DNA of 32,000 nt, taken from contig JANWVF010000033.1 in assembly GCA_025056965.1 (NCBI GenBank), positions 3,750 to 35,749 of the forward strand, given 5' to 3'. Source of the DNA: Thermoflexales bacterium. Lineage in GTDB: Bacteria > Chloroflexota > Anaerolineae > J036 > Brachytrichaceae. The notes under the pieces are model-generated. The model made no database searches and was not told the origin of the DNA. It saw only the letters and a program-made list of their open reading frames with translations. The position numbers and the translations under genes are program-made. The stretch's first letter is position 1. Every line of letters starts with the position of its first letter. Positions 1 through 32,000 of this stretch are shown here, in pieces.

Positions 1-80
1 AGGAGGCGTGAATCGTGTGCGCGACGAACGCGCAGTGAGTTCCAAAGACGAATCATCCAGACGCTGGAGGAGAAACAAAA

Positions 81-467
81 ATGGCAGATTTGAACGCGAT
101 TGTCGAACAGTTGAACAGCTTGACGCTGCTCGAAGCGGCTCAGTTGAAGAAGATGCTCGAGGAGAGGTGGGGAGTGACGGCTGCGGCTGCGCCGGTGATG
201 GTCGCAGGGGCGGCTCCGGCAGCTGCGGGCGCGGCCCCCGCTCCGGTGGAGGAGAAGACTGAATTCGACGTGGTATTCGAGGACGTCGGTCCGAAGAAGA
301 TCGAGGTGATCAAGGTGGTGCGTGCCATCACCAACCTGGGCTTGAAAGAAGCCAAGGATTTGGTCGAAGCGCCTAAGTCGGTGATCCAGTCCGGCGTTTC
401 TAAGGAGACGGCCGAGGAGACCAAGAAGAAGCTCGAAGAGGTCGGCGCCAAGGTCATCATTAGGTGA
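81..467 (+). CDS. rplL: 50S ribosomal protein bL12 (L7/L12)
   Basis: 128-aa ORF with an N-terminal dimerisation helix ([21 protein letters not shown]), an Ala/Pro hinge and a C-terminal [19 protein letters not shown] motif typical of bL12. GGAGGAG Shine-Dalgarno sequence lies about 8 nt upstream of the ATG. Confidence 0.95.
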
Positions 468-497
468 GCACGGCTCCGACGCATCGGGCGTTGTGCG

Positions 498-540
498 GAG
501 GGCGGAGCATTCGCGAGGATGCTTCGCCCTCGTTGATTTT
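498..540 (+). terminator. Rho-independent terminator after rplL
   Basis: 13-bp stem (498-510 pairs with 519-531, one G-U wobble) and an 8-nt loop, followed by GTTGATTTT. Checked base by base. Confidence 0.7.
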
Positions 541-558
541 GGCGCGGTGTAGGCGCGC

Positions 559-1581
559 ATGTGGACGCAGGTCACAGATGCCGGCGCATGGGACGAAGCG
601 CTGCGCGCGCTTCCGGCCCCGCACCTGCTCCAGTCGTGGGCGTGGGGGGCGTTCAAGTCGCGCTGGGGATGGAGCGCCGAGCGCTGGCTATGGCGGGATG
701 CCGCCGGCAGGCCTCGCGCGGCTGCGCAGCTCTTGATGCGCCGCCTCCACCGTTGGCCTGTATGCGTCCTGTACGTGCCCAAGGGGCCTATCGTCGCCGA
801 TGATGATGCGTTCGACGCGGCGCTAGCATGGCTCGAGCGGCGCGCGCGCGCCCAGCGCGCGATCTGGGTGAAGGTGGACGGCGATCCGGCCGCCGACGAA
901 GGCGCGCTCGATCGTCGCCGAGCGACGCTCGCCGCGCGCGGCTGGCGCTACTCGCCCGTGCAGGTTCAGTTTCGCAACACCATGCACACCGACCTGCGCC
1001 AGAGCGATGATGCGCTCCTAGCGGCGATGAAGCCCAAGACGCGCTACAACGTGCGTTTGGCCCACAAACGCGGCGTGCAGGTGCGCATCGCAGAGCAGAT
1101 CGGCGACGATGATGCCTGCTTGCTATACGACATGTATCGCGAGACCGCCCAGCGAGATGGCTTCGCCATCCGCGAGGCGGCTTACTACCGCGACGTGTGG
1201 CGGGCGCTAAACGGCGTCGCCTTCATCGCGCAGCACAAGGGCCGGCCGCTGGCCGGCTTGGTGCTGCTGCGATTCGGCGATCGCGCATGGTACTTCTACG
1301 GCATGTCGCGCTCGCTGGGCCGCGAGCACATGCCGAGCTACCTGCTGCAGTGGTCGGCGCTGCGCTGGGCGCGCGAACAAGGCTGCACCGTCTATGACTG
1401 GTGGGGCGCCCCCGACCGGCTCGACGAAAGTGATCCGCTGTGGGGCGTGTATCGCTTCAAAGACGGCTTCGGGGCGCGCTTCGTTGAGGGCCTCGGCGCA
1501 TGGGACTACGCGCCATCATCCCTGGCCTACGCCGCCTACCTCAAACTCGCCCCGCGCCTGATCCGTTCTGGGCTGGCCTAG
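559..1581 (+). CDS. FemAB-family peptidoglycan interpeptide-bridge aminoacyltransferase-like protein
   Basis: 340 aa. LLQSWAWGAFK near the N-terminus, KTRYNVRLAHKRGV and WYFYGMS match the pattern I associate with FemA/FemB/FemX (lipid II aminoacyl transferase) family proteins. The specific substrate cannot be inferred. Confidence 0.7.
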   Translation: MWTQVTDAGAWDEALRALPAPHLLQSWAWGAFKSRWGWSAERWLWRDAAGRPRAAAQLLMRRLHRWPVCVLYVPKGPIVADDDAFDAALAWLERRARAQRAIWVKVDGDPAADEGALDRRRATLAARGWRYSPVQVQFRNTMHTDLRQSDDALLAAMKPKTRYNVRLAHKRGVQVRIAEQIGDDDACLLYDMYRETAQRDGFAIREAAYYRDVWRALNGVAFIAQHKGRPLAGLVLLRFGDRAWYFYGMSRSLGREHMPSYLLQWSALRWAREQGCTVYDWWGAPDRLDESDPLWGVYRFKDGFGARFVEGLGAWDYAPSSLAYAAYLKLAPRLIRSGLA

Positions 1582-1589
1582 CAAGAGTC

Positions 1590-1623
1590 GGATGACCGCG
1601 CCGGTGGGACAATACGGTCATCC
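1590..1623 (+). terminator. Hairpin between the FemAB-like gene and tpiA (possible terminator or attenuator)
   Basis: 9-bp perfect stem GGATGACCG (1590-1598) / CGGTCATCC (1615-1623) with a 16-nt loop and only a weak T tract after it. Confidence 0.35.
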
Positions 1624-1646
1624 CATTCTCGATCAAGAGAGCTTCT

Positions 1647-2405
1647 ATGCGAAAGCAGTTTATCGCCGGTAATTGGAAGATGAACAAGACGGTGGATGAG
1701 GCCTACGATCTGGCGATCGAGCTGATCACCGGCCTGCGCGCGGTGCGCGAGACGGAGGTTGCGCTGTGCCCGCCGTTCGTCGCGTTGACGTCGGTCAAGG
1801 CGGCCATTGCCAACACGATGATCAAGCTTGGCGCGCAGAACATGCACGACCAGGATAAGGGCGCGTTCACCGGCGAAGTCTCGCCGGTCATGCTGGCCGG
1901 TTTGGCCGACTATGTCATCCTGGGCCACTCCGAGCGGCGCCAGCACTTCGGCGAGAGCGACGCTTTTATCAACCGCAAGGTGCTGGCCGCGCTGAGGCAT
2001 GGTCTGCGCCCGATCTTGTGCATCGGGGAGACGCTGGAGCAGAACGAACGCGGCGAAACCGAAGCGGTGCTTGTGCGACAGGTGCGCGCCGATTTAGCCG
2101 GCGTCGCTGCCGAGCAAGCGCCCCAAATCGTCATCGCCTATGAACCGGTCTGGGCGATCGGCACCGGCCGGGCGGCCACGGCGGATGATGCACAGCACCG
2201 CTGCGCCTTCGTGCGCGCCCAGCTGCGCGAGCTGTTCGGCGCGGCGGCGGATGAGATGCGCATCCAATATGGCGGCAGCGTGACGCCGGCCAACGCGCGC
2301 GAGATCCTGAGTCAGCCCGATGTGGACGGCGCGCTGGTGGGCGGCGCGAGCCTAAAGGCCGACGATTTCATCGCCATCGTCCAAGCGGCCAAAGGGAATC
2401 TATAA
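1647..2405 (+). CDS. tpiA: Triosephosphate isomerase
   Basis: 252 aa with the family signatures FIAGNWKMN, GHSERR and IAYEPVWAIGTG. Confidence 0.95.
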   Translation: MRKQFIAGNWKMNKTVDEAYDLAIELITGLRAVRETEVALCPPFVALTSVKAAIANTMIKLGAQNMHDQDKGAFTGEVSPVMLAGLADYVILGHSERRQHFGESDAFINRKVLAALRHGLRPILCIGETLEQNERGETEAVLVRQVRADLAGVAAEQAPQIVIAYEPVWAIGTGRAATADDAQHRCAFVRAQLRELFGAAADEMRIQYGGSVTPANAREILSQPDVDGALVGGASLKADDFIAIVQAAKGNL

Positions 2406-2421
2406 AGCGCCGCAGGGCCGA

Positions 2422-3195
2422 GTGAGTGACGAGCCGCGCGCCATGCTCATCAGCCTGCTCCTCTTCCTGATCGCCTTCGGCGCGGTGCTGGTGCTGGAAC
2501 GGTTCGTGCATCGTCGCCTGCAAGAGGTCTTCCTGCTGTTGACCGGCCACGTCGAGGCAGCGACGTTGCTCTATTCGCTGGTGTTGCTGCCGGGGGTGGC
2601 GCTGCACGAGGTGAGTCACGCGGCGATGGCGGCAGCGCTAGGGGTGCGGGTGCGGCGTTTGTCGCTGCGGCCAGAGCGCCAGCGCAACGGCGTAGTGCGA
2701 TTGGGCTACGTCGAGGTGCTGCGCAGCGACGCCCTGCGCACCAGCCTGATCGGTGCGGCGCCGCTGTTGGCTGGCCTGGCGGCGCTGCTCTTGATCGGCG
2801 CGCTGGTGTTCGACCTCGCTTCGATGCAGTCGGCGCTGGTCAGCGGCAGCGCGCAGGCTGCGCTCGACTACCTGCTCGCCTTGCCCACGGCTACCGATTC
2901 GTGGCTGTGGATTTACGTAGTCTTCGCCATCGCGAATAGCATGATGCCGTCTGCGTCGGACACGCAGTCGTGGCCGCCGGTGATCGGGCTGATGGTCGTC
3001 CTGGCGGCGGCGCTCTTGCTCGCCGGGGGCGCCGACCTGGTCACGGCTATCGCGCCGTTCGTCCGAGCCGCGGTGCGCTGGTTGACGGCCGTATTTGCCC
3101 TCACCGCCTTCATTGACGTTGCGGCGATCGTCATCCTCACGCTGGCTGCTTGGGCCATCGGTCTGTTCACCGGCCGGCGCGTGGAGTTCAAATAA
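2422..3195 (+). CDS. Polytopic membrane protein with HExxH motif (putative intramembrane zinc metalloprotease-like)
   Basis: 257 aa with a GTG start. Several hydrophobic helices, and HEVSH embedded at a helix end (LLPGVALHEVSHAAMAAALG), as in M50/DUF3267-like zincins. No other family-specific motif recognised. Confidence 0.55.
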   Translation: MSDEPRAMLISLLLFLIAFGAVLVLERFVHRRLQEVFLLLTGHVEAATLLYSLVLLPGVALHEVSHAAMAAALGVRVRRLSLRPERQRNGVVRLGYVEVLRSDALRTSLIGAAPLLAGLAALLLIGALVFDLASMQSALVSGSAQAALDYLLALPTATDSWLWIYVVFAIANSMMPSASDTQSWPPVIGLMVVLAAALLLAGGADLVTAIAPFVRAAVRWLTAVFALTAFIDVAAIVILTLAAWAIGLFTGRRVEFK

Positions 3196-3230
3196 CGGCG
3201 TGCTGCCCGGCGCTGGAGTAGCATTAAAGG

Positions 3231-3977
3231 GTGAAATTCACGTCGTTCGATCAACTGCTCCACCTCGATGCGCGCTGCGTGCTGGCGACGGCACAGGGCG
3301 CGGCGCTGCTGATCTTCGACGATTGTGCCCCCGCGCTGGCGCGCCAACTCGCGGCTCATGACAAGATCGCTTGTACGGAGACGGTGGCACGCATCCTGTT
3401 CGGCCTGCCCATCTTGACCGCGCCGTTTCCGCTCTTCGTCGGTGCGGTGATGACCGAGCGCAACACGCTGCTCGATCAGATGTCGGCGTTCGCGTGGATT
3501 GAGGACAATTACATCGAGCAGCCGCGCGCCGAAGTGTTCGGCCTGACGCCGTTTGGCGAGCAGCCGGTGTTGTTCGCGCGGGACTTCGACATGGATCGTC
3601 CGGTGGAAGCCTGGCTGCAAACGTCGCAACCGACGCGCTGGGCGCGCGTGGTCGGCGCGGCGATTGCTTCATCGCGTCACACAGGCGAGTTGCAGTCGCT
3701 TGCGCCGGACGAGGCGGCGCTGGCCTTGATGCGACTGGATTTACCGGCGGATGCGCAGCCGTTCGTCGAAGCGCTGGCCAAGGACGTGGCGCACGGCGTC
3801 TCGCTCAAGGCCGGGCTGCGCCAGCGCCGCAAGACGACCGATCCTGCCCTGATGCGTATCTGCGACGCATGGCGCGTGTTCTCGCGGGCGGTTGGGGTGG
3901 TACGCCTCAATCCGCTGCAGCATCCCTCAGACCGGGTGAAGGATACGCTTCGGCTTGCGCCCCCCAAGCGGTGGTAG
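3231..3977 (+). CDS. Hypothetical protein
   Basis: 248-aa ORF whose amino-acid composition is more balanced than the Arg-rich antisense ORFs overlapping it. No domain recognised; the start (GTG 3231) is uncertain. Confidence 0.5.
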   Translation: MKFTSFDQLLHLDARCVLATAQGAALLIFDDCAPALARQLAAHDKIACTETVARILFGLPILTAPFPLFVGAVMTERNTLLDQMSAFAWIEDNYIEQPRAEVFGLTPFGEQPVLFARDFDMDRPVEAWLQTSQPTRWARVVGAAIASSRHTGELQSLAPDEAALALMRLDLPADAQPFVEALAKDVAHGVSLKAGLRQRRKTTDPALMRICDAWRVFSRAVGVVRLNPLQHPSDRVKDTLRLAPPKRW

Positions 3978-3981
3978 ATGC

Positions 3982-4344
3982 CTACAGGAGATCGCGCAGG
4001 TCGCCGTTATGCGCCCACAGCAGGCGACGGATGCGCGCGATGTCGGCGTCGCTCAGCGGCGGCAGACAAGCGAAGAACGCGCGCTCGACCGGGGTTAGTT
4101 CAGACGGGGGCGATACAGGCTGAGGCTGACGCGGGGCGGTGATCAAGCTGCCGGCACCGCAACAGTGGCATTGCACGGCAAGCGTAACGGTGCTCTGAAG
4201 CTGGCGGACGAAGTGGATAGCGGACGGCTCGTAGGGTGAGCCGCAAAGGGGACAGGTCAGATCTCCCGCAAGGAGTTCGATGATTTGAGAATCGCCGTCG
4301 GTGTCGAGTTCTAGATCGAGCCACTCCTCACGATTGTGCTCCAC
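3982..4344 (-). CDS. Small zinc-ribbon protein, function unknown
   Basis: 120 aa with CPLC...CHCC (four-Cys ribbon), an acidic N-terminus, a Pro-rich linker and a helical C-terminus. GTG start is preceded by AGGAGG at 6-nt spacing, 20 bp after the rplI stop. Confidence 0.65.
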   Translation of the reverse strand: MEHNREEWLDLELDTDGDSQIIELLAGDLTCPLCGSPYEPSAIHFVRQLQSTVTLAVQCHCCGAGSLITAPRQPQPVSPPSELTPVERAFFACLPPLSDADIARIRRLLWAHNGDLRDLL

Positions 4345-4364
4345 CTATCCCCTCCTAATAGTTC

Positions 4365-4904
4365 TCAGCGGTCAGGCTCTGATGCTTTGGCGGCGGGTGC
4401 GTCCTCTTGTGCGCTCGGTCCGGCCGGAGCAACTACGTTTGCCGCTGCAGCGGCAATACCTTCCTGTTGGACGATCACGGTCACGACCGGCGCGGCCTCT
4501 GCGCTCAGGCGCACCGGCACGCTGTAGGTGCCGATCTCGCGGATCGGCTCGCGCAACGCGATCTTGCGCTTGTCGAACGTGCTGCCCAGGCGCTTGCCGA
4601 TAGCGTCGGCGATTTGCGCCGATGTGATCGAACCGTAGAGTTTGCCCTTCTCGCCGGTGCGGACGTTGAAAGTGAGCGTCATGCCGGCGAGCAATTGGGC
4701 CAGCGCCTCGATGTCGGCCTTTTCGCGCGCGCGCTTCTCGATGGCCGCCTGTTTGATGCGCTCGGCCCGCTTGACCGCGGACGGCGTCGCAAGCACGGCG
4801 AGGCCGCGCGGCAACAGGTAGTTTCGGCCGTAGCCGTCGGCAACGGTTTTCACCTCGCCGGCTAAGCCGAGGTTATACACATCTTGCAAAAGTAAGACTT
4901 TCAT
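4365..4904 (-). CDS. rplI: 50S ribosomal protein bL9
   Basis: 179 aa. MKVLLLQDV...GEVKTVADGYGRNYLLPRGLA is the canonical bL9 N-terminal domain. About 40 aa of Ala/Pro-rich C-terminal extension. Confidence 0.93.
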   Translation of the reverse strand: MKVLLLQDVYNLGLAGEVKTVADGYGRNYLLPRGLAVLATPSAVKRAERIKQAAIEKRAREKADIEALAQLLAGMTLTFNVRTGEKGKLYGSITSAQIADAIGKRLGSTFDKRKIALREPIREIGTYSVPVRLSAEAAPVVTVIVQQEGIAAAAANVVAPAGPSAQEDAPAAKASEPDR

Positions 4905-4955
4905 CGCGTCTCCGTGTCGTCTGCTGAGTGATCTCCCCAGTGAGTCGCGGGCGCG

Positions 4956-4961
4956 ATTATA
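4956..4961 (-). promoter_or_regulatory. Candidate -10 box (TATAAT) of the rplI promoter
   Basis: The minus strand reads CAGCTATAATCGCG about 50 nt upstream of the rplI ATG. Only a weak -35 (TCACCC) lies at 17-bp spacing, overlapping the left target-site duplication. Confidence 0.35.
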
Positions 4962-4981
4962 GCTGTTTTTGGCGCTTGGGG

Positions 4982-4989
4982 TGACTAAG
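4982..4989. repeat. Left copy of the target-site duplication TGACTAAG
   Basis: Identical octamer in direct orientation at 6382-6389, immediately outside both inverted-repeat ends. The next base, G, also matches, so the duplication is 8 or 9 bp. Confidence 0.7.
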
Positions 4990-5051
4990 GGGAGTGCCTA
5001 AATCCAAATATGTGCCTAGTCCCGCAGGTAGCTCGGATAACTCGGATGCGC
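4990..5051. repeat. Left terminal inverted repeat
   Basis: GGGAGTGCCTAAATCCAAATA... versus the reverse complement of the right end, GGGAATGCCTAAATCCAAGTA... (19/21 outermost, 52/62 overall). Weaker homology continues to about 5111. Confidence 0.8.
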
Positions 5052-5169
5052 TTAGTTGAGGCGCTGCCGTCGGTTCCAGCAGCGCAACCGCTCGCGGCAA
5101 CGCTTCCACACCGGTGGACCGTCAAGCACTCGGGAAGAGCGAGGACTGGATTCGCTAGCGCTACATTCT

Positions 5170-5697
5170 TTAATCGCCTAGCAACTGCCTAAGCAGCCTG
5201 CCTTGCTCTGCAAGGAGCGCCTGCTGTTCTTGAATCAGTACCTGCTGCAGCCTGGCGAGCCGGTCATAGCTCTGCAAGATTAGCTGGTATTCCCTCAGCA
5301 GCGCTTCAGCCGCCCGTTGTTGCTGCTGCTGCAGACGCCGCTGCACCAACGCAGGACGATTGAGTTGTAGACGGCTGATGGTGAACGCTCCGGTTGGGGT
5401 CAGCGGATACAGCAGACCGTCTTCTCCTTCGAGGAAGTGATGCCCGGCGAGCTCGGCGCGTGGGTTCCATAGATGGGGGTCATTAGGGCTGATAGGAGCA
5501 TAGTCGCCCTTGTAACGATTGCAACATGAGCAGGAGTAGACCAAGTTTTCTGGATCGTCTGTCCCGCCCTTGCTTTGCGGAACGAAGTGGTCAATCGTGA
5601 GGTTTCCACCTGCTTCGAGTTCGCTGACACCACAATACTCACACCGAAAGGCGGCGCGACGGCGAACAAACTCTCGCTGCGATGCTGTCAACGCCAT
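5170..5697 (-). CDS. HNH (His-Me finger) endonuclease with C-terminal coiled coil
   Basis: 175 aa. CEYC...DHFVPQSKGG...ENLVYSCSCCNRYKG gives the HNH/HNN core with two CxxC zinc knuckles. The C-terminal ~60 aa is a Gln/Leu-rich heptad region (LQQVLIQEQQALLAEQGRLLRQLL). Confidence 0.88.
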   Translation of the reverse strand: MALTASQREFVRRRAAFRCEYCGVSELEAGGNLTIDHFVPQSKGGTDDPENLVYSCSCCNRYKGDYAPISPNDPHLWNPRAELAGHHFLEGEDGLLYPLTPTGAFTISRLQLNRPALVQRRLQQQQQRAAEALLREYQLILQSYDRLARLQQVLIQEQQALLAEQGRLLRQLLGD

Positions 5698-5736
5698 GCA
5701 CGTTCAGAGGCTGGATAGGCCCAGCCCCGGTGAACT

Positions 5737-6063
5737 TCATGCAGTTTGCTGCTGAGCAATGCGTTTGGCGAGTTGCGCACGCAAGTGCGCGTTCTCCTGC
5801 CGCAGCGCTGCGTTCTCTGCCTCTAGCCGCTCAATCGTTGTCAGCAGCTCCGCCAGCTGCTTCAAAGTCCGGCGCACTTGGTCCTGCAACGCGACGATGT
5901 CGGGCAGGGGGCTCAAATTCAGCGCATGGAGCTCCTCTTGTTGCTCCTGCACATACCATGCTTGTAGGGCTGCTTGCTCTTCTGGTGTCAGACTCTCGCC
6001 GCGCGTAAAACGGTCGTGAAGTTCTAATCCGCTCTGCGTCACTTCCCCCGAACTCCTTCTCAT
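5737..6063 (-). CDS. Small coiled-coil (leucine-zipper-like) protein, function unknown
   Basis: 108 aa. The C-terminal half has Leu at heptad spacing (IERLEAENAALRQENAHLRAQL). It is co-oriented with the HNH gene and ends 39 bp before it. An alternative GTG start at 6042 follows an AAGGAG motif. Confidence 0.7.
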   Translation of the reverse strand: MRRSSGEVTQSGLELHDRFTRGESLTPEEQAALQAWYVQEQQEELHALNLSPLPDIVALQDQVRRTLKQLAELLTTIERLEAENAALRQENAHLRAQLAKRIAQQQTA

Positions 6064-6319
6064 CTTAATGCTACCATGCCTTCACCCCGCAGGAAGTGAA
6101 CAAATCCAACATGACCAAAGCTTCCGACGCAGCGGGCAGCATCGAGTTGCGCCGGGCAAGTCGCAGCCCTGTTCGGTTGAGGCAGGTCTCGCCGAGTTGC
6201 AACACGATCTGGCACGCTTAGCCCGACGGACGCGGTGCCTTTCGCGGTGTGTGGAAGCGTTGCGGCGGTCGGTTGCGTCCTTTGTGCCATGCTGGAATCA
6301 GCAGCAGCTGTTAAAGCGT

Positions 6320-6381
6320 GCGCATCTGGGTTATGCGAGCTATCCGCGGGACTACGCAGGTACTTGGATTTAGGCATTCCC
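6320..6381. repeat. Right terminal inverted repeat
   Basis: Reverse complement matches 4990-5051 at 52/62 positions. Extended homology with one 11-12-nt indel reaches about 6249, including the shared 15-mer GCAACGCTTCCACAC (5097-5111; reverse complement at 6249-6263). Confidence 0.8.
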
Positions 6382-6389
6382 TGACTAAG
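6382..6389. repeat. Right copy of the target-site duplication TGACTAAG
   Basis: Direct repeat of 4982-4989, abutting the right inverted-repeat end. Confidence 0.7.
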
Positions 6390-6390
6390 G

Positions 6391-6428
6391 CGCACGCGCC
6401 TGCCTCACAGACGAGGCAGGCACGTGCG
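6391..6428 (-). terminator. Strong hairpin downstream of the redoxin gene (possible terminator lacking a U tract)
   Basis: 9-bp stem 6398-6406 / 6413-6421 plus a 6-bp outer stem 6391-6396 / 6423-6428, with one internal mismatch and a 6-nt loop. It begins 23 nt after the redoxin stop. No T/U run on either strand. Confidence 0.45.
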
Positions 6429-6450
6429 AGTGAATTCCACGAGCCGAACC

Positions 6451-6987
6451 TTAGGGCAGTTGCTCGAGTGAGACTTTGCAGTTCCGTCCACCGGCGATAG
6501 ATCGTCCGAGGCGGGCGAGATTCGTTTGCGGTGACCAGCCGTAGATTTCACGACTCACCGTCCCTTGCGGCGAGATCAGCACCGTCTGAGGCACGCCTTC
6601 GACGCGATATAGATTGGCGATGGCTGCTTCGCGATCCATGATGGTCGAGAAGCTAATGCCGTGTCGCGCCATAAACTCGCGCACTGCCTCCTCTGAGTCG
6701 TCATACAAGTTCACACCGATGAAGACTACGCCCCGCTTGCGCAGCTGCTTGTGCGCTGACACAATCGCTGGCGTTTGGCGCTCACAGTATGGGCACCAGC
6801 TGGCGAAGAAGTAAAGCACAACCCCGCAACCCTTCAAGTTGCTGAGTTGGACGGCTCGCCCCTGCAAGTCCACCGATTGAAAGTCCGCTGCTGGGCTTTG
6901 AGCCTCGCCAGGCCGAGCGGCAAATGCTATGGAGATGATGGTTAAGAGCGAAAGGACTAGAGAACGGGTTTTGGTTGCGACTGACAT
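6451..6987 (-). CDS. Secreted TlpA/ResA-like thiol-disulfide oxidoreductase (redoxin)
   Basis: Thioredoxin-fold WCPYC active site, plus a signal-like N-terminus (MSVATKTRSLVLSLLTIISIAFAARPGEA) when started at ATG 6987, which follows AGGAGG. The track ORF extends to 7014. AT-richer than its neighbours. Confidence 0.85.
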   Translation of the reverse strand: MSVATKTRSLVLSLLTIISIAFAARPGEAQSPAADFQSVDLQGRAVQLSNLKGCGVVLYFFASWCPYCERQTPAIVSAHKQLRKRGVVFIGVNLYDDSEEAVREFMARHGISFSTIMDREAAIANLYRVEGVPQTVLISPQGTVSREIYGWSPQTNLARLGRSIAGGRNCKVSLEQLP

Positions 6988-7128
6988 ATGTAAAGAACCT
7001 CCTTTTTGGATCACTGAGCTTGGCCAATACCTCAGGCTGGTTTGGCACGCCCTCAGTGTATTTGCGAGCGGTACGGCTCACTTGACGACGGGCTGAGAGT
7101 TTTCTCCGCTGGCAGGTTGGATCGCGCA

Positions 7129-7158
7129 GCCGCGTCGCCGTTGCGCGGGCGACGCGGC
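7129..7158. other. Perfect 11-bp hairpin in the divergent intergenic region
   Basis: GCCGCGTCGCC (7129-7139) pairs with GGCGACGCGGC (7148-7158) across an 8-nt loop. It lies between the divergently oriented redoxin and lpdA genes, so it is not in a terminator position. Confidence 0.4.
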
Positions 7159-7394
7159 ATGCGTGCCGGCGCTCAGAAGGCTTCCGTCCATCTTGCCCCG
7201 CATCGAGCCGCCGGTCAGCTTTCGTCGCTGCGATCAGCGTCGGGTCGGCTGCGCTTCTCTTACTCTTGCAGGAGTAACTAACGACGGAGCAGCCGGGCTT
7301 GTATGGCACAGGGATGGGGTGGACGCAATCTCGGCCGATTTGCACTGCTGCGGTCGGTGAAGTTGCCTCAGGTGAGGGTGAGATAATCGCGCCT

Positions 7395-8837
7395 ATGGCA
7401 ACCGTCTCTGTCACATCCTCCAACGCCGCTCCGATGTTCGACGTCGCAGTGCTCGGTGCAGGCCCTGGTGGATACGTCGCCGCCATCCGCGCTGCGCAAC
7501 TCGGGTTGAAGGTCGCCTTGATCGAACGCGATCAGCTGGGTGGCGTTTGTTTGAACTGGGGGTGCATCCCTACGAAGGTGCTGTTGCGCAACGCCGAGGT
7601 TGTTGAGCTGATCAAGGACGGCGAGGCCTATGGCATCAGCTATGACAACCTGCGCGTGGACTATGCCAAGGCCTACAAGCGCAGCCGCGAGGTGAGCAAT
7701 CGTCTGGTGCGCGGCATCGAGTTCCTGATGAAGAAGAACGATGTCAAGGTGTTCATCGGCGAGGGGACGCTCATCGCCCCGAATGCCATCCTTGTCGAGC
7801 ATCGCGGCGAAGAACGCACGATCACGGCCGATCATCTGATCATCGCGACCGGCGCAAAGCCGCTGGTGTTGCCCTTCCTCAGGCCCGACGGCGTGCGGGT
7901 ATTCACCTATAGACAACTGCTCGAAGTGCAGCATGTCCCTAAGAGCATGGTGGTGATCGGCTCCGGCGCGATCGGCATGGAATTTGCTTACGTTTTCCAT
8001 GCCTATGGCTCGGAGGTAACCGTGCTGGAAGCGCTGCCGCGCATCATGCCGTTAGAGGACGAGGAGATCAGCGCCGAAATCACGCGCTCGTTCAACCGCA
8101 GAGGCATTAAGACGATCGCCGGTGCGAAGGTGACCGACGCTAAGGTCGGCATGGATGGCGTAGAGGTATTCTTTGAAACCGACAAGGGCAGGCAGTCCAT
8201 CAGGTCAGAGTGGGTGCTAGTCGCCGTGAGCGTGACGCCGAACACCGCGGGCATCGGCCTGGACAAGGTCGGCGTTCGGATGAACCAGGCCGGTTACGTC
8301 GAAGTGGACGATCACATGGCGACAAACGTAGCCGGCATCTACGCCATCGGTGACGTGACCGGCAAACTGCGGCTTGCGCACGTCGCTCAAGCCCAGGGCG
8401 TGGTGGCCGCCGAGTCCATCGCCGCCAAGATGGGCAAGTATCACGGTCACATCCCCAAGCTCGACTACGAGGCGATCCCGCGCTGCACCTACACCATCCC
8501 GCAAGTGGCGAGCATGGGTCTCTCGGAGGCGCAGGCCAAGGAGAGGGGATATGAGGTCAGAGTGGGCAAGTTTCCGCTGCGCGCCAACGGCAAGTCGCTG
8601 GCGTTGAACAACACCGAAGGCTTTATCAAAGTCGTGGCCGACGCGAAGTACGGTGAGATCCTCGGCGTGCACTGCATCGGGCCGGACGTGACCGAGCTGC
8701 TGCCGGAATTCGTGCTCGCCAAAAACGCCGAGCTGACGCCGGAGGAAATTGCCCGCGCCGTGCATGCTCACCCTACGCTGAGCGAGTCGCTGATGGAAGC
8801 CGCCGAGGGCGTTGTGGGGATGCCGATACATATCTAA
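7395..8837 (+). CDS. lpdA: Dihydrolipoyl dehydrogenase (E3)
   Basis: FDVAVLGAGPGGY FAD-binding fold, CLNWGCIPTK redox-active disulfide and HAHPTLSE near the C-terminus. Start placed at ATG 7395 (MATVSV...); the upstream 32 codons of the track ORF look non-coding. Confidence 0.92.
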   Translation: MATVSVTSSNAAPMFDVAVLGAGPGGYVAAIRAAQLGLKVALIERDQLGGVCLNWGCIPTKVLLRNAEVVELIKDGEAYGISYDNLRVDYAKAYKRSREVSNRLVRGIEFLMKKNDVKVFIGEGTLIAPNAILVEHRGEERTITADHLIIATGAKPLVLPFLRPDGVRVFTYRQLLEVQHVPKSMVVIGSGAIGMEFAYVFHAYGSEVTVLEALPRIMPLEDEEISAEITRSFNRRGIKTIAGAKVTDAKVGMDGVEVFFETDKGRQSIRSEWVLVAVSVTPNTAGIGLDKVGVRMNQAGYVEVDDHMATNVAGIYAIGDVTGKLRLAHVAQAQGVVAAESIAAKMGKYHGHIPKLDYEAIPRCTYTIPQVASMGLSEAQAKERGYEVRVGKFPLRANGKSLALNNTEGFIKVVADAKYGEILGVHCIGPDVTELLPEFVLAKNAELTPEEIARAVHAHPTLSESLMEAAEGVVGMPIHI

Positions 8838-8906
8838 GGGCCAGCGCGAGCACGTTTGCTGCATGCAGCGGCGATGGCCCGGGACGGCTCGTAGCCCGCA
8901 GCACAA

Positions 8907-11213
8907 ATGAGGAGAAGTGACCTAATCATCTTCGGCGTCCTCGTCGCCATGCTGTTCGCCGCGGTGGGCAGCGTCGTGGCGGCGGAGTGGATGCCGGGAC
9001 TGGGCGTGATCGCCTGGGCGGCAGGGCTGGGGCTGGTGGCCGGCGCTGCACTGTCCTACAGCAGCTTCCCGGGCTGGACGGCGCACCTGACTAGCACGGT
9101 TTATGGGCTGTTCGCGCTCGGTGTCATCGGCACGACGCATCCCAGCATTGCCGGAGAGACCGACGACTGGCGCCTGCGCACCGCGCTGCTCTTCCAAAAG
9201 ATCTTCGCCTGGGTCGGCGAGGCGCTGAACAACGGCGCCAGCCGTGAGCCGGTGATCTTCATCCTCCTGCTGAGCGGGCTGTTCTGGACGCTGGCCTACA
9301 CGGCAGCTTGGTACTCCTTCCGTCAACGGCGCATCTGGCACGTCATCCTGCCGACCGGCGTCGTGATGTTCTCCGACGTGTATTACTACGCGGGCCGGAA
9401 CTCGATGGCGCCGTTCTTGCTCATCTACTTGATGTGCGCGGTGACGCTGTTGGCGCTTTCGCATTTGGCCGAGCGCGAGGCCGGCTGGCTGCGGGCGCAC
9501 GTGCGTTTCTCGCCGATGCTCAGGCGGTGGTTCGTTGCCGGCGGCCTGCTGATCGCAGTGGTCGCCGGCCTGTTCGGGTGGCGCGTGGGCGAGACGACGC
9601 CCTCAACAGCCGGGCGCGACTTCCTCGAACAGCTCGACCGGCCCTATCGAGAGCTGCTCGCGCGCTGGAATCGGCTATTCGCCGACTTGAACAACAACGT
9701 CTCGCGGCAAGTGGATAGTTACGCTGCGTCGGTCACGCTCGGCGGTCCGCGCAACCTAACGCCCGAGCCGGTCATGGATGTGATCGCGCCGCCCGCGCGC
9801 TACTACTGGCGCGCCGCTAGCTACGACTACTACGACGGCTTGACCTGGCGGAACACCATCGAGACGACGACCAACGCCCAGCCGTTCGACGTCAATCTTC
9901 CGTTGGCCCGCTATGCCGAGCGCACGCCGGTGCAGGCCGACTTTACCCTCTACCGCGGAACCGATAGCATTTACGCCCCGTCGCAGCCGCTGCGCGCCAG
10001 CGTCGGCGCCCAGGCCGTCTTCGAGCAGGTGAGCAGAAGCGCCGTGGACCTGGTTCAACTCCGGTTGCCCGTGCCGCTGTTGGATGGAAACCGCTACACG
10101 GCGATCGGCTCGGTGAGCACTGCCAACGTTGAGCAACTGCGCGCCGCCTCGACGGATTACCCGACTTGGGTCGCGCGCTATCTGCAGTTGCCGCCCCAAG
10201 TGCCCGAGCGCGTGTTCGACCTAGCGCGCAACATCACCGCGCGCGCGCCCACGGCGTTCGACAAAGCGGCCGCCATCGAGAGCTGGCTGAGGGACAACAT
10301 CGCCTACGACGAACAGCTGCCTGCGCCGCCGTCGGGCGTGGAGGCCAGCGACTATGTGCTCTTCGATGTGCGGCGCGCATACTGCAACTACTATGCGACG
10401 GCGATGGTGACGATGCTGCGCTCGCTCGGCATCCCCTCGCGCGTGGCCGTGGGCTATGCCCAGGGCGAAATGTCGCTCGACCCTAACGCCGCCGATCGCG
10501 CGCTCTATCGCGTCAAGGGTGACGATAGCCACATGTGGGTGGAGGTGTTCTTCCCCGAATACGGCTGGGTCGAGTTCGAGCCGACGGCCGGCCAACCGCC
10601 CATCGAACGGTTCGCGCCGCAGGCCGAAGCCACGCCTACCCCCATGCCGACGTTGCCGCCGCCGACCCCCACGCCACAGCCGGAAGCGACGGAGGAAGCC
10701 GCAGCGTCGGTCGCCACGCCTACGCCGGAGCCACAACCCACACAATCTCAAATGCCGCCTACGCCGTCCCCTGCGGCAAGTTCTGGCCCGGCACCCAGCA
10801 GCCCTCCCGAAGTCCTCGACCGGCTGCGCAACAGCGGGCTGCCCTATCTGCTGCTGATCCCGCTGCTGATCGCCGCAGGGCTGGGCGCGCTGCGCTACAT
10901 CGAGGGTGCAGGGCTCGGCAAGCTGCCGGCGGTCGAGCGTGCCTATGCCCTGGTCAGCCGTTACGCCGGATGGCTCGGCATCGGTAGGCAGGGACACTTC
11001 ACGCCGTATGAGCAGGCTCAGGCACTGGCGCAGCGCGCGCCGCAAGCGCAGGCGCCGGTGCAGCGCATCACCGAGCTGTATGTGCGCAAGCGGTTCGCAC
11101 CACCCCAGGAAGCCCACCATCGGGACGACGACGTAGAAGCGTTGTCGGCCTGGGCACAAGCGCGCGGCTATCTGCGCCGGGCGCTGCTGCGGACGCGCTT
11201 TGGGAAGAGGTAG
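8907..11213 (+). CDS. Transglutaminase-like membrane protein (TgpA-like architecture)
   Basis: 768 aa. N-terminal multi-helix membrane region; core CNYYATAMVTMLRSLGIP...HMWVEVFF...GWVEFEPT (Cys-His, with Glu where I expect the family Asp); Pro/Thr-rich linker; another hydrophobic helix; C-terminal domain. Confidence 0.85.
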   Translation: MRRSDLIIFGVLVAMLFAAVGSVVAAEWMPGLGVIAWAAGLGLVAGAALSYSSFPGWTAHLTSTVYGLFALGVIGTTHPSIAGETDDWRLRTALLFQKIFAWVGEALNNGASREPVIFILLLSGLFWTLAYTAAWYSFRQRRIWHVILPTGVVMFSDVYYYAGRNSMAPFLLIYLMCAVTLLALSHLAEREAGWLRAHVRFSPMLRRWFVAGGLLIAVVAGLFGWRVGETTPSTAGRDFLEQLDRPYRELLARWNRLFADLNNNVSRQVDSYAASVTLGGPRNLTPEPVMDVIAPPARYYWRAASYDYYDGLTWRNTIETTTNAQPFDVNLPLARYAERTPVQADFTLYRGTDSIYAPSQPLRASVGAQAVFEQVSRSAVDLVQLRLPVPLLDGNRYTAIGSVSTANVEQLRAASTDYPTWVARYLQLPPQVPERVFDLARNITARAPTAFDKAAAIESWLRDNIAYDEQLPAPPSGVEASDYVLFDVRRAYCNYYATAMVTMLRSLGIPSRVAVGYAQGEMSLDPNAADRALYRVKGDDSHMWVEVFFPEYGWVEFEPTAGQPPIERFAPQAEATPTPMPTLPPPTPTPQPEATEEAAASVATPTPEPQPTQSQMPPTPSPAASSGPAPSSPPEVLDRLRNSGLPYLLLIPLLIAAGLGALRYIEGAGLGKLPAVERAYALVSRYAGWLGIGRQGHFTPYEQAQALAQRAPQAQAPVQRITELYVRKRFAPPQEAHHRDDDVEALSAWAQARGYLRRALLRTRFGKR

Positions 11214-11234
11214 TGCAGCGTGCTTCGGCGCGAT

Positions 11235-12533
11235 TTACGCCATCGTGACCACGCACCCGTGCTTGCGTGCTTCTTCCGCTGCGAACGCGAGTAGGTGGCT
11301 CTCCAGCGAGACGCGGGCGGTGGTTTGATGCTTCGTGTGCTCGCCGTTCAGCGCTTTTACGAAGTCGCGCATTAGGCCGAAGTCGCCGCCGCCGTGGCCG
11401 CCGGCGCCGGTGCTAGGGTGGATGACCTCTTCCCTCAAGCTGCCGTGATCCACGATGCGCAAGGTGTGCGGCCGGCCTTCGCTGAAGTCGCCGTAGAGCG
11501 TCGCGCGGGTGCCATCCCAGCGCATCGTCCGGCCTTCACGATCGCTGTGGCCGTGCATGGTGAACGTGCAGGTCGCGCCGCCCTCGAACTCCAGGTTGAG
11601 CGTCTGGTGATCCACTACGTCGTTGTCGCAGTGATACACGCAGCGGCCGTAGGGGCTGGTCTTTAACTTCTCCCAGCGCTCCTCCGGGGAGGTGTGAGAC
11701 ATGTCCGCAGCGGTGAGCATGAAGCCAAGCGTCTCGAATGGCTCGAGCTTCGAGCGGCGGTAGATGTCGGCGTCGTATAGGCGCGGCGCATACCAGGGGC
11801 AGGTTGCTTCGATCGGGCAGCCATCGGTGCAGCGCGGCGGGATCGGGCGATCGCTCAGCTCGGCGACGCGCTCGATGCGGTAGTGCATCAGCGAGCCGAA
11901 CGACGAGAGCCGCGTCACGCGCCGACCCATCACCCAGACCAAGATGTCCAGGTCATGACAGCACTTGGCGAGGATCATCGGAGATGAATGCGCCTCGTTG
12001 CGCCAGTTGCCGCGCACAAAGCTGTGGCTCATGTGCCAGTAGCTCACGTTCTCGCGGTGGTCAATCGTCACGATGCGCCCCAGGCGTCCGCTGTTCACGA
12101 TGTCGTAGAGCGCGGTGAAGAAGGCGGTATAGCGAAGCACGTGACAGATCTGCAGCATGCGCCCCAGCTGCTCGGCGGCTTCCACCAGCGCGATGCATTC
12201 GTCGCGAGAGGGCGCGATGGGCTTCTCCAGCAACACATCGTAGCCGGCGCGCAGCAGCGCCAGGGTGCTGGCGTGGTGCATGCGATCCTGGGTGCAATTC
12301 ACTGCGGCGCGTGCCAACTGCGGGCGCGCCACCAGCTCCTCCCACGAGGCGAACTGCATCTCGGCCGGGATGTTATGCTGCGTTGCGAAACGCGCGCGCC
12401 GCGCAGCATCCGGCTCGGCGACGGCGATGAAGCGGATCTCGTCTGGATGCTGCAGGGCGTATGGCCCGTAGGACCAAATCGCGCGGTTGCCTGCGCCGAT
12501 CATGACGGCTTCAACGAGCGCCAAAGTCGTCAC
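11235..12533 (-). CDS. Gfo/Idh/MocA-family NAD(P)-dependent oxidoreductase
   Basis: 432 aa with an N-terminal Rossmann fold (VMIGAGNRA...IRFIAVAEPD) and an EKP motif (LLEKPIAPS) typical of the family. Confidence 0.85.
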   Translation of the reverse strand: MTTLALVEAVMIGAGNRAIWSYGPYALQHPDEIRFIAVAEPDAARRARFATQHNIPAEMQFASWEELVARPQLARAAVNCTQDRMHHASTLALLRAGYDVLLEKPIAPSRDECIALVEAAEQLGRMLQICHVLRYTAFFTALYDIVNSGRLGRIVTIDHRENVSYWHMSHSFVRGNWRNEAHSSPMILAKCCHDLDILVWVMGRRVTRLSSFGSLMHYRIERVAELSDRPIPPRCTDGCPIEATCPWYAPRLYDADIYRRSKLEPFETLGFMLTAADMSHTSPEERWEKLKTSPYGRCVYHCDNDVVDHQTLNLEFEGGATCTFTMHGHSDREGRTMRWDGTRATLYGDFSEGRPHTLRIVDHGSLREEVIHPSTGAGGHGGGDFGLMRDFVKALNGEHTKHQTTARVSLESHLLAFAAEEARKHGCVVTMA

Positions 12534-12566
12534 CTCCCCGGTAATTAAGACATTCCATTCACGCCA

Positions 12567-13634
12567 TCACAACGTGAACTGCGCAAACGCATCTACCACC
12601 GGCTTGATATCGTCCATCAGCGGGTAGAGGATAGGACAGGTGACGCCGGCGGCGACATACTCGCGCACCTTCGCCACGCACTCCTCGCTGGTGCCCACGG
12701 CCATCAACATGCGCGGCACGTCGTCGGGGATGACTTTGGCCGCGGCGATGTATTCCGCTTCGGTGGCCGGCCAGCCCATCACGCTTTGCACCTTGGCGAT
12801 GAGGTCCTCCGGCACGCCGCTGGCCTTCATGATGTGGGGCTCGGTGGCGAGGTAATAGGCGACCAGCTTCTTGGCCTCGAAATAGGCGGCCTGCGGGTTG
12901 TCATCGCTGAGCGAACACACCAGCAATTCCGGCCGATCAATTTGATCAATCGTCTTGCCCGCCTTGGCCGCACCTTTGGCCACCAGTTCAACGGCGCGCT
13001 TGATGTAGTCCACGCTCACGACGTAGTTCAGCACGACGCCGTCGCAGATTTCCCCGCTTAGTTCGAGCATCTTGTCGCCGGTCGCGCCGATGTAGATCGG
13101 GATGTCGCGCGGCCGGGTGTCGCCGAACACTACGTCGAGCTTGACCCGGTCGAGCTTGACGAAGTCGCCTTGATAGGTCACCTCTTCCATCGTGAAGAGC
13201 TGCCGAATGGCTTCGACATACTCGCGCATCGCCTGCAGTGGGCGCTCGCGCTTGACGCCGACGCGCCCGGCGATCGGCTCCCACCACGCGCCCAAACCGA
13301 GCATGACGCGGCTCGGCGCATCAGGATCGCCGCTGACCTGCTTGCCCAGCTCCCACATCGTGCTCCACGTGGCGGCAATGACGGCCGGGTTGCGCGTCCA
13401 AATCGGCAACACGCCGCTGCCGATGCGCAGCTTCTTCGTGCGCGTCAGGAACGCACTCATCATCACGATGCAATCGCGCGCCAAGCGGGTATCGGCCTGC
13501 CAGATCTCCGAGAAACCCTGGGCTTCGGCGTATTCGGCCATCTCCAGCTCGTAGCCTAGGGGGTGCTTATCCTGCATGTAGAGAGCAAATCGGGGCTGCT
13601 TAGGTGTAGGAAGAACGTTCGCCATAGCGGGCAA
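12567..13634 (-). CDS. LLM-class (luciferase-like) flavin/F420-dependent oxidoreductase
   Basis: 355 aa. The layout (RFALYM...[16 protein letters not shown]...GLGAWWEP...) is typical of the luciferase-like monooxygenase superfamily. Cofactor not determinable. Confidence 0.8.
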
Positions 13635-13836
13635 TCATAGCGTCAGTCGCAGTGAGCTGCGCCGCTGTGAGGCGGCTTTCGACGGCGCGATCGGCCGACC
13701 GCTGTATCTTTGGCTTGAGCATCCCCGCGACTGATTTTTGTGCCGGCGGCGTGGCTATAATCTCGCCGTCGTTCAACCATTGCAATAAGCGACCTACGAC
13801 GCCCTGATGCATCGGGCGTCCGACGGGAACCTCGCC

Positions 13837-15825
13837 ATGAGCAACTACACATCCTTCGATCAAGCCTGTGCCAACGTCATCCGCACGCTGACGCTCGATG
13901 CCGTGCAGACGGCAAATTCCGGCCACCCCGGCATGCCGTTGGGCATGGCCGACGTCGCGTATGTGCTCTACGCCAAGTTCATGCGCTTCAACCCCCGCAA
14001 CCCGAAGTGGTTCGACCGCGATCGCTTCATCGTCTCGGCGGGCCACGGCTCGATGCTGCCGTATGCCATTTTGCATCTCACCGGCTACGAAGCGATGACC
14101 CTAGACGAGATCAAGCGCTTTCGACAGTATGGCAGCATCACGCCCGGCCATCCGGAGAATCACCTGACGCCGGGCATCGAAGTGACCACCGGCCCGCTGG
14201 GCAGCGGCACGGCCAACAGCGTGGGCATGGCGCTGGCCGAGGCGTGGCTGGCGGCCAAATACAACCGCGATGGGTTCAACATCGTGGATCACTACACCTA
14301 TGCGATCGTCAGCGACGGCGACCTGATGGAAGGTGTGAGCCATGAGGCGGCCTCGCTGGCCGGCCACCTCGGCCTAGGCAAATTGATTTGGTTCTACGAT
14401 GACAACGCGGTCACCATTGACGGCCCAACGTCGCTGGCCTACAGCGACGATGTGCCGAAGCGATTCGAGGCTTACGGGTGGCACACCATCACCGTTGACG
14501 CGCACAACATGGCCGAGGTCGAGGCTGCGATTCACGAGGCGCGGGCCGTGACCGACAAGCCGACGTTGATCTCCTGTAAGAGCATCATCGGGAAGGGCAT
14601 GCCCCACCGCCAGGGGACGCGCGAGGCGCACAGCGATGCCCCCGGCTGGGACGAAGTGCGGGCGGCCAAGCTGGCCTACGGCGCAGATCCCGATAAGACG
14701 TTCTACATCCCCGACGACGTGTTGCAGGCATGGCGCGCGATCGGCGAGCGCGCCGCGCGAGCTGAAGCCGAATGGCAAGCCAAGTTTGAGGCGTATCGCC
14801 GCGCATACCCCGACTGCGCCCGCGAGTTGGAAGACGCCATCGCCGGCCGACTGCCTGATGACTGGGCCAACGTACTGCCGGAATTCGACCCCTCGGCCAA
14901 GCCAATGGCGACGCGCGCCGCCAGCGGCGCGGTGATCAACGCGATCGTCGGCAAGTTGCCGACCTTGCTCGGTGGCTCGGCGGATCTCACGCCGTCGAAC
15001 AACACCCAGCCGAAGGAAGCCAGACCTCTGCGCAAAGGCGACTTGGGCGGGCGCTACATTCACTACGGCGTGCGCGAGCACGGCATGGCCGGCATCATGA
15101 ACGGCATGGCGCTGCACGGGGCGATCCTCCCCTATGGCGGCACATTCTTCTGCTTCAGCGACTTCATGCGTCCGGCCATCCGCTTGGCGGCGTTGAGCGG
15201 GGCGCACTCGATCTTCGTCTTTACGCACGACAGCATCGGCTTGGGCGAGGATGGGCCGACCCACCAGCCAATCGAGCAGTTGGCCAGCTTGCGCGCTATG
15301 CCGAACCTGCTGACCTTGCGACCGGCCGACGCCAACGAGACGTCTGCTGCGTGGAAGGTGGCCGTCGAGTGGAAGCATGGGCCGGTGGCACTGTTGCTGA
15401 CGCGCCAGGCCGTGCCGGTTTTGCCGAAGAAGATGGGTTTTGAGCGCGGCGCATACGTGATCCACGATGTGGACGATCCGCAGATTGCGCTGGTGGCCAG
15501 CGGCTCCGAAGTGAGCTTGGCCCTGGACGCGGCGAAGGCGCTGGCCGAGAAAGGTGTGCGGGCGCGCGTCGTGTCCTTCCCGTCGTGGGAGCTGTTTGAC
15601 CTGCAAGATCCAGCCTATCGCCAGTCGGTGCTGCCGTTCGAGCTGCCGAAGGTGGTGATCGAGGCCGGCGTGTCGCAAGGCTGGGAGCGCTACACCGGCC
15701 CGCTGGTGCGCTTCGTCGCACTCGACAATCGCTTTGGCGCGTCAGCGCCTTTCAAAGATGTTTACAGGAACCTCGGCTTCACCGTCGAGCGCGTGGTGGA
15801 ACAAGCGATGGCGCTGTTGAGCTGA
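13837..15825 (+). CDS. tkt: Transketolase
   Basis: Motifs [28 protein letters not shown] and [16 protein letters not shown]. Start placed at ATG 13837 (MSNYTSF...). Confidence 0.95.
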
Positions 15826-15862
15826 TGCCCATCACCCGCTAGGTTGGATCGTCCTCCTGCGT

Positions 15863-17482
15863 ATGGAGATTCTGTCGGTCGCGGAGATGCGCGAGGTCGA
15901 GCGCCTGGCCGACGCGCGCGGCCTGAGCTATGCGCAGATGATGCAGAACGCCGGGCGCGGCGCCGCGGCGATCATTCGGCAGCGTTTGAATGTGCTGCAA
16001 ATCCCCCGCCCGCGCGCCCTAATACTGGTCGGGCCGGGCAACAACGGCGGCGATGGCTTGGTGTGCGCGACGGCGCTGGCCGAAGCTGGCCTGACCGTGC
16101 AGTGCTATCTGCTCAAGCCGCGCAGCGACGACGACGCGGTATACGCCACGGCGCGAGCGCAGGGCATCTTCATGGCCGATGCGCAGAACGACATGCGCCT
16201 GCGCGTATTCCACCAAATGTTGGCACATGCCAACGTCATCGTGGATGCCTTGCTCGGCACCGGCGTATCGCGGCCGATCGAGGGCACGCTGCGCGACATT
16301 TTGCGCGCCGTAAGCGTGCGTCGGCGCGAGGCAGCTACCGCCCGCCCCTTTCTAGTTGCCCTGGATGGCCCGACCGGCATGAACTACGACACCGGCGCGC
16401 TCGATCCGGTCACGCCGTTCGCCGATCTGACCATCACCTTCCACGCGCCGAAGCGTGGGCATTACTGCTTCCCGGCCGCCGGCGCGCGCGGCGAGTTGGT
16501 GGTCGCGCCGATCGGCGTCGCGGAAGCAGGGATCGGGGACTGGCGATCGCTCGCCGATTCCGCGATGCCGATTTCTCATATCCAATTGGCCGATGAGGCG
16601 CTGGTGCGCGACCTGCTGCCGGCGCGTCGCGCGGACGCGAACAAAGGCACGTTCGGCCGCGCATTGGTGATCGGCGGCTGCGGCGATTATGTTGGCGCGC
16701 CCGGCCTGGCGGCGCGGGCTGCCTATCGCGTCGGTGCCGGCCTGGTGGCGTTGGCCGTGCCTGAGGCGCTGAAGCCGAGCCTGGCAGCCGTCTGCAGCGA
16801 GGCGATTTTCGTCTCGCTGCCTGGCACAAGCGATCGGCACACGCCGGCCGGTGCATCGCGAATTAACGCTTGGCTGGCGGGCATCAAAGGCGGCGCGGCA
16901 GTGGCGCTGGGTCCGGGCATTGGCCAAGCGGGCGAGACGGCCGAGTTCGTCGCCGGCCTGCTTGAGGCCTGGGTAGCCAGGCAAGTTGAATTAAAGGGAC
17001 TGGTGTGCGACGCCGACGCGCTGAACGTGCTGGCGCAGATGCCGAATTGGCCCGCGCGCCTGCCGCGCATGACGGTGCTTACACCGCACGCCGGCGAGAT
17101 GGCGCGGCTGGCCGGCATGACGATTGACGACGTGCAAGCGGACCGAATCGGCCATGCCCTGCAGTGCGCCGATGCCTGGGGGCACGTCGTCGTGTTGAAG
17201 GGGGCGCACACGGTGATCGCCGCGCCCGAGCGGCGCGGCGCCGTGTTGCCGTTTGCTAACCCGGCCATGGCGACGGCCGGGACGGGCGACGTGCTGGCTG
17301 GTTGCATTGCCGGGCTGATGGCGCAAGGCCTAGCGCCGTTCGAGGCGGCGGTATGCGGTGCGTATTTACACGGCGCAGCGGGCGAACACTGGCGCGGCGC
17401 GCACGGCGACGCCGGGATGCTGGCGGGCGACTTGACGACCCTGCTGCCCGACGTCCTCCGGCGCATCACGGTTCGTGATTGA
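15863..17482 (+). CDS. nnr: Bifunctional NAD(P)H-hydrate repair enzyme (epimerase + ADP-dependent dehydratase)
   Basis: 539 aa. N-terminal YjeF_N domain (GPGNNGGDG) fused to a C-terminal carbohydrate-kinase domain (GPGIGQ..., ATAGTGDVLAG). Confidence 0.9.
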   Translation: MEILSVAEMREVERLADARGLSYAQMMQNAGRGAAAIIRQRLNVLQIPRPRALILVGPGNNGGDGLVCATALAEAGLTVQCYLLKPRSDDDAVYATARAQGIFMADAQNDMRLRVFHQMLAHANVIVDALLGTGVSRPIEGTLRDILRAVSVRRREAATARPFLVALDGPTGMNYDTGALDPVTPFADLTITFHAPKRGHYCFPAAGARGELVVAPIGVAEAGIGDWRSLADSAMPISHIQLADEALVRDLLPARRADANKGTFGRALVIGGCGDYVGAPGLAARAAYRVGAGLVALAVPEALKPSLAAVCSEAIFVSLPGTSDRHTPAGASRINAWLAGIKGGAAVALGPGIGQAGETAEFVAGLLEAWVARQVELKGLVCDADALNVLAQMPNWPARLPRMTVLTPHAGEMARLAGMTIDDVQADRIGHALQCADAWGHVVVLKGAHTVIAAPERRGAVLPFANPAMATAGTGDVLAGCIAGLMAQGLAPFEAAVCGAYLHGAAGEHWRGAHGDAGMLAGDLTTLLPDVLRRITVRD

Positions 17483-17504
17483 TACGGCAATTGGCACGAT
17501 TGAG

Positions 17505-18170
17505 ATGAGCGCAGTGGTATCGGATTTGGAAGGCACGCTGACGACCGGCGAGACGTGGCGGATCGTCGGCGAGTATTTGGCGGCGCATGGGCGCGGCTGG
17601 CGCTATCGGTTATTTTTCTATTCGCATCTGCCCGGCGCGATGGCCGCGCGCGCCGGCCTGATCAACGCGCAGCGTTACCGCGAGCGCTGGTTCGAGGACA
17701 TGACGGCACTGCTGGCCGGCTTCTCTCGCGCGCAGGTCGAAGAACTCATGGGCATCGTTGCCGAGGAACTCTGGCGCGCGCGGCGCGCGCATGTGGTCGC
17801 CGAGTTGGAGCGGCATCGCGCGGCCGGCGCGCGTGTGCTCATCGCCTCGGGCACATATCAGCAGGCGGCCGAGGCCTTCGCGGCGCGCATCGGCGGCGAA
17901 GCCATCGCTACGCCGATCCAATTCGACGATGCAGGCCGCGCGACCGGCCGGCTCGACGGCGTCGTTTCCACCGGCGAGGTGAAGGCGGTGCGCGTACGCG
18001 CTTGGCTAGGCAACGACGAGTTGCTGGCGGCCTACGGCGACACCGAGGGCGATATCCCCATGCTGCGCTTGGCGGCACAACCGGTCGCCGTATGTCCTGA
18101 CGCTGCCCTGCGCGCCGAGGCGGTCAAATGCGGCTGGCGCATCATTGAGCCACACGCCTCGCCGACGTGA
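17505..18170 (+). CDS. HAD-IB family hydrolase
   Basis: Motif I variant SDLEGTLT (Glu at the D+2 position) and motif IV GDTEGDIPML. Start is ambiguous: ATG 17505, or GTG 17475 overlapping the nnr stop by 8 nt. Confidence 0.7.
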   Translation: MSAVVSDLEGTLTTGETWRIVGEYLAAHGRGWRYRLFFYSHLPGAMAARAGLINAQRYRERWFEDMTALLAGFSRAQVEELMGIVAEELWRARRAHVVAELERHRAAGARVLIASGTYQQAAEAFAARIGGEAIATPIQFDDAGRATGRLDGVVSTGEVKAVRVRAWLGNDELLAAYGDTEGDIPMLRLAAQPVAVCPDAALRAEAVKCGWRIIEPHASPT

Positions 18171-18178
18171 GCGGCGCC

Positions 18179-18916
18179 TCATCCCCAGACGGCTTTCACC
18201 AAAGCCGGCAAGGCCTCTCCGGCTTTGCCGCAAACCATATAAGCATCGGGCGGTGACTCGATTTGCGCGTCGGGGTTAACGATGACGACCACTGCCCCCG
18301 CGCGCCGGGCGATGCGCGGCAGTGACGCGGCCGGCTCAACCAGCCCTGATGTGCCGATAGAGAGGAAGACGTCGCACGTCTGCGCCGCTGCGAGCGCGGC
18401 ACGATAGGCCTCCGCCGGCAGCGGCTCGCCGAACCACACCACGTCGGGGCGCAGCAGGCCGCCGCAACATCCGCAGGTCGGGATCGCGTCTGTGCTCTCG
18501 GCGGTCAGGACAGGGTGCGGCGCTTCGCACACGAAGCACTTGAAGCGCCGCAGGTTGCCGTGCAGCTCGATCACGGCGCGGCTGCCGGCTCGTTGGTGCA
18601 GGCCGTCCACGTTTTGCGTGATCAAGGTGAACCGCGGCGCGCGGCGCTCCATCTCGGCCAGGGCGAAGTGACCGGGGTTAGGCCGCGCGCGCTCGACCAG
18701 CCCCCGCCGCCAGGCGTACCAGTCCCACACCAGCTTTGGGTTGCGGCGGAAGGCCTGTGGCGTCGCCAACTCGTGCGGATCGAATTGTGCCCACAGGCCG
18801 GTTTGTGCGTCGCGAAAGGTCGGCACGCCGCTCTCGGCGCTCACGCCGGCGCCGGTGAGCGCGGCAATGTAGTGGGCTGCGCGCAGCGTGGCGAGCAGGT
18901 CAGGGGGAAACTCCAT
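18179..18916 (-). CDS. cobB: NAD-dependent protein deacylase (Sir2 family)
   Basis: 245 aa from ATG 18916, with GAGVSAESGVPTFRD, QNVDGLH and a Zn site CFVC...CGCCGG. The longer track ORF (to 19429) overlaps the AKR gene out of frame. Confidence 0.9.
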   Translation of the reverse strand: MEFPPDLLATLRAAHYIAALTGAGVSAESGVPTFRDAQTGLWAQFDPHELATPQAFRRNPKLVWDWYAWRRGLVERARPNPGHFALAEMERRAPRFTLITQNVDGLHQRAGSRAVIELHGNLRRFKCFVCEAPHPVLTAESTDAIPTCGCCGGLLRPDVVWFGEPLPAEAYRAALAAAQTCDVFLSIGTSGLVEPAASLPRIARRAGAVVVIVNPDAQIESPPDAYMVCGKAGEALPALVKAVWG

Positions 18917-18945
18917 GTGAGCGCGCCGGGCGCACGTCACGCGCC

Positions 18946-19938
<993 letters not shown>

Positions 19939-19950
19939 GCCCGACCGACC

Positions 19951-21099
19951 TCACCGAGAAGCGCCCGGTGCGTCGCCCCAGTCCGGCACCTTCAGCAGTT
20001 CGCCACCGCGCAGCGCGGACTTGTGGGCCATGACGCCGGCCGCCATGTAGCGCACGGCCTCCCAAGCGTTGATGGCCGGGCTGCGTCCTTCGGCGCACGC
20101 GCTGACGAACTCATGGACGAGATAGGCGTGCGATCCGCCGTGCCCGCCGAGGTCGTCCATCAGCGCTTTCGGCAGTGGATCGCGGTAAGTGCGCGGGTCA
20201 ACCGGCTGCGCGCCGGTCTTGGTGAACCACAGGCCGCTGTGCTCATCGCTGGTGTCGCGCGCATACGATGCTTCGCTGCCGATGATGCGGACGATGCCTT
20301 CGTGGCCGGTGTGGCCGTTGCGCCGCGATTCGGTGATGACCGCGAGGGCGCCGTTGCTCATGCGGAACATGCCCACCTCGTGGCTGAAGGTGTTGCCGGT
20401 CTGTGAATCGGCGCGAAAGTAGGGATCGTCGGGATAAACGTAGCCGAAGGCTGCAACTTCCACGGCATGCGCGCCCATGATCGAGATCGGCGCGGAAGTG
20501 GAGTGGGTAGGGTAGTGCATCGGTGCATCACCGCCCATGCGGATCACCTCGGCTTCGCTCAAGCCGGTACGCGCCATTTGCACTTCGATCAGGTTGCACG
20601 CGGGCAGCCAGGTATCGTGCAGGTATTCCGCCTCCAAATGGATAAAGCGGCCGAATTCAGCGGCGCGCTTGCGACACATCACCGTTTCTGGACGATAGTA
20701 GGTCGTCTCGCCCATCATGTAGTGTTGGCCTGTGCGCCGGCAACAGGCGATGAGCCGATCGCACCATTCGAGGATCTCGTCGCCGTTGCCGCTGAGAGGC
20801 ATGATGACCGGCACCGCGGTGTAGACGTGCTTGCCGGCTTCCATCGCCTGGATCGCCTGTGGCGCGTGTAACCAGGGCTGGGTGAAGATGGCCAGCGCGT
20901 CCAGGTCGCTCTTGCAGATTTCGTCCAGGCTGGCGTAAGTCTCGCCGATGCCGAATCGTTGCGCGGCGCGCCGCAGCCTGTCCGGCGCGATGTCGCATAG
21001 CGCCACGCGCTTCACCAGCGGATGCTTCTGGAACAGCTCGACGAAGTGCACGCCGAACTGGCCAAGTCCGACGATGCCGATGCTGATGGGTTGGGTCAT
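19951..21099 (-). CDS. Gfo/Idh/MocA-family oxidoreductase
   Basis: 382 aa with an N-terminal ISIGIVGLGQFG Rossmann motif. Confidence 0.85.
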   Translation of the reverse strand: MTQPISIGIVGLGQFGVHFVELFQKHPLVKRVALCDIAPDRLRRAAQRFGIGETYASLDEICKSDLDALAIFTQPWLHAPQAIQAMEAGKHVYTAVPVIMPLSGNGDEILEWCDRLIACCRRTGQHYMMGETTYYRPETVMCRKRAAEFGRFIHLEAEYLHDTWLPACNLIEVQMARTGLSEAEVIRMGGDAPMHYPTHSTSAPISIMGAHAVEVAAFGYVYPDDPYFRADSQTGNTFSHEVGMFRMSNGALAVITESRRNGHTGHEGIVRIIGSEASYARDTSDEHSGLWFTKTGAQPVDPRTYRDPLPKALMDDLGGHGGSHAYLVHEFVSACAEGRSPAINAWEAVRYMAAGVMAHKSALRGGELLKVPDWGDAPGASR

Positions 21100-21110
21100 G
21101 GCACAGATAC

Positions 21111-22658
21111 TTACGCTTCAAAACGGATGCCCTGAGCCAGAGGCAACTCGCGCGAGTAGTTGATGGTGTTGGTCTGTCGGCGCATGTAGGCCTTCCAGGC
21201 GTCCGAGCCGGCCTCGCGCCCGCCGCCGGTGTCCTTCTCGCCGCCGAACGCCCCGCCGATCTCCGCGCCGGATGTGCCGATGTTGACGTTAGCGATGCCG
21301 CAGTCCGAGCCGGCCGCCGAGAGGAAGCGCTCGGCGGTGCGCAAGCTGTCGGTGAAGATGGCCGATGACAGGCCTTGTGCCACTTCGTTGTTCAAGTAGA
21401 TGGCGTGCTCCAACGATTCGTATTCCACTAGGTATAGGATCGGCGCGAAGGTCTCGCGGCGCACCACTGCCGTCTGCCAGGGCATCTTGATCAGGGTCGG
21501 TTCGACGAAGTTCGGGCCGACGTCCGGCCGCGCGCGCCCGCCGGCCAGAATCTCGCCGCCTTGCGCCAGCGCTTCCTGCAGCGCGTCGCAGTAGCGCTGT
21601 ACTGCCTGCGGCGTGATCAGCGGGCCGACCAACGTATCCGCTGCCAGCGGATCGCCCAGTCGCCGGGCCGCTTGCGCGTAGGCGGCTTGCAGCCGGTGGA
21701 TCAGCTCCGGCGCGATGGACTTGTGGACGATCAGCCGACGGGTGGTGGTGCACCGTTGGCCGGCCGTGCCGATCGCGCCGAACACGATGGCGCGCACGGC
21801 CAGGTCGAGATCGGCGTCTTCGGCCACGATGATGGCGTTGTTGCCGCCCAGCTCGAGGATGCTGCGCCCCAGGCGGCGCGCGATGCGCGCTGCCGCGTGG
21901 CGACCTACTGCCGTCGAGCCGGTGAATGAGATCAGCGGCAGCCGCGCGTCGTCCAGCATCGCTTCGCCCACCGTCTCGTTCGGCCCGATGACCAGGTTGA
22001 AGACGCCGAGGGCGTGATGGTCGGCCGCCACGCGGTTGCAGATGTGCTGCACGGCGATCGCGCACAGCGGAGCCAGTGGCGAGGGCTTCCAGACCACCGT
22101 GTCGCCGCAGACGACGGCTATGGCAGCGTTCCACGACCACACAGCCACCGGGAAGTTGAACGCGGTGATCACGCCGACCGGCCCGAGCGGGTGCCACTGC
22201 TCATACATGCGATGTGCCGGCCGCTCCGAGTGCATGGTCAGGCCGTAGAGCTGGCGCGAGAGGCCGACGGCGAAGTCGCAGATGTCAATCATCTCCTGAA
22301 CCTCGCCATGCCCCTCGACGCGGATCTTGCCCACTTCCAGCGTGATCAAGTCACCCAGCGGCTCTTTCAGCGCGCGCAGGGCGCTCCCCAGGTCGCGGAT
22401 CAGCTCGCCGCGCTTGGGGGCCGGGCGCAGCCGCCAGTCCATGAAGGCGTTTTGCGCCTGGCGCACCACTACGTCATAGCTGGCCGTCGTCGCCTGGATC
22501 ACGCGAGCCAGCGGCGCTCCGGTAGTCGGATCGTAAGAGATCAACTCGCCGCCGTCGCGATCGTTGATCCAGCAGCCGTTGCCGCACGCGCCGTAGTTGA
22601 CCTCGCGCAGCCCGAGCTTCTGGAAGATGGCGGCGATGACGGCGTGGCGGGTTGTCAT
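21111..22658 (-). CDS. Aldehyde dehydrogenase, ALDH7 / piperideine-6-carboxylate (aminoadipate semialdehyde) dehydrogenase-like
   Basis: ITAFNFPVAVWSWNAAIA..VWKPS, ELGGNNA and the catalytic GTAGQRCTT. The EVQEMIDICDFAVGLSRQLYG block is what I associate with the ALDH7 subfamily. ATG 22658 preferred over the TTG two codons upstream. Confidence 0.88.
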   Translation of the reverse strand: MTTRHAVIAAIFQKLGLREVNYGACGNGCWINDRDGGELISYDPTTGAPLARVIQATTASYDVVVRQAQNAFMDWRLRPAPKRGELIRDLGSALRALKEPLGDLITLEVGKIRVEGHGEVQEMIDICDFAVGLSRQLYGLTMHSERPAHRMYEQWHPLGPVGVITAFNFPVAVWSWNAAIAVVCGDTVVWKPSPLAPLCAIAVQHICNRVAADHHALGVFNLVIGPNETVGEAMLDDARLPLISFTGSTAVGRHAAARIARRLGRSILELGGNNAIIVAEDADLDLAVRAIVFGAIGTAGQRCTTTRRLIVHKSIAPELIHRLQAAYAQAARRLGDPLAADTLVGPLITPQAVQRYCDALQEALAQGGEILAGGRARPDVGPNFVEPTLIKMPWQTAVVRRETFAPILYLVEYESLEHAIYLNNEVAQGLSSAIFTDSLRTAERFLSAAGSDCGIANVNIGTSGAEIGGAFGGEKDTGGGREAGSDAWKAYMRRQTNTINYSRELPLAQGIRFEA

Positions 22659-22698
22659 AGGCAAATGGAAGTCTACTCGATGCGCGGCCTATCGGGTG

Positions 22699-25212
22699 CT
22701 AGATCCGCGCTCGTCGCAGGCGCAGGCTGTTGCCGATCACGAAGAGCGAGCTGAAGGCCATGGCGCCGGCTGCCAGGATCGGCCCATACTGCTGGAAGAT
22801 GCCGAGCGCCGCCGCGGGGATCAGCAAGACGTTGTAGAAGAAGGCCCAGAACAGATTCTGCCGGATGCCGCGCACGGTCAGCCGGGCCAGGTCGAGCGCC
22901 TGGACCAGGCCGCGTAGATCGCTGCGCATCAGGGTGACGTCGGCGGCTTCGATGGCTACATCCGCGCCGGCGCCGATGGCGATGCCGACGTCGGCCTGAG
23001 CGAGGGCCGGCGCGTCGTTGATGCCGTCGCCGACCATGGCGACGTTGCCGCGCCCGGCGGCCTGCAGCGCGGCGATGCGTGCCGCCTTGTCGGCGGGCAG
23101 CACCTCGGCGACGAACTCGTCTACGCTGAGGGCATGAGCGACTGCCTGCGCCGCGGCCATGTGGTCGCCGGTCAGCATAATGGTGCGGATGCCGCGTCGC
23201 TTGAGCTCGGCGATGCCGGCCTGTGCCTCCGGCCGCGGTGCATCCGTCAACCCGATCACGCCGGCCAGCGCGCCGTCCACGGCGACCAGCATCACCGTTC
23301 GGCCCTTCGCCTGTAGCTCGGCGACGGTTTGGGCGGCTTCGGCATCTATGGGGACGCCCTGCGTTTGCATCAGCCGCAAGTTGCCAACCGCGACGAGGTG
23401 CTGTGCCCCGCTCGGCGTCGCACCGTTGACCACGAGCGCGGTGACGCCGCGGCCGGGCAGCGCCTGGAAGCGGTCAACGTGGGCGAGCGGCAGTCGGCGC
23501 GCTTCAGCGGCCTCGATGACGGCGCGCGCCAGCGGGTGCTCGCTGTGCCGCTCGGCGGCCGCAGCCAGCGCCAGCGCGGATTCGGGTGCGCCGCCGCCCA
23601 AAGCGATCACTTCGGTGACCGTAGGCTTGCCCTGGGTGAGCGTGCCGGTTTTGTCCAGCGCGACGACGGCGATGCGCGCCGTTTGTTCCAGGGCTGCGCC
23701 ATGCTTGAAGAGGATGCCCAGCTCCGCGCCCTTGCCCATGCCGACCATGAGTGCGGTGGGCGTCGCCAAGCCGAGCGCGCAGGGGCAGGCGATGACCAGC
23801 ACGGCCACGGCGTTGATCACGGCGCGCTGGAAGTCGCCGCCCAGCAGCAGCCACGCGGCGAAGGTGAGCGCGGCGATCGCCAGCACGGCCGGGACGAAGA
23901 TCGCTGCGATGCGGTCGGCCAGGGTTTGAATGGGCGCTTTGCCGGCTTGCGCCCCTTCGACCAAGCGGACGATTTGTGCCAACGTCGTGTCTTTGCCGAC
24001 GCGCGACGCTTCGTAGCGCAGCGCACCCTCCATGTTCAGCGTGCCGGCGGTCACCGGGTCGCCCGGCTGTTTGTCGCGCGGCGTGCTTTCGCCGGTGAGC
24101 ATGCTCTCGTCCACGGCGGAGCAGCCGGCCACCACGATGCCGTCGGCGGCGATGCGCTCACCCGGCCGGGCCACGATGACGTCGCCGATGGCGATCTGCT
24201 CGATCGGCACTTCGACCTCTTCGTAGGCATCACCCCCGGCGGGATCGCTGCGGCGCAACACGCGCGCCGTCTTGGGCGCCAAGCCGAGCAGACGCTCAAT
24301 CGCTGCGCCAGCGCGGCCTTTGGCGCGCGCCTCCAGGTATTTGCCCACGCTGATCAGCGCCAGGATCATTGCCGAGGTCTCAAAGTAGACATGCTCGCCG
24401 CTGCCGCCGAGCAACATGACGACGGAATAGGCGAAGGCGACGGTGGAGCCAAGCGCGATCAGGACGTCCATGTTGGGCGCGCCGTTGCGCAGCGCCTGGT
24501 AACCACGCCGGTAATAAGGCCAACCGACGTAGAGCTGCACGGGCAGGGCCAGCGCGAACAGCGCCCAGTTGATCGCGACGTGCTCCGGCATGCTATGGCC
24601 GTCCAGCGCACCGGTCATGGGAGCGAAGCGCGGCCCGAACAGCGCGGCTAACACGCCGAGGTCGCGGCTCATGCTCAGCGCGAAGGCAGGCAGGGCGAGG
24701 AGCAGGCCGGCCAGCATGCGGCGTCGGCGGTCGGCGATCTCGGCGCGGCGCGCGGCACGCTCGGCCTCCGGCGACGAAACGGAGTCCGTCGCGAGGGAAT
24801 GAGTCGGCACATCGTAGCCGGCTCGGCGGACGGCGGCGACGATCTCGGCGATGCCAGCTGCACCCGGCAGGTAGCCCACTGCGAGGCGCTCGGCGGCAAA
24901 ATTGGCCGATGCCTCGACCACGCCGGGCAGCTTTCGCACGACGCGCTCGATCGTCGCGGCGCAGTTGGCGCACGTCATGCCGGCGACCGGCAGCGTCACA
25001 TGCGCCAGCGGCACGTCGTAGCCGGCAGCGCGCACGCGCGCGACGAGTTGCGCGGGCGAGACCTGCGCCGGGTCAAACGTCACCGCGGCGCGTTCGGTGG
25101 CAAAGTTCACACTGGCCTCGGCGACGCCGGGCGTCTTGCGCAGCGCGCGCTCGACCGCGCCGGCGCAGTTGACGCACGTCATGCCCGCGATGGGCAGTTC
25201 GACCGCGTTCAT
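22699..25212 (-). CDS. copA: Copper-translocating P1B-type ATPase
   Basis: 837 aa. Two N-terminal HMA domains (GMTCVNCAGAVE, GMTCANCAATIE), a CPC transmembrane metal site (ACPCALGLATP), the DKTGTLT phosphorylation site and the GDGINDAPAL hinge. Confidence 0.95.
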   Translation of the reverse strand: MNAVELPIAGMTCVNCAGAVERALRKTPGVAEASVNFATERAAVTFDPAQVSPAQLVARVRAAGYDVPLAHVTLPVAGMTCANCAATIERVVRKLPGVVEASANFAAERLAVGYLPGAAGIAEIVAAVRRAGYDVPTHSLATDSVSSPEAERAARRAEIADRRRRMLAGLLLALPAFALSMSRDLGVLAALFGPRFAPMTGALDGHSMPEHVAINWALFALALPVQLYVGWPYYRRGYQALRNGAPNMDVLIALGSTVAFAYSVVMLLGGSGEHVYFETSAMILALISVGKYLEARAKGRAGAAIERLLGLAPKTARVLRRSDPAGGDAYEEVEVPIEQIAIGDVIVARPGERIAADGIVVAGCSAVDESMLTGESTPRDKQPGDPVTAGTLNMEGALRYEASRVGKDTTLAQIVRLVEGAQAGKAPIQTLADRIAAIFVPAVLAIAALTFAAWLLLGGDFQRAVINAVAVLVIACPCALGLATPTALMVGMGKGAELGILFKHGAALEQTARIAVVALDKTGTLTQGKPTVTEVIALGGGAPESALALAAAAERHSEHPLARAVIEAAEARRLPLAHVDRFQALPGRGVTALVVNGATPSGAQHLVAVGNLRLMQTQGVPIDAEAAQTVAELQAKGRTVMLVAVDGALAGVIGLTDAPRPEAQAGIAELKRRGIRTIMLTGDHMAAAQAVAHALSVDEFVAEVLPADKAARIAALQAAGRGNVAMVGDGINDAPALAQADVGIAIGAGADVAIEAADVTLMRSDLRGLVQALDLARLTVRGIRQNLFWAFFYNVLLIPAAALGIFQQYGPILAAGAMAFSSLFVIGNSLRLRRARI

Positions 25213-25216
25213 GCTT

Positions 25217-25435
25217 CTAGGGCGCGATCGGCTCCTCGGGTGGATAGTTGATCTCGATGAGTTTCTCTCGGATGGCGCGCCAGTCCGCCGGTTCGGCCCA
25301 TGTGACGGTGACCGTCTTAGTGGCCAGGTCGGCCTGCACGGCGGCCACGCCGGGGATCTCTCCCAGTTCGCTTCGGATGGCGCGGACGCAGCCGTCGCAG
25401 CCGATGTTGGGAACGCGAATGGTTATCGTGTGCAT
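25217..25435 (-). CDS. copZ: Heavy-metal-associated (HMA) copper chaperone
   Basis: 72 aa with an HMA fold and a GCDGC metal-binding loop. Its stop is 4 nt before the copA ATG. Confidence 0.85.
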   Translation of the reverse strand: MHTITIRVPNIGCDGCVRAIRSELGEIPGVAAVQADLATKTVTVTWAEPADWRAIREKLIEINYPPEEPIAP

Positions 25436-25466
25436 GTTTCTCTCACAGGCGTTATACTGTGCCTAT

Positions 25467-25484
25467 CCCTCCCCCCGGGGAGGG
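25467..25484. promoter_or_regulatory. Candidate CsoR operator (GC-rich palindrome)
   Basis: CCCTCCCC-cc-GGGGAGGG: 8-bp perfect inverted repeat with a 2-nt spacer, centred between the divergent csoR and copZ starts. Characterised CsoR operators are similar C/G-tract pseudo-palindromes. Confidence 0.6.
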
Positions 25485-25497
25485 GGTTGTGCAAGGG

Positions 25498-25527
25498 ATT
25501 ATACGCCATGGCCAACCGGACGACCAA
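25498..25527 (-). promoter_or_regulatory. Candidate sigma70-type promoter for copZ-copA
   Basis: The minus strand reads TTGGTC (25527-25522), an 18-bp spacer, then TATAAT (25503-25498). The palindrome lies just downstream of the predicted start site. Confidence 0.45.
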
Positions 25528-25840
25528 AAGAGACCTGCTCAACCGCCTGAAGACGATCGAGGGCCATGTGCGCGGCGTGCAGCGCATGGTCGAGGAAGAC
25601 GCCTACTGCATTGACGTCATCCATCAGGTGAAAGCCATCCAGCAGGCGCTAGAGCGCTTCAACGCGGCGCTGCTGGCGGAGCACTTGAACACGTGCGTCA
25701 CAACGGCCATTCGCAGCGAAGACCTGCGCGAACGCGAGCGCGTCGTCTCGGAGCTGCTCCAGGTCTTCGGCGCGGCCGGCGATGCCCGCGCTGCCCCGCG
25801 TGGAGGTGGCGGACGGAAGCGCCGGAGCGCAGCCGCCTAG
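25508..25840 (+). CDS. csoR: CsoR-family copper-sensing transcriptional repressor
   Basis: 110 aa from ATG 25508. LLNRLKTIEGHVRGVQRMVEEDAYCIDVIHQV...EHLNTC carries the C-H-C copper-ligand pattern. Unusual basic/Gly C-terminal tail. The longer track ORF overlaps copA/copZ. Confidence 0.9.
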   Translation: MANRTTKRDLLNRLKTIEGHVRGVQRMVEEDAYCIDVIHQVKAIQQALERFNAALLAEHLNTCVTTAIRSEDLRERERVVSELLQVFGAAGDARAAPRGGGGRKRRSAAA

Positions 25841-25859
25841 GCTGCGCCGCGCGCGCGGC

Positions 25860-25887
25860 TTGCAAACCTCGATCGGCATGCTATATT
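25860..25887 (+). promoter_or_regulatory. Candidate strong sigma70-type promoter upstream of the RRM gene
   Basis: TTGCAA (25860-25865), a 16-bp spacer, then TATATT (25882-25887), about 360 nt upstream of the RRM protein ATG. Confidence 0.55.
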
Positions 25888-25893
25888 AGCGCC

Positions 25894-26249
25894 GTCCGGC
25901 GACGAAGCCGGATGAGGTTCAGTAAAGGTGTAGGCATCGTTTCACCGCATGATTCGCTCAGAATCTTCCCCCAACGCGGCATCTTCCGTCTCGCACGCTC
26001 CCGTCCGTCTTCCTTCCCCGGCTCTCTGTCTCTGACGCATCGCTGCGCTGAGGACTCATCGGCTGAAGCACGACCCGCACCCCAGTACGCGCGCGTCCGG
26101 CGCGCGGATGTAGGAGAGAGTGACGCGCAAGAGAGAAAAGTTTGCCCTGATCATCTGCCATTCCCGTTCAGGCTCCCAAGTGGAGCGTCCACCGTTCGTC
26201 CCGAGTGCTTTTTAAACCTTGACAAGACCCAGTAGACCGACAACAAGCT
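25894..26249 (+). promoter_or_regulatory. Long candidate 5' leader or structured RNA preceding the RRM gene
   Basis: About 355 nt with no credible ORF. A pyrimidine-rich tract (about 25965-26034) is followed by a purine-rich tract (about 26107-26140) that could pair with it. CGCGCG...CGCGCG palindrome at 26088-26106. Confidence 0.35.
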
Positions 26250-26669
26250 ATGGCTAGCAGACTCTACGTAGGCAACCTTGCCTATTCCACAACTGACGAA
26301 GGGTTGCGCAGCTTCTTCGCAGCTGCCGGCGAAGTGAAATCAGCGGAGATCGTGCTTGAGCGCGACAGCGGGCGCTCTAAAGGCTTCGGCTTCGTCGAGA
26401 TGGCCACCGAAGAAGGGGCGCAGAGAGCGATCACCACGCTCAACGGCAAGCTGCTCGACCGACGCCCGGTGCGCATAGACTTCGCCAAGCCTAAGGAAGA
26501 ACGCCCGCGCAGTGTAGGCGGCTACGCGCAGGAACGTCCGAACCGCTCCAGCAGCGTCAGCGAAAACCGCGGCAACGCGCGCGGGCGCGACCGCGACCGA
26601 GACCGCCGCAACGCTGATCGCGTCCGCGATCGCGACCGCCGCCGCGACGACTACTACGACGACTTCTAA
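26250..26669 (+). CDS. RRM-domain RNA-binding protein with Arg/Asp-repeat tail
   Basis: 139 aa with RNP2 LYVGNL and RNP1 KGFGFVEM. The C-terminal tail is RGRDRDRDRRNADRVRDRDRRRDDYYDDF. Confidence 0.9.
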   Translation: MASRLYVGNLAYSTTDEGLRSFFAAAGEVKSAEIVLERDSGRSKGFGFVEMATEEGAQRAITTLNGKLLDRRPVRIDFAKPKEERPRSVGGYAQERPNRSSSVSENRGNARGRDRDRDRRNADRVRDRDRRRDDYYDDF

Positions 26670-26692
26670 ACGGCGCAGCGCCTGATCTCGGA

Positions 26693-26725
26693 CAAGGAGC
26701 GGCTCTTAAAGCCGCTCCTTCGCTT
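26693..26725 (+). terminator. Rho-independent terminator after the RRM gene
   Basis: 11-bp perfect stem (26693-26703 / 26709-26719) with a 5-nt loop, followed by CGCTTTC. Confidence 0.65.
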
Positions 26726-26886
26726 TCAAGACGGGGGACGTCTCTTGCGGCGCGCAAGCGACGAGGGCGGTGTTGGCGTTCAACGTCAAGAGCATCGGGC
26801 TGTTGCCGGCCGGCTGCGCGCTGGACAGCAGAGGGGTAGGCGAACACTGCCTTCGCCTGCCTGCGACGAGGGTTAAAATCTCAGCC

Positions 26887-28347
26887 ATGACCGCCGAGCC
26901 CACCTTCGGCGATGTGCTGTCCGAGGTGCAGGGCGCGATTGCCGCGGGCAACTACGACCGCGCGATCGCGCTCACCGACAAGCTGTTGCTTGCCTACCCC
27001 GACGCGCTCAGCGTTTGGCGCGCGCGCGCGCAGGCCTTCAGCGCGTCCGGGCGGCCTTTCCAGGCGTCCGAGGCGTATCAGCGCGTGCTGGACATCGCGC
27101 CGGCCGACGTCAACGCGATGAAGGGTTTGGCATTGGCGTTGAGCGCCATGGGCAAACGCACCGAAGCCAAGCTGGTCGCCCAACAGGCGCTGGATTACGA
27201 GCCGGGAGACAAAGCGCTGCTGGCGATCGCTGCGCCATCTGATGGCGGCGACTCCGGCAGGTCGGACATCGGTGCGCGCCTGCGCGACGGCATGAACGAC
27301 GTGCAGGCCGGGCTGCTCGATCGCGGCATCGCGCGGTTGAAACAGGTCGCGGCGCACTGCCCGGATCGCGCGGACGTGTTAGCGTTGCTGGCGCATGCGC
27401 TCTGGCGGGCCGGACTGCGCGTCGCCGCCGCCGAGACATGCCAGTCCCTCTTGGACATACAGCCGGATTGCCTAAACGCGCACGCGCTGCTGCTGGCGCT
27501 CTGGAGGCCGATCGGCCCGCCCGGATTAGATCAAGCGCACCTGAGCGCCATCGCGCGCCTCGACCCCGATCACAGCCACGTGAAGGCTTTGCTCGGCGAT
27601 GATTCGCCCTTGGAAGTGGTGAGCGTGCCGGCTTTCCCCCCGTCGCCCATTCGACCGGCGCCCCGGGCATCCGAGGCGCTCGATCGCGAGGATTGGGTGG
27701 ACGATTTGATCGCTGCCGCTTCGTCCGCCCCACGGCCGCTAGAGCGCGACGATGTGCTCATCGCGTCGGCCTCGATCGGCCCGGCCGAGGCCGACGTCGG
27801 CGACGACGCACCTCAGGCGGACGACGCCGAGGCAATCGGCGAGGCGGATGCCTTCGCCGAATCGCTCATCCCCTTGGAGTGGGAAGAAGCCGAGGATTGG
27901 CCCGAAGAGCGCGGCGAGGTGGCGCCGGCGTGGCTCGCGGATCAGCCGGCCGGCTTCGTGCCGACCCGCTCCCCGCTTCGCGCGACGAACGCCGACGAGG
28001 GCGCGCCGACGCGCGTTGAGCCGCTGGAGTGGGAGGCGGGTGAATCGCCCACCGCCGCGCCGGCGTTTGAATCGCTGCCCTCGGCGGCCGACAAAGTCGC
28101 GGCGGCGCGCCGGGCGATCCAACAGGGGCGCTGGCAAGAGGCGGTCGGCCTTTACGAGAAGGTCATCGCGTCGCGCCGCGGGAAGGCGCTGGACGAGATC
28201 ATCGCCGACCTGGAGGCCGTGCGCGCGCTCCAGCCGGCGACGCGCGCCGTGCACGAGCTGCTTGGCCTGGCCTATGCCCGCAGGGGCGACGTGGACGCCG
28301 CGCTGGACGCCTACCACCGCGCGATGAAATTACTCGAGAGTGCGTAA
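26887..28347 (+). CDS. TPR-repeat protein with acidic central region
   Basis: 486 aa from ATG 26887. Repeated A..Y...L...P TPR-like helices at both ends. The central Asp/Glu-rich segment contains two PLEWE motifs. Confidence 0.8.
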   Translation: MTAEPTFGDVLSEVQGAIAAGNYDRAIALTDKLLLAYPDALSVWRARAQAFSASGRPFQASEAYQRVLDIAPADVNAMKGLALALSAMGKRTEAKLVAQQALDYEPGDKALLAIAAPSDGGDSGRSDIGARLRDGMNDVQAGLLDRGIARLKQVAAHCPDRADVLALLAHALWRAGLRVAAAETCQSLLDIQPDCLNAHALLLALWRPIGPPGLDQAHLSAIARLDPDHSHVKALLGDDSPLEVVSVPAFPPSPIRPAPRASEALDREDWVDDLIAAASSAPRPLERDDVLIASASIGPAEADVGDDAPQADDAEAIGEADAFAESLIPLEWEEAEDWPEERGEVAPAWLADQPAGFVPTRSPLRATNADEGAPTRVEPLEWEAGESPTAAPAFESLPSAADKVAAARRAIQQGRWQEAVGLYEKVIASRRGKALDEIIADLEAVRALQPATRAVHELLGLAYARRGDVDAALDAYHRAMKLLESA

Positions 28348-28399
28348 GCCCTCTCAGCTTGTTTTTGCCTGGCACTTACAAACACCTTAGGACGACACC

Positions 28400-28849
28400 A
28401 TGGAACGCACACTGATCATCATCAAACCCGACGGCGTGCAGCGCGCGCTGGTCGGCGAAGTCATCAAACGATTTGAAGCCCGCGGCCTGCGCATCGCCGG
28501 CCTGAAGCTCATGCAGATCTCGCGCGAGCTGGCCGAAGCGCACTACGCCGAACACAAAGGCAAGCCGTTCTTCGAGGGCACGGTGAAGTTCATCACCTCC
28601 GCGCCGGTCGTCGTGATGTGCCTAGAAGGGCCAAACGCCATCGCCGCCGCGCGCCAGACCATGGGCGCGACGCGCCCCAGCGAGGCGGCGCCCGGCAGCA
28701 TCCGCGCCGACTTCGGCCTGGACATCTCGCGCAACATCGTGCACGGCAGCGACGGCCCGGAGACCGCCGCGCGCGAGATCGCGCTTTACTTCAAGCCGGA
28801 AGAGCTGATCAGCTACCAACGCGCCGGGGACGTTTGGTTGAAGGAGTGA
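28400..28849 (+). CDS. ndk: Nucleoside-diphosphate kinase
   Basis: 149 aa. [12 protein letters not shown] and NIVHGSD (active-site His). Confidence 0.95.
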
Positions 28850-28851
28850 GC

Positions 28852-30369
28852 TTGAAGGCTCGCACGCGCTTCGCGCCCTCGCCGACGGGAGAGCTGCATA
28901 TCGGCGGCGTCCGCACCGCCATCTTCAGTTGGCTGCTGGCCAAGCACACCGGTGGCGAGTTCTACGTGCGCATCGAGGACACCGACCAGGATCGCTACGT
29001 CCCCGGCTCCACGCGGCGCATCCTGGAATCGTTCGACTGGCTGGGCATCACCCTGGACGGCGGGCCGGACCACGAAGAGCTGCGGACGATGAAGACGGAC
29101 GAGGACTACCCCGGCGCGCTGGAGGACGGCGAATACAAGGGCGTGCCGGGGCCGTTCGTGCAGTCGCATCGCCTGCACCTATACAAAGAGTGGGCCGAGT
29201 GGCTGGTCGCGCACGGCTACGCCTACCGCGCTAACGAGACGCCGGAGGAGCTGCAGCGCATGCGCGAGGCGGCCCAAGCGCGCAAACAGACCTTCATCTT
29301 TCGCGAGGAGATGCGCCTGCGCACCGACGTGCGGCCGGATGAGCCCCACGTCATCCGCATGCGTGTCCTGCCGCGCGACGGGCGCACCGAGTTCGACGAC
29401 CTGATCAAAGGCCGCGTGAGCTTCGACAACGCTCAGGTGGACGACCAGGTGCTGCTGAAGATGGACGGCTTCCCGACTTACCACCTGGCGGTGGTGGTGG
29501 ACGACCATCTGCAAGGGGTGACGCACGTGTTGCGCGGTGACGACTGGCTGCCCAGCGCCCCCAAGCACGTGCTGCTCTATCGCTACTTTGGCTGGCCGCA
29601 GCCGCAGTGGGCGCACGTGCCCAACGTGCTGGGCACCGACGGCAAGAAGCTGAGCAAGCGCCATGGCGCGCAGAGCGTGTTCGAGTTCCGCGATCAGGGC
29701 TACATCCCCGAGGCGCTGATCAACTTCCTGGCGCTGCTGGGCTGGGCGCCCGGCGGCGGCGACGAGCAAAACGTCTTCACCCGTGAAGAGCTGATCGCCA
29801 AGTTCTCGATGGCGGGTGTGGGCAGCTCGCCGGCCGTGTTCGACTACAACAAGCTGGACTGGTTGAACGGCGTGCACATCCGGCGGTTGACGCCGGAAGA
29901 CCTGGCCGAGCGGCTGATCCCCTTCCTCGCCCGCGCCGGCATCGCCGTAGACACGCCGGAGCAGCGCGCGCTGCTGCTGCGCATCGTCCCGCACATTCAG
30001 GAGCGCATCAAGAAGCTGACCGACGCCGCGCCGCTGGTGGACTTCTTCTTCAGCGACATCCCGGCGCCGCCGGCCGAGATGCTGATCGGCCCCAAGATGG
30101 ATTGGCATCTCGCGCTGCGCGCGCTGCGCGAAACATGTCGCGTGGTGGAAACAGTAGCGCCGTTTGAGGACGCCCCGCTGGAGCAGGCCATGCGCGCGCT
30201 GTGTGAGGAGCTCCAACTGAAGCCGACGCAGCTGTTCGGCGTGGTGCGCAACGCCGTCACCGGCAAATCGGTCACGCCGCCGCTGTTCGCGACGATGGCC
30301 ATCCTCGGCCGCGAGACCTGCCTGCTTCGCCTCGACCGCGCCATCGCGCGCTTGCAGTCGAGCGCGTGA
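28852..30369 (+). CDS. gltX: Glutamate--tRNA ligase
   Basis: RFAPSPTGELHIGG (HIGH motif) and KLSKR (KMSKS motif). Start placed at TTG 28852, 5 nt after AAGGAG. The longer track ORF overlaps ndk out of frame. Confidence 0.92.
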   Translation: MKARTRFAPSPTGELHIGGVRTAIFSWLLAKHTGGEFYVRIEDTDQDRYVPGSTRRILESFDWLGITLDGGPDHEELRTMKTDEDYPGALEDGEYKGVPGPFVQSHRLHLYKEWAEWLVAHGYAYRANETPEELQRMREAAQARKQTFIFREEMRLRTDVRPDEPHVIRMRVLPRDGRTEFDDLIKGRVSFDNAQVDDQVLLKMDGFPTYHLAVVVDDHLQGVTHVLRGDDWLPSAPKHVLLYRYFGWPQPQWAHVPNVLGTDGKKLSKRHGAQSVFEFRDQGYIPEALINFLALLGWAPGGGDEQNVFTREELIAKFSMAGVGSSPAVFDYNKLDWLNGVHIRRLTPEDLAERLIPFLARAGIAVDTPEQRALLLRIVPHIQERIKKLTDAAPLVDFFFSDIPAPPAEMLIGPKMDWHLALRALRETCRVVETVAPFEDAPLEQAMRALCEELQLKPTQLFGVVRNAVTGKSVTPPLFATMAILGRETCLLRLDRAIARLQSSA

Positions 30370-30418
30370 TGGCGCGGGCATCCGGCGATGAAGCGAACCC
30401 TGTTCGCGCGCCGAAGCG

Positions 30419-32000
30419 CTATGGCCCAGCCTGGAAGGCGACGTCGTCCACCAGCCAGCTACTGATGCTCGAGAAGTCCGTCGTAGCTGCCAACTCCAGC
30501 AGCACCGACTGGCCGGCGTAGGCGCTCAGGTTGACCGAGGTCTGCACCCAGGTAGGGTAGGTGGCCGTGCTTGAGCAGAGCTGGATCGTCTGCACGACGA
30601 TGTTGTTCACTTTGACGTACGCGAAGTCGTAGTTACACAAATCGTTTGAGCTAATGTTGTGCCAGAAGCCGAGGTAAGGCGCGCTTGTTGGCACGGTCAC
30701 GGTCTGCTTGAGCGATGCATCGGCGTTGTTGAAGCCGCCGAACCAGGCCGCCCAACTGCCGCTGCGCGGCCCAGCCGGGGGCAGCTCGGACTGATTGCAG
30801 ATCAGGCAGAAGTCGGGGGGATAGTTGGAGGTGATCGTCCAGCCCACGTTCGGCCCTTGCTCAAAGCCGCCGTTGACCAAGCCGCCGGCCGAGGCCGTCT
30901 GCCGCCTCACGATAGGGAAGTAGGCGCGCTTATTCATGGGCGCGCTGTTCTGCGCGGCCTGGACGGCGGCCGCAGCGTTGACGATGCCGGCGCCGCAGAT
31001 AGTCGTGTCGCACGTGCTGCCGGTAGGGAAGGGCGTCGCCGTGGATTGCAGCAGGTTGAGCACCTGCGCCGGCGTGAGCGAGGGCTTGACCGAGAGCATC
31101 AACGAGGCGACGCCGGCTACATGCGGCGTGGCCATGCTCGTGCCTTTGTAAAAGGCATATGTGTGTGTCCCGGGCGTCGTCGTGCCGGCGTTCAGCGTGG
31201 ATAGCACGCCATCGCTGCCGCTCTCGCCGCCCGGCGCGCTGATCTCGACGTTGGTTCCGAAGTTGCTGTAGGACGCCTTGCTGCCCTGCCGGTTGGTGGC
31301 GGCGACGGTGATCACGTTGTTGCAGTTAGCAGGGACGAACCCGCTAGCGTTCAGGTTGCTGTTGCCGGCGGCGACCACTACGACGGCGCCGGCCGCCACG
31401 ACCTGGTTGATCGCGTTCTGCCAAGCCGACGTGCAGCTGCCGAATCCGCCTAGGCTGAGGTTAAGCACGCGGGCAGGGTTGGCGTTGGCAGGCACGCCGG
31501 ACACGCTGAGGCCGGCCGCCCAGCGCAGGCCATCAATGATGTCGGCGTCGGTGCCACCGCAGCGGCCCAGCACGCGCACCGGCAGGATCTGGGAGACCCA
31601 GTTGACCCCGGCCACGCCGGTGCTGTTGTTGCTGGCCGCGCCGATCGTGCCGGCCACGTGCGTGCCGTGCCATGAGCTGTTCCTCGGCCGATATGGGTCG
31701 CAGGTGTCGCTCATCGTCGTCCAGTCGCCCGGGTCGCTGGCATCGCTGTCGCGCCCGTTGCCGTCGTTGGCGGTGTAGGCGCTAGTGATGAAGTCGTAGC
31801 CCGGCACGGTGCGCCCGGCCAGATCGGGATGTCCGAAGAGGATGCCGGTGTCCAGCACGGCCACGACGATGCCCGCCGAGCCGGTGGTGATGTCCCAAGC
31901 CGTCGGCAAGTTGGCTCCATAGTTGCCGGGCGCGGGCGCGAAGTAGTGCCATTGTTGGCCGTACTGCGGATCGTTGGGCGTAAGCGCGATGAAGCGTCTT
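30419..32000 (-). CDS. Subtilisin-like S8 serine peptidase with extra C-terminal beta-rich domain (5' end outside window)
   Basis: Triad VAVLDTG / HGTHVAG / GTSMATPHVAG. The same frame stays open beyond the track's TTG at 31909 to the window edge, encoding ...NDPQYGQQWHYF...GANLPTAWD, a typical pre-catalytic S8 motif. Confidence 0.9.
   Translation of the reverse strand, partial: RRFIALTPNDPQYGQQWHYFAPAPGNYGANLPTAWDITTGSAGIVVAVLDTGILFGHPDLAGRTVPGYDFITSAYTANDGNGRDSDASDPGDWTTMSDTCDPYRPRNSSWHGTHVAGTIGAASNNSTGVAGVNWVSQILPVRVLGRCGGTDADIIDGLRWAAGLSVSGVPANANPARVLNLSLGGFGSCTSAWQNAINQVVAAGAVVVVAAGNSNLNASGFVPANCNNVITVAATNRQGSKASYSNFGTNVEISAPGGESGSDGVLSTLNAGTTTPGTHTYAFYKGTSMATPHVAGVASLMLSVKPSLTPAQVLNLLQSTATPFPTGSTCDTTICGAGIVNAAAAVQAAQNSAPMNKRAYFPIVRRQTASAGGLVNGGFEQGPNVGWTITSNYPPDFCLICNQSELPPAGPRSGSWAAWFGGFNNADASLKQTVTVPTSAPYLGFWHNISSNDLCNYDFAYVKVNNIVVQTIQLCSSTATYPTWVQTSVNLSAYAGQSVLLELAATTDFSSISSWLVDDVAFQAGP

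Follow-up and report, generated by a model that had tools for sequence, protein, structure and literature searches.

Insertion sequences of the IS1 family are listed with GGnnnTG termini and a target duplication of 8 to 9 bp, and a typical IS1 element measures 740 to 1180 bp. ISAcma4, a member of this family that we read as a check, carries GGCGTTG at its ends, is flanked by an 8-bp duplication and has its transposase stop codon 1 nt from the right repeat. MIC231 of Bacillus cereus is an example of a mobile insertion cassette (MIC), while MITEs are roughly under 0.5 kb in size and have no coding capacity. Among the recognised derivatives of insertion sequences are both MICs and MITEs, which a cognate transposase activates (PMC3129680). 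Furuta, Abe and Kobayashi (2010; PMC2853133) described R-M units that lack a transposase and are bounded by an 8-bp duplication and by imperfect long inverted repeats, which measure 65 bp in Xanthomonas oryzae, and left it open whether such units move by themselves or in trans. Nobusato, Furuta and Kobayashi described nuclease units “inserted with long target duplication”, i.e., units that are flanked by a direct repeat of >30 bp of host DNA and have no mobility gene.

Here, we identify a 1392-bp unit (4990-6381) in a 32,000-nt stretch of contig JANWVF010000033.1 from a Thermoflexales bacterium of the Chloroflexota (the window, with positions counted from its first letter), and suggest that this unit is probably a non-autonomous IS1-family derivative of the MIC type that is moved by an IS1 transposase from elsewhere. 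As in MICs, the unit has IS-type ends and a flanking duplication, lacks a functional transposase and carries passenger genes. It is not a MITE, having 1392 bp and two intact conserved genes, and it is not a Tn9-like composite transposon, its flanks being stumps of 122 bp (left) and 254 bp (right) instead of complete IS copies. Because the IS copies are cut down to these stumps, the element is unable to supply its own transposase. The features of the unit are collected in Table 1.

Table 1. Features of the 1392-bp unit and its immediate flanks (positions in the window)
Feature	Position	Strand	Basis
Left putative target-site duplication, TGACTAAG	4982..4989		Direct reading; 4982-4990 if 9 bp
Left arm, inverted decayed IS1-family right end	4990..5111	-	tblastn and pairing with 6249-6381
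Spacer, 58 bp, left arm to HNH stop codon	5112..5169		94.8% identity to second copy (L022)
HNH nuclease gene, cargo gene 2, 175 aa	5170..5697	-	Pfam HNH, homologues, AF2 model
Coiled-coil (“zipper”) gene, cargo gene 1, 108 aa	5737..6063	-	Weak Pfam coiled-coil matches; linkage
Leader, 64 bp, zipper start codon to transposase remnant	6064..6127		82.8% identity to second copy (L022)
IS1-family DDE transposase remnant, last 81 codons and stop codon TAG (6371-6373)	6128..6373	+	tblastn
Right arm, segment pairing with left arm; terminal repeat 6361-6381	6249..6381	+	Repeat alignment
Right putative target-site duplication, TGACTAAG	6382..6389		Direct reading; 6382-6390 if 9 bp
Hairpin, host flank, outside the element	6391..6428	-	16-bp stem, 94% complementary, 6-nt loop

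The boundaries of the unit are set by its terminal inverted repeats and the flanking octamer. A sequence-only reading of this DNA had described inverted ends of 62 nt and an octamer in direct orientation outside both of them, and both descriptions are borne out. Positions 4990-5051 align without gaps to the reverse complement of 6320-6381 at 52 of 62 positions, and with two indels the inverted repeat extends over 4990-5111 and 6249-6381, making it longer than that reading stated. With up to three mismatches allowed, the outermost 21-mers, GGGAGTGCCTAAATCCAAATA (4990-5010, plus strand) and GGGAATGCCTAAATCCAAGTA (6361-6381, minus strand), are matched nowhere else in the window (0 expected from 100 shuffles), and they share the form GGGA(G/A)TGCCTAAATCCAA. 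The octamer TGACTAAG is identical at 4982-4989 and 6382-6389 and abuts both ends, for which we estimate a chance of ∼1 in 65,000. A G follows the octamer at both places, and a reading of the repeat as 9 bp, TGACTAAGG (4982-4990 and 6382-6390), is therefore equally valid. In the host flank, the hairpin listed in Table 1 lies 3' of a redoxin gene and adjoins the insertion point; inside the unit, a third, weak resemblance to the terminal repeat occurs in the leader (6090-6109). Reading the long inverted repeat as an RNA element was dropped, since Rfam gave no match here at E≤1 and none across the window at gathering scores; there was also no tRNA, and a scan of 4850-6500 for consensus promoters found nothing.

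Several observations point to the IS1 family as the source of these ends. First, by tblastn, 6128-6370 on the plus strand corresponds to the C-terminal 81 residues of a DDE transposase of the IS1 family, with 75% identity to residues 52-132 of the protein P0271 (E 4e-37). This stretch keeps the conserved ..SVEA.. block, which aligns to the IS1 glutamate region, and its TAG stop codon falls within the right terminal repeat. The left arm contains, at 5108-5001 on the minus strand, a decayed copy of the last 44 codons (P0272 residues 122-165; E 2e-8) that is interrupted by stop codons and has lost 8 codons. P0271 and P0272, the closest proteins (73-75% identity), are annotated as “IS1 family transposase [Thermoflexales bacterium]”, and their own ORFs are short (132 and 165 aa). 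The surrounding ORF (6068-6373, plus strand) has 171 homologues at E≤1e-3 (best 5e-19), and the full-length homologues P0151 and P0187 bear Zn_ribbon_InsA and DDE_Tnp_IS1 (PF03400) domains; the direct Pfam match of the remnant is weak (E 0.06). Judged from these alignments, both arms are outward-facing IS1-family right ends, each consisting of a transposase 3' end and a right inverted repeat. The sequence-only reading, which saw no DDE-like transposase in any internal frame, was therefore wrong on this point, an understandable miss without tools because the last third is all that remains of the gene. When P0151 and P0187 were compared with the window by tblastn, their residues 1 to ∼168 had no match, and no ORF in 4990-6381 encodes a complete transposase with InsA zinc ribbon, helix-turn-helix and all three DDE residues. 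Second, the terminal heptamers GGGAGTG and GGGAATG fit the family motif GGnnnTG. Third, the putative target duplication, TGACTAAG(G), has the 8/9 bp of the family, and a second copy of the unit likewise has its own repeat of that length. Tn3-type, ISL3, IS6, IS66, IS256 and IS1595 assignments were set aside, as the remnant matched IS1-family transposases.

The second copy, L022, is of the kind that the sequence-only reading had proposed to look for, with different flanks. It is complete and 94% identical to the element over 1388 bp, has the same arm structure and lies between unrelated flanks in a low-GC genome of another phylum, binned as Verrucomicrobiota. The element has a GC content of 56% in flanks of 37-46% GC there, and of 58% in a host of 65.5% GC in the window. 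The L022 copy is bounded by a direct repeat of its own, TGATAAAGG/TG-TAAAGG (8/9 bp), which is different from yet similar to that in the window. Because L022 represents the same unit at an unrelated site with its own 8/9-bp direct repeat, the already deleted unit has moved whole, and because it shares the arm lengths and indels, the deletions predate at least one insertion of the whole unit. Compared by segment, the leader is the least conserved part (Table 1). The HNH gene of L022 is dead and the ends of the element are kept. In total, we found two copies. A 1406-bp contig (L002) was rejected as an independent copy, being the same locus from another sample. Scanning species-representative genomes with GGGARTGCCTAAATCCAA gave 18 matches, all attributable to chance (downstream identity ∼25%), in a collection that evidently lacks the source genome; the subterminal block TAGTCCYGCRGRTAGCTCGSATAAC had no matches in viral contigs and JGI metagenome contigs. 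An empty site (TTGGGGTGACTAAGGCGCACG) was sought in the nearest relatives (L9 89-90% identical), and none was usable because these relatives keep the genes downstream of rplI but differ upstream, so that homology ends 8-10 bp from the duplication.

IS1-family transposases very probably occur in the same genome as the element. The HNH protein MCS7055126.1 is identical to that of the window, and its accession falls between those of the IS1 transposases MCS7054809.1 and MCS7055341.1, which are likewise Thermoflexales proteins. Over 15.7 kb, 18 SNPs separate the window from GCA_033577815.1, which is therefore a sister assembly. At the DNA level, no full-length IS1 copy with matching terminal repeats was read, the nearest transposases being 73-75% identical. 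In the unit, the remainder of the transposase gene, with its InsA zinc ribbon, helix-turn-helix and first two catalytic aspartates, is missing, and we suggest that a full-length IS1 copy elsewhere in the cell supplies the transposase, which would bind the two terminal repeats. Both termini are right-type IS1 ends, and we assume that they are active as a pair. The transposase would then insert the unit by staggered cleavage of the target, giving rise to the 8-9-bp duplication, while the HNH/zipper pair would travel between the ends as a passenger operon and not as the catalyst of transposition.

With this proposed mechanism, the unit resembles MICs in its IS-type terminal inverted repeats, short target duplication, unrelated passenger genes and presumed mobilisation in trans. 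It differs in being IS1-derived, in having two right ends that contain transposase codons, and in its cargo of a nuclease and a coiled-coil protein. With IS1 and ISAcma4, it shares the GGnnnTG termini, the 8-9-bp duplication, a transposase frame ending at or inside the right repeat and the DDE_Tnp_IS1 C-terminal region. However, compared to IS1, about two thirds of the transposase are missing, an inverted right end stands in place of the left end, and the unit, with two foreign genes in its 1392 bp, is longer than a typical IS1 element. As in Tn9-type composites (IS1-cargo-IS1), cargo lies between IS1-family ends, moves as part of a whole unit and is bounded by one target duplication. Finally, the R-M units of Furuta, Abe and Kobayashi are also nuclease-encoding units with long imperfect inverted repeats and an 8-bp duplication; here, by contrast, a named IS family accounts for the repeats and the cargo has no methyltransferase. 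Because the repeats trace to the IS1 family, the question of self- versus trans-mobility raised for those units is probably answered for the present element.

The cargo is of interest in its own right. The HNH protein (Pfam HNH, 4.7e-12) consists of an HNH core, an LWNPR subdomain and a 60-residue C-terminal helix; it has at least 159 homologues, and related loci number in the hundreds and are environmental. Its AF2 model (pLDDT 94.6) best matches, by Foldseek, PtuB of Septu and of retron Ec78 (8eea_G, 9u9y_H and 9nnb_J; TM 0.50-0.60 over 130-157 columns), and its best PADLOC profile is also PtuB (8.9e-15). The protein is thus PtuB-like by structure but has a 108-aa coiled-coil partner in place of the PtuA ATPase, and neither an ATPase nor a reverse transcriptase is nearby; with a PtuB-type HNH and no adjacent PtuA, the pair was not assigned to Septu (PtuAB). 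The zipper protein has weak Pfam coiled-coil matches only. Wherever a locus extends far enough, a zipper homologue immediately precedes the HNH gene, and this coiled-coil gene of ∼103 aa is the sole conserved neighbour of HNH across loci, where searches for a conserved methyltransferase, integrase or ATPase found none. As cargo, the pair is probably a defence-type or addiction-type nuclease module, which may help the cassette to persist.

At other loci, the cassette has a different footprint. Among ∼48 other HNH/zipper loci with usable flanks, none has comparable terminal inverted repeats, with the exception of L043, where there are short inverted matches inside a repeat-rich locus. Instead, direct duplications of host DNA of 30-241 nt flank the cassette in 11 of 48 loci versus 0 of 40 controls, and we infer that these are target duplications; at L070, for instance, the direct repeat is the 3' end of an ABC-ATPase gene. 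The inserts bounded in this way measure 899-1270 bp. The contexts of the cassette are unrelated to one another across loci, and the HNH family is absent from viral contigs; on these grounds, and given the duplications at 11/48 loci, a homing endonuclease gene was rejected, as such genes reside in phage genomes, introns or inteins and enter a conserved cognate target without duplicating it. The direct duplications hint at a mobility of the cassette's own. Tentatively, and with less confidence than we place in the IS1 vehicle, we consider that the HNH/coiled-coil pair could be a self-propagating, recombinase-free unit that moves via “insertion with long target duplication”, by which 30-240 bp of host DNA would be copied to either side, with the coiled-coil protein as the protective or regulatory partner of a toxic nuclease, since 64 of 65 loci have an intact zipper ORF and 4 have a broken HNH gene. 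Its capture between IS1 ends in Thermoflexales would then have added a transposase-driven route that has already crossed phyla.

These observations bear on how the unit arose. The cassette could have inserted itself, by nuclease-associated insertion, into a pre-existing IS1-derived MITE, which then carried it onwards. This variant, which concerns the origin of the unit and not its present mobility, is possible although doubtful. Under it, the cassette would have played an active part in its capture, in place of a composite transposon that decayed. The interior between the arms (5109-6127; 1019 bp) falls within the size range of the inserts flanked by direct duplications, and remnants of the IS1 C-terminus abound, both as short ORFs and in fusions, suggesting many decayed or miniature derivatives. 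However, no direct duplication surrounds the cassette inside the arms, and no cargo-free miniature version of the element was found in scans of species-representative genomes, JGI metagenomes and viral contigs.

The sequence-only reading had left two options, a cargo-carrying non-autonomous element mobilised in trans and an HNH/zipper pair that is itself the mobility machinery. The IS1 arms, the end motif, the duplication length and the second copy favour the former. For the latter, the HNH nuclease and its partner would have to recognise the long inverted repeats and cut with an 8-9-bp stagger, making them a new class of transposase. The unit has no intact transposase, the cassette seems to be mobile in other genomes, and the R-M units described above, with long inverted repeats and an 8-bp duplication, likewise have no transposase. 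Moreover, the target 9-mers TGACTAAGG and TGATAAAGG share 7 of 9 bases (chance ∼1e-3 by our own arithmetic), as a sequence-specific nuclease might give. This is more site similarity than is expected of IS1. Nevertheless, the inverted repeats are the coding 3' end of an IS1 transposase plus its right repeat and are not specific to the cassette, which does without comparable repeats at the ∼48 other loci and has the long direct duplications there. L022, with ends kept and HNH gene dead, offers no co-conservation of nuclease and ends, although it is neutral on past activity. We therefore regard an HNH/zipper transposase as very unlikely. Also very unlikely is that two independent IS1 copies decayed in place beside a resident cassette as an immobile fossil with a coincidental octamer: IS1-family copies do land beside the cassette in Thermoflexales (in L023, the closest related cassette, a copy with the end GGGAGTGGCTAGA is inserted in the 3' end of the HNH gene, and L023 and L024 are the only ones of the other 80 cassette loci with IS1 remnants), but the low chance of identical octamers at both ends and the recurrence in L022 of the same unit, arm lengths and indels, in unrelated DNA of other GC content and with its own repeat, speak against it.

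Transposition of a MIC-type unit by an IS1 transposase acting in trans is thus the reading that we prefer. It makes of what looked like a “transposon without a transposase” a documented decayed IS1-family vehicle, with which a nuclease cassette passed between genomes of 65% GC (Chloroflexota) and of low GC (binned as Verrucomicrobiota). Caution is also called for, because long inverted repeats may be remnants of transposase coding sequence, and a remote-homology search of such “non-coding” arms can settle the matter. The more interesting by-product is the cargo pair, which is strictly linked, occurs at hundreds of environmental loci and lies significantly often between long direct duplications of host DNA. 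If it is true that this footprint reflects the pair's own mechanism of insertion, then a little-understood mode of mobility, so far known for R-M genes, would extend to a minimal two-gene nuclease module.

Here, we identify the 1392-bp element (4990-6381) as what its sequence indicates to be an IS-derived mobile insertion cassette (defined in PMC3129680) of the IS1 family that carries a PtuB-like HNH nuclease and a coiled-coil (zipper) protein. Its arms derive from an IS1-family element, its end motif and duplication are those of IS1-type elements, the transposase is missing, and the already-deleted unit is present at two independent sites. The best explanation, which we hold with considerable confidence, is an IS1-derived, transposase-less unit mobilized in trans with the HNH/zipper pair as cargo. 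This agrees with the first of two possibilities raised by the sequence-only reading, a cargo-carrying non-autonomous element; the second was that the pair is itself mobility machinery.

The inverted ends and flanking octamer that had been noted at the outset are borne out. The 62-nt ends, one of them reverse-complemented, align without gaps at 52 of 62 positions, and a search of the 32-kb window allowing ≤3 mismatches finds only the two terminal 21-mers (chance expectation, none). The direct octamer TGACTAAG abuts both ends and is equally readable as the 9-bp repeat TGACTAAGG, the following base being G at either side; with two indels allowed, the inverted repeat stretches across both arms. 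Opposite the hairpin listed in the table, the element is bounded by the rplI promoter region. This region (...AAACAG(C/T)TATAATC..., window 4905-4989; contigs L115:3370-3500 and L116:3370-3500) is conserved among relatives, gene order upstream of it is different in each relative examined, and the element lies ~20 bp upstream of the conserved TATAAT, the place expected for a −35 box. A weak third terminal-repeat match, GGAAGTGAACAAATCCAA (14/18; window 6090-6109), falls shortly before the zipper start codon; it may derive from a further IS end or be due to chance.

Features of the window element and direct repeats bracketing related cassettes
Feature	Coordinates	Strand	Remarks
Left and right arms	4990-5111; 6249-6381		inverted repeat
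Direct octamer	4982-4989; 6382-6389		direct reading
HNH protein, 175 aa	5170-5697	-	Pfam HNH 4.7e-12
Coiled-coil (zipper) protein, 108 aa	5737-6063	-	coiled-coil hits, weak
ORF, 101 codons	6068-6373	+	weak DDE_Tnp_IS1 match, E 0.06
Hairpin 3' of redoxin gene	6391-6428		bounds element on one side
Direct repeats, L070	406-602; 1502-1698		
Direct repeats, L043	1466-1697; 2883-3112		
Direct repeats, L101	3295-3515; 4636-4856		
Direct repeats, other loci (L027, L058, L063, L076, L089, L090, L093, L099)			

The sequence-only reading had assumed that the interior holds no trace of a transposase, and this premise is contradicted by IS1-family remnants in both arms. Because the 101-codon ORF weakly matched DDE_Tnp_IS1, it was tested further in a HMMER search of 1.84 billion representative proteins (cut-off E≤1e-3), which returned 171 homologues (top E 5e-19); those of full length, P0151 (249 aa) and P0187 (251 aa), contain Zn_ribbon_InsA and DDE_Tnp_IS1. 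The nearest relatives of the remnant, P0271 and P0272 (73-75% identity), are annotated at source as 'IS1 family transposase [Thermoflexales bacterium]'. By tblastn, 6128-6370 corresponds to P0271 residues 52-132 (75% identity, E 4e-37), and the minus strand of the left arm (5108-5001) is a decayed copy of the last 44 transposase residues (E 2e-8) with stop codons and an 8-residue deletion. The C-termini are alike (...PRDYASIWI in the reference proteins vs. ...PRDYAGTWI in the remnant). Because the arms match the IS1 transposase C-terminus and the remnant's stop codon (TAG, 6371-6373) falls within the terminal repeat, the "long inverted repeat" consists of the 3'-terminal part of an IS1-family transposase gene together with its right inverted repeat, present twice in opposite orientations. 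Among the 171 homologues, the majority are short ORFs or are fused to unrelated domains (trypsin, thioredoxin), e.g., P0177 and P0233, which suggests a wide spread of decayed right-end stumps from this IS1 subgroup.

IS1-family elements have GGnnnTG ends and 8-9-bp direct repeats (PMC10425158 Table 8; PMC6807381). As a check on these hallmarks, we used a real family member, ISAcma4 of an Acaryochloris plasmid, which has perfect 23-bp repeats beginning GGCGTTG and a duplication of 8 bp (AAGAAAAG), and whose transposase stop codon is 1 base away from the right repeat. The window element resembles the family in its ends (GGGAGTG and GGGAATG), in its 8/9-bp duplication and in the remnant ORF that terminates in the repeat. 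It differs in that the transposase part upstream of ~residue 170 is absent by tblastn, and it is therefore non-autonomous.

Additional copies with other flanks and empty sites had been proposed as checks on mobility. Contig L022, from a MAG labelled Methylacidiphilales, contains the entire element (L022:5166-6551, 1388 bp at 94% identity), with both arms and the indels identical in layout to the window element. Its flanks are unrelated to those in the window (31-44% identity), and it is bracketed by a direct repeat of its own, with TGATAAAGG at one end and TG-TAAAGG at the other end. The element has thus moved as a unit. Because its GC content differs from the L022 flanks (56% vs. 37-46%) and from the window (58% vs. 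65.5%), it is foreign to both hosts, and it has crossed a large taxonomic distance. The L022 HNH gene is dead (frameshift plus C19Y, H37P, C59P, and K63N), with substitutions even across codon positions (7, 9, 6); the zipper ORF is intact, with 2, 3, and 7 substitutions by codon position. The insertion-site 9-mers TGACTAAGG (window 4982-4990 / 6382-6390) and TGATAAAGG (L022 ~5150-5165, 6552-6562) have 7/9 bases in common, a similarity that may reflect target preference. An end-pattern scan found no further copies in species-representative genomes (18 hits, all chance), viral contigs, or JGI metagenome contigs. No empty site was found among relatives with 89-90% identical L9; these keep the genes downstream of rplI and have different upstream genes, and homology ends 8-10 bp from the duplication.

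We suggest that the transposase would come from a full-length IS1-family element carried by the same cell, and that this transposase would bind both right-end repeats and insert the unit via an 8-9-bp staggered cut, with no catalytic part for the HNH/zipper pair in this step. The unit could have originated as a Tn9-like composite in which both IS copies lost their inner parts, or the cassette could have entered a miniature element derived from IS1. A variant in which the cassette inserted itself into such a miniature element is a doubtful proposition, and is compatible with mobilization in trans.

The window is 99.9% identical to the Thermoflexales MAG GCA_033577815.1 (18 SNPs in 15.7 kb, 0 within the element) and therefore comes from a sister assembly. 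An identical HNH protein is also listed as MCS7055126.1, a number that falls between those of the IS1 transposases MCS7054809.1 and MCS7055341.1; we infer a single genome for all three, probably the window's own. In L002 (Logan SRR15826902), an independent assembly of the same locus, the contig starts inside the right arm (~window 6290), as would be expected were several copies of related IS1 sequences present in that community. The cassette most closely related to the window's, P0001 (73% identity), is also from Thermoflexales (contigs L023/L024). There, a decayed, different IS1-family copy (L023:6532-6954, minus strand; also in L024) is convergent with the HNH gene (L023:6001-6543). The IS1 end ...CTAGCCACTCCC is fused to the HNH codons ...KQL, and the last HNH residues, REWLDES, are therefore read from the IS end, ...GGGAGTGGCTAGACGAAAG; the IS1-family copy has inserted into the last codons of the gene. 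Its terminus GGGAGTGGCTAGA is similar to the window's GGGAGTGCCTAAA. IS1 elements and the cassette meet repeatedly in the Thermoflexales lineage, and these contigs illustrate how IS1 copies could come to flank the cassette.

The HNH protein is a member of a tight family (~177 aa); 418 metagenome loci code for a relative, and viral contigs lack the family. A homologous coiled-coil gene (~103 aa) lies directly upstream at each locus with sufficient sequence, in most loci with a 4-bp overlap; it is intact in 64/65 loci, and four distinct loci have an interrupted HNH gene. Apart from this partner, no neighbor gene family recurs around the cassette loci. The AlphaFold model (pLDDT 94.6) has an HNH core, a small subdomain, and a single C-terminal helix of 60 residues. 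Its top structural matches are PtuB of Septu and retron Ec78/Eco7 effector complexes (TM 0.50-0.60), followed by McrA, Cap5, and the Cas9 HNH domain; PADLOC and NCBIfam are consistent with the structure (PtuB 8.9e-15; IscB/Cas9 HNH region), and PDB sequence profiles give generic HNH matches only. We infer that the pair comprises a nuclease of defence or addiction type and its coiled-coil partner. At L027 (5157-5634, 6538-6816, 8505-8900; likewise L025-L031), ~182-bp multi-hairpin units resembling REP/BIME repeats occupy intergenic spaces around the cassette; such units likewise flank a neighboring IS200-type Y1 transposase gene (169 aa) and a 348-aa gene without annotation.

Among 48 distinct cassette loci with at least 300 bp on either side, none has a terminal-repeat pair comparable to that of the window element, and an inverted match of at least 30 nt occurs at one only, the repeat-rich locus L043 (48 nt). 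Terminal inverted repeats are, thus, not a property of the cassette. That the HNH/zipper pair acts on the window's inverted repeats as a new kind of transposase is highly improbable given this survey and the IS1-family origin of those repeats. An immobile fossil left by two chance insertions of IS copies is likewise highly improbable, and the L022 copy contradicts it.

Direct repeats of 30-241 nt (83-100% identical) bracket the pair in 11 of the 48 loci vs. 0 of 40 controls, i.e., shifted segments within the same loci. They are unrelated across loci, bar L090 and L093, which have the target gene in common, and in most loci the repeat is present just twice. In L070, what is repeated is the final 197 bp of an ABC-ATPase gene, which is found intact upstream, and the duplicated fragment begins exactly at the HNH stop codon. 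The L093 repeat corresponds to the 3' end of a gene, the C-terminus of its product being DinB-like by eye, and the L101 repeat comes from the interior of an opposite-strand gene, presumably a methyltransferase (MGMT) gene from motifs read by eye. Restriction-modification units with long inverted repeats and an 8-bp duplication, and without a transposase, have been described, self- vs. trans-movement being left open there (PMC2853133). With the target duplication presumed from sequence, the direct repeats around the pair look like the footprint at restriction-modification genes that Kobayashi and colleagues named "insertion with long target duplication" (PMC2853133), which has so far been described for restriction-modification genes.
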